NCBI GenBank assembly: GCA_965112155.1
Contig: OZ218099.1
Length of the DNA stretch: 64,000 bases
Strand: one strand, 5' to 3'
Origin: Podarcis liolepis
Taxonomy: Eukaryota
A program made the position numbers and the translations under genes. Below the pieces are notes generated by a model. That model was given only the letters and a program-made list of their open reading frames with translations, had not been told where the DNA came from and ran no database searches. Of the stretch, positions 1 through 64,000 are shown piece after piece (the first letter of the stretch is position 1; each line of letters starts with the position of its first letter).

Positions 1-215
1 TGTGTGGAGAGAGAGAGAGAGAGATTTATATAAATAGAAAAGGAATGTATTCATTCTCCATCCTGAATCCTTCAAGACCTGATTTCGATTCAAATGCTTC
101 GTCTCTCTCCAAAGAACCACAAGCCTCCTGTGGAAGAAATAAAAATCCCTTCCAGGATCCAACAATCTGCAGGAGAGAAATTACTCCATTTACCAGCAGA
201 ATTTCTTTTTCACAG

Positions 216-272
<57 letters not shown>
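216..272. repeat. Compound (TG)n(AG)n microsatellite
   Basis: Direct reading. Confidence 0.95.
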
Positions 273-273
<1 letters not shown>

Positions 274-1855
274 ATGCTTCCAGTGATGCTTCCTCCCCTG
301 TGCCTTGTCTTTGGTAAGCACTGTTAACCCTATGAAGATACACTGTCATGTATCTTGCCATCATTAACAGAAGATTTCAAAGAGGACACAGGATGTGGGC
401 ATCAGAGACCTTGTAGCAAGACCCTCTCTGGATGTAGCATGCTAGGGAGTAAGCCAGGAAGGGATGGCCTCAAAAATCTCAAGGCCATCCACAGAGAGGA
501 TGACAGCTAAGTCAGCGCACACCCTCACAGAATCGGCAGCAGAAACCTGCCTTGTATTTTCTTCCCTATCTTCCCTGCCCCATGTCTTCATTTGAGCAAC
601 TGATCATAATAAACGGCATGATTGAAAATCTTCAGCAACATAGTAATTACTTTCACGGCCACCTGCAATTTTATGTTCTAGACCCTGGGCGCAAGAGCAC
701 AGCCATCCACTGAGAAGGCGAGGATAACTCTGCCTGTACCCATGAAGACTACTATGGGCTGCCTCTGGGCTGTCAGAAGCACCTACCAAAACTTTAGGTT
801 TGTGAAATTAAAGTAGATTTAAGCACTCTGTCACCCTAGCACAATAAATTCACCAGGTTCACACACAGACACCCATTTTTGTGGTTTGGAAAGTGTGGCA
901 TCAATAAATGATTAATGGGGAGATGTATAAACACCAAGAGGATGAATGCAGGATAAATTCTAATTCTTAAATCACTGTCCTATAAACAAATTGGAACAAA
1001 TGCTCAGTTTCAGACCCCTCCAGACATCCTTTTAATTGCACATTCATTATTTGTTCTCATGATGTTATCAGGGTGGTCACACACGACCCCTGTCAATATT
1101 GTTTGTGCCCGCAAAGGTTTTGGAGCTTCACTTTCTGTCAGTGCATATCCTGTAACTTCCTGCCGAAATCCTATACCTTTTTATACCAGAAATACTCTGT
1201 TTTGTTTTTGTCCTGCTTTTGTTGAGCTAGAGCCGCTACAGGTCAGCAATAATGTGGTAGCATTGGGACCGCATCCCAGAACAAACCAGATTGGGATAAA
1301 TCCAACGTTATCATTGTGTTAAGAACATCTACAAGACCAGTCTGGACAGGTCTAACCACATAAGCCTTGTGCAAACAAACCAGGATGAATGAAAAATAAT
1401 CAGGTCATCTGGAGAAACCCATGGTCAATGCGAAAACAAAGACTGAAGCATGTTATTACACACTCCCCATTTCTCTAAGTGATGAGAAGATCAAAGGGGC
1501 AGAAGTATCAGGGTTTCACCCCCTTAGGACAAGACGGCATTGATGATCAAAGGTACCATTGTAAGAATTGCTTAATTTACAAATATATTTCTATAATATT
1601 GGTGTATCCAGCTGCTGTTAAAGGCTGCAGGAAAGGACAGTAAAAGAAAAAAGAAAGAAAAAAGATGGCAGCCTGCTCATACACAAAATTCAGGCCATGT
1701 TGGACAGTTGCTTGTTTAGATTATATATGCCAGAGATACTGCCTCTGGAAAGCTCCCTGCCTTAAAGAAGTACAGCTGCAAGTCAGTGATAAGGAAAAAG
1801 CATGGTGGCCGTATACCCTGAAGTGCATTTGATGAGGAGCATCTGTGTTTAAAAA

Positions 1856-1893
<38 letters not shown>

Positions 1894-1979
1894 CTTCCAG
1901 TTCTGCAATCTCTGAATACTTGTTAGGAGCAGGTAAACAAACCCTTCTCGGTAGTGGCGCCTGCCCTGTGAAACACTCT

Positions 1980-2180
1980 CCCATCAGATGTCAAGGAAAT
2001 AAGCAGCTATCTTATTTTTAAAACACATCTGAAGGCAGCCCTGTTTAGGGAAGTTTTTAATATTTAATGCTGTATTGTTTTTAACACTTGATTGGGAGCC
2101 ACCCAGAGTGGCTGGGGAAACTCAGGCAGATAGGTGGGGTATATTATTATTATTGTTGTTGTTGTTGTTGTTGTTGTTAT
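1980..2180 (+). mobile_element. L2 3'-end fragment with (TTA/TTG)n tail
   Basis: Matches the 3' UTR of the 30890 element (CCCATCAGATGTCAAGG...CCCAGAGTGGCTGGGGAAAC). Confidence 0.75.
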
Positions 2181-5100
2181 TCTCCAGCAACTCACAGTGC
2201 ATTGCACATTATTTATGCTTGTGGGTGTCTGAGCTATGTTCACCATTCTGGGGATCTGATAGCGATCAGAGGTGGGCACAAATCCCACATTACACTCAGG
2301 GGGAAAGCAGAATTAACAGGAGCTGTTGCACCAGGTCAGGCCAGTGGTCCTTGTCAGGGGTGCTCTCCACCCTGATTTGACACATTGGTCTCTCAGGCAG
2401 ATGCCTTCTCGGAGCGAAACTTGAATCACATCAGATAATAACAGTGACATCAGAAGCCGTGGCAGTGGTAGTAGCGGCGGCGGCAGCAGCGGCTGGAGAG
2501 AGGGAGTCTAAAGCCTTTTTATTGCCAGAAATTGAACCCACAACCTTAATGAACTTTGCTCTGCCTCTGAGCTAGTTGTCGCCCTTTCCAGAAACCAGAC
2601 CCCGCAAGTGCCCTGATTTAATTGGGACATCCCAAATTTACATAAGCTGCTTTGGCTTCTGATCCCAATCCAGGATGCCCAATTTTCCCAGAGGCCGCTC
2701 CAGGTGCACAGTGTCTCAGATGCCGCATCTCAGGGGACGGAAGACAGCAAAGGTAAGAGATGGGAGGGAAGGAAGGGGTGAGCAGATGGGAGAGGAAGGG
2801 GTCAGCAGCAGGGAGGGGGGAGAGAGATGGAGATGGGGGATGGTGAGGGGGTGCCCCAAATTTTCCTCCCAAAATATTGGAGGGTATGAGAGACAGCAGG
2901 TACATTTGCAGCCGGGAGCAGCCTGTGTTTAGTCAGCAGCAGAGGGAGATCAGGTAACATTCAGACAGACAGCAGCAAGGTCAGCAGATAAGAGACAACG
3001 GCGGAGAGCCTCTAAATTAAGACTGCTTTCATTAATCCCCTCTTAGAAGTGAATAATAAGAGTGGCAGGCTTTTCTCAGCTAGTCAAAATCCCTGCAGAA
3101 AACCACTCTCTGAAAGTGGAGCGTGGCAAAGCTGCTAGTTTTGGTGTGGGTTGCTGCCCCTCTGCCACCATTTGCTGTGGGGTAGGAGTGGGGTATTGCC
3201 TAACCAGCCGTCCGGCTCCTTCCCTCCCAACCCTCAGCTTTACTCACTCTTTGTCCAGGCTTAATGCAGCGCTTACACAAAACGTAACCTTGCGGCGCAC
3301 TTTAAATTTTTAATGCTTCAATAAAATTGTGATTACAAATACCCCAATTCAACGTTAAAGTAAAAAAAGTATTAATTTCCTGCAGTTTAATTATTCAGCA
3401 GAACTGCGCTGCACCAAGGATAGATTTGGTGTCTAATCAGTAGAGAAAGATCTGCCTGAATGGCTTCACTGGGTGGCAGCGGGGAGAGAGTTGCCTGTCC
3501 CAAAACCATAATCCTTCATGCTTCCAGACTTCAGGCCTTGCAGCCACTAATAACAAACTTTGGCAGCAGGTACTGAAAGGTCTTGCTCTGGGATGGGGAA
3601 TCCAGGTCTTGTTAGGCTCCCATCTCCCCAGCCAGCACAGCCAACGGGTAGGGATGATGGGAGTTGTAGTGCAGAAACATCTGGAGGGCCACAGATTAGC
3701 ATTGCTATTCAAGCTGCACCCATTCATGTTTTATAATATAGGGAGCTAGAGTGGGAAAGGGCTCCAGAGCAACTAAAGCAGCCTGCTTTTGGCCATCTTC
3801 TTGAATGAATTGCATACATTGCTTAGATCAGGATGGGGAACCTCAGACTTGTGGGCCCACCAAACCTACACCTGGCATCATCTCTGACATCAGGTGTGGA
3901 ACTGGTAAAGGTGGGGCTTGGCAAAAGAGACTTTACCTTTAGGCAGTGCCTGCTGAGCCTTTGGGAAACCCAGTGCTTCCCACTTTGGAACAAGCACCTA
4001 TCAATCATAATGATGGCAGGTGACTGACACTTGTCAAAATCTGTTCCACAGTGTCCAAAGGACCCACAAGGCAGCTGGTTGAAGGGCACTTTGGAACTGA
4101 TGCTCTAAAGGGCTTTGCCAGCCCCACACTCAGTGCTTGAGAAGCACCAAGGACAGGGCTTGCAAAGCACTTTGTAGAACACTTTCTGAATGTCCCACAG
4201 CAATTTGGGAAGCAAAGCACTCTGGAAACCCAGTACTAAGCGCTTCTCAAGCACCAAGCCCAGCAGCTGGATGTCAAGCACTTTAGAAATGTGACACAAT
4301 GGACTTTGACAGGTGTCGATCCTGATGACATCAGATGATTGACAGATGGGTGCTGATACTCCCTGTTGTTACAGTAAGTGCTGCACTTTTAACATTTGGG
4401 GGGAAAGGTGCTGGTACTGCATACCCTCAAGTACCCCCAGACGAAGCGCTGTTCCTAATGAGCTCATGAAACTGCTGGTGAACATCTGGGCAAAGACAGC
4501 CTTTAGCAACTGGTAAAGCACAAAGCTTGACAGTTGTGTATTTCATGAGAAACATCAAGTTGCTGTTGTTAATAGTTATGGCTGCATTAAAATGCTAACC
4601 AGACATTTAGCCAAGAACATCTGGCCTGAAAGTAGTGAAGCAGGGTTCCCAATAATATTAGGAGAACTGCTTAACAGGGACTAGTATAATAACTCGATGT
4701 GTGACAAAGAAGCAAAAGGACCATCAGGCTTATTTAAAAGCATTGTAAAAATGACTGCTCAGTTGATTAGTGGTGTGGTTCTTTTTAAAAAAGAGAAAGA
4801 AAAAAAAGAAGTGACTTCATTTGCAATGGAAATGAAATTATCCCACAGTTAATTTGCAGTTCTTCCACTTCTGATTAGTTGCTTTGGAAAGTGCCCTCTT
4901 GTTTGAGACACAAAGGTCTCGGATCCTACCTTGTGGGGCTTGTCTGTTGAACTGCTAAGGTTCTATACAGCTGAACCCATATTGCACCTTAGCCAACACT
5001 GACACTTTCTCAGAAGGAAGATGGATGGGATGCTCAATACTGAGTAAACATGGCCTAAAGCTCCTTTCCCCAACCTCATATCCTCTGTTTTGGACTGTGA

Positions 5101-7723
5101 TTCCCATCAGCTCTGTGCTGGCTGGGCCTGATGGGAATTATAGTCCAAAAGAAGATGGAGCGCAGCAGGTTGTGGGAATGTGTTGAGCCAAAGGTGAGCA
5201 GTTTCGGAAGACCTGCAAACACCGTCTTGATAGTCAAGATAACCATTCATTGGCAGTTGTTGCAAGAACGAGCTCATATACAGTATGCTTATATTCACTT
5301 GCTTTGATATATATGCTCCTTGGCTTGCTTTGATGCTGTGCTTATCTGTGGTCCCTGGGATGCTGGGCTCTCAGCCCAGAGAGGGGAGCTACCTGCAAGC
5401 TTTGGATAGTTGCCACCTATGGCTCACAGGTCAGGAGGACTGATGGAAGGTTCTGGCCACATTGGTGCATGCTGTCTTTTGTATAAGTAATGTATACATG
5501 TTTGCCTGGGTGCAGACAAGTCATGGCAGTTGCTTGCTGCTGCAGTGTTTGACCTGCATCTGTAAAGACCACAGGGCTCTACATGCTGGCTTGCAAGTTT
5601 ACACCTTTATTTAATAAAGTACTAGAACTGGCCAGTCGGATTTTTTTATATCCTTCTTTGGTATCCCTGCATCAAACCACCCCCACAAGCCCTTCTTTGA
5701 GCCTGTGGTTCAGAACAGGCTGGCTGAAAGATATACATAAAGGCCAGTAATTATGCACCCTTCACATCTAAAGCTTCCTTGAGATACCTTCTCAGCCGCC
5801 TCTTTAAAATAAAAGAGGACATTTGACAACTTCACTGTGTCATTTAATCCAAGAATCTGCTGTTCTTATAGTTTGGATGTGTTTGTTGTGCACACCACAC
5901 ATTTAAAGCACAGACCACCCCCCAAAGAATCATGGGAATTGCAGCTTACCCCCTCAGAGAGCTACAATTCCCAGCAAGCTTAACAAACTGCAGTCCCTGG
6001 GATTGAAGGCAAGGGGAGAAAAATGAACTTTATGGTGCATGTTCCTCAATCAAGCCCTGGGATCTCTAGTTGTGGGAAAGTGGTCTCATGCTCACAAAAC
6101 TGCAGTTCCTAAAATTCATTGAGATGCTTGTTGAACACATAAATATGTGTTCTACACACCTTGGGTGGCAGATTCTGGGGTACCATGAAAGGGCAGCAAA
6201 TAGTTAATTAATATCTACCATCATTTGCTACCAGGGCTTCCCCCCTAAAACACTAAAATGTACTGGGCCTTCATGGCATGATGAGCAGTCCCATGTGAGA
6301 ATGTGCTAACAACGTGGCAGAGTTCAGCCCAGTGGATTTAAAAATAAATAAATAAAAATAGTATCACAGTCCTTGAGACAGTGGAAATGCCAATACTCAT
6401 TTGTAATGCAGATTAAACTGGTTAGTTGCACCGAAATGCTATTGGCATGTATTGCAGGTCTCTCTCTCATGCATCCAAAGTGTCACTGACCTTGCCTTTG
6501 TACAAATAAAGCAGAGTGGAGAGCAAAGAAGGCTGGACTTGTATCTTGTTTGAAATCCAGACTTCCAAATCATGCATAAGTGTCACCTTCATGTCCAGAA
6601 ACTCTTTGCTCCTTTCATGCCTGCCCAATGAATTCTTTTTTAAACACACTACCTGGGAAGTGAATCCGCCCATTACAGGCTTTTCTCTGTATTATAGATT
6701 TTTGAGGGGGTAGGAAGTGAGAGAGAGAACTGTAAATGGCAGATAATGACTGCTTCTCTGATTAGATGCTACTCAAGGAGGTTCTAACTGACTGTTTGAA
6801 CTGAACAGGAAGCTTTTAAATACGCAATCCTGTCTCCAGAATGACTGGCAAAGAACAATAACATTCAACCCAGGTAAAGTTGTTCATGTTTAGATTCACT
6901 GCAGAGAAGAGGGAGCTCAGAGTATTAATTTCAGATGTTTGGAGGTGATGTAAGAAGGGTTAACTGCTGATACTCTCTGATCTCTGAGTACCAAATTATG
7001 AGGTGGGATAGTTCAGTATGACCAGATGGGACCCATATTAAAAGAGGACAACAGAGTTTGATCTAAGTGGAATGACTTCCTAGAAGGCTGGTCAACAAAA
7101 GAGGTTTAATGACTGTCTCAAGGCAAATTTTTTAAAAATGTAGTATAAACACCAACAACTGGGAAACACTTGCCTGTGAGTGCTCCAGTTGGAGAACAGC
7201 CTTTACCAAAGGTGTCATGGGCTTTGAAGACACTCAAACTCAGGACGCAAGGGAGAAACGTGCAAAGAGAAAGGCACGCTTGGCAAATCCACACAGTGAT
7301 CAACTCCCACCCGGAAACTAATGTCCCCACTGTGGAAGGACATATGGATCCAGAATTTGCTTCCACAGTCACTTACGGACTCATTGTTAAAACCGTGTTT
7401 ATGGAAGACAATCTTACTCGGCTACAAGTGATCAAAGAAAAAGAAGAAGACATTTGGGAGGAATGTTTGAGTCTACCTTCCATTTCTCCTCCTCCCCCCC
7501 CCCCATTTTATCCTCACAACACCCTGTGTGGTAGGTGAGGCTGAGAGACAGTGACTGGCCTAAAGTCACCCAGTTAGCTTCATGGCTGAGTGGGGTTTCA
7601 AACCCTAGTCTCCCAGGGTCCTAGCCCAACACTCTAACCGTTACACACAAGCAGCCTAGTTAGGATTTGATGAGGTGAGTAAGCACTTTTCATTCTATCC
7701 CAGTGAACACCCTACCTCAAAAA

Positions 7724-7784
7724 AGGAAGGAAGGAAGGAAGGAAGGAAGGAAGGAAGGAAGGAAGGAAGGAAGGAAGGAAGGAA
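7724..7784. repeat. (GGAA)n microsatellite
   Basis: Direct reading. Confidence 0.95.
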
Positions 7785-8651
7785 ATGAGAATGAAAATGC
7801 CTCATTGAGAAGGTAACTCAGATGGAGAAACATGTGGATGGAGGCATCACACAGCCTTCTTCTTCATATTACTACTACTACAGTTGTTGTTATTATTCGG
7901 CAGGACTACTAGTTAGAAGGAAGATATATAAGTATCCTTTTATGACTGCATCATGAGTCTTTGGTTTGGCCTACACAATATATATAACCAGCTGCCTTGT
8001 GTGTTACACAAAGAGAGAGAACCAACAGCAGCATCTTCATGAATTGTGCTGCTCTCTGGGAGGAGAAGGAGGAGCTGCTCCAGGATGCCCCAGCTGAGAA
8101 GCCATCAATCTCTTCATGAAAGAATCAATTTTTATACGCTTGTAGCTGTGGAGATTACTATTGACCTTGGGAAATCATAAATAGAAAGGTTACATTGGCA
8201 GACTCTGTTCCTTTACTGTTCCTTTTCCTTTCTCCTATTGCAATTTTTGGCTTTCTTTTTCGCCACAAGCACTTGGGGTTGGAAGCAAGCTGAGCAGAAT
8301 TCCCCTGGCGGGTGCATTTCAGACAGTGTTGTGGTGTCGATGGGCTTCCCCTAGGGAGACCAGGGTTCGGAATTCCTTATCCAGCCACAAAGAGTCTTGT
8401 GACACTTTAAAGATGGTGACTGATAGCACAAAGGCCTTTGAGGCTCCACAAGGTTGCATCTCCTCCTTGCAGGTGTCTGGTAGATATCTAACTAATTTTA
8501 AGTGAAGATTCCTTATTTTAAAGGAATGTTCCTGATTCAAAAGATCGTCCATGAGAGCTGGCCAGCCCAAGTCTGAACCCAAAATTACTGTGGGGCTTGT
8601 GGCAAATACAGTCCAGAAAAGTCATGCAATTCATATAAGCATCAATAACAA

Positions 8652-8797
8652 AGAATCATAGAGTTGTAGAGTTGGAAGAGACCATGAGAATTATCTAGTC
8701 CAACTCCTGCAATGCAGGAGTATGTAGTTGTCCCATATGGGGATCAAACCTGCAACCTTGACATTATCAGCACCACACGCTAACCAACTGAGCTATC
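8652..8797 (-). mobile_element. Short SINE with tRNA-Ile-like head and CR1-type tail (copies at 16826-16962, 28290-28424, 32358-32600, 36744-36850)
   Basis: Minus strand TAGCTCAGTTGGTTAG.CGTGTGGTGCTGATAA..AAGGTTGCAGGTTTGATCCC head; CTATGATTCT tail. Confidence 0.7.
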
Positions 8798-9476
8798 CAT
8801 GTCTCATGTCACCTTTGTTGTATTTTGTTGCTGCTGTTTAATTCCTTTCATTGTTTTTAATAGTGCATTGTAGATATTCTTTTTTATGTACACTGCCCTT
8901 AAAATTTTTGGACAAAGATGAGCTACATAAATTATTTCGCTTCGTTCTCTTTTGCCTGTAGCCAAGAACTTTAGCTGCTACTCTGACAACCCTGGATTTC
9001 CCAGGCTATTTCTTGTTTCATCCCTCCCTTGTTACTGAGGAGCATTGCTACTTTGTGGTGAGTCCAGTGCAATAAATTGATAGACAAATCTTCAGATTCT
9101 CAACAGAGGCCACTGCCCTGCCTGGGCTAATGAGATGCTGCTATTTGTGAAAACGCACAGATCTCTCCAAGATAGCGGGCACTGGGGAGCTAGTACTTTT
9201 CAGAATGCCAGGCCAGGCAACACCAACAGAGGAATTGCTTTGCTGGGTCAGAATAAAAATCCATTTAGGGCAGTGCCCTCTTTCTAGTTTTAGCCAGCCA
9301 GGTGCCTCTGGAAATTCACAAGCAAGCCTTGAAGAAGAGAGGTGGCCCCCTCTCATCATTCCACCCACCCGCCCCTCTCAAAGCTGCTGTTCAGAGGTAA
9401 ACTCTGCATGTGGATCTTCCATTTAGCTATTATGGCTAGCAGCTTTAATTATCCCATTTTCCATGAATCTGCCTGT

Positions 9477-9629
9477 CATAGTTGTCAACGTTCCCCCCCC
9501 CCCCGGAAATTCCCTTATTTCCCGCTGCTTCCCGTTGCTATGCCAGATTGTTAGCTACCCCGTAGACTGTCCCTGGGATAGGTAAGGCTGCTGATCCCTT
9601 ATTTTCAAATCTGAAAGTTGACAGCTATG
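9477..9629. mobile_element. hAT-type MITE
   Basis: TIR CATAG(T/C)TGTCAAC; 8-bp TSD CTGCCTGT at 9469-9476 and 9630-9637. Confidence 0.82.
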
Positions 9630-11807
9630 CTGCCTGTTCCTTTGAAAGCAAGGGTGGGGAAGTGGGTGGCCTCCCCACATGGCTGAATTCCAGTGCCCAT
9701 CAACCCCAGACAGCATTGTCAACTGCAAGACTGTGTGCTGTGCCATATTTATGCTTGCCTCACTGCTAGGAGCACTCCATGGGTGGGTGGGGGAACTCCT
9801 GCAAGCCTAATGAGGCCCAGCAGACGGTTTTCAGCAAACCATGGCCATGTTTCTCATGCCTTACATCAGATACAATGATCATTTATGAAGCCAGGGGCAA
9901 GAAACTTCAAGCTGTAGCTAAAACGAAGAATTGGGAGTAAAGTCCTTATATTTCCTTGGACTCAAAAAGTCAGTGCCTTTTGAATTTTTGAGAAAAAGGC
10001 ACCAACCTTTTTGATACAAAGGAAGCACCGCTTCAAGAGTGCGCTTGATTCTTCCATTGAATCAACAACTTGAATTCAATGGAACAATGAGCAGGATCCT
10101 CCTCTGCAGGTATAGCTCAAGCCACAACCACCAAAGAAGGAAGATGCTCCTGAGGTCACTGTGGTGCCAGGTGATTGACAGGTGGGCAGCCACACTCATC
10201 TGTGAAATTGGCCCACTGGGTGACTCTTGTCCTCTATCCCTGGGCACTTAATGGATACCACCTGTGTTATCATGGGTGATGAGTGACCTAACTCATGCCC
10301 CCATCCTATGGTCATGGAATTTGTCGGACAGTTATCATTGCTTGTCTATTGAAATATGTCTTTTTTTAAAAAAAGTAATCATAAATAGGCAGCCTCATTC
10401 TGTCCTGTCTACTTTGAAACCAGCCAGGTGGGAACCCTGTTTTGGTATCAAAATATGCTCTGGATTGTCCAGAGGGCTGGAGGCAGACGTTTGTAGGATG
10501 CAAGTAGTTCTGAAAACAACTGACAGTGCTTTTTGCAGCAATATGCAATTTCACAAGTTGCATTAGCATACAAACCTCCCCCGCCCAGAAAACGTGCACA
10601 CCCAACCTTTTTGCTAGTCTACGCACCTCAACCACTCTCCATTATCTTTAAATGCTTAGATTCTTAGCTGAAGAGGGAAATGTTATACATTGTTATTGAG
10701 GAGGATTGGTTTGGATGGTTCCTTGGGCCCACAGAGCTCAGTGGAAACGCAGAGAGTTCAAAAGGTCAATACTAAAATGGATCGTCAGAAATGTGAAAGG
10801 TGGGGAAATAACCAGAAATGAAAATTGCAGAAGTGTGGAAGGTCAGGACTGAGGCAGCTTCACAGAAAGCAATCAATAAAAAACCAGTATTTTAGAAAGC
10901 CATTATGCTGTTCTACTCTGATCATAAGAAAATATCATTTCCCTGGTGGACAAAAGAGCAAACATGTATTACTGGTAATATTAATTCACCAAAAGCAGAA
11001 GCAAAATAATATTTCATGCAAGTATGTTCTACTGCATGGTTGGGGAACCTGTGGCCTTCCAGATGTTGCTGACCTGCAACTTCCATCATCCCTGACTATT
11101 GGCTGTGGCTGTGTCTATTGCCCAAAAACAATAGGATGTCTGCGAGCTCCTTACCCTCTGTGCTGCTGTAAATCAGCCTGTAGCTAGAGATCCACACCAT
11201 ACATTCAAAACACTCTTATACCCCTTGATCAGTCATGGACAATCCTAGGAACTTTAGTTTGTCTGGGATGCTGGGAATTATAGGTTTGTGGGACCAGGAC
11301 CCTTAACAAACTACAGCTTTGGTGAGTTCCAGCTGAAAAAAGGTCTGCATGGATGCATGTGTGTTTGAGGAATCATCCACTATTTCCCAGTGTTTCTCGT
11401 TTTAACCTCTCAAATGAATATAATCTTTAAAATACATTTTAAGGTTGGGGGTTGTTTTTTTTTTGTTGGTTTTTGTGTGAAATCCCTTGCTTTTCTTACT
11501 GCTCCTGCTTTTTACTGCAACATAGAGGGAAAGAGGATGAGAGGGATAAGGGGTGAATTCTGAGGCCCTGGTGCTGAGGGTCCTTGAAGCAATAAATCAG
11601 GTGTGGGGAACCTTTGGCCCTCCAGGTGTTGCCAGGTGCAATTCCCATCAGCCCCAGCATGCACAACCAATTGCCAGGGATGATGGGAGTTGTAGTTCAG
11701 CAACATCTGGAGAGCCAAAGGTCTCCCCACCTGTGGTGAATAAAAAACCATGTAGTACAATGCCCAAAGACTATGTCATGATTTGAGGCACGCTACTAGA
11801 AACATTA

Positions 11808-12175
11808 AGGGACGCGGGTGGCGCTGTGGGTTAAACCACAGAGCCTAGGACTTGCCGATCAGAAGGTCAGCATTTCGAATCCCTGCGACAGAGTGATCTC
11901 CCGTTGCTCAGTTCCTGCTCCTGCCAACCTAGCAGTTCGAAAGCATGTCAAAGTGCAAGTAGATAAATAGGTACTGCTCTGGCGGGAAGGTAAACGGCGT
12001 TTCCGTGTGCTGCTCTGGTTCACCAGAAGCGGCTTAGTCATGATGGCCACATGACCCGGAAGCAGTCTGCGGACAAACGCCGGCTCCCTCAATCTATAGA
12101 GCGAGATGAGCACACAACCCCAGAGTCGGTCACGACTGGACCTAATGGTCAGGGGTCCCTTTAACTTAACCTTTA
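11808..12175 (+). mobile_element. Sauria SINE (Squam1), full length
   Basis: GGGACGCGGGTGGCGCTGTGGG head, ACCTTT-type tail, TSD (TA)CTAGAAACATTA at 11794-11807 and 12174-12187. Confidence 0.92.
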
Positions 12176-14585
12176 CTAGAAACATTAGACAGTAAAATGA
12201 GGCTCCTTACTGATTTATGATATATGAGTAGCTAAACTTGGAAATGTTTTAATCAAAGAAAATACTAAAGGCTGACCCACCTCCCTGACCTACCCACTCC
12301 CATTGCGTCATAAAGGATCTATAACAGGAGTGCCATTTAGGGACGTTGAAGGGTGGTACTGACTCTCCCTCCCTCCTGCCTCTCCATTTTTCAGACATGT
12401 ATGGCTACTCCACAGGAACACCCACATTTCCTGGTTGTGCACAAGAAGAGGCAATTATAGTATGCAATTAAATGGAGCTGTGTTCCGATTACGCACACCA
12501 AAGGCACAAATCCCAGTGGCGTCTATATATCCCTTTAGTTGCACCTTACGAGGTATTTTTTAAAAAACAAACAAACCCGAGTACAAATTATCTCAAAGCG
12601 CACAGATATTAATTTTAAATGCATTCAAGGGGAGACATTTAAATCATACTAATTCCAGCGCAAATAAACACACGCGCACACCCCTTTGCAAAAATATTCA
12701 CACACTAGCCCGAAATAGATATCAGAATATAGCTCCTGGCTAAAAGCAAAGCATTTGGAAGTCATAAAAATGCATGACAGTAAAAACTGCCACGCTGGGT
12801 TAGATCAGCAGTCCATCTCACTTGGAATTTCAAACTAGATGGACGAAAGGTCTCACTCAGCATGGTGGTGCTTATTGTCATAAGTTCTTATGTGCCTGTC
12901 AAACACTTTGCTTGCACCCACCAAATGCCATGGAAAAATTCACAAGAAAGGCATGGTGGTAATATCTACCCTTCCCCCCCCCATGTTGTTTTACTTTAAT
13001 ATGAATGTTTTCCTCTCTAGCATTCCTCCTTAATCTCTCTAGGAGGGGCATCAGAATGTTTTTTCCCAGTCCTCTGCTTGCTAGCAAGCTGCCTTCTTCA
13101 TCTATCATCACCAAGGACATCTTTATTTAGTACCCAAAGAAATGGGAGGAAATGGCCTACATCTTCGTGATAATGTGAGTCCATCAATAAGCCGTTAGCT
13201 AAGCTAAAAGGTCAGATGAGAACAAACAGAGATAAATGAAGCCTTCACTTAATGCCATCGGAATCTCAATCCCAAACAGAAGGGAAAGGTCCATCTCCTG
13301 GTGGCACTGCCAGGGACCAAGCAAACATCTCTGTGACCTGGGAAGGTTTCAGGGGCTCTAGAGCTGTCAACAAGCCCCAGATGGCCCCTGTAGACTATAT
13401 TCCCAAGTGGGTCAGCTCCCAGTTTTTACCCTGCAGCACAAGCAACGGGATGGCATCAGTCAGAACTTAGCCTAGAAGGCTTTTCTGAATGTGGAGAGGA
13501 AGAAAGTGGCTAGCCATTGCAACTCCGCCCCACTCTGAGACATAAATACATAATTCAGGTTTGCACAATGGTATAATACGCAACATGCATTGTATTCGTT
13601 CCAAATTAATATGCATTTCAGCTCCATAAACCACATGGTGCAAATAGCGACTGTTCCGGGTAAGATTTCAAGCGACGTGCAAATAGCAATTTTGGGAATG
13701 ATTTCAGACTCCCTTGAAATTGGCATTTGACACATTATTCAGCTCACATACACCCAGGGATGTTATATTGGCCACTTAGTAAAAGGGGGCTTTGTTTAAA
13801 TTGCACACTATTAATTTTTTGCACTGAGGTCAGGTTTTGTTTTTATGGTCATTGGATTTCAGCCGCTGCATCTGAAAACATTGCTGAATTTTGGTTTGAG
13901 CTCCAAAGAATGGTTCAGAGTTTATAGCTTTAGATTTTTCTTTATAAAGCACAATGCATTTGCTTTGTAAAGCATTTGACTTCCTACTTCTTAGTTCTCT
14001 CATTCTCACTCTCTCTTGTGTACACACATAATATACATTGCTGGAGAGAAGACAATGGAGTAGCAACAGTTACTGACAATTACATCCAGCTATGTCTCAT
14101 CTCCTTCCACTAAGTGAGCTGCTGTATTAAAAACAGGATAATTAGGCAGCCTCACTCGACGGTTTCTTTTGTGGATACATATAGTATGAAATTTGTCTTG
14201 GAGGTTGGCTATATCTGACAGGTTTGTTTCTTTAAAAAAACACCAAGTCATGATTATACTGCAACAAACAGTGGTGGTTGGATATCTACACTGAGTCAGC
14301 ATCCAGACAGCCATGCATTCAGATGCAAAGTTTGCCATTATCATTCAAGGGCAACCCTGGGTGACTAAGCAATCAGCTTAATGGGAGAGCAGGAATCTGA
14401 AGTCAAGTGCCCAACCAATATCCAACAACCTCACCTTTCCAACACTTTCTCTAGCATGGTGTTAGACTAGGACCTGAGAGACTTGAGTTCAAATCAGAGT
14501 CATAGCCAGGGGCAGGGGGCTAGCCAGGGGTTTTGTCCCAAGCGAAGCCTCCAGAGGGGAGCTATTGAGGCTCCCAGCCTCTATG

Positions 14586-14616
<31 letters not shown>

Positions 14617-14777
14617 ACACAAATGCTCATGGAAGGGTGCCAAACTGGGTCCTTGACCCAGGTAAAATAAAGCCTAGTTTCACCCCTGGTTCAAACCCCC
14701 ACTCAGCCTAGCCTCCTTGTTTTGAGGATAAAGTGAAGAAAGAGAGGGAAAGCTATGGATACCACCTTGAGATCTTT

Positions 14778-14974
14778 NNNNNNNNNNNNNNNNNNNNNNN
14801 NNNNNNNNNNNNNNNNNNNNNNNNNNNNNNNNNNNNNNNNNNNNNNNNNNNNNNNNNNNNNNNNNNNNNNNNNNNNNNNNNNNNNNNNNNNNNNNNNNNN
14901 NNNNNNNNNNNNNNNNNNNNNNNNNNNNNNNNNNNNNNNNNNNNNNNNNNNNNNNNNNNNNNNNNNNNNNNNNN
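14778..14974. other. Assembly gap (run of N)
   Basis: 197 N bases. Confidence 1.
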
Positions 14975-15477
14975 CAATTCCTGATGCTGCCCTACAATCA
15001 GAACTGCTTAGTTCCTGGGCTCTGGCATCCCGGAAAAGTAGCAAAGAGAGAAGGACACTTTCCCCAGATTCCAAGCTGTGCCTAAATCTCACCTTTTTAG
15101 CAGCTATTAGCAAGAGCATAGCTCACAAACTCCAGTGCCATTTGTCCTGTTTCCCCTGGCAGATGGCACTGGCAAGAGTCAAAAGACGGCAGGCTGCCCT
15201 GTCAGCATGTCATTGCCACTCGGATGCACATGAAAAATAAAGAGATTATTTTACTGCCAGACCCTGGCTGTGAAATGTTGGTGTGTTTCCTTGCGATGAG
15301 TTTCCACGGACCAGTGCCTCTCTGTAAATTGTTCAGAGTTCTTCTGCAGTGAGGGCCATCTTGTGACACCGACACATCCGGAGCATTGTAGCCCCTCTTT
15401 GCTTTGGCTGATTCCCATGTGTATAAGAGGGAAGCCCTGGAGTTACATCTTCTGTCTTATATGTTCTCTATCCTATA

Positions 15478-16314
15478 CAGTGGTGCCTCGCAAGACGAAA
15501 TTAATTCGTGCCGTGAATTTTTTCGTCTAGCGAATTTTTCGTCTTGCGAAGCACGGTTTCCCATAGGAATGCATTGAAAATCAATTAATGCGTTCCTATG
15601 GTCAAAAAAAAGTCCAAACAAAGCCAAATTTGGTACAACAAGAGTTTATTAAGTGCTCTTTAAAGTCACACATACTGTAAAGAGCATTTCAAAATTCAAA
15701 CCCATAATTTTTTAAAAAAACAGCAGAGTGGCCCAATGGTCACAGAAAATCATAAAAATGCAGAAAAAAACACAAGCTTCCAGATTCTTGCAAACCCCGT
15801 CCCCAACTGTTCCCCCAGCCACCCAGCACACAGAAATTCAAATCCAGATTTTTTTTTTAAAAAAAAAGCAGAGTGGCCCAATGGTCACAGAAAATCATAA
15901 AAATGCAGAAAAAAACACACAAGCTTCCAGATTCTTGCAAACCCCTTCCCAACACCAAGTCCTTGAATTCCAAACACCCCAACCCAAAATCCAAAACCCC
16001 CTCAAAAAGTTTTAAAAGCTTAACTAAACAAATGGCTGCAAAAGAAGTTCTGGAAAAGCTTCAAAAATCACCAAAGTCTTTAAAAACCTCAAAAAAGGCA
16101 ACTATGTACACTGCGTTCTATGAGTTGCTCCTCGAAGTCAAGTCGCAACTGTATTAACGGTGTTAAGAAAAAGGAAACAAACTTGCAAGACGTTTTCGTC
16201 TTGCGAAGCAAGCCCATAGGGAAATTCGTCTTGCAAAGCAGCTCAAAAACGGAAAACCCTTTCGTCTAGCGGGTTTTCCGTCTTGCGAGGTATTCGTCTT
16301 GCGAGGTACCACTG
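15478..16314. mobile_element. Tc1/mariner (Tigger/pogo-like) non-autonomous DNA transposon
   Basis: TIRs CAGTGGT(G/A)CCTCGCAAGACGAA, TA TSD at both ends, internal ~110-bp tandem duplication. Confidence 0.9.
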
Positions 16315-18264
16315 TATCCAGAGACAGTCTTTGGAGGATAGGAGGAGATGAGAGTGCTCGTAAGGTGAAGACAGCATCACACTATGGGATCGTTCTCATA
16401 GGTGCAGTCCTTGAAGAACAAATCCTGTTGGATTCAGTGGGCTGAACTTCTGGGTGCAGATGCATAGGAACAGCCAGCAAGAAACACAACGTAGCTTTCA
16501 GCAGGCTTCTTGCTTTCATGGTCACACACTAAAACACCTCACACCAGTCATCTCTCATAAAGGCCCAGACTAATCTGGATTTTCATTACACACTTAATTT
16601 AGGCTCCTCATGGTCCCCAGGCTGAATATACTCATTTTTCCAAGGTCCATTGAGTTTCCTGCTCTTCCATTACCTAAGATAATGCAAACCACTCTGTCTT
16701 CTTTGTCCTCTGTGACCTGGCCACTTGCTTAACTGAACTCTCCCACTGTAGAAATACTCAACATATATAAATATACTGGCACAACCTCGCTGTAGGGTAT
16801 CACATATAAATGAACGGCTTTCTCACAGAATCCTACGGTTAGAAGGGACCCTGAGGAACATCTAGTTCAACCCACAGAAATGCAGGAATATGCAGCTGTC
16901 CCTTACGGGGATCAAACCTGCAACCCTGGCATTGTTAGCACCACTCTCTAACCAACTGAGCATATGTAACTCTGAAACGGGCATAAGAAACTGCGGCACT
17001 CCATACATTTGTTGAACTACAACTCCCATCAGCCCCTGCTAACATGGCCAATAGTCAGGATGATGGGAGTTGAAGTCCAGCGACATTTGAAGACCCTGGA
17101 GGTTATCCATCCCCGTTCTGAAACACCTAAGCATGGCATGATGGCTTGCAAGGATGTAACGCTGGAACCAAATGGTTGCTTCAATGAGAGGATGCAGCTT
17201 ATGCGTTATAGCAGGGCAAGGCCATTGGGACACATGCTGCCCTCCCTCTCACACATTCCTTGGATGGTCAGGCTGTTGCTGTTCTTCTACAGATGCAGAA
17301 TGTTTATATTCAGTAGCACTACTCTGACACTCCAAGATAGACAGCTAACAGGATTAGCTGCCATGTAAAGGCGAGTGGGTGGAGTGGAATGTTTCTTTGA
17401 TACCTTTGGGCTTTTACAGTGAGAATTGTGTGAGAGATTCTTTCTGGCACTATCTTGCAGCCAATTATTTCGGAACAATACACAAGCATTGTTAAAATGT
17501 AATGTTTTCTCTGAATGCATATATTTGGGGAAAATATATTCATTTAATCTGCTTTCCCTCCCCCGCACCCCAATCTGTACTTCCAGGGCTGCCAAGAGGG
17601 TTACAGTCCTGTACGAGGCCCAGAGCTAGATTGGGCTTTCAAAGTACCAGATTTGTTTCCTGGGTAAATAATATTTGGAATGTGGCTCTATTGGAAAGCC
17701 TTATTCGCCATAGAAGGGTAATTAAAGGCACTTCGAAGATAGGCACTTTTGGCAAGACTTGGCTTCCATTCTTTTCCTTTATAAATGAGACAGAAGATGC
17801 CTTTACTCCACACACAACACAAGAATCTCCGTGAAGAGGATACTTGAACTGACAATACATAAATAAACGTATTGCTTGTGTACTGTGTACTGTATATGAA
17901 ACTTAATAAGAATGTACCACTGGACAAATTACTGTAGTTATATGTTGTTCTTGTATTTACATGAAAACCAATAAAAATTATTTGGATTAAAAAAAGAAAG
18001 AAAAAAGCACCAGCATCATTCCAAGCTGTGATTGACAAGTGCTATAGAGAAATTATTAAAATGTTGGAACTCAATGGTGTTAGTGGTTTGTTTGTTTGTT
18101 TGTTTGTTTGGCTAGTTGTCTGCCCCGCCCCCGCCCCCGCCCCCCATTATTATTCTTTTTAAGGAAAATACATATAACACTAAGCATATTTGGCAAAAGT
18201 CCCTAAGCGATTTGCAGAAAACAAAGTCAAATTCTAATAAGAAAGACAACAACAACATTTATTA

Positions 18265-18655
18265 TTTATATCCTGTCTATCTGGCTGGGTTTCCCCAGCC
18301 ACTCTGGGCGGCTTCCAACAAAATATTAAAATACAATAGTCTGTCAAACATTAAAAGCTTCCCTAAACAGAGTTGCCTTCAGATGTCTTCTAAAAGTCTG
18401 GTAGTTGTTTTTCTCTTTGACATCTGATGTAAGGGTGTTCCACAGGGCAGGTGCCACTACCGAGAAGGCCTTCTGCTTGGTTCCCTGTAATTTGGCTTCT
18501 CGCAGCAAGGGAACCACCAGAAGGCCCTCAGCGCTGGACCTCAGTGTCCGGGCAGAACAATGGGCATGGAGATGCTCCTTCAGGTATACTGGACCGAGGC
18601 CGTTTAGGGCTTTAAAAGTCAGCACCAACACTTTGAATTGTGCCCGGAAACATAA
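18265..18655 (-). mobile_element. L2-clade LINE 3' fragment
   Basis: FKVLVLTFKALNGLGPVYLKEHL...AFSVVAPALWNTL...FRRHLK; same 3' UTR as the 30890 copy. Confidence 0.9.
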
Positions 18656-20033
18656 CCAGAATTGTGCCCAGAAATACAAATAAAGATCAGAATACAATAA
18701 AAATCTTGTTTAAAAAAAACTGTTGCTTTAAAACAGCAAGTCGGCAACTGAACAGGACCATACTCTGAAGAGGCCTCAGGAAACAGCAGGAGTTTTAAAG
18801 GAGATGTCTGAAACATCCAACAGATGGAGCACCAAAAGTCTTGGGCTGTAAGCTGAGGATTCGGGGGCGGGGGCAGATTTCCTTCTCTTAGGAAGCAACT
18901 ATGTTGAAGTCTGGGGAGATATTTTACTGGTATAATTGAACGCAACTCAGTTTCATACAAGTGCTGTGAAGTCCCCACTCTCTTGCCTCAAACGAAAGGT
19001 TAGGATGTTCCTCAGACCTTGTGTGGAAAACCTCTGACTGTCCAGATGTTGCTGAACTACAAATTCCTATCAGCCATATAGCCAGTGGCCATAGGGATTG
19101 TGGGAGTTGTAGTTCAGGAACATCTGGAGGGCCAAGTTTTCCACACTCCTGCCTTAGACCCTGGGAAATGGCCACAGGGTGTGTTGGATGTGCTGCCTGC
19201 CATTAGCAGTCTGAGTGGAAAGGTCTTCTCCTCCCCCCTGCTTGCACCAGAGATCCCAGGACCCTATTATGTGGGAAGAAGCTTCATTTCATCCAGTCAG
19301 CTGTGTGGAGGTGAGCTGCACCTGTTTGAAATGTGGTATAATTTTCTGACTCAGAAAAGATGTTTACATGGCCATACACCAAAAGTGTGTGGGCTCAACT
19401 GCATGCAATGTTGATGTTCCGTGATCAGAGTCTCCCACGGTTTTTACTCAGAAACAACTGCAGTGATGCTGCTAATTTGAGTGGAGAAGAAACACTGGAG
19501 CAGAGGCAAAACCTGTATTTCATTTCCCTGACCTAAATCCCCTGTTCCCAAAGTTGCTATTAGTGATGGGAAAGACCAGTGTGGTGACTTTGGTAAAGAA
19601 CTAAGCATGTAATAGTACATGTTGCCCTTGAGCCACAATTCCCTTGACTGAAAGCTCTAAAGAGGAAGCACAGAAGTCCAGGGCTGGCTTGCAGCACCGA
19701 CCTACCAGAGACAGAACTGAGTTAATAAACTGGATGAGAACCCAGCTGACACACACTGAACAGCATAGCCAGCTTCAGTTCAGGGTCTGTCACCTTATTG
19801 GCTGTGAAGAAGAACTCAAGCCGGGTGGCATAGGAGTCCCATTTCCCTGGAATCATGGTGTCAAATTCCTCGATGTGGCCCTGGGTGGCCATGACGTCCA
19901 CTCTGTGATCTGCCTTGTGGCTGCAGTCAGTGATTTCAGCTCAGCTGAGGCAACAGCTCCCCAGCAGTGATTTCAGCTTGTGGAAGCTAGTGAGGGCTGC
20001 ATAACTAGCCTAGCATCCCACCTTCATCACCAG

Positions 20034-20354
20034 TGAAGTGTAGGTGGGTTCCCACGAGGCAAGACACAGTGATAACAGCAAGAACCTTTACTGAACTACA
20101 TAACCGGGAAACAGAGGCAAAGCAACTGCTTATATACATTTCTGAAAGCCTGGGCCACTCCCACTCCCAATGTGACTGGCTGTCTAAAACTTCCAAACTG
20201 TGAATTGTGACTCAGAGCTCAAGGGCCAATGGCAGAGGCCCAAATCCTGAAATGTTCTGTGATTGGACAACTTGTATTGAATCAGAACACAGGAGCTCAG
20301 AATCCTTAGTCCAGACTCAAGCTCAGGCAAACACAGACCACTGAATACATAACA
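20034..20354 (-). mobile_element. Solo LTR
   Basis: TG...CA termini (minus strand TGTTATGTATT, similar to the 44613 LTR); CCAG TSD at 20030-20033 and 20355-20358; TATATAAG and AGTAAA on the minus strand. Confidence 0.75.
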
Positions 20355-23146
20355 CCAGCATAGCTTAGGGAGACTTTCTCCTGGCCAAATGTTTCTCCCT
20401 GACCATTCAGACCACAGGAATCCACCTTATCAAGTCAGAGCATGACTTTACCCAGCTCCTCAGACTATTATCCACACTGACTGGCAATGGCTCTCTGGGT
20501 GTCAGACAGATTTCCTCTGTCTTCCTTGGATGTATCAAGGACTGAACCTGCTACCTCTTCCATGAAAAGTATGTGTTCTATCACCAAACTTTAACATTTC
20601 TTCTCCATGTTCCTCCATTTGCTGGAGAGAAATCAAGCAGAGCACTGAGTCAGACCTTCTCCATGGTGGCTTCTATTCTGGAACTCTTCACCTGGGCAGA
20701 TCCTGCAGGCAAACCTTCCACTAACACGCAAATCCATTTTTGTATCAAAACAAAAACAAACAAAAAACTCTCCTTCTCCTGCAAGGATGATCATCTTTGG
20801 TTCAAGATTGGTTCATGGAGGGAGGAGGGAATCTTCTAACTCAGTTGATGCCACTGTTATTTTAGTCTCTCATGCAAACATGCACACACCTATTACCTGC
20901 TTTAATTGCAGTATTTATTGATTCTATATTTTATATATTTTTTAAATTTAAAATGTATAATGCTTTCCAAGTGCTTTTACCCAAACCAGCTAATATATGT
21001 TAATATCTAGTCAGTACCCTTTGTTTCTTTCAGCATATTGTATCTCCAAGCTAGTACAAAGATCCCTCCTGCTTTTGATGCTGAAGATGCATTAAAGAAG
21101 CCCTGAATGACCTTTCCTTTCTCCTCTGTGCCACCGAGCAGCACAAGGTGCTTGCAATTTGACCTGTTGGGCATCCCATCTCTTCAGCTCAATGGAGCAT
21201 AGCCTCTCATGGTTTCTGCTTGACAGATGCTTGCTGTAGCCCCTTCTGACCTTACCAGGACCCTGTAACTTACAAAATGTAGCTGCCACTTCACACTTTT
21301 CTTACCGGGTCACAATCTGTTTTCTCAGCGCATCTTTCTAACAGTGCACAAAGCAGATGGGAGCAGACGTTTTGTTATCTTCACCTAAATTGACCCATAG
21401 AGGCTATGAAGGTTGAAGTGAAATGTTATTATTCCAGGAAAGGAGGAAGATGGAGCTGTAAAGTGGGAAATTATGTACAGAAAGAGACAAGATCAGTGCA
21501 CAGGTGTGCACGCACACACATATATAATTATGAGTTGGGGGTGGTTAGGCTGAGGAAAGCAGAGGGGCACAGCAGTAGCAAGGTTGGCGTGGTGCAAACC
21601 CATCAGCAGGAGCATCAGATTGCTTCAGCTGGTGTGTTTGTACCATGCCAACTTTGCTGCCACTTTGTCTCTCAGGGCAGACCTACACTGAGGGTGGGAG
21701 GAGGGTGTAATACTCCTGGGAATGTACCACTTCGGAATGCAGGTAGGAATTGAAATAGATAAATACCACAGTTGGGGAAGTGCATGGCTGAATGTTCTTC
21801 CATATTTAAAAACAACAACAAACATTAAAATATTTATACATTGTAGAATAGATGTCAAGCGAAAGAATTCTATCCCAATATTTTTGTATTTGCTGGGATG
21901 GGGTGTTTTATGGGAAGCAATCTCAAATGGTACAGTCTAAAAACAGATTTACCACCTCATCTGCCATAAGAGCCATAGAAAACTACTCACGTTAAGAAGA
22001 ATTTGGGGTTAGAATTCTTCTCATAGATAAGATATTTGGGGCATTGCATTGGTATAGTCCCAGGAACTAGAATTGCCCAAGGAGGCCTAGTCTTTCTATC
22101 TGTACTCAAGTCCCATTGGTTTCAATAGAACTTACACCCAAGGATGTGTGCCCAGACAAGCAGCCACAGCATCCTCCATCAGAGAAAAGGAAGTTGTCAA
22201 AACCTTGTCTGCTCCAGGGATCCTAATGCTAGCCAGCCAAAGTGCATCTTCTGTTCTCTGTTGCCATAGAAACAGGCAAAGGCCTTTAAAACATTGCACA
22301 AGGGGAATGTGTCGGTCATACAATAGAGTGGGCCACTATTCTAGAGTGATAATAAACTCAGGGAATTGGGAATTTGACAGGAATGGGGGAGGGGAAAATA
22401 ATAAAACAAGCACCGTGAGAAGGTATAACGAGGTCGGAAATGAAAATAAAAAGCAACTGAACTATTAGTTCTTGCTTTAGGGTTCAAGCAAGGCAGAGAA
22501 ATACTAGAGAATTAACTGGAATGATGGGTCCCTAAAGAATGAGGATAGGACTATGAAGCCAGTTGCATTGACTGTCTCCAGGGGCTGCTGGATCTCAAAC
22601 ATTATCTTCCTAGGCCAATCATTCCAAGGTGATTAGATCTGTAAAACTAGCTGGGAGAGGAGAGGGTGGGAGGAGAGGAGAGGGTGGGAGATTTCATTTC
22701 ACATTAAGAACCACAGGCTTAAAATATCAACGGAAGAGCAAAAAAATGTAAAAATATGGAAACGCTCATAGAACAAAGATAACTCTCCAGTGTATTCAAG
22801 AAGAAAGCCTGCCTTTGTTCTTGAATAAAATATGCCATCTTCTATAATTGAAGGGAAATAAGACATTGATTCTTTCCAAAACTGATAATATTATTTCTGC
22901 CAACAGTATCTAGGGGAAGGAAAGAAGCATACCGATTGGAACAGAAATGAAGTCATGATTTCAAGCTCTAAATGTGGATACTTTTTCTTTTCTTTATGCA
23001 GGTTCTAAATCCTCATAACCAGAACCACTGCATCGCTTTCAGACCTTTATGAAACATTGATTGCTATGCACACACGCCAGTATGAGGACAGATTGTGCCT
23101 ACCTGAAGATCTTTTGGACTTCAGCACCTTTCCTTATCTGGCACTT

Positions 23147-23413
23147 AGGGCCGGCCCATCCATGAGGCAAGGTGAGAAGTTGCCTGAGGCAGTGGACTGG
23201 GACTCAAGAAGCTCGCCACTTCCTTCTGTGCAGTGGTGCCACCACCTCTGCTGCAACCACACCCCACTGCCACCTCCTCCTCTGTGGGTGCCCCCTGCAG
23301 CAGTCGGGACATGCCAGCGATGGTGAACATGGCTGAAGAGAAGGTGGTGGCAAGCATCAGTAAGGCTGTTGTTGTTTTTTGCCTCAAGCGGCAAAATGTC
23401 CCGGGCCGGCACT
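23147..23413. mobile_element. Degenerate hAT-like element
   Basis: AGGGCCGGCCC ... GGGCCGGCACTG inverted termini; TSD not clear. Confidence 0.5.
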
Positions 23414-24136
23414 GTTAGAATAACCAGGATAATTTATTGGCGTTGCTGACTTTTACTTTTCTTTTAGCTGCAGCCAGGTCATTTCCCCAAGCAGCAGCTC
23501 TCTAGTTTGCCCTGATTTGCAGATATATTTAAATGTGAGCCTTGTGGTTCATCTCTCCCTCCTCCTCCCTCCTTCCCCACTCCCGTTTTCCTTTGCTAGC
23601 TGTCCTTTCCCTAATTGTGCTGCGGTTTGAGATGTAATTTACATCTCAACATCCTCCTGGCTTCGACAAGCAGGATTCCTCATACCGATTTAATCACCTC
23701 ATTATGTCAAACAAGTTGCTGTTATTTCTCTCAGCACTAATAGGTGCCAATTTACATGCCTTGGTAGCATGGAAGGTCCCTTGCTAAGCTCTAACGCCCA
23801 TTTATCAGAGTGGCCTCCCATACAAGACATCTCCACCTGCTTCGTGGAGGGTCATTGCAGAAGGACCTGCAAAGAAAGCTTGCTCCTGGCCACACTTTTC
23901 TTTTGAAATGCCTCCCAATTCTGATTTAACAACCACCGTGGGTGGTAGCAGTTATGTAACCCGTGGAAGTGGGTGTGGTAAATAGCAGTGTTTGTTGTAG
24001 ATACATTGCAGGTTCTAACTACTGCATGAAGTATAGCTAGAGTACTAGTCTGTAGTCTGGGGGCAGTGGTGGGGAGCAGATCTAGATTTTTCAGTTCAGA
24101 TTTTCAAAACATGGAATAATATACTTGTAGAGTTGT

Positions 24137-24630
24137 TGTCAGGGACTGGACTGAGGAAGAATGGTGGAGGCCCCCCCCCTTCTCCTGAACCTTCCTGAGA
24201 ACAGGAGGACATTATAGATTTAGAACAGTGGTTTGCAGAAGGGCATCGTTCAGAGGCTGCAGATGGGAGACTCTGGGAAATATTGGAAGAGGAACAGAAG
24301 GAAGAAGCAGCACCAGGGGAGAGACATCTGGCAGACTCAGTGTCTTTGGAAAGCATTCCTGAACTCTCCTGCCCCTGCCCAGGACCAGGCAAGCATTGAA
24401 GGTAGTAGAAACAGAGCTCAGAGGCAGAAAGCTCAAGTTAGCCAGTGCAGGGGTGCCGTAGAATAGGAGAGAAATGGGGGGATGGGACTTTATTTGGAGC
24501 AACACCATTATTTAGGGAAGACTGCATTCCTTCATCTCTCTGTGTGAATAAATTATGTGGTAAGAACTTTTATTGTTTCTCTGCTTCTTGGCTGCTACAG
24601 TCGGAGGGATCAGATTCCCCGAAGCCCAGC
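24137..24630 (+). mobile_element. Probable solo LTR-like repeat with purine-rich body
   Basis: TGTCAGGGACTGG start shared with 42593; AATAAA at ~24547; 3' end and TSD not resolved. Confidence 0.5.
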
Positions 24631-24839
24631 AATTGGATGTATTACCCTTTTTGGATGCTAGTAACCCTGTTTGCTGAATGATACTGGAAGTTCTGGAGGT
24701 TTTGGAATATCACCGACCACATGCTGCACGCATAAAGCATCCTTATGCTGGTGTTATTATGTCATATCTGTGGGTATGCATGGCCTAAAATGCAGGTGGA
24801 CTTTTCCAGACAGTGGCCGAATCCAATCAGGTTCTAGAG

Positions 24840-24975
24840 CAGGCATAGACAAACTCAGTCCTCCAGAAATTTTGGGGCTACAACTTCCATCATCCCTAGC
24901 TAACAGGACCAGTGCTCAGGGATGATTGGAATTGTAGTCCCAAAACATCTGGAGGGCCAAGTTTGCCTATGCCTG
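24840..24975. mobile_element. Palindromic hAT MITE (degenerate relatives at ~3590, 5065, 11035, 11598, 17000, 19015, 29255, 40315, 43850, 51601)
   Basis: CAGGCATAG..AAACT / AGTTTGCCTATGCCTG TIRs; TSD TTCTAGAG/GTCTAGAG; ACTACAACTCCCATCATCCC core. Confidence 0.85.
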
Positions 24976-26061
24976 GTCTAGAGAAGAGTCTGCTCAAGAA
25001 AGATTGCCTTGAATTGGACACTACCTATATGCAAGATTGCTATCAGGTTTCTAGGTGTTTTATTTGATTTTCATTCCATTTCCATAAAATCTAATATATT
25101 TGCTTCCTAATTATATTTTTGTCCAACATGAGGTTTTGGAATAGATGGTTTCTTTTCAGAAGGATTAACATTCATGTGGGTGTTAAATTTCAAAATAAGA
25201 AAAATCCTCCGCAGAGAAGTGACATTTGCTCCCACACCCCCAGACTGAAGAATTCAGGCAGCATATGAGATTAATAATGACCAATATTTTGCACAATTTA
25301 ACAGGCACCTGAAAATTAGCAGAAACTAATTTGCAACATCTCATTCCACCAGCTAACACAGATTTCTTAATACTTAAGGTGAGAGCTGGGAGGACCTCCT
25401 GCTTTCTCAGAGCCATACTGCGCATTTAAAGTAGACGAGTTTCCCCCTTACATAGCCACAGTTCCCAAAACTGAGAGCTTTGTGTGCTTTAAATAATCTT
25501 AGTTGGGTGCCTCCATCTTGGCTCCAAGCATCCGATCGGTTAGTCAGCTGAGTCGTATTTTTTGTTGCTTGTTTACCTCAAGGATGTGCCAAGAAGGCAA
25601 CTGATTGCCTCGACAAATCGCAGCTGGAGAACCTGCCGTGAAACCAGTGGTGCTGTCAGGGCAGCACACCAGGACCCTGCTCAGGACAAGGAGGGTCATT
25701 GCAGGACAAATGAGGACAAGGGCTCCCAAATGCAGCAGGTCTGGCTTGCCACATTTTGAAAAATGCGAAGTAGTGCACATTGCCATTGAAAGTGGTGAAT
25801 GAGACCATTTAGCCCTGAGCCTAAAACAACCAAACTGCAGCTCTCCGTGAAGCAATGAGGAGGCCCCTAAGGATTTCTCCTGGCTCTCTTCTTCAGGTAA
25901 AAAAAGCTTTCACCACTAAGATGCCTCAGCAACCTCACTAGGGTAGACCAAATCAGACTGAATTGCACAAAACCTCATCCCAGTAGGTTTTTAAAACAGT
26001 GTGGAATAGGGAAAAGACCAGCTGTGAGAATTATGCCTGAAATTCCAACAAAACTCTAATA

Positions 26062-26310
26062 CAGTGGTACCTCAGGTTAAGTATTTAATTCGTTCCGGAG
26101 GTCCGTTCTTAACCTGAAACTGTTCTTAACCTGAGGTAATATTTCTTAGCTAATGGGGACTCCTCCTGCCGTCGCATGATTTCTGTTCTCATCCTGAAGC
26201 AAAGTTCTTAACCCGAGGTAATATTTCTGGGTTAGTGGAGTCTGTAACCTGAAGCGTATGTAACCTGAAGCGTATGTAACCCGAAGCGTATGTAACCCGA
26301 GGTACCACTG
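26062..26310 (+). mobile_element. Tigger-like MITE
   Basis: CAGTGGTACCTC TIRs, TA TSD, 16-bp subterminal repeats GCGTATGTAACC(T/C)GAA. Confidence 0.9.
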
Positions 26311-28592
26311 TATATCAGTGGCTGACCTATAATGCTGCATCTTTGGGGAAGGGACAGAACTGCCACAATGGAGGAAAGATGCCCTCAAGGAGCAACCCCC
26401 ACCCTTTAAAACTGAGCTTCTCCTCATGGCCTGCTAATTTTGCACAGCATCTGGTACTGGGGTGGGGCAGCTCTGTCTCCTCAGCCCACAAGCCTTGAGC
26501 TAAGGGGGTGGCAAAACAAGAAGCTGTGCTTTCCCTGGAAGCTGTGCCCAGATTCCTGGTTTGCCTCCGCTTCTCCCACTTTCAGGACAATGACTCCTGA
26601 ATAGTGGGTTCAGGATTAAGGCTTCTTAGAAATGGCGAGCTGAACTCCCAGTGAAAAGGAGAACTGAGTCCAGTATGAATCCGTTTTCTGCTTCCTCCTC
26701 CCCCCTCCCCCCACCCTTCCTTGTTCGACAGCAAGGCATTTCTCAGAATACCAAAAGCTAAAATAATGAGACCTGCTCCTTCAGCTGCCTTCTTCACCCC
26801 ATCCTTCTCAGTGACCCACTTGTGGCACCCGGTGCAGTTAAAAATAGGAGGAGAGAGCAGTCGATGGTAAATCTTCAGCTAATTTCCAGTCCCTTCGGGA
26901 GTGCCTTCCTGGCTTCACGCATTAAATAGGCTTATGGAATCTGGATGTGCAAGTTCAGTTACTTGAATTTCAGATCGAAGGACAAAGGAGGATTTTGGAG
27001 TTGGGTGAGAAATTGGGGGAGGGTCAGGAGGAGTGGGTGGGCATCAAAGCAACAGCTGTCGGCTCTCCAGTTTTTCTTAGGGCACCCTCACATATGGCAT
27101 TCAGTGACAATTGACCCATTCCCCACCCCCCCCACCCCAAGAACATTGACTCAGTAGTCTGCACCTGGGAATGTGCTGAGGAGTAAGTGAAAGCAGAAGA
27201 TAACCCTCTGGAATGCAAATGAAATCCCTGTTAACAACATGTGCCATTTTTAAATTGAATTATTTTGTTGATGTCTGCCGGTCGTGTTTTTGTGACTGCA
27301 ACAAGCAATCTTGCTAATGCACATTTTCATTCTGCCTTTTGCCGTTCTGGTCCCCCTTTGCCATTTATCACTCCCTTGGTTACTTATTGCCTCTCGTTCC
27401 TACTGCTTTTTTAAAAACATAAACACACTTTTGTCTTCAAAGGTAATTAGCCCTTTACATGCCACACAGACTCACAAGAAGCCTGTGCTTTGTTCTGGGT
27501 GGATTACAAAAGCTCCAGCTAAGCAGTGTCTGGGCTGCGCAAGTGAAAAGTGGTGAAAATATACAGTATTTTTGAAAGGGGTCGTGGGAGATTTTCTCTA
27601 ATTTAAATTACATGATGATGATGATGATGATGATATCATCCAACCAGCTGCAGGATATTCCAAAAAAACACATTCATCCTCTCTTCCAACAGTGCCATTT
27701 TTACTCTTTTCTGCATGGTGCAAAATGATAAATATTCATCTAGCCTTCTAATTCCAAGTCATCCAAAGCTGGCTGGCAAAGCATATATAAATAAACCTTG
27801 AGTTGGTGCTTCCCAAAGTAGGTTACATCCACCCACATGTTTCTGAAAAGGTGTCATTCCAATTCATATCCTGGAGAAAGCTATGGGAGGAAGAGTGAAA
27901 CTGATATGACACTTCTAATTCCATCTCGCCGGAAATGACATCAGTATTATCATGCATGTCAACAAACTGGAACACCAGAAGCAGATCAGAGTCACTCAGA
28001 GGCCCTGCTTTCTAAGCGGCACCAGGGCTATCCATGGAACATGGACAGGAGCACTTGTCCAGGTGATGTGCTGAATGGGGCCGCCTTAGGCCAGGGGTAG
28101 ATTGATACACACACACACATTCATACGGGCAGCTCTTCATTTCCAAGTACAGAAAATATGAGGTAGTGTGGTTGGCTGATTAACAACCACCACCTGTCAA
28201 GTGGCAGCAAAGGCTGCAAAGCTTATGATAGCTGCACATGGTTCACAGTAGGGAGTCCTGACTAACCACTGTGCCTGTGTGCAAAATATAGAATCATAGA
28301 ACTGTAGAGTTGCAAGGGACCCCAAGGATCATGGAGTCCAATGCAGGGATATGCAGCTGTCCCATATGGGGGTCAAACCTACAACCTTGGTGTTATCAGC
28401 ACCACGCTCTGACCAACTGAGCTAATGCCAATCCCACTGCTGTGGTTTTTTGTTGTTGTTGTTTTTTGCAGATTAGGGAATCGCAGTTGCTTAAAGAATG
28501 GCATGCAGTGCTGGGGCCAAAAGCACGTGGAGGCAACCATCTGATACATGCAAAACCATTGTTAACTCCTAAAGACAGCACAAAACACACAG

Positions 28593-28752
28593 ACATAGGA
28601 AGCTGCCTTATGCTAAGCCAGACCATCAGTCCATCTAGCTCAATATTGTCTACACTGACTGGCAGCAGCTCTCCAGGATTTCAGACTGGGGACACTCCCA
28701 GATGCCTACCTGGAGACGCCAAAGTTTGAACCTGGGACCTTCTGCATGCTAA
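28593..28752 (-). mobile_element. tRNA-derived SINE remnant (related copy at 20415-20590)
   Basis: GAACCTGGGACCTTCTGCATGC tRNA-like end and CATAGGAAGCTGCCTTAT..CAGACCAT tail, shared between the copies. Confidence 0.55.
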
Positions 28753-30644
28753 TCAGATGCTATATTACTTGTAATTGGGGCAAGAGTGGTAGAATCTGAC
28801 AGCAATTTCACGTGCAAACTCTGGCAAATCTGGAGATAGCCCATTGGTTGAAACTGAATCATTAAAACAAGAAATTAGAACAGAGTACACTTGAGAACTC
28901 TTCATGTGTAAGAGCTTATTGCCATCCTCCTCTGGGACAGAGTTTAACCCTCCAGTGTAAATAGTCTATTCAAGGAGCACTTAGTGTCTCGTCCAGTGCT
29001 AAGTTGGGCTCCTGATTTAATGGGATGGACTTAGGTTGACACTCAAGTTTTGAACACAACCTTGCAAAAGGTGTCAGGGGCCTTTAGAAATCTGAACAAC
29101 GTCTCTGAGGAATAAACATCACCCCTGGAGTGAGTGTTTTAAGTGGCAGTGAAATTAATGAAATTGAACATTTCTGGAACTCCTTGAAATTTCCTCCTAC
29201 CTGCTGGAAATATTGCAATGGGGAAATTCTGGGAAGGGAGATTCCATATGCAACAGGGATGGGGAACTTCTGACCCTCTAGGTCACATCCCATCAGATGT
29301 CAAGGAAGAATCAACTATCTGACTTTTGGAAGACGCCTGAAAGCAGCCCTGTATAGGGAAGTTTTTAATGTTTGGTTTTTACTGTGTTTGATGTTTTAAT
29401 TTGTTGGGAGCCACCCAGAGTGGCTGCGGCAACCCAGTCAGATGGGTAGTGGCACATAAATAAGTTGTTGTTGTTGGTGGTGGTGTTGTGGGACTCCAAC
29501 TCCCATCAACCCCAACTTGCATGGTCAGGGATGATGGGAGTTGTAGTCCAGCCATTTATGGATGGTCCCAGGTTCACTGATCCTGATATGCAGGATGTCT
29601 CCCATAGAGAGAATATAATTTTTTTCCTAATGGTGGAAAGCAGAAGCCCAGCCTAATGTTTGGAAGCTAGACATAGTCGGTGGGAACAGGAAAGCCATGT
29701 AGATTTCAGACACTTGACCTCAGGCAAACCTGGGGGGAAAGTATCTGCTGATACCTACCTGTGGTACTTCCATTGCCATCACAGGACTTGAGGGAGGAGG
29801 TCCACCTTTTGATCAATGGTGGTCCTTTACTCACTTGAAGCTGTATAAAAAAACTTGACCACAGATAGCACTTTGTACTGAAGTTTGGAACAGGGCCTGT
29901 AACAGTACGTGCTATTCAACATGAAAGAACCCAGAGGTTGCTGAAACAATGGTTTTGTGAGCTGGACAATTGCTTAGGAAGTGTTTTGGGATTTTTTAAA
30001 AGGGGGTTGCAAATCCACAAGTTGAAGCTTGCGATGGCACGAAAATATGATGAGGTGACAACTGCAGTGTTTTCCTCTCCTTGCCAATATGCCTCTTAGC
30101 ATTATTTTACGATCAACAACAGAATGAAGAATGGGGATAGGTACATAAAATGAGAAAGCTGTGGCTTTACCATCTGTCAGCCCTTAAAAAAAAAAATTCA
30201 ATTCCCTCCTGTTCTCTGAACTGATTGCAGCAGTTGCTGAAAGGAAGGAAGTCACCTTAATTTTCTCCTCTCATTTCAGCCGTTGGTATTGCTTTGTGTT
30301 TCTGTACATTATCTCTGCCATTCTTCCCCCTCCACCGCCATTGTTTCCTCCACTTCTCCAGCTACTGATATAATAGATCTTGTCAGTCTCACAACCACAC
30401 GAAAACGTCGCATGGTATTCGCTCCCTGCCTTTCAAAAAAAATACCATTGATGAACTTTCTCTAGACACAAAGATTCAGCTATTCGTTTAATCAATCGTG
30501 TTAGAGCTTTCTTTTTCGCCTGCCCCTCCAATAGGGTAACAGTGCAGTGAGTTTTATCCTTGGGGGAAATATGCCTCTGAAACGCCTTCCCATCGCAAAG
30601 CTGAGCCACAAGAAACATAGCAGAAATATTAGGAGCGTAAGAAC

Positions 30645-30892
30645 CTTGAAAAGGGGATTAGACAAATTCATGGGGGAGAGGACTATCGAAGGCAACTAGC
30701 CATGATGACTATGCTCTGGCACTACAGTTGAAGGCAGCAATGCTTATGAATGACAGTTGCTGGAAACCATGGCGGTTGGGGTGAACGCTCCTCTGCTTGG
30801 ATCCTGTTTGCAGGCTTCCTATAGGCATCTGGTTGGTCATTGTGAGAAAAGGATGCTGGACTACATGGGCCACTGGCCTGATCCAGCAGGCT
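30645..30892 (+). mobile_element. CR1-type LINE 3' end
   Basis: KRGLDKFMGERTIEG* C-terminus followed by a 3' UTR ending GCCTGATCCAGCAGGCT. Confidence 0.65.
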
Positions 30893-31683
30893 GAATCCTG
30901 ACAAGACAGAAGTACTGTTTTGGGGGGACAGGAAGTGGGCGGGTGTGGAGGACTCCTTGGTCCTGAATGGGGTAACTGTGCCCCTGAAGGACCAGGTGCG
31001 CAGCCTGGGAGTCATTTTGGACTCACAGCTGTCCATGGAAGCGCAGGTCAATTCTGTATCTAGGGCAGCAGTCTACCAGCTCCATCTGGTACGCAGGCTG
31101 AGACCCTACCTGCCCACGAACTGTCTCGCCAGAGTGGTGCATGCTCTAGTTATGTCTCGCTTGGATTACTGCAATGTGCTCTATGTGGGGCTACCTTTGA
31201 AGGTGAACCAGAACTACAACTAATCCAGCTAGAGTGATGACTGGAAGCAGCTGCCAAGACCACATAACACCGGTCTTGAAAGATCTACATTGGCTCCCAG
31301 TACGTTTATGAGCACAATTCAAAGTGTTGGTGCTGACCTTTAAAGCCCTAAACGGCCTCAGTCCAGTATACCTGAAGGAGCGTCTCCACCTCCATTGTTC
31401 TGCCCGGACACTGAGGTCCAGCGCCGAGGGCCTTCTGGCGGTTCCCTCACTGCGAGAAGCCAAGTTACAGGGAACCAGGCAGAGGGCCTTCTCGATAGTG
31501 GCACCCGCCCTGTGGAACGCCCTCCCACCAGATGTCAAAGAGAAAAATAACTACCAGACATCTGAAGGCAGCCCTGTTTAGGGAAGCTTTTAATGTTTAA
31601 CAGACCACTGCATTTTAATATTTGTTGGAAGCCGTCCAGAGTGCCTAGGGAAACCCAGCCAGATGGGCAGGGTATAAATAATA

Positions 31684-31737
<54 letters not shown>
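30890..31737 (+). mobile_element. L2-clade LINE, 5'-truncated, with (ATT)n tail
   Basis: VRSLGVILDSQLSM...LVHALVMSRLDYCNVLYVGLP...LHWLP...FKVLVLTFKALNGL...RAFSIVAPALWNALP. Confidence 0.92.
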
Positions 31738-32474
31738 CTCATGTTCTTTTGAATAGCCTGCTGGATCAGGCCAATGGGGCCCATCTAGTCCAGCATCCTG
31801 TTCTCACAGTGACCAACCAGACAGCTGTGGGAAACATGGAGTTCTACAACAGGATTTCTCAGTCAGTTCCATGGTGAGTCTCTCCAGGTCTAGAAGAACT
31901 AACATTGGCATTTTGTCTTCTCAGGTCAGATCTCTATTGTCATCTCCTTCTGCACTGCAAGACAAGCCAAGGCAGTGAGGAGAGGCTTCTTAACCCTTTC
32001 CTCCAGCACTACCAGTTGCTTCCCTCCCCCTCCCAGATGAAAAGAAAGATAAGCATGGCGGGGTGGAGGTAGAGAGACAGATGGATGGAAAGATCTGGAT
32101 GGATAATATATAAATCAACTCAGATCTTATGTTGGGTTTAGAGCGCAAAGCAGGAAATCTGGGTCAGGGAGATCCATCCATGCAAAGCAGAAATTACATT
32201 TGCATGGAGTATTGTTGCACAATACGTTATAACCAGCAACATGTGTATTAGCAAAATGCAACAGCAGTGTACTGAAGACTTATGTTGTTGCAGGGCCAAA
32301 TTAGACATGAAGTAGGAAAACGGTGAACACAATCTCCCTTTGGTTTTCTGTTTTTCCTAGAATCATAGAGTTGGAAGAGACCCTGAGAATCATGCTGTAT
32401 TGTTTTTAACACTTGATTGGGAGCCGCTCAGAGTGGCTGGGGAAACAGCCAGATGGGCGGGGTATAAATAATAA

Positions 32475-32519
<45 letters not shown>

Positions 32520-32999
32520 ATTAATGTCCAACCGTCTGCAATGCAGCTCAAACCTTGGTGTTGTCAGCACCACACTCTAAACCAAGTGAGCAATCCAGCT
32601 TGTTAGTTTGTTTTTACGCATTAGCAGCTTCAACTTACATGGCTACTTTGGAGATCAAATAATGTGTAATTATCACCCCTCTCTCCTGCACCTGCTATTA
32701 TGGAGGAAAGCAAATAAGTATGGTATGGATTTCTTTATTATGCACTGCTTTTACACAAATTAGGAATCCACAAAGCAAAAGCAACATACCAATATAGTAA
32801 AGACACTTGTATCTTCGACTCTGAAACTAATGGCACCTTCAGGAAGAGGCTGATTTAGAGTGCGACTTCTATTACTACAAAAAAACAAAACAATGGGAGA
32901 GCCTAATCATGTCAAATTTGGCCCTTAGTTATTACATGTGCATCACACAAAGTTTTATAAAAGATAGTCCACAAAACCTACAGGCTGGTTCACATATGA

Positions 33000-33000
33000 A

Positions 33001-33058
<58 letters not shown>
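33000..33058. repeat. (ATT)n microsatellite
   Basis: Direct reading. Confidence 0.95.
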
Positions 33059-33060
<2 letters not shown>

Positions 33061-34620
33061 TATAAAAGATAGTAAAGAGGTTTTTTCTTTGTAACAACAG
33101 AACAGCCTGTACTTAAATCACAATTATAACATCTGGGGCTGCATATACACTATATAATTAAAGCTCACACACCACAAAAAAATTATTGGGAACTGTAGTT
33201 TGTTCAGGGTGCTGGGAATTGTAGCTCTATGAAGGGTAAACTACCATTACCAGGATGTTGTGGGGAAGGGTTGATTTCAATGTATGTTGTGTGCACAGCC
33301 TAGGTGAATAAAAATGTCTTTACCTGGCACTGAAATTACCATAGATTTTCCCACTGAAAATCTCTAGGGAAGCTCAAAAGGAATGTTTGGTGCGGGTGCT
33401 GGAACCAAGGATAGAGCCCTGAGCTTTCTTTCCAAGATCAGGAAAAGCTCGCTCTTTTATCGGGGGAAAAATGCTCACAATTGCACCTCCATAACTAATA
33501 GGCGTCTTGCAATGGATCTGTTACAGCAGAAGCCACAGGAGTTCTCATATTGCTGCAAGGATCTCAGCTCCACCTGGGATTAAATGGCTGAATTAAGTAC
33601 AGCCAGAAAACTCCTTCCAACCCACACTTGTGTGCTTTCAAACCTCCTGAGTTTTAAAGCCATTTAGTCTCTGGTATATATTGCTAAAGCGGCTTTGCGA
33701 GCTCCTACAACACGCAAGGCAGGGGGCTGGAGTGGGAGGGTGGATCCTTTAAAAACATAATTGCTGTTTGCTTTGTAATTCCTCCGTGGACAATTAAAGT
33801 TACACAAAGAACCCTTTCAGCAATTCCAGGCAGGGTGTGCAGAATAGTTAACCAGCTCCTATTCACACAGCTGAGTCTTGAGCCTGCCTGTTGTTGTTTC
33901 TGACCTTCTAGTTGTCACCGCTTCTGAGTGCAAATATGCGTCTGTGTACCTTTAAAGCAATTTTAATATAAGCCAGAAAACCAAAAGGCAAAGCAATGAT
34001 ATGAACTGGGTATGCCTTGTCTGCATCTTGCTAATCTGTCTAGAATGGTTTTCAGTGAGGTTGCTGCTGAATTTCACCCCAATGTTGAATTGGACAGATG
34101 GTTTGGAGATCTGCCCACTGTGGAACTGAAGCAGACTGGGAAATAAAGGCACAGGCAGTGGAAGTTGGTTTATTCAGGCTCAGTCGGACTTTAGCCAGCA
34201 TCTACCTGCCTGCCTTCTTACGTACATCCAGCCCAGGAGGTGGCACTGGTTGTGACCGCTTCCTCCTCTTTAGTCTCACTGTTGCCCTTGTAGAACTCAG
34301 GAAGGAGGAAGGTGGGGGCAAAACAAGAACTAGTTGGTTCTACCTGTCGTTGGCTCTGGTTCTATTGTTGGCCTGTGTGCTTTCTTCCTTAACAGTCTGA
34401 ATGGGCATCCACCACCCAAGGACCCAGGACTCGCAATACTCCAGCAGGAGCCACTTTAGTGCCACTGCTCACTTCATTGCTTGGGAAACATCTGGAAGCT
34501 GCCGTAATGGAGTTGTGGCATGCAGCCACAGCATGAGCTCTTGATACGTGGCCCAAGACTTATCACACAACTAGTGGCTTCGGGAAGAGTGGCAGAGCAG
34601 CAGCTCCCATGCCTCTAGAT

Positions 34621-34758
34621 CAGCGGTTTTCAACCTGTGGGTCCCCAGATGTTGTTGGACTAGAACTCCCATCATCCCTGAGCTCTGGCCTTCCAAGCTA
34701 GGGGTGATGGGAGTTGTAGTACAACAACATCTGGGGACCCACAGGTTGAGAAAGGCTG
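34621..34758. mobile_element. Palindromic hAT (Charlie-type) MITE
   Basis: Near-perfect fold-back; 8-bp TSD CTCTAGAT at 34613-34620 and 34759-34766. Confidence 0.88.
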
Positions 34759-37700
34759 CTCTAGATGATATGGGTAGCAGGCCAGGAGTCCAGTGGATTC
34801 CATTGTAGGTCAGGGGGGCTTCTTCGCTGATATTGTAGGTTCTGGCCTGCATGCACAGAGGCTGACACCATCAGATCACACCAGGAGGCTTTTGTGTGTG
34901 TGCACCATGGCTAATGTGTCTGGGACATGGCTGGAGATGCTAAAAAAGCCAGGGAAACTCCCTGGATCCTAACAAGTTTGCTAGTGGAACTGGGTTATAA
35001 TTCATATTGTGTTCCTGATATGTGGGATAACTCCTTCAGAAGACAGAAAATACAAGGTCCACAGTACATTTCAATAGAGGAAAAATGAGCAGTCCCATCA
35101 GGAGCTGAAACACAACTCTCTGCCCCCTCCCCCCAAAACATCAGGATGCTCTGCAAAGTTTGGTGGTGAATATTCTCTGTTGTTTGACACCACACTTTGA
35201 CATGTAAACGTTTGGCAGTGACTGACAGCTGGCATATGAGAGAGAAAAAGAATGTGACAGCATGTGACATATAGCAGTCAGTACTTGACCATATTCAACA
35301 ACGAACATGATGGAGCTTTCAGATTTTGACAGTAGCAGGCAAGTAGTATAGTCACTGAGTAAACATGCGTAGGACTGTACTGTAAAGGTGATCTGGTCAA
35401 TTTCAGCATTTTGTTTGCAGGTAGCTGCTGGCTAAAATTTAACAGAATATATCCATCTCAGTTCCTCTGGGTGTTGAATACAGAGCTCACAGAAACATTC
35501 CTCTGACAAGCAGAGGCACTTTTTTTCTTAATAGAAATGAAAGATAAATTCCATTTTTACAGTTAAAAAAGTTTTACTTTTACAGCATGCAAGATTAACC
35601 TGGAAGCCCTCAGGGGAAACCATACCTTGTATATATCTGCATGAGTCTCTGATCTGGGCAGGCCTCCTGACTGAAAGAAGGCAAGGGCAGAAGAGCGATT
35701 CATACAGAGATGTGGTGGACAGCCTCCCCATATAAACTGTATCTATACCTACCTATACCTATAAGCTGCATCTCTGCCTCCCGTCCCATCCCAGCTATTT
35801 TTATTTTGGGTTCCCCAGGATTCCTTCTCATTGTTTACAATCCACAACCAGAAATTTAAGTTTGCAATCAGAGCTGCAGCCGGCTTGGTAACACTCGGTT
35901 CTACCTGTGGCGACAGCTGATTGGATTGGATTGCAAACATCTGGTTAGTGATTACTTTCCTCTAGTAAAAAGGGGGGAATGGAAGCCAGACAGCAATAAG
36001 GGGTACAAAGAATGGGGCGAAAATGGTAGGGGGAGTGTCATGAAACAAACAAAATCAATCCAGTATTTTAAACAAGTTTGTTTTGCTCTCCCGTCAGCCA
36101 GATGATGTCAAGACTTAAAAGGTCGTCCCTCTGGCAGAGAAGGCAGACAGCCTTGGAATGACGGCAGAGTAATTGGTTGGTGCTTAAAGTCCAAGTTTTA
36201 AAGAGCTGAGAGTAATAACTCATTGGGAGGATATTGAGCACTCATCACAAAGGAGAAATATAGTCTCTATGGTGCACCATTTATCTGACAGCAAATCAGC
36301 ACCAGGTTCATTACTCTCTGCAGCCACAGCAGGAAAGCGAAGCGCAAAATTAGTAATAAACTGAAAAATGGAAGGGAAAAGAGTCAGGGGGCATATGTCT
36401 TATCAGGAAAAATCAAGGTCATCTCAAAGGCAAGCCCTGATCCTGTGTGCTTCCCTCCATCTTCCTAGAGCAGACAAAATTATCCTTAGAACAAAATCAA
36501 TATAATAGATTATATCTGCCCTGTCCGACATGGGGAGGAGGGGAGGAGCAGCAGAGACACCAATAATGTAAGTATAGGGGACACCTACCTTGTGAACAAC
36601 CTGCACAACACAGACATGGCCGGTCATTCAAATCATCTTAACTTTTGTAACGTTAATCAGTAGGGAACTCCCAGCAGCTACAGTGGGGCTGAACCAGGAA
36701 GTGCCTCCATAAGGAGCCACTTCACATTGTGGGGATTCAGAGCAATCATAGAACGGCAGAGTTGGAAGGAACCACACAGTTAGCTTTCTAGTTCAACTCC
36801 CTACAGTGCAGGAACATTCTGCACAACATGGGGCTTGAACCCCTGACAATCGATACTGATTAGAGTGGCATTGCTTGAACCTATATTGAGCTGAGCCATT
36901 TCTCTGAGGAAGGGCACTTTACAGAATTTTCTCAGAATATTCTCCGTCGTTTTCAGGTGGCAGCCAACATTCCACACACCCTACCCCCACACACCCTGCC
37001 CTACAATGACACTAGGTCCAGAACATTGCAGAAGATGCAAAATGGTGACATTTGCAGTGGCAGCAGCAACAATACCAAGACTTGGGCAGGGAGAGAGCTG
37101 GGAATAGTGCCTCTGCTATTGGTAAACCCCACCCTGAGAAACTGTTGGAAGATTTCTCTTCCCTCTGGAGCAATTGGGTAAAATGTTCCCTCCAGTTTTT
37201 CTGCCAATTAATATAGTGGAGAATTCCAGTATGCTACTTGTGCATAACTCTAATCCACTTGCCTAGGAATAAGCCCCCATTCGAGACAGTGACACATGCT
37301 TCCAAGTAAACATGGATAAATCTGCACTAAGAATGTGATGGATATTGATTGCAAAATATGACTGATTGTAAATAGGGGCCAATTTTAATTTGTGCAGCTG
37401 AAATCTAAGGGCACGCTAACTTTCTTGTGCTATTTCGGATCCGGTGAGTTACTGTAATAGGGATATTAAGGATGACATTTCCTTCTAACAATGAGTGGCT
37501 TTTGCTTATTTAATTCTAAGTTATCCCATACTATCTTCAAGATTATCAGAAAAGCACTTAAATTGAGGATTTTGAAATATGCAAATTTAATCGGTTAAAG
37601 GGCAGATGATAATCAACTACAGTTTCTTTAATTGGTTGAGAGCACTAATTAAAATGCAAAAAGCCCCAGGCACTCTTGAGGTATTGCATGCATTAACCCA

Positions 37701-38114
37701 ACACTCATTATAATTGCAACTGGATAGTGGATCACATTACTCAGGACGCACAACCCTAGATTAGTCTGGATCTCTGCTCTACCCAAGATTCATTGAAGGT
37801 GCTTTCAGAAACCACCCCTGGCTACTATGACAGTGCTGGACCAGGAAGCAGAGCAAGCAATGCCTCAGTAAGGAGTTTTTTCCATGTGCTGGAGATTCAG
37901 AGCTATCATTGCTAGGTATAGCTATGCTGAGCCTCCTAAGTCCTATTCATGCATATACTCACCCACAGCAGCTCGAGTGGGGCAATGCTTCTGCAGCTGC
38001 TTGTGCAAAGGATTCCCTTTTCAGACTCTGGTTCTCAACACTCAACGACTGGGGTAACGCAGTCATGGGAGCAGGGGTGGCCACTAGCAGCTGGCATGAT
38101 GCAGCCTGCCAACA

Positions 38115-38353
38115 GAAGAAGAAGAAGAAGAGTTTGGATTTGATATCCCGCCTTTCACTCCCCTTCAGGAGTCTCAAAGCGGCTAACAATCTCCTTTCCC
38201 TTCCTCCCCCAACAACAAACACTCTGTGAGGTGAGTGGGGCTGAGAGACTTCAAAGAAGTGTGACTGGCCCAAGGTCACCCAGCAGCTGCATGTGGAGGA
38301 GCGGAGACGCGAACCTGGTTACCCAGATTACGTAACCACTACACCACACTGGC
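38115..38353 (-). mobile_element. tRNA-derived SINE, Squam3/MIR-related, (CTT)n tail
   Basis: Minus strand GCCAGTGTGGTGTAGTGGTT A-box head, CTCAGCCCCACTCACCTCACAGAG core, TCCAAACTCTTCTTC tail. Confidence 0.8.
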
Positions 38354-38414
38354 ATCCCCACCACTTACTAGGAGATGCCAGCACCAGTGAGTCTGGGTCT
38401 GTGTAGGCTCAAAG

Positions 38415-38767
38415 CAGGCCCGTCTTAAGCATGTCCAGCGCCATGGTGCAAAGCTCCCTCCAGCACGCCTCTCCCCCGTTTCCCAGAGTTGTTGATGGCA
38501 CTGCCAGCGGGGCTGGAGGTGGCGGGCAGCAGCTGGAGAGTGGCTCCTCTGGCGGGGAAGAGGCAGAGGCTGGCCGATTCGTTCCATGGTGGCCACAGCA
38601 GACGGAGGCTCTGGGTGTGGTGCTGCTTTGGCACGGGCGCCATGGCGGAGGCGGGTGAGGGAGGCGAGCTGATGCAAGGAAGCGCCGCATCCAGCCACTG
38701 CCTCTTCCCTGGCACCCTCCAGAACTTGGCGCCCTGCGCCACTAGCATCTATGGGTAAGACGCCCCG
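38415..38767. mobile_element. GC-rich hAT-type non-autonomous element
   Basis: CAGGCCCGTCTTA / TAAGACGCCCCG termini; 8-bp TSD GCTCAAAG at 38407-38414 and 38768-38775. Confidence 0.8.
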
Positions 38768-39165
38768 GCTCAAAGTAGAGCCAATCCAGTTCTCCATCTG
38801 GTGTGGCCGTGATGCCTTGATCTCACCACCCCTCTGTCCTGTCACTGCCCAAGTAGGCAGGAGTGCTGCCACTGTCTGACAGGCACCTTTGCCACCAATG
38901 CCTTACCAGGCCAGCCATTCCCAGACTCCCCAAGTGTCCCCATTTTCCAGGGACAGTCCTGCTTTTACAGAAGCCATCCCAGTTTCTGGTTTGATCCCGG
39001 AATGTCCCACTTTTCCTTAGGATGTCCCTATTTTCATCAGAGAAATGTTGGAGGGTAAAGAATTATGTGACCCCCTGAGCCAAGGAGATAAGTAACTAGA
39101 CAATGTTTAGAAGACATCTGAAGGCAATGCTGTATAGGGATTTTTTAAATGTTTAATGAGTGGTG

Positions 39166-39227
39166 TATTATTATTACTATTACTATTACTATTACTATTA
39201 CTATTACTATTACTATTACTATTATTA
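39166..39227. repeat. (TATTAC)n microsatellite
   Basis: Direct reading. Confidence 0.9.
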
Positions 39228-40894
39228 AATAGAATGTCCCTATTTTGGGTATGTCACTATTTTATTGTTGTTACCCCATATTGTAAAAGTACTTCAAAAG
39301 TATTAAGACTTTACTTCATATGACTGCTGGAACAGAAAACCTAAGCTTTACAAAGCCCTTTGGGCAGCTAAATTGCTACGAAAATTGTTAACAATTATTT
39401 AACTAAACTAGGGCAAATTCTCATCTGCCTGGAAGCTGCCTGAGTGTTGTGACATGATGTCATACAGTTTTTAATCCACTGTGTGATAGTCCTGTGTGAG
39501 TTGTTGCTTCCTTCTTGCTTCTGCATTTACACACACACACACACAAACACACACACACCCTTGACCTTTTTCTTTTTTTAGAAAAAAAACATTGACGAAA
39601 TATCAGAGCCTATAATCAATGTAAATTCTGTGCATCCAGCATGCATCATTTCAGACAAGTCTCCTTTTTGACATTCCTTGCACATCAAGTCCTTGGAAGG
39701 CACCTCAAGCCAAGTGCCTCCTCCCCAAATCTGTGCCATCCACAATCATTACTCACACGCTCAGATTTAGCCTCCCTATCTGGCTAATTGCGACTTGTGC
39801 TCATTTGTCTAAATGGAGTGTATAGAAATGCAATTAAACAAAATTAGTTACTGTATCACAGAAAGAGTCGGTGCCGGCTGCTATAGCAACCAAGGAGAGC
39901 ACATCCTCTGCTAAATTTCATGGCAATAATGACAAATCCGTCTGCAGCTAAAGTGGGATGTAAGGCCATAAAAATGACCGTTTGCTGCCTTATTTTGTGG
40001 TGCCTGGTCCTTGAAATGAGTATAAATTTTGCCTCTGATGGCGATGGTTTCGTTGTTGTTGTTCTCGTTTCTGGGCTTAGTGGGAAATGGCAAAAGACTG
40101 AAATGAAGAAGCTTGTCAGGTCCACAAATGTTGATGGAGCAATCCCATGGAGTTTAGAAGGCATTTCAGTTCCATTTATAATCAACGAGACTTGATTTTG
40201 GGATGTGTAACTGCACTGGATTGTGGTAGATATTGCATAGGCTGCCTGTCTACTCATGACTATCTTGCAATGTTTTATAATTACACAGGATCTGGATCCC
40301 GCCAACCCCTATGCCAGGTATGGGGAACCTTTGTCTCTCCAGATGTTGGAAGACTACAGCTCCCATCATCCCTAGCCATTGGTCATGCTCCGTGGGGCTG
40401 ATAAGAGTTGTTGCTTAGGAACATCTGAAGGGCCAAAAATTCCCCACACCTGCCTTATGCCATGACTTAATGGGAACTGATGAGCTTCAGCTGCCTAATT
40501 GTTTCCTAAGCACCACCACTCAGACAATGAAGACATATGCCTCTTAAAAAAAAAATACTTACTGATGCTCTGTTATGGACAATATTTATTGAAGGTAAGT
40601 ATTTAGGAAATACGTTTCCAAAATATTTATCAGGTGAAGTAGTCAAACATTGATTTAAAATGAATTACCATCCAAGCAAGTAACAAAGGCAAAATATTTG
40701 TGTTGTCATCGTTTTTACATGAAATCAAATAAGACTACAAACCTGTGCACAGTTCCCTCAGACTAGGTCCCATAGAACTGAGTAAACATGTATGGGATTG
40801 CACTGGAAAAGACAAAAAAAAAAGGGAAATTCATGTGTGCTTGAAAAGCTGGTGTTTGTTTGAGCCTTAAGTGGGCTCAAACTGTCCTTGATTG

Positions 40895-41358
40895 CCCTTG
40901 GATAAGAGAAGACTGAGAAGTGATGTGACACCTCTCTTCAAATATCTGAAGAGCTGTCACATGGAAGGTCAAGGAAGCTTGTTTCCTCCTGCTTCATGAG
41001 GTTGGACTGGAACCATTGGATTCAAATACAAGAAAAGAGATTCCAACTAGAACTTTCTGAAGGTAAGAGCTGTTCAACAGTGGAATGGACTACCTCGAAA
41101 GGTGGTGGACTCCTCTTCATTGGCTTATCAGCCAATCGGGCTAGAGATCTGGCATTACCAATGGCTACTAGCCATGAGGACTATGTTGTATCTCCACTGT
41201 CAGAGGTGCTATGCTTCTGAATACCTGCTGCTGGAAACCGCAGGAGGGGAGAGTGCTGTTGTGCTCAAGTCTTGCTTGTGGGCTTTCTATGGGCATTTGA
41301 TTGACCACTGTTAGAAGATGAGCCATTGGCTGATCCATCAGAGCTCTTCTTACGTTAT
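40895..41358 (+). mobile_element. Two adjacent CR1-type 3' fragments
   Basis: AGAAGACTGAGA..TCTTCAAATATCTGAAG (RRLR..FKYLK); the second part matches the 30645 3' UTR. Confidence 0.6.
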
Positions 41359-41413
41359 CTTCTGATAGGGTGATGAAATAAAAAAGAGAGTGGTGCTCCT
41401 GAGCTTTTAACAG

Positions 41414-41459
<46 letters not shown>

Positions 41460-41978
41460 TGCATTTTTTTATCACATGCTGAGCTTCACCTGCACAAATG
41501 GCAGTCTGTACAGAAGTATGAACCATGACCTTCTTTGCATCCTACCTTGCGTCTGACAAGTGCAGCCTGCAATGCTCTGTGAGGTCTCAGTGCAAAAGAT
41601 CAGTTCCCTCAAGTGGAAGGGAGAAGTTTGACAGGTCCGGCATTGCGTGCCACCTTGCCTGCAGAAGCTCAGGCAGGCTCTAGATCAAAAGGCAGCGAGC
41701 TGGCACAGCTGTCAGGTTGAGGAAATTCAGAAGTGCATGAAGGGTATGCAAACTCCCTGCAACATAGCCACCCCTGTGTCCTCTCAGCTGCCCAGTGGCC
41801 CATTGAATGAACATGTTCTGCACCTAACTGTCCCTTTAGAATTGCCCTTTTCTGCATGCACATAGACACGCACAGGAGAGACTGCAGATTTCTCTAAAGA
41901 TCCCAGAAGCAATATTTCATTTCTGTGTGCTGTCCCTCCAAGCCATAATCTCTTACACTGAGATTATGCACAACACTA

Positions 41979-42220
41979 CAGTGGTACCTCGGGTTACATA
42001 CACTTCAGGTTACATATGCTTCAGGTTACAGACTCCGCTAACCCAGAAATAGTGCTTCAGGTTAAGAACTTTGCTTCAGGATAAGAACAGAAATCATGCT
42101 CCGGTGGCACGGCAGCAGCAGGAGGCCCCATTACCTAAAGTGGTGCTTCAGGTTAAGAACAGTTTCAGGTTAAGAACAGACCTCTGGAACGAATTAAGTA
42201 CTTAGCCCGAGGTACCATTG
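41979..42220 (-). mobile_element. Tigger-like MITE (same family)
   Basis: CAGTGGTACCTCGGGTTA ... CCGAGGTACCATTG, TA TSD. Confidence 0.9.
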
Positions 42221-42592
42221 TACTTATTTAGCCTCTTTTAATCAACACTCCTTCCCACCCCTACTTTTTGGGAGGGTACCTGATCCTTCTACATAACACA
42301 TTTGCTGTATCTAATATTACCTGAGTTCTTCAGAGAATTTTACAGCTGCAAAAGAGAAGCTACCTGAGTCTATGCTGCACTGCAAAGCCAAAGTGAGGAA
42401 AATAGCTCTTGATGATCCTATCAGATAATAGTCCTTCATTAACTAAAACGGAAAATGTAAAGGCTGTTTTTATAGCAGAGTTCGCCTGGGAATAGGGAGA
42501 AGCTGGAAGGATTTGTGTGACGACTCCTGAGGATGCATCCAGAGGGGTATTTATTATGGGATGGCGCTCATTTTCTTTTTTCAGCGTCCACA

Positions 42593-42995
42593 TGTCATGG
42601 ACTGGCTGGGTGCAGAGGAGGGGGGGGACCAGCTGGAGAACTCCTTAGGGAACTCCCAGGGGAGGAAGTCTCAGAGCTAGGGGATAGTTGGTGGGATGAT
42701 GATGATGATGATGAATGGTCAGAGGGAGAAGGAGCAGACTGGGAGAATGAAGTGTCAGAAGCAGAAGAGGTGGCAGGGTTTAGTGAACAGGAAGAGGCTG
42801 TGACAGAGAGCAGCTCAGACTCTGAGGCTGAAGCGGAGGCTGGAGGAGAGGGTGGCCAAGAGGCAGAGTGGAGATAGGCTGCTGAAGAATCCAAGGAGTC
42901 TCCCCCTCCTGCTGTGACCAGCTCCCCTCCCCCCTGGTCTCCTAGAACATGCTGAGAAATGAAACTGGCAGAGCAGAGGGTTGTTGGAAGATGCA
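42593..42995 (+). mobile_element. Truncated LTR-like repeat related to 24137
   Basis: TGTCATGGACTGG...GAGGAG start; purine-rich body with an acidic translation. Confidence 0.45.
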
Positions 42996-44612
42996 CAGCT
43001 TTACCAAAAGCCTTTTTCAGCTCACTTGCCCTCCCCTGTTGCCAGCAGAAGCAGAACAAATTGGGTAAATAAGCAAATGTATGCAGGTACACCCTTTCTG
43101 CATAATTTATACCATCATGAGCAAACTGACGACTATGACTCATCTGATGTATCAGATACAGGGCCCTCGTACCTGTTTGTTTATGTGTGCATGCATATTT
43201 TTAATTGTGCTCATGGTAACTGGTGGACTGCATTATTCACTGTAAACACAGATCGCCAACACATTGCATTCAGCTGAGAATCACTGTTTGGTGCAGCTGA
43301 TGAGTGCCTTTACCCAGGAGACTCCATCTAAGAAATCAAATCACAAACAAGTCAACAAAGCTCCTCCCTCCCCCACCTCCCTTTGCATTTTGACAGATGA
43401 CGGCAAGTTCCCTGGAGGCTGTGTTCTTTTCTCTTTTTTGAAAAGGCTTAAACTGTGTATTATTGGAATGTTCAGCAACACTTTGCAAACTGTGGTCTTT
43501 TAATATGCACCTAAATTTTGGAATGCTCTCAGAGGAGGAAAGATGTTCCAAGTAGAATTAGCATGATGTTGCCATCTGTCGGAAATGTCATTCTGTCAAA
43601 GCAGTTTGTCACTGCTCTATTTAGAAGGTTACTGATGATGGCTTAGGTTGCTGAATAATGTAGGGTGGGGAGACGACCTCAAGATGATTTTGCCCTGCAA
43701 AGGGCAAGGTGATCTATTTTGTAAAGCCTCACAAAATGACCTCATTGGGTACCAATGAAAGCATCAGGGCAAAACAGATATTAAGCATTCTGTTATTCTT
43801 ATCTCCCAGCCTTGCTTCATGCCAATGCAGACCTCCTCAACCTGGTGCCCTCCAGATAGATATTTTGGACTACAGCGCCTATCAATCCCAACCAGCATGG
43901 TTTGCTGGAGCTGATGGATGGTGTGGTCCAAAATATCTGGAGGGCACCAGGCTGGGAAAGGCTGGGCTGCTACAAAACACAAGCAGAGTACATGGAGAAA
44001 GGAGATTGAGAAAGGGTTTTGTGGAGGAGTCAGGTATAGGGGCTACAGAAGGGGTTTGAGTTAAACCTCAGGGTTTGGGGACATTTCAGTCAGTCAGTCT
44101 TTCCATCACACCTTTTCCTTTATGGAACTCAAGGTGGTGTATGTGGTTCCCCCTATTTTATCCTCACAACAACTCTGTGAGGTAGGTTAAGCTGAGAGAC
44201 CATGACTAGCCGGTGAGCTTCATGGTTGATTTAAACCCTGATCTCCCAAGTCTTGGTCTGACACTCTAACCACTACACCACAGGTTTCTATTTAATGAAG
44301 GCTAGGGTGCCATCAGCACAAGGATTTCTCCATGTGCAGTGGGATGTTCTCCCCTTCTCCTCCCACTACCTGCCCCCTAAATCTGTTCTGGGGGTTCCCC
44401 CAACTTTCTGGAGCAGATAAGGTGGTGGTGTGCATAGGGGTGGAGAGCAAAGAAAGTCCCATTGCACCAGCAGCGATTCTTGCCTGAGTGCAATTATTTA
44501 GCTGGATACCACCCACAGACTTGCACTGTTAGAACACTGTGTTTTTCCTCATCAGAGAAAATGTATGGGTCTCTCCTTCCTCAGGTGGCACAGGACCCAC
44601 AGGGTTGGGATG

Positions 44613-45025
44613 TGTTATGTACTAAGCTTGGATCCTAGAACAATAGGCAAGTGGGATCCTAGAATGCAACGACTGATTGGCTTGCAGGAAAAGACCAATC
44701 AGACTCCAGGAGGAAGTTAATCAGCCTATTAGGCTGGTAGAATCGTAGAATGCAACAACTGATTGGTCTGCAGGAAAAGACCAATCAGGCTCCAGAGGAC
44801 GTTAATCAGCCTATTAGGCTGGTAGGATGGTAGACTGCAACAACTGATTGGCCTGCAGGAAAAGACCAATCAGGCTCCAGGAGGGAAGTAGAATCAGCCA
44901 ATCAGACGGGACTCATTGTGTAAATAATGTACATAAAAGCCTGAGATTTGGGGGGCAATTCAATCACTGTTTTACAAGCTGCAATAAAGAGCATGAAATC
45001 ACTACAGGACTCTGAGTATATTTCT
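44613..45025 (+). mobile_element. Solo LTR with triplicated ~85-bp CCAAT-box repeat
   Basis: Starts TGTTATGTAC; TATA-like ACATAAAA and AATAAA; GGATG TSD at 44608-44612 and 45026-45030. Confidence 0.8.
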
Positions 45026-47732
45026 GGATGTGTCCCATTGCAGGCACCAATAACGGATTTCCTCTGAGAGCAATTATCAGCTTCGGCTCTCAACTCTGTT
45101 GGCAGGAAATCCCCTCCTCCAAATGGAATACCAGAGAAGCAAATGAGAGGGGAGGACCCTCAAGACCCCACATCTCCCCTGCCATTGCCGGCAACTCAGC
45201 CAGCAGTGCCACCTCATCAGGAAAGGGCAGGAGTAGAGGGAGAGTGGGGGGTGCCCTCGGGTCCTACCTGTGAGCTCCCCACATACACTAGTCTGGTTAC
45301 TGTAGCAAAAGGGTGCTGGACTAGATGATGCCTCTGAGTGTGATGCGGCAAGGCTCTTAGTTAAGCTCCCGTGAAAGGGTTAAATTCCCCTTCCTCACCT
45401 GGCCACCAACTCTGATGCTATTAATTCTGAGCACTCTCTTGCTGATGCAATTCATATTTCTTTATATATAAAATCCACAACTTCAATGCAAACAAGCATT
45501 CAATGCAAACACGCTTCTCGTCTTTGGGCAAAGGATTGATGCACTGCATAATGACAAGCAGGAAAGTGTGTTCCATTCCCCTTAATTTTTTAGACTGACG
45601 TCACACATGTCACTTGAGGTATTTTTTTAGCATCTTTCCCACCATTAGTATACACGCATAAAAGAGAGAAAGATTCTTGTGTCAGGTTTTTTTAAATGCT
45701 TGCTTGGCAAGCAGGAAGCTGAATTTATGACCTTCCTGCTTTTTTCCCCTTTTTGCTATCTGTGGAATAAATACCAGCTAGCAGAAGCATGTTTTTTAAT
45801 CCTCCACTCACCATTTTTCCCCATAGAGTGGAAGGCATTTGAGAATCACTTTTTTCAGACTTTAACCACCGCTTCTGAGGATATGTTAGTCATTGTTGAC
45901 AGGCTCCGGCACTATTCCTTTATTTATTTTTATCTATTATTTCCATTCATAGGCCACTTTACTAGCTAAAAGATCTTAAAGCAGTTTACATAGGCAATAT
46001 GTGTCCATCCCCCCCCCAAAAAAATCAAATGATTTGCATAGCAAAATACATAAACAATATCCATAAATATGCAGTTAATGTCAGTAATGTGTCCAAAAAT
46101 GCCTAAACCAGGGTATAAAGTGTGCATAAAAATGCATATATTTGGTTTAAAAAAACAACAACCCACATACAAATGCATTGCATTAGGAAACATGTGTATG
46201 TTTGGGGAAATTCGCACAAAAATGCTGATGAATTTTCACAGGGACTTTTTCTTTTTTAAATTGCTAACCGATGTGGAAATGCAGAACACTAAAGTTGAGG
46301 CAGGCCAAGTAAGATACCGAGAGACACCACGATTGACAAATTCCTACATCCCTAGTTGATCCTGGAATCTTCTGCATACGAAGCAGACCTTCTGCCCCTG
46401 AGCTACAACATCACCCACATCATGATGAAGGGACAGATTTTTAGTCTAGCTCCAGAGTAGCAGAGAGCACCATCTGGAGAAGGAGAGCAGGAGAGGAAGT
46501 CTTCTCCTAGTAGAGATTGTGGTGACATTGATAGTGGGGGAAATGTAACTTGTGGATGGTGTTATGGAGTACGGGACGGGCAATTCCCGAGGGATTGCTA
46601 AAGCACATGAAAACAACGCACTCACCTTTCAAAAAGCTGACTTGACCATTTAATTAAACAACCCAAGCAAAGTCAGCATTGTTGCCTTTTCTTGCCAGGA
46701 GCTATTTAGCAGCTTCTTGACTCCCTCTCTCCCTCTCCCACCACCACCCTCTCGGGGTCCTCTGGCTAGAAAGCAAATGCAGAGCCGCCTGCAGTTTAAT
46801 GGACCGGCTGTGCTGAAGTAAACAGTTGCCTTTACAAAAGGAACATGCAGACCGATCCCCTCTGCCAATGCCTTTGAGGACCCATTGTCAGGCCGCCTTG
46901 TATCCAAGAAGGCAGAAAGAATTTGCAGAGCGAATGCCGAGCCAGGAAGACAAAAGATAAATCCTATCATAACTGGGGGAAATGATAAGTAACTCCAGGG
47001 GCTTCTCTGGGGAAATGTGTGTTGCTGAATAGCCAAGGTTGTTGCTGTTTTCCCCCTCTTTCTTCTCCTTTTTCATTTGAAGGCACTTAAGAGCCTCTCA
47101 TGCAGAAATCTTCTGAAAGATACACCTTAGAGGGGTATTGGGAAATATTGACAGATAAATATTTCACACTTATTATGAGGAGCTCAGCAGGTGGCACACA
47201 CTCTGCAGCATGCACAAAGGAGGCCAGATCTTCTGGGGCTCCATCTTCTTCTATAGCATGCCTGCAGCTGGTTTGCCTTTGTAGGAAGCAACCAAAGAAA
47301 CGTGTCTTGAAATAGGAGCTGGGAGCATCAAATATAGGCAGTCATGTATGGTCACAGCATAGATGACTCCAAGGCAAAACCGCCACTATTGCATCTAACA
47401 GCATGGCAGCTCTGAGTGCTGGTGGGATCATGACAATGGGCAGGAGCAAGGGGCAGGTGTCAAGCAAGGATGCTTATCCGGTGACACGAGTCAAGCATAC
47501 AATTTGGGTTTCATTGAAATCCCAGTTCATAAGAAGAGCCCTGCTGTGTCTGGTCAAAGAACCATCTACTCCAACATCCTGTCCTCAGCCTTGACTGTGC
47601 ACTCTGAGGAAGCTCTACAGAGACTCAACTGTTTTGCTCAAGTCTGAGGGGAATTTAGCTTAACCATCAGCCTGACAGAGATTAATATCCTGGGTTAGGA
47701 CATTGCCAACACTCCATGTATCAGCACTGGTG

Positions 47733-48176
47733 GTCAGGAGCTCATCTTACACTCGAGTAGGACCCTGGCAGAGACACATGACCGACTGGCATGTTCTCTC
47801 CCTCCTGGTCGATCGTTCGGGAGCTTCAAAAATTTTCTTCAGCCGGAACATCACAGCAACTGATGCCAACCAACACTGGCACACTTAGGGATCCTCAGAG
47901 TCTGCGCAGTTCGCGTGACAGACCTCAGCAACTCAGCATTTTGGCTAATCTACTTTATTTGCATATAAACACAGAGAGAGCACAGCAACATGGCTCCCTC
48001 TCTCTCTAGCATCAGACAGCAAAGAGAACAAACAAAGGACAATAGTCCCACTTCACGGAACACAGTAACACAAACATCCTGTCTCCGTCACTTCCCACTT
48101 TGTGGAGTCAAAACATATACCGTCATGTGATAGACAAAAATCCCATGACTGCAATTATGGAGCAGGAATTCTAACA
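47733..48176 (-). mobile_element. Solo LTR nested in the RTE fragment
   Basis: Minus strand starts TGTTAGAATT; AATAAA near 47955; GTCA duplicated at 47733-47736 and 48177-48180; RTE reading frame rejoins across it. Confidence 0.7.
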
Positions 48177-48681
48177 GTCACATGCTTGAAGCGGTAGATG
48201 ATTTTGTTTACCTGGGCTCCACCATAGCCAGCAACCTTTCCACCAATGCTGAGCTGGACAAGCATATTGGCAAGACAGCTACAGCAATGGCTCACCTCTC
48301 CAAAAGGGTATGGGAGAATGTGATGCTAGCCAAGATGAATACCAAGACCAAGATGAAGGTTTACCAGTCCTGCATGTTGAGCACACCTCTTTATGGAAGT
48401 GAGTTGTGGGTAACTTACAATCACCACCAGCAATGCCTCAATGTCTTCCACATGCACAGCTTCAGGAATATTTTGAGCAACACATGGCATAACAGAGTCT
48501 CAGGCAAAGATGCACTCTCCCAAACCCACATTCCCAGCATGCACACACTCCTGTCTCAGCAACCCATACGCTGGCTTGATCATGCCCACAGAATGGAAGA
48601 TGGCAGGATCCCCAAGGACGTGTTCTATGGGGAGCTGGCTTCAGGCACCAGGCCCATTCGCAGACCAACTCTGCATTGCAA

Positions 48682-49035
48682 GGTAAAGGTAAAGGGACCC
48701 CTGACCATTAGGTCCAGTCGTGGCCGACTCTGGGGTTGCGGCGCTCATCTCGCTTTATTGGCCAAGGGAGCCAGCGTACAGCTTCCGGGTCATGTGGCCA
48801 GCATGACTAAGCTGCTTCTGGCGAACCAGAGCAGCGCATGGAAACGCCGTTTACCTTCCCGCCGGAGTGGTACCTATTTATCTACTTGCACTTTGACATG
48901 CTTTTGAACTGCTAGGTTGGCAGGAGCAGGGACTGAACAGCGGGAGCTTACCCCGTCGCAGGGATTCGAACCACCGACCTTCTGATCAGCAAGTCCTAGG
49001 CTCTGTGGTTTAACCCACAGCACCACCCGCATCCC
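48682..49035 (-). mobile_element. Sauria SINE (Squam1), full length, inserted in an RTE LINE
   Basis: Reverse complement of the 11808 family; TSD TCTGCATTGCAA at 48670-48681 and 49037-49048. Confidence 0.92.
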
Positions 49036-50151
49036 ATCTGCATTGCAAAGGTGCCTGCAAATGACACACAAAGGCTGGTGATATCAACCACACCATGTGG
49101 GAATTCCTTGCAGACTACCGCAGTGCCTGAAGACAAGTCATGCATCCACAGCAATAACTGAAGGAGGAATTACCGCTGGGGAGGAGCACAGAGAGAAGAA
49201 ACACCATGGTACACCTGCTTCAGCACAACCAGGGGCATTCAAATGTAGCTCAAACTACAGAAGCGGAGCAACGGGCAGAAGCGGAGCAAAAAGAAAGAGA
49301 TGGATAAAAGAGACCTCATCCCTCCACTGGCAGCCCTTTCACCTGATTTTCCCATAACCACTTCCTGCACAGGCATGAAGATGGGGTCAGACGCCTAGAA
49401 AACCCAGCACACTGGCTTTAATACCTTACTATGCAGCAGTTATAATTACTTGGAGGAAATAATTGCCTGCAAGTGCCTGTAATTGATTAACTGGGTTAAA
49501 AAGCAGATGATTTAATCACCTAACATTCTGTAATTGGTTGGCAGCATTTACACTTAAGTTTTGTTTAATTACCCATTAATATTTATACGGCACCCTTCCT
49601 CTGAAGAGCTTAGAGCAGTATTTTGACAACAGTCTTGTAAGGCAGGCTATGCCAGGACACGATGAATTGTCTGGGGCCTTTTGTGATGCTCATATAGCCA
49701 AGGGAGAATTTGAAAGTGGCTTCCTTGCTGCCAAGCTAGGCTGGCCAGGTACAAAAGAAGACAAGGCTCTTGCACCTTTTCAATTTTTTGCAGTGCTAGC
49801 ACCCCCTGCTGAATTTCCCTCTTCTGCACAGCTATTGAAGGTGTCTCACCCACACCCACCACTCTCAATTGCACCCCCCCACCCCACATCCCAGTTGCTC
49901 CAGGTTGGCATGAGTAACTATTTCTGGACAGTATCCAGCTCAGCAGTTCCACTAGTGCAAGTGCTTTTGGCTGGGCAGCTGAAATTCCCCTCCTGTCCTC
50001 TCCCACTCAACTTCCCCCACAAACCCCAAATCTGCTGAGGGATGGTGGGGAAAACCCCAGAACGTATTTAGACATGCATGGGGGTTATATGGTAGGAGAA
50101 CAGAGAGAGGATGTTGCATTGGATACCTGAAAGTGCTTGTATGGTGTAGTG

Positions 50152-50308
50152 CACGGGTAGGCAAACTAAGGCCTGGGGGCCGGATCCAGCCCAATTACCT
50201 TCTCAATCCGGCCCGCGGACGGTCCGGCAATCAGCATGTTTTTTATATGAGTAGAATGTGTCTCTGGGTTATTTGTGGGGCATAGGAATTGGTTCATTCC
50301 CCCCCCCC

Positions 50309-50380
<72 letters not shown>

Positions 50381-50445
50381 CAGCCCCCCACAAGGTCTGA
50401 GGGACAGTGGACTGGCTCCCTGCTGAAAAAGCTTGCTGACCCCTG
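50152..50445. mobile_element. hAT non-autonomous element inserted in a SINE A-box
   Basis: CACGGGTAGGCAAACT / AGCTTGCTGACCCCTG termini; TSD GTGTAGTG at 50144-50151 and 50446-50453; internal (AT)n(AG)n. Confidence 0.85.
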
Positions 50446-50650
50446 GTGTAGTGGTTAGAATGTTAGACTAGGACCTGGGAGACCAGGGTTTCAATCCCCA
50501 TTTAATCTTGAAGCTCGCTGGGAGACCTTGGGCCAAGCACTGCTTCTCAGCCTAACCTACTTCACAGGGCTGTTGTGAGGATAATATGAATAGCAAAAAG
50601 CATGTACGCCGACTTGGAGGAAAAGGTGGGATGTAAATGAAACAAATAAA
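50446..50650 (+). mobile_element. Older MIR/Squam3-like SINE (related copies at 7505-7645, 44150-44282, 14452-14760)
   Basis: GTGTAGTGGTTAGAATGTTAGACTAGGACCTGGGAGACCAGGGTT head, ACCTTGGGCCA and CTCAGCCTAACCTAC core. Confidence 0.7.
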
Positions 50651-50919
50651 CTGTTTAGTTGGTTCCCACCCTTTGTATTGTTATCTGATATCATGATATT
50701 TTCTTCAAATTTCAAAACTTACAATTTGAATATTATTATTTTTTCATTTGCTTTTCCTTAGGATTTCATGTCCCTATCAGACCACGATGAGATGCTGGAA
50801 ATGATGAGCTCTGAGCTCTGAAACACTCGCTTTTCTTTACGTAGCACAAGTGCTAACTAAAGGAAATTAAATAGGTGGGCTTCTCTCAGTGTTTTACTAG
50901 GGACTCCGCAACATGAGTA

Positions 50920-51162
50920 CAGTGGTACCTCGGGTTAAGAACTTAAATTCGTTCTGGAGGTCCTTTCTTAACCTGAAACTGTTCTTAACCTGAAGCACCA
51001 CTTTAGCTAATGGGGCCTCCTGCTGCCGCCATGCCACCGGAGCACGATTTCTGTTCTCATCCTGAAGCAAAGTTCTTAACCCGAGGTAATATTTCTGGGT
51101 TAGCGAAGTCTGTAACCTGAAGCATCTGTAACCTGAAGCGTATGTAACCCAAGGTACCACTG
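50920..51162 (+). mobile_element. Tigger-like MITE (same family)
   Basis: CAGTGGTACCTCGGGTTA ... AAGGTACCACTG, TA TSD. Confidence 0.9.
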
Positions 51163-51735
51163 TAAAGGTAACAGGGGTTTGAATGTGCTATAATCATGCA
51201 ACATCAGATGGCGCCAGAGAGCAGGAAATTTTAAAACACAGTTTTCCATAGAGATTTCTTTCTTGTGTTATAATTTCTCACTTGTTTATATTGGTCCCAC
51301 CCTCCCATGTCTGGAATCATCCTAGCTGTGTTTTTGTGCCTGAGACAGAGAAATTATCCTGGTAAAGATTATCCCACTAGTTATCCTGCTAAATGTCTGT
51401 GTTAGCAAAGGCCAATCTAGGGGAGTGCAGCGGGTTCAGTTGCACAGCTCCTGGGGTGCTGTAGCAGGTGCCACAACTTTGAGGTCCACCAAAAGGTGAG
51501 AGGCAGGGAGGTGCTGGATTTTGACATTGCACAGGACACTACTGAAATTTGAGACACCGAAACCTGCCACTGGTGTTCAGTTGCTATTGAAGGCAAATAT
51601 CAGGAATGGGGAACCTGAGACTCTCCAGGTATCTGTTTTTGCTTTTGCTGGACTTTAACTCCCACCTGCCACAGCCAGCACAGCCAACCATCAGGTTGCC
51701 CAACAGTGACTGGAGGGCAACAGATTCCCCATTTC

Positions 51736-51882
51736 CGTTGCTTTTTTTTCTGGGGGGATGCAGGGGTACGCATACCCCTAAACATTTTGTGAATCTAAGT
51801 TTGGCCTCATTGAGGGGCAGTATTTCAGTATAAGTAGGAAAATGAGAGTACCCCTAAACATTTTTTTAGAATAAAAGCACTG
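51736..51882. mobile_element. hAT-type MITE nested in the end of a palindromic MITE
   Basis: TGCTTTT / AAAAGCACTG termini; TSD CCCATTTC at 51728-51735 and 51883-51890. Confidence 0.8.
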
Positions 51883-51913
51883 CCCATTTCTGAAAAAGAC
51901 AAGAGGTCTCAAC

Positions 51914-51915
<2 letters not shown>

Positions 51916-51964
<49 letters not shown>
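51916..51964. repeat. (TG)n microsatellite
   Basis: Direct reading. Confidence 0.95.
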
Positions 51965-51967
<3 letters not shown>

Positions 51968-54900
51968 TAAAAAGCCATTATAGACATTAAGGATGTTTTA
52001 GCATAACTGTTTTTATGATATTTGATGAAGGCTTTCCATTCCCTTGCTACCTACCCAAGTATTTGAGGCATGTCAAACTAGAATTAAAGTAATTAGAAAA
52101 CCCTGAAGCAATCACCCAATCCTCTTTTATATCCCCTTCTCCGTTATTTCTTCACATGACTTATTGCTGCAGTCATGAGCACACTTTGTGAGTAGTGAGC
52201 CCCATAGACACAATGGGATTTCCCAGGTTTATACCGACATAGAACGCACTATCACCCAATCCCCTTTTAGTTCTCTTTTATTTAGTTGCTGAATGCATAG
52301 TGCAATCCAATAGCCACTAGGAGTTAGCCCCGTTGAACTGAATGGAACTCACTTCTGAGTAGCATTTTGGGTGGTATTCTGCTGCAAAACTATAAATCTT
52401 GCAAGGCACAGACACCTTTTACACACAATGAATTGCCAATTCAAATCTAGATACAAACGCGTGGCCTCATTTTCCAGGGGTCTCCAGAACCTGCAAGTCA
52501 GAAAATGCATCGCTGGCTGCAGTATTGGATAACAAGGGGAGATACAGACACTCCATACTTTCCCATCCCTCTCAAATGACTTTTTTTCTTCCAGTGAGAG
52601 AAACTATCTTGTCTCATAATTTGCAATGATTAAATAAAAGCAGAGAAGTGATCGATACAAGAGCTGCTTCATTATCAATTCTGCCAGAAAACTATTGTTC
52701 ATTATTAGGCTGGGGGGAGGGTCGAGGTGAAATGCCATCACTTTGACAGCCGGCTGCATTTTAATCCATTGCCCTAGGGAGCATCCTCCTATTTGTCAAA
52801 CACCCAAAGATTGGGAGTGGGGGAATATTCACGGTGGTCTATGGCAGTGTGGCATTATGCAAAATAATTTTAACTGGTTTTAATAATCTTATGCGTAAAT
52901 CGCCCAGAAATTGTATTTTTAAAGGGTGATTAATAAATCAATCATAATAATAATTTATTAGGCAGGGGAGAAATTAACTGCATTTGAATGCAGGGGAGGG
53001 TGAAGAGTGTGACATGGAAATAACTGCCCTTAAAATATAGGTTGTGCGCACATTACTGTTTACTCTGGCTTCAGTCTGTTCCCACCGCTGGTGTTTGAAG
53101 CCAAGTGTGCCTGATGTTAGCCACAATCTATATCTATCCTGTAGTTTCTGGAGAAATACTGCTGCCGGATGCATTTTCCGTCAAACCAGCTGCAGTCCAA
53201 TTTGAGCCACATTCACCTCACAGTTAAGCTGAGCTGTGTACATTGGAGACAACTGCTGCATGTGCCTATTCTTGAATAGGGGTTTGGGAGTGCAGGTGTG
53301 GGGAAACCCAACAGGTAAGGCACATTAGATGAAGACATCCACCACTCCTTCTCTGGTGTGTACAGCAATGTGCAATTGTGAGTTGAAGCACAGTGCGGGA
53401 GAAAGGACCTTGCTGCATTTAAATCACTGACATGTACATAACCAGCTATTCAGTAGGCACACGGTAATATTTTTTGCATGGCTGCCCAACAGTACTTATG
53501 CCAGGTGCAAAGAACCCAAAACACACAGTCCATGGAGCTGCTCTTTTAACCATTGCTTTTATACACATCTCTGTTCTAAAATATATGAAACTAAAGTATT
53601 GGGAACTGGAAGAAATGTCTCACGAATATTTCACAGATCTTTCTGAGGATTTTCCTTATTAAATGTTGGAGGAGGAGGACTTCAGGGTCTTATTGGGGGA
53701 GGGATATGAAAATGATGTTTAAACCACTTACTTTATTAAATGAGATTTGCAAAACAAAACATTTGCAACTAATTTTCCATGAAATGTGTCTGCGTTTACC
53801 TGGTAGCATCAGAAAGTAGTCTGAGCAAACTAGCACTCCTCAGAAACGGCAGGTGTTCTGTCATAAGGCCAAAACTCTTAAACTGCCTAGATATTTTGCC
53901 TGTAATGTGTGACCTTGCAAAAAATAATAATTCATGGAGGAGACAGAGAGAGGGAGATTTAATGGAAAAGGCCAGAAAAACAAAGCTTATAAAGTTTTTA
54001 AATATATACAGCTGCATTGGTACATTAGATTTTTTAAAATAAATAAAAAATCAATACATTTGCAGAGTAATAATTTTATTGGGATACAGAAAATGTTACA
54101 AAATATTCAGCAAACTTTGTAGAATCGTTATTCAGGCTGGATGATATAATAAACAGAAATAGCCAGTGTGGGATAAGTGCATTTGGGGCAGGATAGAAAA
54201 TCCCCAGTAGGGGCCACGGTGCAATTTCAGAAATGCAGAAATCGCCATTTCAATATAAATATAAAAATGAAGGCTTATTAGATTGTGTTTGGGATGGGAA
54301 TGTGGTACTATGTGGGTTGCGGGCCTTTGTTGCAAGTTTGCACGGGTCTGCAGAAAATGATGCTTGGGCTCCAATCACTCTGTCTTTGGGGATATAGCAT
54401 TGCCTAGGAAGAGGTTTGTTCCCACCTTGATTGACCTTGACATGCTGACAAGGCATCAAATCATCCCATCCTGGGGTCCACTTGCAACCCAGCTCTGGGG
54501 ACGAGGCTGCAGCTTTGCAAAGCTCCAACGCTCAGCATCGTTTTGTTGGCTTGCATCCAGACAGAAAGAGATTCACTTTTAATTATTCAGAACTCATCTT
54601 TCCTCCCATTAAAAGCAAATGGGAAACGGATGGGTTTGGGCAATGAATCCCCAGCAGGATATTTAGGTTTAAAACAAAACCTGTCCAGTTAAATGTTTCC
54701 TTACAGAAATGGATTTGATTACTCTAATCTTCCCCCTTCAGTTTGTGTAGTTTGAGGCAAGCGCTGTGCAAGGGATATAAAAAGCTGTATTTAAAAAAAG
54801 AAAAGAAGAAGAAGAAGAAGAAGAAAGCCCGACACGGGATTTGCAGCGATGCCTTTAATGTTTTCTTCAATCAGGAGGATAAGAGAAGGGAGGATTTAGG

Positions 54901-55050
54901 TTTTGTTTCTGCTTGGCTCTGCTTTGTGTGGCCTGTTTGATTCGCATTCGAGACCACTCTTCTCCCTTGTCTCTGTAGGCCACTCTTGGGCACCTGTTGA
55001 AACCAGAAATGAAAAGGAGGCACAAAACCAATTTGAAGTCCTATTCACTG

Positions 55051-55764
55051 TGAAAGGGACTTCAGAAATACCGACCAGGAATGTAAAAATCAGGCAGCAA
55101 AGTTTCTTAAAGAAAAAGTTTTTTTTATTTGGATTTTTTGTCCGACAAAAAGCAAATAGGGTGCATTCAGGAAAATGAAGAATGCCCACCCCTCCTTGGG
55201 GGTAGCTAACTCATATACCTTCTTGCAAAGCATAGTTCAGCCCCTTGGCATCCCTTTAGCCAATGATTGACAATTTCCTATGGTCATTGATGCATATTCA
55301 TTAAAGCTCAACCAATGAATAAATTGGTGTGTCCTTTTCGGTTCCAAGTTGCCTATTCCACTAGGTGGCGCTACTGGCTTATAATCTACTTAACCTCTGT
55401 ACTACTTCCAGGAAGTACCCCTGACCACATGCTTCCTAGAAATGTGCCGAAGCGAGTCGTGTGGTTTAGCACCTGGAGCCTGGCGGTCAGCAAACATCCT
55501 GCTACTTGCCTTTGTCAGGGGTCGTTTCTCAGAAATGGCTTAACCTCAGGTGCAAGCTACCCTAACCGCATCCTTGCAAGCTAGCTGCCTCTACAGAAGG
55601 TGCAAAGTGGTAAACAGGAGAAAGAGAAATAGTCTTTAGCTTGCTAAAATGACTTTATGCTTTTAGCTTCTAGTTTGCTCTCAAAATGGTGTCAGAGGTT
55701 CTTAAATGGCTTTAGAGGTCCTTAGCCTGGCTCTCCATTGGTCATCCTGACCTTCACCCCTCCA
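55051..55764 (-). repeat. 3' LTR of the ERV
   Basis: Preceded on the minus strand by the PPT; AATAAA at 55124-55129 (minus); the ORF track gives the same 89-aa translation in both LTRs. Confidence 0.96.
55358..55373 (+). promoter_or_regulatory. CTCF core motif in the 3' LTR
   Basis: CCACTAGGTGGCGCTA fits the CCASYAGRKGGCRS consensus. Confidence 0.6.
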
Positions 55765-55777
55765 TTCCCCCCTTTCC
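55765..55777 (-). promoter_or_regulatory. Polypurine tract
   Basis: Minus strand GGAAAGGGGGGAA directly before the TG of the 3' LTR. Confidence 0.92.
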
Positions 55778-55779
55778 AT

Positions 55780-56091
55780 CACGAAAATGCTGACCGGCAC
55801 GGTTCTCCATTTTCGCTTGATGGACCTATAGGTACAATATCATAGAGAGCCAGGAAATGTACACTCCTGTGGATACACTGGCCTTCCTCTATGACCCTGT
55901 CAAGTCTTCAAATATGGTGCTGGGGAACCACGTAGGTGGTATTCAGAATCTTGACCTCGCACGCATACCCAGCACTCAGACCTGTTCAGGCTCTTGGCCA
56001 CAGCCGTGGTCATGTTCAGGAAGGTGTTCTCCCTCCACCCGGTGGCCATCTGAGAGGTGAGAACCATCAGGAGGCAGGGTATGATCCACAT
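55780..56091 (-). pseudogene. env: Env stub: signal peptide and SU N-terminus with CWVC; remainder largely deleted
   Basis: MWIIPCLLMVLTSQMATGWRENTFLNMTTAVAKSLNRSECWVC: hydrophobic leader, N-glycosylation sequons, gamma-type CxxC (55963-55974); only ~190 nt remain before the PPT. Confidence 0.82.
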
Positions 56092-56600
56092 CCTGATTCG
56101 AGGGATGTTCGGTGCCCCAGAACAAAGAACTGTACCACCAACACAGAAATACCACAAAAAGGGTACTACCACAGGCCAAAGGGATGGTGGCCCACGAAGG
56201 CCAGGTCATGTGGGCCTCTAACTCCTGGCCCTACTGAGGCGTGAACAGCGTCTACACACAAAACGTTCCCACTCTACACAGGGAAAAGTGGCCTTCTGGG
56301 ACTGATACACTGTTAGGCCTCGGGAGCTATAGGGATGACAATAGACTCTGTAAAGTTCAAAGGCTGGTCCTACTGGGTAGCGGTCACCTACGTGGTCTCT
56401 GACCAGGGTCTATGGAGGCTGAAGCCTGGGGTGGCAACCCTTATGCAGCCACAAGAATACCCTACCACATTCAAGGGTATTATGTGTGGAGTTACCAGGC
56501 CCAGTAGTTCAGGCAGTATTCTGGGATTTTTTGGGAGGCTCGAGCCACCACGACAACCACAGGTGGGGCTGCAGGATTTACTGGCACTTGTTCAGCAATT

Positions 56601-57023
56601 TCAATGCGCACCTGGTTCAGGCTCCCTCCCCTGCAATATTTGCATTAAGATAGGCTCCGTCCCATGCAACACCTGGATTAAGATTAGGACCTGGTCTACC
56701 AGATGGGGTTGGTACAGTGCTCTACCCCCTGAGTGACAGTTGGTTACCCCCCCACAACAGCAAGAGCGGTCCAGAACTCGATAGATTTCAACCGTCTCTG
56801 CAACTTCCCGTAGGAGCAGTACCCATGTGCGCTGGACAGTGGTGTGGAAGAGAAGCCACAGTGGGGTAGTGGGATGTTTCAATACGGCAACCTCATCAAA
56901 GCCCTGTTCCCAATAACCAATGAGAACGCCGTTTCTTACCACTGGCAAGACGAACCAGTCGTAGCAGAGGTCCGCAGGCCAATAGGGTCGGTATGGCTCG
57001 GTGGGGTCAGGGCAATAGGACAT
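56601..57023 (-). CDS. Putative 140-aa accessory ORF between pol and env, function unknown
   Basis: Open frame from ATG 57023 (MSYCPDPTEPYRPYWPADLCYDWFVLPVVRNG...YRVLDRSCCCGGVTNC...) within a ~1-kb pol-env interval. Confidence 0.45.
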   Translation of the reverse strand: MSYCPDPTEPYRPYWPADLCYDWFVLPVVRNGVLIGYWEQGFDEVAVLKHPTTPLWLLFHTTVQRTWVLLLREVAETVEIYRVLDRSCCCGGVTNCHSGGRALYQPHLVDQVLILIQVLHGTEPILMQILQGREPEPGAH

Positions 57024-57088
57024 AGAGCAAATCAATACAGAACATAATAGAGAAAAGGGGAAAGTCCTTGTGAAAGTCCTTGTGATGA

Positions 57089-58345
57089 TCAGTCGCAGGA
57101 TCTCGTTGCCCGTGGCCCCAACGCACTCCCGGTGGCGTCGGACGCAGGGGTGATGATCAGACGCGTGTGATGCACCCAGGGAATCACGTCGGCTACTCTC
57201 ACCGCAGTTGGGATGGAGAGGAGGACGGTATACGGGCCTCGCCACTTAGGGATGAGGGGGTTGCGCTTCCACGCTGTCACCCGGCTGGAACTGGTGGACC
57301 GGCTCAGCGAGACTGCACGGTGTAGGCTCGAGGTAGTACCTGGAAAGGGAAGCAAACACACACGGGGACAGGAATTGCACTTGTTCCTGAGTGATGTGAT
57401 CTCCCACCCGCCCCAAACTGGCGGGGATGTCTCGGACGAAAGGGGTGGCCTGCCATACAAAAGTTCAAAGGGTGATAGTCTCAGTCTCTTGGTTGGAGCG
57501 CTCCGAATCCGAAACAAGGCAATGGGCAGGACATCTATCCAGTGTAGTCCCGACTCCTGGGTCAGCTTGGCCAAGTGGGTCTTCAAGGTGCGATTCATAC
57601 ACTCAGGTTTTCCCGAACTCTGGGGTCTGTAGGCTGCGTGTAGCCTTCAGTTTATCTGCACCGCCTTGCACACTTCTTGCACAACTTTATCAATGAAGGC
57701 AGGGCCACTGTCACTGCCAATACTTCTGGGGAGGCCACTGTCCAACCCGTCAGGGTGCAGACAAACACAAGCAGGTATTTGATGCCCCTAACTGGAGGTA
57801 GTTCAGTGAAGTCCACAATCAGGCTTTCCATAGGGGTGAAGCCCACGTGTTGTACGCCCGGTGGAGGGAGGTGGCCTTGTCTGGGGGTGTTCTTGGCGCA
57901 CAGGACACACTTTTGTGAGATAGCAGCAATTAGTTGGGATAGGTTGGGGATGTAGAGTATTCTCCCAAGGTGTGCTTTAGCAGCTGGGCTTCCTATGTGA
58001 GTAGACTCGTGGTAGTTCTTTACAATCACGCTGGCTAGATGCTGGGGCACAAAAACACGGTTGTCTGGTAGATGGAACCATCCCTCCTGGAGTGTTGCAC
58101 CTTCCTGGCGTGCCCACTGTTGCTCCTCCGGTGTGTAGTGTGGTTCCACATCGTCTGGAGTGAGTTGTGGGATGAGGGCTGCGTTGAGTGCTGGTGGAGG
58201 TTTCAAAGCTGCTTCACGAGCTGCGTTGTCTGCCTTCCGGTTGCCCCTAGTGACCATGTCCCGGCCTCTCCGATGGCCTTTGCAGTGCATCACGGCAATC
58301 TCTTCGGGACCCCATACTGCTTCCAGTAACGTCTCAACTTCTGGA
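57089..58345 (-). pseudogene. pol: Pol remnant: RNase H C-terminus and integrase (deletion, frameshift, stop)
   Basis: AVMHCKGH...GNRKADNAAREAA; HESTH...CVLC zinc finger; IVDFTE, YLLVFVCTLTGW, SDSGPAF, YRPQSSG..E.MNRTLK, SPFELLYGRPP, PKWRGPYTVLL..PTAVRV...PWVHHTRL. Confidence 0.95.
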
Positions 58346-58905
58346 CATTAGCCTTGCATCCAGTTGCCAATTGCAGGGCAATGCCTTTTGCTGTTGGACT
58401 TCGCCTCAGAGCACAAACAACTCTTGGAGACTTTGGCTTTCTTAGACCTCTTGGAACGGCTTGCCTGGCTTGCACCCCCACTTCTGGGTGCTCTGCTGCC
58501 TGAGGAACAACTTGTAACTGCCTTCCTCTTCAGCCCACAGTCCATCACACAGATTTATTGAAGCGTAGAAACAGCTTCCCAAAACAGCCTCAGCCCCCTC
58601 TGGGCTTGGTACTTTTTCTGGGCATCCTCTAGCCCCCTCTGGGCTTTCTGGGCGTCCCACAGCCCCTTCTGGGCTTCCAGCCCCCTCTGGTCTGGCTGCC
58701 ACTGTGGCCTGACATGCTGTCTTCAGTGGCTGCCACGCTACCCAGGGCTTCCTCCCTTGGAGTATTGGCAACAGCCAAGAATCAAGGCTGGTCCTTAAAA
58801 TGGCTAGGACCCTTTGGTCTCTCTAGACCATCAGGCACGTCTGCTTCACAAGCTTCCACTGCGCCTGCAGACTTCTCAATGGGTTGGGCAAAGCCTGTTT
58901 CAGTC
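58345..58905 (-). other. Second non-viral insert replacing most of RNase H
   Basis: No Pol motifs between MEYKG(YTD) and EVETLLEAVWGPEEIAVMHCKGH; four copies of AGCCCC(C/T)TCTGG (58592-58692); low-complexity PEGA-repeat and K/R/S-rich translations. Confidence 0.65.
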
Positions 58906-58909
58906 TGTG

Positions 58910-59191
58910 TACCCCTTATATTCCATAAGGGTGAGAACCGAATGGGGCACATTCACATGCATCTCCTGGCCAAACATGAACTTGTCTGCTTCTTCCACTA
59001 GTGTGGCGGTGGCAGTGACAGGCCACAGACAGGGTGGCCAGCCTTTCACTGTGGAATCTAATTGTTTGATAGTCTCAAAGGCTTCTTGTTGGGCCGGTCC
59101 CCACTCAAAGGGGTCTCTTTCCCTTCCTCTGGTACTCTCATTTAGAGGTTTTGCTAAAATACTGAGGCCCGGGATCAGGATTCTGCAAAGG
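58910..59191 (-). pseudogene. pol: Pol remnant: RT C-terminus / connection domain with an internal deletion
   Basis: CRILIPGLSILAKPLNE...FEWGPAQQEAFETIK | QLDSTVKGWPPCL...LVEEADKFMFGQ...VPHSV, typical of gamma-type RT thumb/connection. Confidence 0.9.
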
Positions 59192-60260
59192 CTGCTGCTC
59201 CACAACTTTAAGCTTGTCTTTTAGGGATATCACAATCTCTGCCTTTTATTGCAGTGACCTTTTGACAATTTATAGATGGTCAGTATGTTCAGCAAGTTGT
59301 CTGGATAAATTAGCTAAATCTTCATCCCTTCTTTTGCATTTTGTAAAGTGAGCTGGTTGTGTGAATCTTTCACTGATTTCAGCTCGTTCACAAAACTTTG
59401 TTCTCTGTTTTTCTTTTAATTTTAGTAACTTGTTCAATTTCTCCTTTGCAGAGATATGTTCATCGACCTGGGATTTAAGATGGTCTGTTCCTCCTTACAT
59501 TCTATTTCTGTTTCTTGCAATTTTTTAGTTGATATACTTATTTGTTCTTTAAGCAATTTAATTTGTGAGTCACACTCCATGAGTTTGTTGTTGTAAGTAA
59601 CATCACAAGTATTGATTGCAGAATGAAGATCTTTAACTGTTTGGCTAGTCTCTTTGATTTGCCTAACAAATTCTTCATTCTCTTTTGTTTTACTAGCGTT
59701 TTCAATTTTTTTTTTCCTCAGCCAGTTCTGATTTTATTGCATTTAACTGCTCAGAAAGTTCTGAAAGCTTTCTGCCTCCACTGTTCACACCTTTGGTTTG
59801 TACATCTTTCAGCAACTGGACTTCCCTTTCAGCCTTAGACAACACTATTTCCCTGTCTTGCATTTCATCCTCTTTGCACTTGATCTGACATTTCAGAATA
59901 TTAATCTGCTCAGAATACACATTTGTATTTGAAATAATAGCAGAAATTTCTTTGTCTTTCTCAGCTAAAACCTCTCTGAGGTTGTCAAATTCTCTTCCAT
60001 GCCTCTGGAGGTCTTGAATTAGTTGAGACCTCTCTTCTAAATGACTTGTGTTTAATCTATTAAGTCCTTCATTTGTCTGTTCAAGATCCTGTTACATTAA
60101 TTCTATAATAGCATCCTATTTCATGGTCTTTTCTCAAAAGTTTATTTATTTTTTCCTCTGTTAATGCAGTAATAACTGCTTACTGTTCTGTACACTCTTC
60201 TCCATAAACACTGCACTTCTTCTGGACATCTTCCCTCTCCAAAACCTGACATGAGGGAGT
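59192..60260 (-). pseudogene. Non-viral, decayed coiled-coil coding segment inside the ERV (golgin/GOLGB1-like, probably captured host sequence)
   Basis: E/K/Q/L-rich heptad-like translation across stops and frameshifts: QDLEQTNEGLNRLNTSHLEERSQLIQDLQRHGREFDNLREVLAEKDKEISAIISNTNVYSEQINILKCQIKCKEDEMQ...KENEEFVRQIKE...YNNKLMECDSQIKLLKEQIS...DEDLANLSRQLAEH...SLKDKLKVVEQQ; no retroviral motif; visibly AT-richer than the flanking viral DNA. The GOLGB1 identity is from recall only. Confidence 0.75.
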
Positions 60261-60469
60261 GACTTTGCAATGTTCAGTCCTGCATTTCTTCAACCAGGGG
60301 GGGGGGTCTCTATTACCACATTCAGCCAGTAGTCTATATAGGGAATCTGGTCAGAATGTCCCCCCTGGTCTATGCCATAGTCTCCACTGAATCCTTTCTT
60401 GAAGTTGTTTAACATGCATTGAAGGGGGATTACTGGACCTTTCAAGCCTTTCGAGCCTCCCCCTCCCAT
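60260..60469 (-). pseudogene. gag: Gag matrix remnant (internally deleted, frameshift in a C10 run)
   Basis: MGGGGSK (myristoylation-type start) ...PLQCMLNNFKKGFSGDYG ... GHSDQIPYIDYW ... PPP/WLKKC; gammaretroviral MA motifs (GHPDQVPYIxxW, PPPW). Confidence 0.88.
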
Positions 60470-61019
60470 TTTCAGTATGACCCTGTACAGCGTCCCCACA
60501 CCAAACACTCACACATTCATTTCGCAAGGAATACTTATTACTACGACCCCAGGGGAATGCCCTGGGTTAACACACATACATGCACAAAATGCCTCTCTCG
60601 CCAGACGTTGTACCATACACTAACCACCCTGTGCCCCCCTTTCTCTCCTTCCTAATACCAAAACGTGGGTGGTTGTCAGGGGTCAACCCTTCTCCTTAAT
60701 GCCACTATCCACGCTGGAGATGTGATCAGGATCTCCCTTCTCCTTAATTAAAAGGAGGATTTACTATGTCCTCAGGGCTTGTTGCCATGTACTCACCCCA
60801 GCCGGCTGTTCTCTGCCCTGTCCTCCCAACCTCGGGTCTTCAAATCCGTTGTCCTCTGTCCCAGGATACAGCAAGAGGGTCAAGTTGCCTTCTGTCCCCC
60901 TCCGAAGAAAAGGTTCGGTGTGCACCTGGAAGCCAGGAAGTCCGTTGGCCCTCCGCTGTCACTGCCCAGAGGGCAAGGGAGCTGCCTCCTGGTCTCTGAG
61001 GACACTTAAAGTCCTTCTG

Positions 61020-61041
61020 ATCCGAGTCACTTTTGGCACCA
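61020..61041 (-). promoter_or_regulatory. Primer-binding site, tRNA-His type with an AAAA insertion
   Basis: Minus strand TGGTGCC-AAAA-GTGACTCGGAT, 4 nt after the 5' LTR; the canonical His PBS is TGGTGCCGTGACTCGGAT. Confidence 0.85.
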
Positions 61042-61045
61042 GAAA

Positions 61046-61759
61046 TGAAAGGGACTTCAGAAATACCGACCAGGAATGTAAAAATCAGGCAGCAAAGTTT
61101 CTTAAAGAAAAAGTTTTTTTTATTTGGATTTTTTGTCCGACAAAAAGCAAATAGGGTGCATTCAGGAAAATGAAGAATGCCCACCCCTCCTTGGGGGTAG
61201 CTAACTCATATACCTTCTTGCAAAGCATAGTTCAGCCCCTTGGCATCCCTTTAGCCAATGATTGACAATTTCCTATGGTCATTGATGCATATTCATTAAA
61301 GCTCAACCAATGAATAAATTGGTGTGTCCTTTTCGGTTCCAAGTTGCCTATTCCACTAGGTGGCGCTACTGGCTTATAATCTACTTAACCTCTGTACTAC
61401 TTCCAGGAAGTACCCCTGACCACATGCTTCCTAGAAATGTGCCGAAGCGAGTCGTGTGGTTTAGCACCTGGAGCCTGGCGGTCAGCAAACATCCTGCTAC
61501 TTGCCTTTGTCAGGGGTCGTTTCTCAGAAATGGCTTAACCTCAGGTGCAAGCTACCCTAACCGCATCCTTGCAAGCTAGCTGCCTCTACAGAAGGTGCAA
61601 AGTGGTAAACAGGAGAAAGAGAAATAGTCTTTAGCTTGCTAAAATGACTTTATGCTTTTAGCTTCTAGTTTGCTCTCAAAATGGTGTCAGAGGTTCTTAA
61701 ATGGCTTTAGAGGTCCTTAGCCTGGCTCTCCATTGGTCATCCTGACCTTCACCCCTCCA
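61046..61759 (-). repeat. 5' LTR of the ERV
   Basis: Minus strand starts TGGAGGGG and ends ...CCCTTTCA, followed by the PBS; matches 55051-55764 at an offset of 5995. Confidence 0.96.
61353..61368 (+). promoter_or_regulatory. CTCF core motif in the 5' LTR
   Basis: Identical CCACTAGGTGGCGCTA. Confidence 0.6.
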
Positions 61760-62711
61760 ACTGCATTGTTTGGCTGAGGCCTGGGTGAAATGATCATGCC
61801 CCGTAGGCAAAGGGAAAGATTCACTGCATTTATACCCCTCCAAAGGAGCCATCTAAGCATGGTGTACATTGTGAAATATGTGGTGTTTATACTGAACTGG
61901 GCTTAATGGTGGCTAATGAAGGCTGTTAGCTTTCAGTTTCATAGACACAAGATGGAACCTACATCCTAGGTTTGTTAGTTATCCCCTTGGTTCCCAAGCA
62001 GGGGGTGGAGGGGGATCCTCATTCCTGGGTCTGGAAAGCTGTCATCCAAAAGCCTGGTCTACCTAATAGGGTTGTTGTTGAACTAAAGTTGCTCATAGGG
62101 AAGATGGAATACTGATATCTTAAATAAATGGCAGTTCCTTTTGGGGAAAGATGAATAAATGCAACCGCAGGCCCAGTATCTGATTATAATTGCCATGTTT
62201 ACTTCCCTTGCATCCCACTAAATCTCCTGCTGGAGATTCTATGTCAGACAATATGGAGGTGATGTTATGGCATCAGAAAGTATGAAAAGGCTTCAGAAGA
62301 CTCTTTGGCTTCTTTCCCTTGGACTGCTTTGAAATAACTAAAAGCTTCTGGAACAAAAGTGCAATTTGGGGGAGATTATGGGCATTTGCCTGTCCAAGCC
62401 TTCATTAACAAACCTTATTACAGGCATTTCTCTCCATGTCGGCTTTCATCTTCCACACGCTAATTTTTTTTTCCCCTCTTTCACATGGAGAACAATCTTC
62501 TCTGCTGAAAATGTGATGTTAGATTTGGAAGAATGGGAAGTGCTAGCCGGTATTGGCTGGTATATCAAGCCAACGGAGACCGGTATTGGGATCTAGGAAT
62601 GCATTAAAGACTTCACCACTGGCTCCACTCTTCAAGAGATCATAGCCCAGCTTCTTGATGGGTTTTTACTTTAAGTCAACCAATCAAAAAGCTGTTTCAC
62701 CTTCCCTACTT

Positions 62712-62950
62712 TCCAGCTTGGTGTAGTGGTTAAGAGCGGTGGACTCGTAATCTGGTGAACCGGGTTCACTTCCCTGCTCCTCCACAAGCAGCTGCACAAG
62801 ACTTTCTCTGAAGTCTCTCAGCCTCACTCACCTCACAGAGTGTTTGTTGTGGGGGAGGAAGGGAAAGGAGATTGTTAGCCACTTCAAGACTCCTTAAGGG
62901 GAGTGAAAGGGAGGATATCAAGTCCAAACTCCTCCTCCTCTTCTTCTTCT
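62712..62950 (+). mobile_element. tRNA-derived SINE, Squam3-type (same family as 38115)
   Basis: TGGTGTAGTGGTTAAGAGCGGTGGACTCGTAATCTGGTGAACCGGGTTC head; same core and tail. Confidence 0.8.
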
Positions 62951-64000
62951 TTCCCTGTTGACTAATTCCAGCAGCAGAGATATGGGTATGGAGAGTGTGC
63001 GCAGAATCAGGACCACATGAGTCTGGGGGCAAGATCTTGGTATACATTGCTAACTGAGAGGGTACCTTTGAAATGTGACTACAATGAATTGTCATTGTTG
63101 AATTCTAGTCTTTTAGTCTGTTGTGCTGTTTCCTTTCTTCATTTCTCTGATGGAAGTCAGTGGAGACTGGTCCCTTAGGCCAACAAGGGCTTAGCCCTAC
63201 GAAGAGAAATTCCAGCAATCTTTTCTGAAGTGGGAAGAGAACCCCACGCATGTATGCAATAATGACATGATTGAAAGATGTCAATCATGTCCATCCCACT
63301 TGCCTCCGGGATGGGGACAGTTAATGATCAGTCCTCCAGAGACAAAAAAATAGGTGGGGGGTGGGTTCCCCACCCTACTTGAGATCATTATTGCCAGTTT
63401 AGCAAACAGTTGTGCGCAAAACATACCATACTCACTTATAAGGTAGGATCACATAACCAGTTCATAGAGGAACCTGAGTAATAGTGTACTGTAATCAGGA
63501 TCTAGGAATCTTCGTGGGCATGAATGCAACAGTAAACCTCTCTTATGGGCCCAATTTTCTAGCTTCTTCCAACTGGCACATGGTGCACCACATTGGTGCG
63601 CCAGCTCTTCATCCTATTGGTCAACTGAAATGAGCCACTTGGTTTGTTCAGTTTTTCCCTTGGGTTGTTTAGCCAGCTTGTTCAATCGTATCGCTCAATA
63701 AATTTTGATGAGCACCATGTATATGAAGTTTGCAAAATGAGAGTGCTTCATTTTTGGACCAGAGCCAAGGAAATCTTCTCTGTTCAATGGATATGATCTT
63801 CTGTGGATATTCCTTTTCAAGATGCTCCTGCCAAAGTCTTTTTCATTCATCAAGTATGTTTTGGTGTGCTCTTATTTGAAAAGGATTTCAGCCTAAACAA
63901 AGTCTAGTGCCTCATGAATGTGAGAGGAGCCTGTCGTCGTTGTTTTCAAAGCAAATGAAATGTGTAGCAATGACAGCAAAAGAAACCCATTGTGTGTGGT

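Follow-up and report, generated by a model that had tools for sequence, protein, structure and literature searches.

LTR-mediated retrocopies are non-autonomous elements in which partial host coding sequence takes the place of the ORFs between the LTRs, and described examples include maize Bs1 and human HERV-K/FAM8A1. In the accessible text of Tan et al. 2016 (PMC5131818), such elements may carry more than one foreign segment, share short sequence at their junctions, and pass through further rounds of copying, with few secondary copies (one to five for Bs1). The species screened in that text include no reptile, and the word "lizard" does not occur in it. A second set of precedents comes from the mouse, in which VL30 (class I, co-packaged with MLV), IAP 1delta1, and ETn-MusD retain LTRs and cis signals after the loss of gag-pol, are polymorphic and prolific, and have been shown to be mobilized in trans, according to the available part of PMC6466679.

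These systems are compared here with a minus-strand class I (gamma-like) provirus at 55047..61763 of a 64-kb stretch of DNA from Podarcis liolepis (OZ218099.1), hereafter the window. Like LTR-mediated retrocopies, this element has partial host coding sequence in place of the ORFs between its LTRs, two foreign segments, what may be a short stretch of shared sequence where two parts join, and signs of further rounds of copying, but its depth in related organisms suggests tens of copies and its cargo is heavily decayed. Like the mouse elements, it keeps LTRs and cis signals and has lost gag-pol, but its host class differs, it carries a host gene fragment and an open frame (ORF A), and its mobilization in trans is proposed rather than demonstrated. 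The element is very probably a recent member of a long-established, multi-copy family of non-autonomous class I ERVs in lizards, most likely copied in trans. A literature search covering titles and the openings of abstracts, largely outside subscription journals, listed no paper on this element family, on a golgin-bearing ERV, or on ORF A.

Boundaries, LTRs, and classification

The two LTRs (55051-55764 and 61046-61759) are identical at 714 of 714 bases, have TG...CA ends, and extend no further on either side, and the same 4 bases at 55047-55050 and 61760-61763 form a TSD with a chance expectation of 0.4%. A preliminary description of this DNA had proposed identical LTRs, a perfect 4-bp TSD, the element coordinates, and an empty-site string, all of which were correct. 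The terminal and cis-acting features are as follows.

55047..55050, unstranded: left copy of the TSD, 4 bp (sequence comparison)
55051..55764, minus strand: 3' LTR, 714 bp, identical to 61046-61759, with a single TATA-like motif and a single AATAAA on the minus strand
55765..55777, minus strand: polypurine tract (PPT), 13 purines adjoining the 3' LTR (sequence)
60470..61019, minus strand: leader with presumed packaging signal and splice-donor-like sites (position and motif scan)
61020..61041, minus strand: tRNA-His-type PBS with four extra bases inside, 4 nt from the LTR (sequence)
61046..61759, minus strand: 5' LTR, 714 bp (LTR comparison)
61760..61763, unstranded: right copy of the TSD (flank contigs of two related organisms, X1 and X2, begin aligning exactly at 61760)

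PMC3253121 prints an 18-nt primer for the HERV-H PBS, which the PBS of the element matches in two parts of 7 and 11 nt; the interruption of this PBS may weaken priming. The TG...CA LTRs, 4-bp TSD, interrupted tRNA PBS, and PPT are all features of class I (gamma-like) ERVs, and, judged by the affinity of its sequence, the element is one of these, with a Pol closest to gammaretroviral Pol and an IN C-terminal domain of MLV type. In the available part of PMC10435555, invading ERVs (ERVi) are recognized by identical LTRs, which this provirus has, and by another property that it lacks, as judged on its pol and env remnants. A further mark of ERVi is that insertions are polymorphic among members of the host species; the present site appears to be empty in two related organisms.

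Apart from the LTR pair, no part of the element has a second copy in the window, and three Rfam matches all fall far below the gathering score. Flanking ORFs of at least 75 aa gave no Pfam hits among the 150 of 155 scanned, a result still compatible with a host-gene intron.

Viral coding remnants

The coding remnants were measured against P0009, a lizard Pol of 1172 aa, of which residues 407-460, 510-553, 722-927, and 949-1145 are retained, or 501 of 1172 (43%).

60261..60469, minus strand: gag start, matrix-like, Met-Gly, about 70 codons plus a frameshift (weak match to P0014 residues 3-32, E 0.004; translation)
58912..59189, minus strand: RT thumb/connection remnant with a 49-residue internal deletion (P0009 407-553; MLV RT structures)
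57727..58347, minus strand: RNase H C-terminal half, IN zinc-binding domain, and start of the IN core (P0009 722-927 at 69%; Pfam; MLV/XMRV RNase H structures)
57089..57736, minus strand: IN core and C-terminal domain, with stop and frameshifts (P0009 949-1145 at 60%; MLVIN_C; 1 stop in the aligned frame)
55900..56091, minus strand: probable env remnant, 63 codons, remainder absent (position, hydrophobic signal-like start, CxxC motif)

Within Pol, 49 residues are deleted from the RT thumb/connection and 21 from the IN core, 168 are swapped for a foreign segment (insert 2), and the protease and RT polymerase domain are absent (P0009 residues 1-406, with catalytic motifs at residues 3 and 325). 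Capsid is absent as well, its place and that of the protease and RT polymerase domain being occupied by a golgin fragment (insert 1), and only short pieces of gag resemble a relative. The element thus cannot encode Gag, protease, or RT and is a non-autonomous ERV. Position, hydropathy, and the CxxC motif identify the last frame listed as a probable env remnant, which has no Pfam or PDB match.

Interior deletions had been described before, and those in the RT connection and IN are present, as is the early end of the env-like frame, but the largest loss, that of the protease and RT polymerase domain, had been understated. Stops and frameshifts do occur in the gag start, the golgin insert, and the IN remnant. 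The interior is not wrecked throughout: a 140-aa ORF at 57023-56601, which had been overlooked, is open.

Full-length frames exist in the P0009 family (UniRef A0A670ILY5, named from Podarcis muralis), where 6 of the 15 sequences in the cluster are 1172 aa long. This family and an Anolis relative share with the element a gamma-like Pol and an MLV-type IN C-terminal domain, at 60-69% identity over RNase H-integrase. Unlike the element, the P0009 family has full-length Pol frames, and at only 69% protein identity it is too distant to have given rise to the element directly. P0009-family sequence is present in an RNA run in which 2 of 157 reads were at least 99% alike and transcription of the element family was not seen.

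Foreign segments

59190..60235, minus strand: insert 1, GOLGB1-like golgin coding fragment in sense orientation, with at least 5 stops and 4 frame changes (protein matches; upper edge 60233 to about 60260)
58348..58911, unstranded: insert 2, about 560 bp, with an internal 30-bp tandem repeat, replacing 168 Pol residues (repetitive in related genomes; depth and variable 48-bp joints)

Insert 1 is a decayed segment of about 1.05 kb, collinear with golgin over about 340 residues; its identity is 64% to a snake protein and 59% to one from chicken that bears the name golgin subfamily B member 1. Partial host sequence thus replaces internal retroelement ORFs, the arrangement reported for LTR-mediated retrocopies. 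Judged by eye, about 10 bases at the golgin/pol junction could belong either to the golgin codons or to the first part of the RT thumb match, and such shared bases would be expected of a template switch. Of the two foreign inserts reported earlier, insert 1 is indeed host-derived, but both replace viral sequence and neither interrupts it.

Insert 2 had no Pfam hit in any of its six frames and no match to five golgin proteins. One frame compared with longer proteins yielded 0 of 890 candidates, and another frame gave one hit in the Atlas, at 0.75, which was unusable. A likeness to P0018 over 33 residues (E 4e-4) was dropped, the profile domain E being about 1. Loose ends of DNA and of RNA match P0009-family Pol at the position that insert 2 has in the element.

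Copies in related organisms

Evidence for further copies was drawn from depth in public contigs of related organisms X1 and X2, a rough proxy in which summed depth is not copy number. By this measure, 26 of 26 element bins stand far above the single-copy flank (at least 620 versus 11.4 in X1; at least 814 versus 32 in X2). Among the contig pieces listed (24 of 1296), interior contigs lie at 51-65 times flank depth in X1 (4 contigs) and 15-26 times in X2 (3 contigs), and at about 2 times in X13 (2 contigs). The LTR contigs listed for X1 have a depth of 1484-1582, about 2-2.7 times that of the interior, which fits two-LTR proviruses.

A 233-nt contig of X2 (record 19; 6 differences, 15 times flank depth) crosses the golgin/pol junction. 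None of the contig pieces listed spans the whole element, and for the other three of the four junctions the bridging is marginal or comes from indirect table rows. The preliminary description had named as its own test the presence of the internal mosaic in other copies, and the mosaic is multi-copy in X1 and X2, with the golgin/pol junction bridged. The flank contigs of X1 and X2 pass 61760 by 501 and 234 letters, respectively, on non-LTR sequence, and differ from the window flank by 16 and 8 of 941 bases (1.7% and 0.85%). From these contigs of the right flank, the insertion site appears to be empty in both organisms.

ORF A and ORF B

56601..57023, minus strand: ORF A, uninterrupted, 140 aa, candidate accessory gene (open frame; homologues)
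56218..56373, minus strand: ORF B, C-terminal remnant, paralogue of ORF A (P0021 residues 80-130 at 78%)

ORF A lies between pol and env and is the sole full-length open viral frame left in the element. Its homologues number 4 among 1.84 billion proteins, all unnamed, the best at 81% over 140 aa. The paralogue stands in tandem, at 36-37% protein identity and with no DNA-level self-match, and P0021 residues 5-89 match ORF A at 36%. ORF A had no Pfam hit, no PDB sequence hit, and no usable Atlas hit, and 0 of 40 pattern matches in viral contigs were confirmed as loci; 11 weak metagenome matches (38% over 56 residues) were treated as unrelated. The structural model is of low confidence (pLDDT 60.6) and has no Foldseek match at E ≤0.001 in BFVD or PDB, from which a new fold does not follow; its highest Z, 6.5, comes from p32/MAM33-like proteins (89 residues, 3.3 A) and is in the range of common arrangements.

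A tandem pair of paralogous small ORFs recalls the precedent of vpx and vpr. Retroviruses with accessory ORFs resemble the element in having small ORFs between pol and env, but their known accessory proteins gave no sequence or fold match to ORF A (Pfam, PDB-sequence, and Atlas searches; low-confidence model), and the backbone of the element is gamma-like. The gamma-like group is described as simple in the available part of an anamniote survey.

Origin of the element

A multi-copy interior, a bridged golgin/pol junction, and an apparently empty site in X1 and X2 place the damage before the present insertion, as had been proposed. The provirus might instead be old, with LTR identity produced by assembly polishing with multi-mapping reads or by gene conversion; a multi-copy family is a setting in which polishing can homogenize repeats, and the assembly behind the window has gaps (197 N at 14778). 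This is very improbable given an apparently empty site in two organisms with flanks differing by 0.85% and 1.7%, a perfect TSD, and sister copies that share the interior irrespective of LTR identity. The interior might also have decayed in place and then been multiplied at the DNA level, in a tandem array or by segmental duplication, and not via RNA; dispersed flanks of sister copies were not directly seen among the contig pieces listed. This course is extremely improbable, however, since the flank is single-copy up to the TSD, the LTR:interior depth ratio is about 2 or more and not 1, and identical LTRs cannot enclose an interior decayed in place unless they were converted.

A further possibility concerns ORF A, which might be kept under selection because its protein aids its own spread or the host, so that the element would be no pure passenger and the family would be a one-gene vector. 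ORF A is the only viral frame still open at full length, its tandem paralogue makes the family real at the protein level, and high-depth contigs over it carry 1 difference in 356 bases (X1) and 1 in 331 (X2), compared with 30 in 1622 and 9 in 455 in the remaining main-family contigs (Fisher p 0.03 and 0.05). A precedent, in the available part of PMC6466679, is IAP 1delta1, whose remnant protein aids its own movement. These contigs are nonetheless a length-selected handful, other high-depth contigs have deletions inside ORF A (joints 56614-56703, 56793-56906, and 56817-56964), the homologue P0020, on 15 contigs, is broken, and a 423-bp open frame can persist by chance, all of which make such selection unlikely.

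Copying in trans of a defective RNA, as proposed earlier by analogy with VL30 and ETn, is supported by the loss of Gag, protease, and RT, by the multi-copy mosaic, and by the retention of LTRs, PBS, leader, and PPT, the trans step itself being inferred. Under this mechanism, a template switch by RT, from an ancestral provirus to a host RNA packaged with it, would have brought in golgin sequence in place of gag-pro-RT, and insert 2 would have been acquired in a separate, probably earlier swap. Having retained its LTRs, PBS, leader, and PPT, the chimera could have had its RNA packaged, reverse-transcribed, and integrated with proteins supplied by a related, coding-competent ERV. Once the host lineages had separated, bursts of copying would have led to very different copy numbers, with the present locus as one recent product. 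The suggestion that such copying spread host-derived cargo agrees with the golgin fragment in the multi-copy mosaic.

Significance

The mechanism itself is already known, and the copying of a defective retroviral element with borrowed enzymes appears to be a known lifestyle in a new animal group. Squamates thereby join the animals in which retroviruses capture host gene fragments and copy them in bulk, here apparently in tens of copies and not few, with copy number seeming to differ about 30-fold between closely related organisms. A screen that requires an intact RT, such as the one in the available part of PMC10435555, would overlook this element family. ORF A and its paralogue constitute a retroviral protein family without a name, Pfam model, or clear fold, on a backbone usually thought simple. 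Insertions this recent would be useful for marking lineages, and they suggest that ERVs were active in these lizards at some time in roughly the last 1-2 million years.

Architecture and age of the element

The primer-binding site (PBS) follows the right-hand LTR and a run of 13 purines precedes the left-hand one, so the element lies on the minus strand. Its features, and those of two open reading frames discussed below, are as follows.

Features of the element
55051-55764 and 61046-61759, minus strand: LTR pair, 714/714 positions identical, TG...CA ends, not extendable
55047-55050 and 61760-61763: target-site duplication, same four bases on both sides
61041-61020, minus strand: His-type PBS, after the right-hand LTR
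55777-55765, minus strand: polypurine tract, 13 purines, ahead of the left-hand LTR
57023-56601, minus strand: ORF A, open, 140 aa, between IN and env
56373-56218, minus strand: ORF B tail, tandem paralogue of ORF A, matched by P0021

Alignment of the LTRs bore out both the identity and the perfect 4-bp duplication claimed in the preliminary description. At an assumed, unsourced rate of 1-3 substitutions per 10^9 sites per year, the lack of any LTR difference puts the upper age (95%) at 0.7-2.1 million years. Identical LTR pairs may date back hundreds of thousands of years, according to the available part of PMC10435555, where invading ERVs are recognized by intact genes, which this element lacks. 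Despite the recent integration, the PBS is split by four extra bases: 7 + 11 bases match the 18-nt HERV-H PBS primer in the accessible text of PMC3253121, with the four lying between, and the tRNA-His probe in the portion seen of PMC5435960 has the identical 11 bases.

The element is predicted to be a class I, gamma-like ERV, since its solved-structure matches are the RT and RNase H of MLV and XMRV and its IN has an MLV-type C-terminal domain. Among named Pol sequences, the closest come from wall lizards (69%) and Anolis (51%), making a lacertid or other lizard the probable host. Four Pol blocks remain, totaling 501 residues vs the 1172-aa lizard Pol P0009, and by this comparison both protease and the RT polymerase domain are absent. 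Capsid and nucleocapsid are likewise missing, the Gag of a relative, P0014, being matched by two short pieces only, and the env-like frame has 63 codons. These losses confirm the defective interior described earlier, and the element has no capacity for self-replication.

Golgin sequence in insert 1

The A-rich insert 1 (59190-60235) replaces, rather than interrupts, gag-pro-RT and codes for a coiled-coil protein. A protein search returned five matches among 794 candidates, three of which bear the name golgin subfamily B member 1 or -like, and the insert is collinear with residues 854-1190 of a snake protein and 926-1269 of a chicken protein. It lies in provirus sense, with at least five stops and four frame changes. 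By eye, some 10 bases at the 3′ edge of the insert fit the closing golgin codons and equally the beginning of the RT thumb match, a pattern reported for template-switch capture in the available part of PMC5131818. Acquisition by template switch is presumed here, and capture from spliced RNA is putative.

Sister copies in related organisms

Part of the stretch occurs in 20 of the 24 listed runs, 15 of which carry a fraction of 0.36-0.63 of its words, with eight coded organisms represented. Four runs were compared over 55765-62700. In DNA run X1, depth was 11.3-11.4 in the four flank bins and never below 620 in any of the 26 element bins; the corresponding values were ~32 and at least 814 in X2, and 14-18 and at least 32 in X13. 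Because summed depth is not copy number, single contigs were compared, excluding more divergent contigs listed, which were taken as related families. Among the matches listed, X1 had four contigs with 0.3-2.4% differences at 51-65x flank depth, X2 three at 15-26x, and X13 two at about 2x. The golgin/pol junction is bridged by X2 record 19, which differs at 6 of 233 bases. Rows of the depth table at 59191 and 58904 point to bridging in X1 and X13 as well, and the gag/golgin edge is overlapped by 25-50 bases in X1 record 6. None of the 24 listed pieces (of 1296) spans the whole element. High-depth contigs of related organisms share the interior, as expected of the sister copies sought after the initial reading, whose main proposal, a damaged mosaic most likely copied in trans, is upheld overall.

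LTR contigs in X1 have 2-2.7x the depth of interior contigs. At the X2 joint (55765/61756), a high-depth form has a slightly altered LTR end beside the polypurine tract, and LTR indels vary among runs; together these suggest lineage-specific subfamilies.

For both X1 and X2, contigs of the single-copy flank align from exactly 61760 and bear 501 and 234 extra non-LTR letters, respectively. An empty insertion site would give this pattern, and the site appears empty in both. Flank divergence from the window (X1 1.7%, X2 0.85%) is close to the value for main-family contigs, consistent with a mosaic older than the split of these lineages and amplified separately afterward.

Insert 2 and a possible helper family

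Insert 2 (58348-58911) stands in for 168 Pol residues; one frame gave no match among 890 candidate proteins, another no usable Atlas match, and all six no Pfam match. The host-derived cargo proposed earlier applies to insert 1, with its golgin-like matches, alone. A single-copy host sequence is ruled out by X13, where two central insert 2 bins reach ~33-43x flank vs 2-5x for golgin bins. Copies vary by 48-bp units; a 30-bp tandem repeat lies at 58615-58682, where 48-bp deletions differ among copies in all three DNA runs. Insert 2 either belongs to a different repeat or was captured earlier and is common to a wider family.

Loose ends in X1 (58913, 58323, 58273), X13, and RNA run X23 (7 and 8 reads) run on, by eye, as P0009-type Pol, exactly where the element diverges or has insert 2, and 6 of 15 members of the P0009 cluster have 1172-aa frames. 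There is thus a related open-Pol family, transcribed in one coded organism, whose divergence is too great for a direct parent. X23 yielded 157 aligned reads, nearly all in provirus sense, with 2 at ≥99% and 131 partial; they represent relatives or the golgin gene of the host rather than this locus.

Paralogous ORFs between IN and env

A scan of 1.84 billion proteins gave four ORF A homologues, all unnamed Logan sequences, with identities of 81% (full length), 64%, 79% (over 48 residues), and 37% (P0021, the most distant). The last 51 residues of P0021 match a second site downstream at 78%, from which the parent virus would have had two paralogous ORFs in tandem, B being left as a tail only. 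A model from four sequences (pLDDT 60.6) has a helix, a five-stranded meander, and two helices, and fold searches with it gave nothing clear (best Z 6.5). Contigs over ORF A showed fewer differences from the window than other contigs did (p 0.03 and 0.05, in a small, selected sample), and other copies have deletions within it; maintenance by selection in the element family is unlikely. Judging from where it lies and from the analogous accessory genes in the available part of PMC5512871, our guess is that in the parent virus it would most likely have served as a spliced accessory factor targeting host restriction or an export step.

Other features of the window

A 252-aa frame at 48149-48907 (+), broken by a dispersed repeat also at 11809-12173, has no Pfam match at 0.001; by eye, it resembles the final part of a LINE reverse transcriptase. 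A purine-rich stretch at 42595-42960 (+), probably a repeat, reads as an acidic peptide with stops and has no Pfam match. An 85-bp unit occurs three times in tandem at 44624-44879, and 14778-14974 is an assembly gap (197 N). The many short dispersed and inverted repeats throughout (families D4, D6, D9-D16, I1-I3) are typical of SINEs and small DNA transposons.

Comparison with known systems

The element works like mouse VL30 and IAP 1delta1, as described in the portion available of PMC6466679, and fits the LTR-mediated retrocopy model in the part seen of PMC5131818, with membership by descent in neither. A search of titles and abstract openings, mainly of open-access papers, found no description of the element family. 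The mechanism is already known; what is new is the reptile host, the apparent scale on which a host fragment has been amplified, the differences among lineages, and the unnamed ORF pair.

Follow-up and report, generated by a model that had tools for sequence, protein, structure and literature searches.

Which sequence has taken the place of capsid (CA), nucleocapsid (NC), protease (PR) and the reverse transcriptase (RT) core in an endogenous retrovirus (ERV) of the lizard Podarcis liolepis, how did it get there, and does it do anything for its carrier? The locus lies in the 64,000-nt stretch of DNA analysed here (the window). A preliminary description of the window had noticed an A-rich, coiled-coil-encoding segment between a gag matrix remnant and the RT thumb, had attributed it to a host golgin gene resembling GOLGB1, and had compared the arrangement with the gag-abl and gag-myc fusions of transducing retroviruses.

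A defective gamma-like provirus carries the segment

The minus strand of the window from 55051 to 61759 is a 6,709-bp defective provirus; its features are given here in viral order, with L095, a related provirus with open frames, as the reference for the coding remnants.

61760..61763 (no strand), partner 55047-55050: 4-bp target-site duplication (TSD) flanking the provirus
61046..61759, minus: 5' LTR, 714 bp, 100% identity with the 3' LTR
61020..61041, minus: primer-binding site (PBS) of tRNA-His type with a 4-A insertion; matches host tRNA-His genes
60248..60469, minus: gag remnant, matrix N-terminus with internal deletions; 78-85% identity with L095 gag
60231..60247, minus: 17 nt resembling the end of an upstream GOLGB1 exon (ends C1:57885610); 15/17 match, in 27/27 copies
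60128..60234, minus: GOLGB1 105-nt exon (host C1:57886159-57886263); 93% identity over 89 nt
59193..60127, minus: GOLGB1 giant exon, first 929 nt (host C1:57886993-57887921); 93.6% identity
59193..59201, minus: 9-nt microhomology, identical in host exon and viral RT, at the 3' junction (by sequence comparison)
57082..59201, minus: pol remnant (RT thumb, partial RNase H, integrase) with several deletions; identified by Pfam, 84-89% to L095 pol
55800..56090, minus: env remnant, limits approximate, ~1 kb gone; pieces 81-88% identical to L095 env
55051..55764, minus: 3' LTR, 714 bp, identical to the 5' LTR

By its domains and frame layout, the element is a class I gamma-like ERV: L095 contains Gag_MA, Gag_p30, MLVIN_C and TLV_coat, and has gag and pol in the same frame with a stop between them; the L095 gag and env to which the window remnants align are those bearing Gag_MA and TLV_coat, respectively; and the pol remnant of the window itself matches Integrase_H2C2, MLVIN_C and, weakly, RNase_H. 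The gag frame opened by ATG in the window ends after 59 codons. The RT motif, first read as FCRI, is LCRI in the window copy, whereas other copies have the bases for FCRI.

The PBS is of the His type with 3-4 extra A in 21 of the 26 copies read (L091 was not parsed) and is uninterrupted in 5 of 27 (L072, L078, L080, L082 and L083); the relatives L093-L098 also have short PBS inserts, at roughly the same spot. The A-insert may help the element evade silencing directed at the PBS, and copying of the tRNA may restore the uninterrupted form. Elsewhere the window holds, on the plus strand at 48149-48907, a 252-codon frame that resembles by eye the end of a LINE reverse transcriptase; three tandem units of 85 bp at 44624-44879; and a 219-bp dispersed repeat at 41977-42195 and 50946-51164 that also occurs in the introns and flanks of GOLGB1. 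The tandem and the dispersed repeat are both ordinary as far as seen.

Sequence comparison identifies the insert as spliced GOLGB1 mRNA

The insert runs on the minus strand from 60247 to 59193, is A-rich (42% A, 35% GC), and is bounded by the gag remnant on one side and the RT thumb region on the other. The segment first described, 59192-60260, is real in substance, but its first 13 bases (60260-60248) belong to gag; the provirus around it has identical 714-bp LTRs, and the E/K/Q/L-rich peptides quoted from it are present, spread over three frames. A protein search with a 129-aa open piece gave 7 matches from 645 candidates at 46-66% identity, six of them named golgin B1 or B1-like and the remaining one a snake hypothetical protein; the best near-full-length match is a snake protein (65%), followed by birds (59-61%), as would fit a squamate. 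Neither retroviral Gag nor L1 ORF1p, the contrary origins named in the preliminary description, nor any other retroviral or L1 protein is among these 7. Pfam matches to the open pieces are coiled coil only, all sub-threshold.

The same 129-aa piece is 85% identical to the protein encoded at a locus of the lizard's own genome. A DNA search of that genome (30 of 30 candidates scored) returned 27 proviruses, one of them matched twice, one relic and one non-viral locus; the last, at C1:57.886 Mb, is the single locus without viral flanks. The gene there has multiple exons, is collinear with the GOLGB1 of birds and snakes, and is about 94-95% identical to the insert; its giant exon sits in a 2,687-codon open frame. 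The golgin attribution is borne out, as is the expectation of one intact cellular locus accompanied by ERV copies with shared junctions.

On this sequence evidence, the insert is derived from spliced host GOLGB1 (giantin) mRNA. The 729-nt GT-AG intron between the 105-nt exon and the giant exon is precisely absent, and none of the 26 copies that cover the joint has an indel there, in keeping with the proposal of a transduced exon or mRNA piece. GOLGB1 intron sequence was found inside none of the proviruses, its matches being confined to the flanks outside; since the match is to exons only, the cargo was mRNA. For the 17-nt piece, the C1 site is the best in the 39-kb host locus, and six related proviruses reach 13/17 at best; 12 nt are absent between short repeats where the piece meets the next exon. 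From the match to the upstream exon end in all 27 copies we infer a second splice joint, so that the check for exon-exon junctions yields one exact joint and one probable one.

All copies share only 4 silent differences from the host in ~153 silent sites; this indicates little change on the host side, and hence that the donor is the C1 gene itself or an orthologue very close to it. Transitions in CpG context make up 6 of the 31 shared differences, although the host piece has just 11 CpGs. The length of the homopolymer A tracts near 59710 and 59330 in the insert differs between copies by as much as 19 nt, a variation typical of polymerase slippage.

The copies form a young, recombining family

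At least 27 dispersed proviruses on many contigs have the GOLGB1 capture with the same junctions; this number is a lower bound, and comparisons took in the window copy and 26 others. LTR pairs are identical in 18 of the 27 and 99.7-99.9% identical in 8, and 26 pooled pairs (L091 left out) show 9 differences in 18,899 bp, which corresponds to a mean insertion age of ~0.1-0.25 million years (T = d/2r) at an assumed, order-of-magnitude rate of 1-3e-9 per site per year. Matching 4-bp TSDs flank 20 copies. The other seven (L074, L075, L078, L080, L083, L089 and L092) lack a clean 4-bp TSD in the scripted analysis, and several have a few additional virus-like bases at an LTR end; these ends may result from imperfect processing by a heterologous integrase. 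The LTR pair of L091 (C2:114.77 Mb) is 92% identical, yet its TSD is intact and one LTR is ~100% identical to the window LTR across 498 bp; the mismatch is likely due to gene conversion or recombination, not age. Three copies lack ~380 nt of the GOLGB1 insert, and two unpaired LTR matches are solo LTRs with TSDs.

Whereas LTRs within a pair are near-identical, those of different copies differ by 6.6% and internal regions by a median of 3.4%, so that the diversity is older than integration. Four-gamete incompatibility among 274 informative sites increases from 0.20 at <50 bp to ~0.7 at >500 bp, and near pairs were equally compatible in 0 of 1000 permutations. This pattern is consistent with joint packaging of RNAs from different loci followed by recombination, to which gene conversion could have added.

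The relic, L035:5176-7093 (C4:88426176-88428093), is scrambled: together with 244 bp of GOLGB1 it contains 30 bp of LTR start, an inverted pol piece less deleted than in the 27 copies, a canonical PBS, leader, and a gag piece from beyond the 27-copy gag/insert junction. Its GOLGB1 piece is 96.7% identical to the host and has 5 of the 17 family-wide differences, which marks it as an early offshoot of the same capture.

Related proviruses include candidate helpers

L093-L098 are related gamma-like proviruses without GOLGB1. Open frames are present in L094-L096 (gag 560-615 codons, pol 1,206, env 466-482), and those of L095 encode Gag_MA, Gag_p30, protease, RT, RNase H, an MLV-type integrase and TLV_coat; L094 is 99.9% identical to L095. 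The LTRs of L095 are identical over the 660 bp compared, which makes it contemporary with the GOLGB1 copies. L093 is without integrase sequence, and L097 and L098 are deleted and have identical LTRs. The open-frame relatives share 84-89% of pol and 74% of the LTR with the GOLGB1 copies, and are therefore sisters, not the direct parent. With 40 of 50 candidates scored, all 27 gag matches at ≥85% identity carry the insert, and no GOLGB1-free parent with the gag of the family was found at that threshold.

To judge from these sequences, the chimera was probably mobilised in trans by the young open-frame relatives; we infer both the complementation in trans and the identity of the helper. A second ERV family, with RT 72-73% identical to L095 and at least 36 near-equal-score matches on many contigs (40 of 251 candidates scored), is probably a larger, recent expansion and another possible helper.

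The chimera occurs in sequencing runs of other organisms

In 14 runs bearing nine organism labels, 35-58% of the sampled words of the stretch were present. Contigs were examined from 4 of at least 24 runs: those of organisms H and I span the 3' junction and those of organism F the 5' junction, reaching 31 nt or more to either side, and the H contig, which covers 10 family-wide sites, has no difference there among those listed. A degraded chimera is common to at least three organism labels, by descent or spread, and one of these may be that of the source species. No RNA run was among those listed for the stretch, which weighs neither way. One RNA run of organism I (~12% read) gave 38 reads, all within the GOLGB1 part and none 99% identical; as these have host-type letters at the family-diagnostic sites and none lies in the viral flanks, they come from host GOLGB1 mRNA. 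ERV-derived RNA was absent from this one run, which has little bearing on the germline.

Template switching probably accounts for the capture

Compared to L095, the insert stands in for 2,681 nt that begin behind matrix and end inside the RT region, and CA, NC, PR and the RT core are lost with that stretch, as had been proposed. Two switch points picked at random would share as much as the 9 nt of the 3' junction with a probability of 4.5e-5. The 5' junction, for which there is no direct parent to compare with, showed no homology. Both ends of the insert fall within exons, and the insert itself has neither poly-A nor TSD, either of which had been named as a sign of a later, separate insertion; viral sequence is replaced, not interrupted.

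We consider it highly probable that a gamma-like ERV captured ~1.05 kb of spliced GOLGB1 mRNA once and then amplified as a recombining, non-autonomous family in which the insert is a non-coding passenger. In the proposed order of template switches, minus-strand synthesis would exit the viral RNA in RT at the 9-nt match and switch onto co-packaged GOLGB1 mRNA, copying would span two exon joints, and the return to viral RNA in gag would delete ~2.7 kb (CA, NC, PR and the RT core). Because LTRs, PBS and leader would be retained, the chimera could be packaged and copied by proteins that a related intact ERV supplies. The frame of the GOLGB1 piece was lost early; the chimera would then have been mobilised repeatedly in trans from tRNA-His-primed RNA, most present insertions being very recent.

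As the 5' junction shows no homology, a DNA-level deletion after read-through remains an alternative first step. In classical oncoretroviral transduction, a provirus would have lain within GOLGB1, a DNA deletion would have fused gag to a GOLGB1 exon, spliced read-through RNA would have been packaged, and a single switch at the 9-nt match would have given rise to the 3' junction; what resulted, and its subsequent history, would not differ from the case of template switching at both ends. The transduction model predicts homology at the 3' junction only, the very asymmetry observed here, and the accessible text of a crocodilian ERV study describes read-through capture of host genes (PMC4299795). 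We regard this route as possible but rather unlikely: no proviral or LTR sequence was found in C1:57866001-57905000 (39 kb), although a somatic or lost insertion leaves none; and junctions without microsimilarity also occur among Drosophila double-switch retrocopies (4/29 in the portion available of PMC5131818). A non-viral origin has next to no probability in any of its forms: an L1-made processed pseudogene in one provirus is at odds with the replacement of viral sequence, with ends inside exons and with an insert free of poly-A and TSD; segmental duplication, with the own flanks and own LTR pair of each provirus and with the identity of just 1 of 351 between-copy LTR pairs; and assembly error, with the contigs from independent runs that bridge the junctions.

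The insert shows no sign of selection as a protein

Read in the host GOLGB1 frame, the window copy is interrupted by 6 stops and thrown out of frame by several indels, much as the preliminary description had noted. All 26 covering copies have a stop at GOLGB1 codon 47, 24 of the 26 have another at codon 19, and each of three single-base indels is common to ~19-21 of 24 covering copies. None of the 27 copies has an intact gag, pol or env; cis elements are retained.

The dN/dS comparison with the host (786 usable sites, indel-prone sites masked) counted 29 silent changes (27.9 expected) and 83 replacement/stop changes (84.1 expected), giving omega ~0.95 (p 0.83). Variants in ≥90% of copies comprise 4 silent and 27 replacement/stop changes (omega 2.5, p 0.10) and singletons 7 and 27 (omega 1.1); polymorphic variants, with 18 silent (12.0 expected) and 29 replacement/stop (omega 0.56, p 0.064), have a mild synonymous excess that leans opposite to the overall neutral pattern. 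The G-to-A changes, which are few, have no clear APOBEC-type context. Loss of the GOLGB1 frame preceded the radiation of the copies, and no purifying selection on it is seen; the insert seems to be a non-coding passenger in present copies, and the analogy with a working gag-abl or gag-myc fusion fails on both omega and the codon-47 stop.

Production of, and selection for, a coiled-coil fusion of Gag with GOLGB1, on the model of gag-onc viruses, is very unlikely even early in the history of the family. Of the 27 copies, 24 have the gag frame abutting the junction in phase with GOLGB1, and the early-offshoot relic L035 is stop-free across its 244 bp, as such a fusion would have it; however, the two frames are out of register in L071, L073 and L081, which retain 143 nt of additional gag; starting at the gag ATG, 25 of 27 copies terminate before the GOLGB1 frame and just 2 reach it, the longest frame being 150 codons (stop-free stretches downstream extend to at most 391 codons); and the differences common to all copies are 27 replacement/stop versus 4 silent. 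For present copies, the protein-fusion reading is largely refuted. Neutrality alone does not require that some insert be retained, as it is by every one of the 27 close family members, and selection might have acted on the nucleic acid: a CpG-poor, host-like insert could be favoured through less silencing or RNA sensing, or through a length suited to packaging, so that the chimera outcompetes its parent. The insert has 3 CpGs in 1,059 nt versus 97 in the 2,681 nt replaced (L095); 27 copies are chimeric versus 4 close copies that keep the deleted RT stretch; and defective ERVs are able to dominate new insertions in cattle, according to the accessible text of PMC10924933. We nevertheless hold this to be improbable, since the CpGs would go with a plain deletion as well, GOLGB1-free deleted relatives with identical LTRs exist (L097 and L098), and some young copies have lost large portions of the insert. 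There is similarly a small chance that the insert camouflages the element as self sequence from germline silencing, and/or that small RNAs against the copies cross-react with the 95%-identical GOLGB1 mRNA; if true, such cross-reaction would be a host-virus conflict over silencing a housekeeping gene.

Discussion

Abelson MLV and MC29 are acutely transforming, helper-dependent viruses with intronless cellular sequence after a truncated gag and short 3' homology. The GOLGB1 element is like them in the intronless cellular sequence behind a truncated gag, in its probable helper dependence and in the short 3' homology, and unlike them in its cargo, a fragment of a Golgi tether, and in its germline spread; it has neither an intact transduced ORF or fusion frame nor selection on the cargo protein.

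Closer in kind are LTR-mediated retrocopies, of which Tan et al. 2016 (PMC5131818), in the text accessible, cite HERV-K/FAM8A1 and maize Bs1 among others. Like these, the GOLGB1 element has part of a spliced, intronless host mRNA in place of internal ORFs, both LTRs, microsimilarity at a switch point (here the 3' junction) and secondary rounds of retroposition; secondary copies are described there for two fly retrocopies, compared to 27 young, recombining vertebrate copies here. Chong et al. 2014 (PMC4299795, accessible portion) described CrocERV29 (KIT-ligand, KITLG; 9 copies) and CrocERV31 (nectin3; 6 copies), which are likewise germline ERVs of reptiles whose numbers grew after they had picked up a host mRNA. 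Those captures are whole open host ORFs with reported purifying selection, placed between pol and env or replacing env, whereas the GOLGB1 element holds an internal fragment that replaces gag-pol and is dead, neutral and very young.

The bovine D-type of ERVK[2-1-LTR], along with recKoRV and ETn as presented in the accessible part of PMC10924933, is similar in that a central swap leaves LTRs and flanks in a non-autonomous element; the D-type also shows four-gamete evidence of co-packaging and recombination, and its defective form outnumbers the competent one. The swapped segment there is an old retroelement piece and not host protein-coding mRNA as here, and trans-mobilisation in cattle rests on population data, while ours is deduced from sequence. 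Invading ERVs (ERVi) are defined in the portion available of PMC10435555 by identical LTRs, intact genes and insertional polymorphism; in the GOLGB1 family, LTRs are identical in 18 of 27 copies and the genes are not intact. With its RT core gone, the element is probably missed by screens, such as that one, that need an RT match or intact genes.

The supposition that no golgin-bearing reptile ERV had been described holds for GOLGB1: no report of such an ERV or family was found in the literature searched, although a prior listing is possible in supplements, repeat libraries and most subscription papers, which lay outside it. It does not extend to capture as such, other host-mRNA captures being known in reptile ERVs (PMC4299795, as accessible). 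The mechanism would thus be one already known from LTR-mediated retroposition and the crocodilian captures, and what stands out is the youth of the family, its copy number and the unbroken series that leads from the donor gene to the descendants.

In conclusion, the GOLGB1 element is a clean and young example of a cellular mRNA taken up by a retrovirus in a vertebrate germline: one and the same genome contains the gene that donated the sequence, the two junctions, an early offshoot, candidate helpers and 27 descendants that recombine. It shows that a transduced host sequence can amplify widely without protein function, and provides a useful neutral baseline for the crocodilian captures with reported selection; it also lends itself to testing, in nature, whether a parasite exposed to germline silencing gains or loses by carrying host-like sequence.
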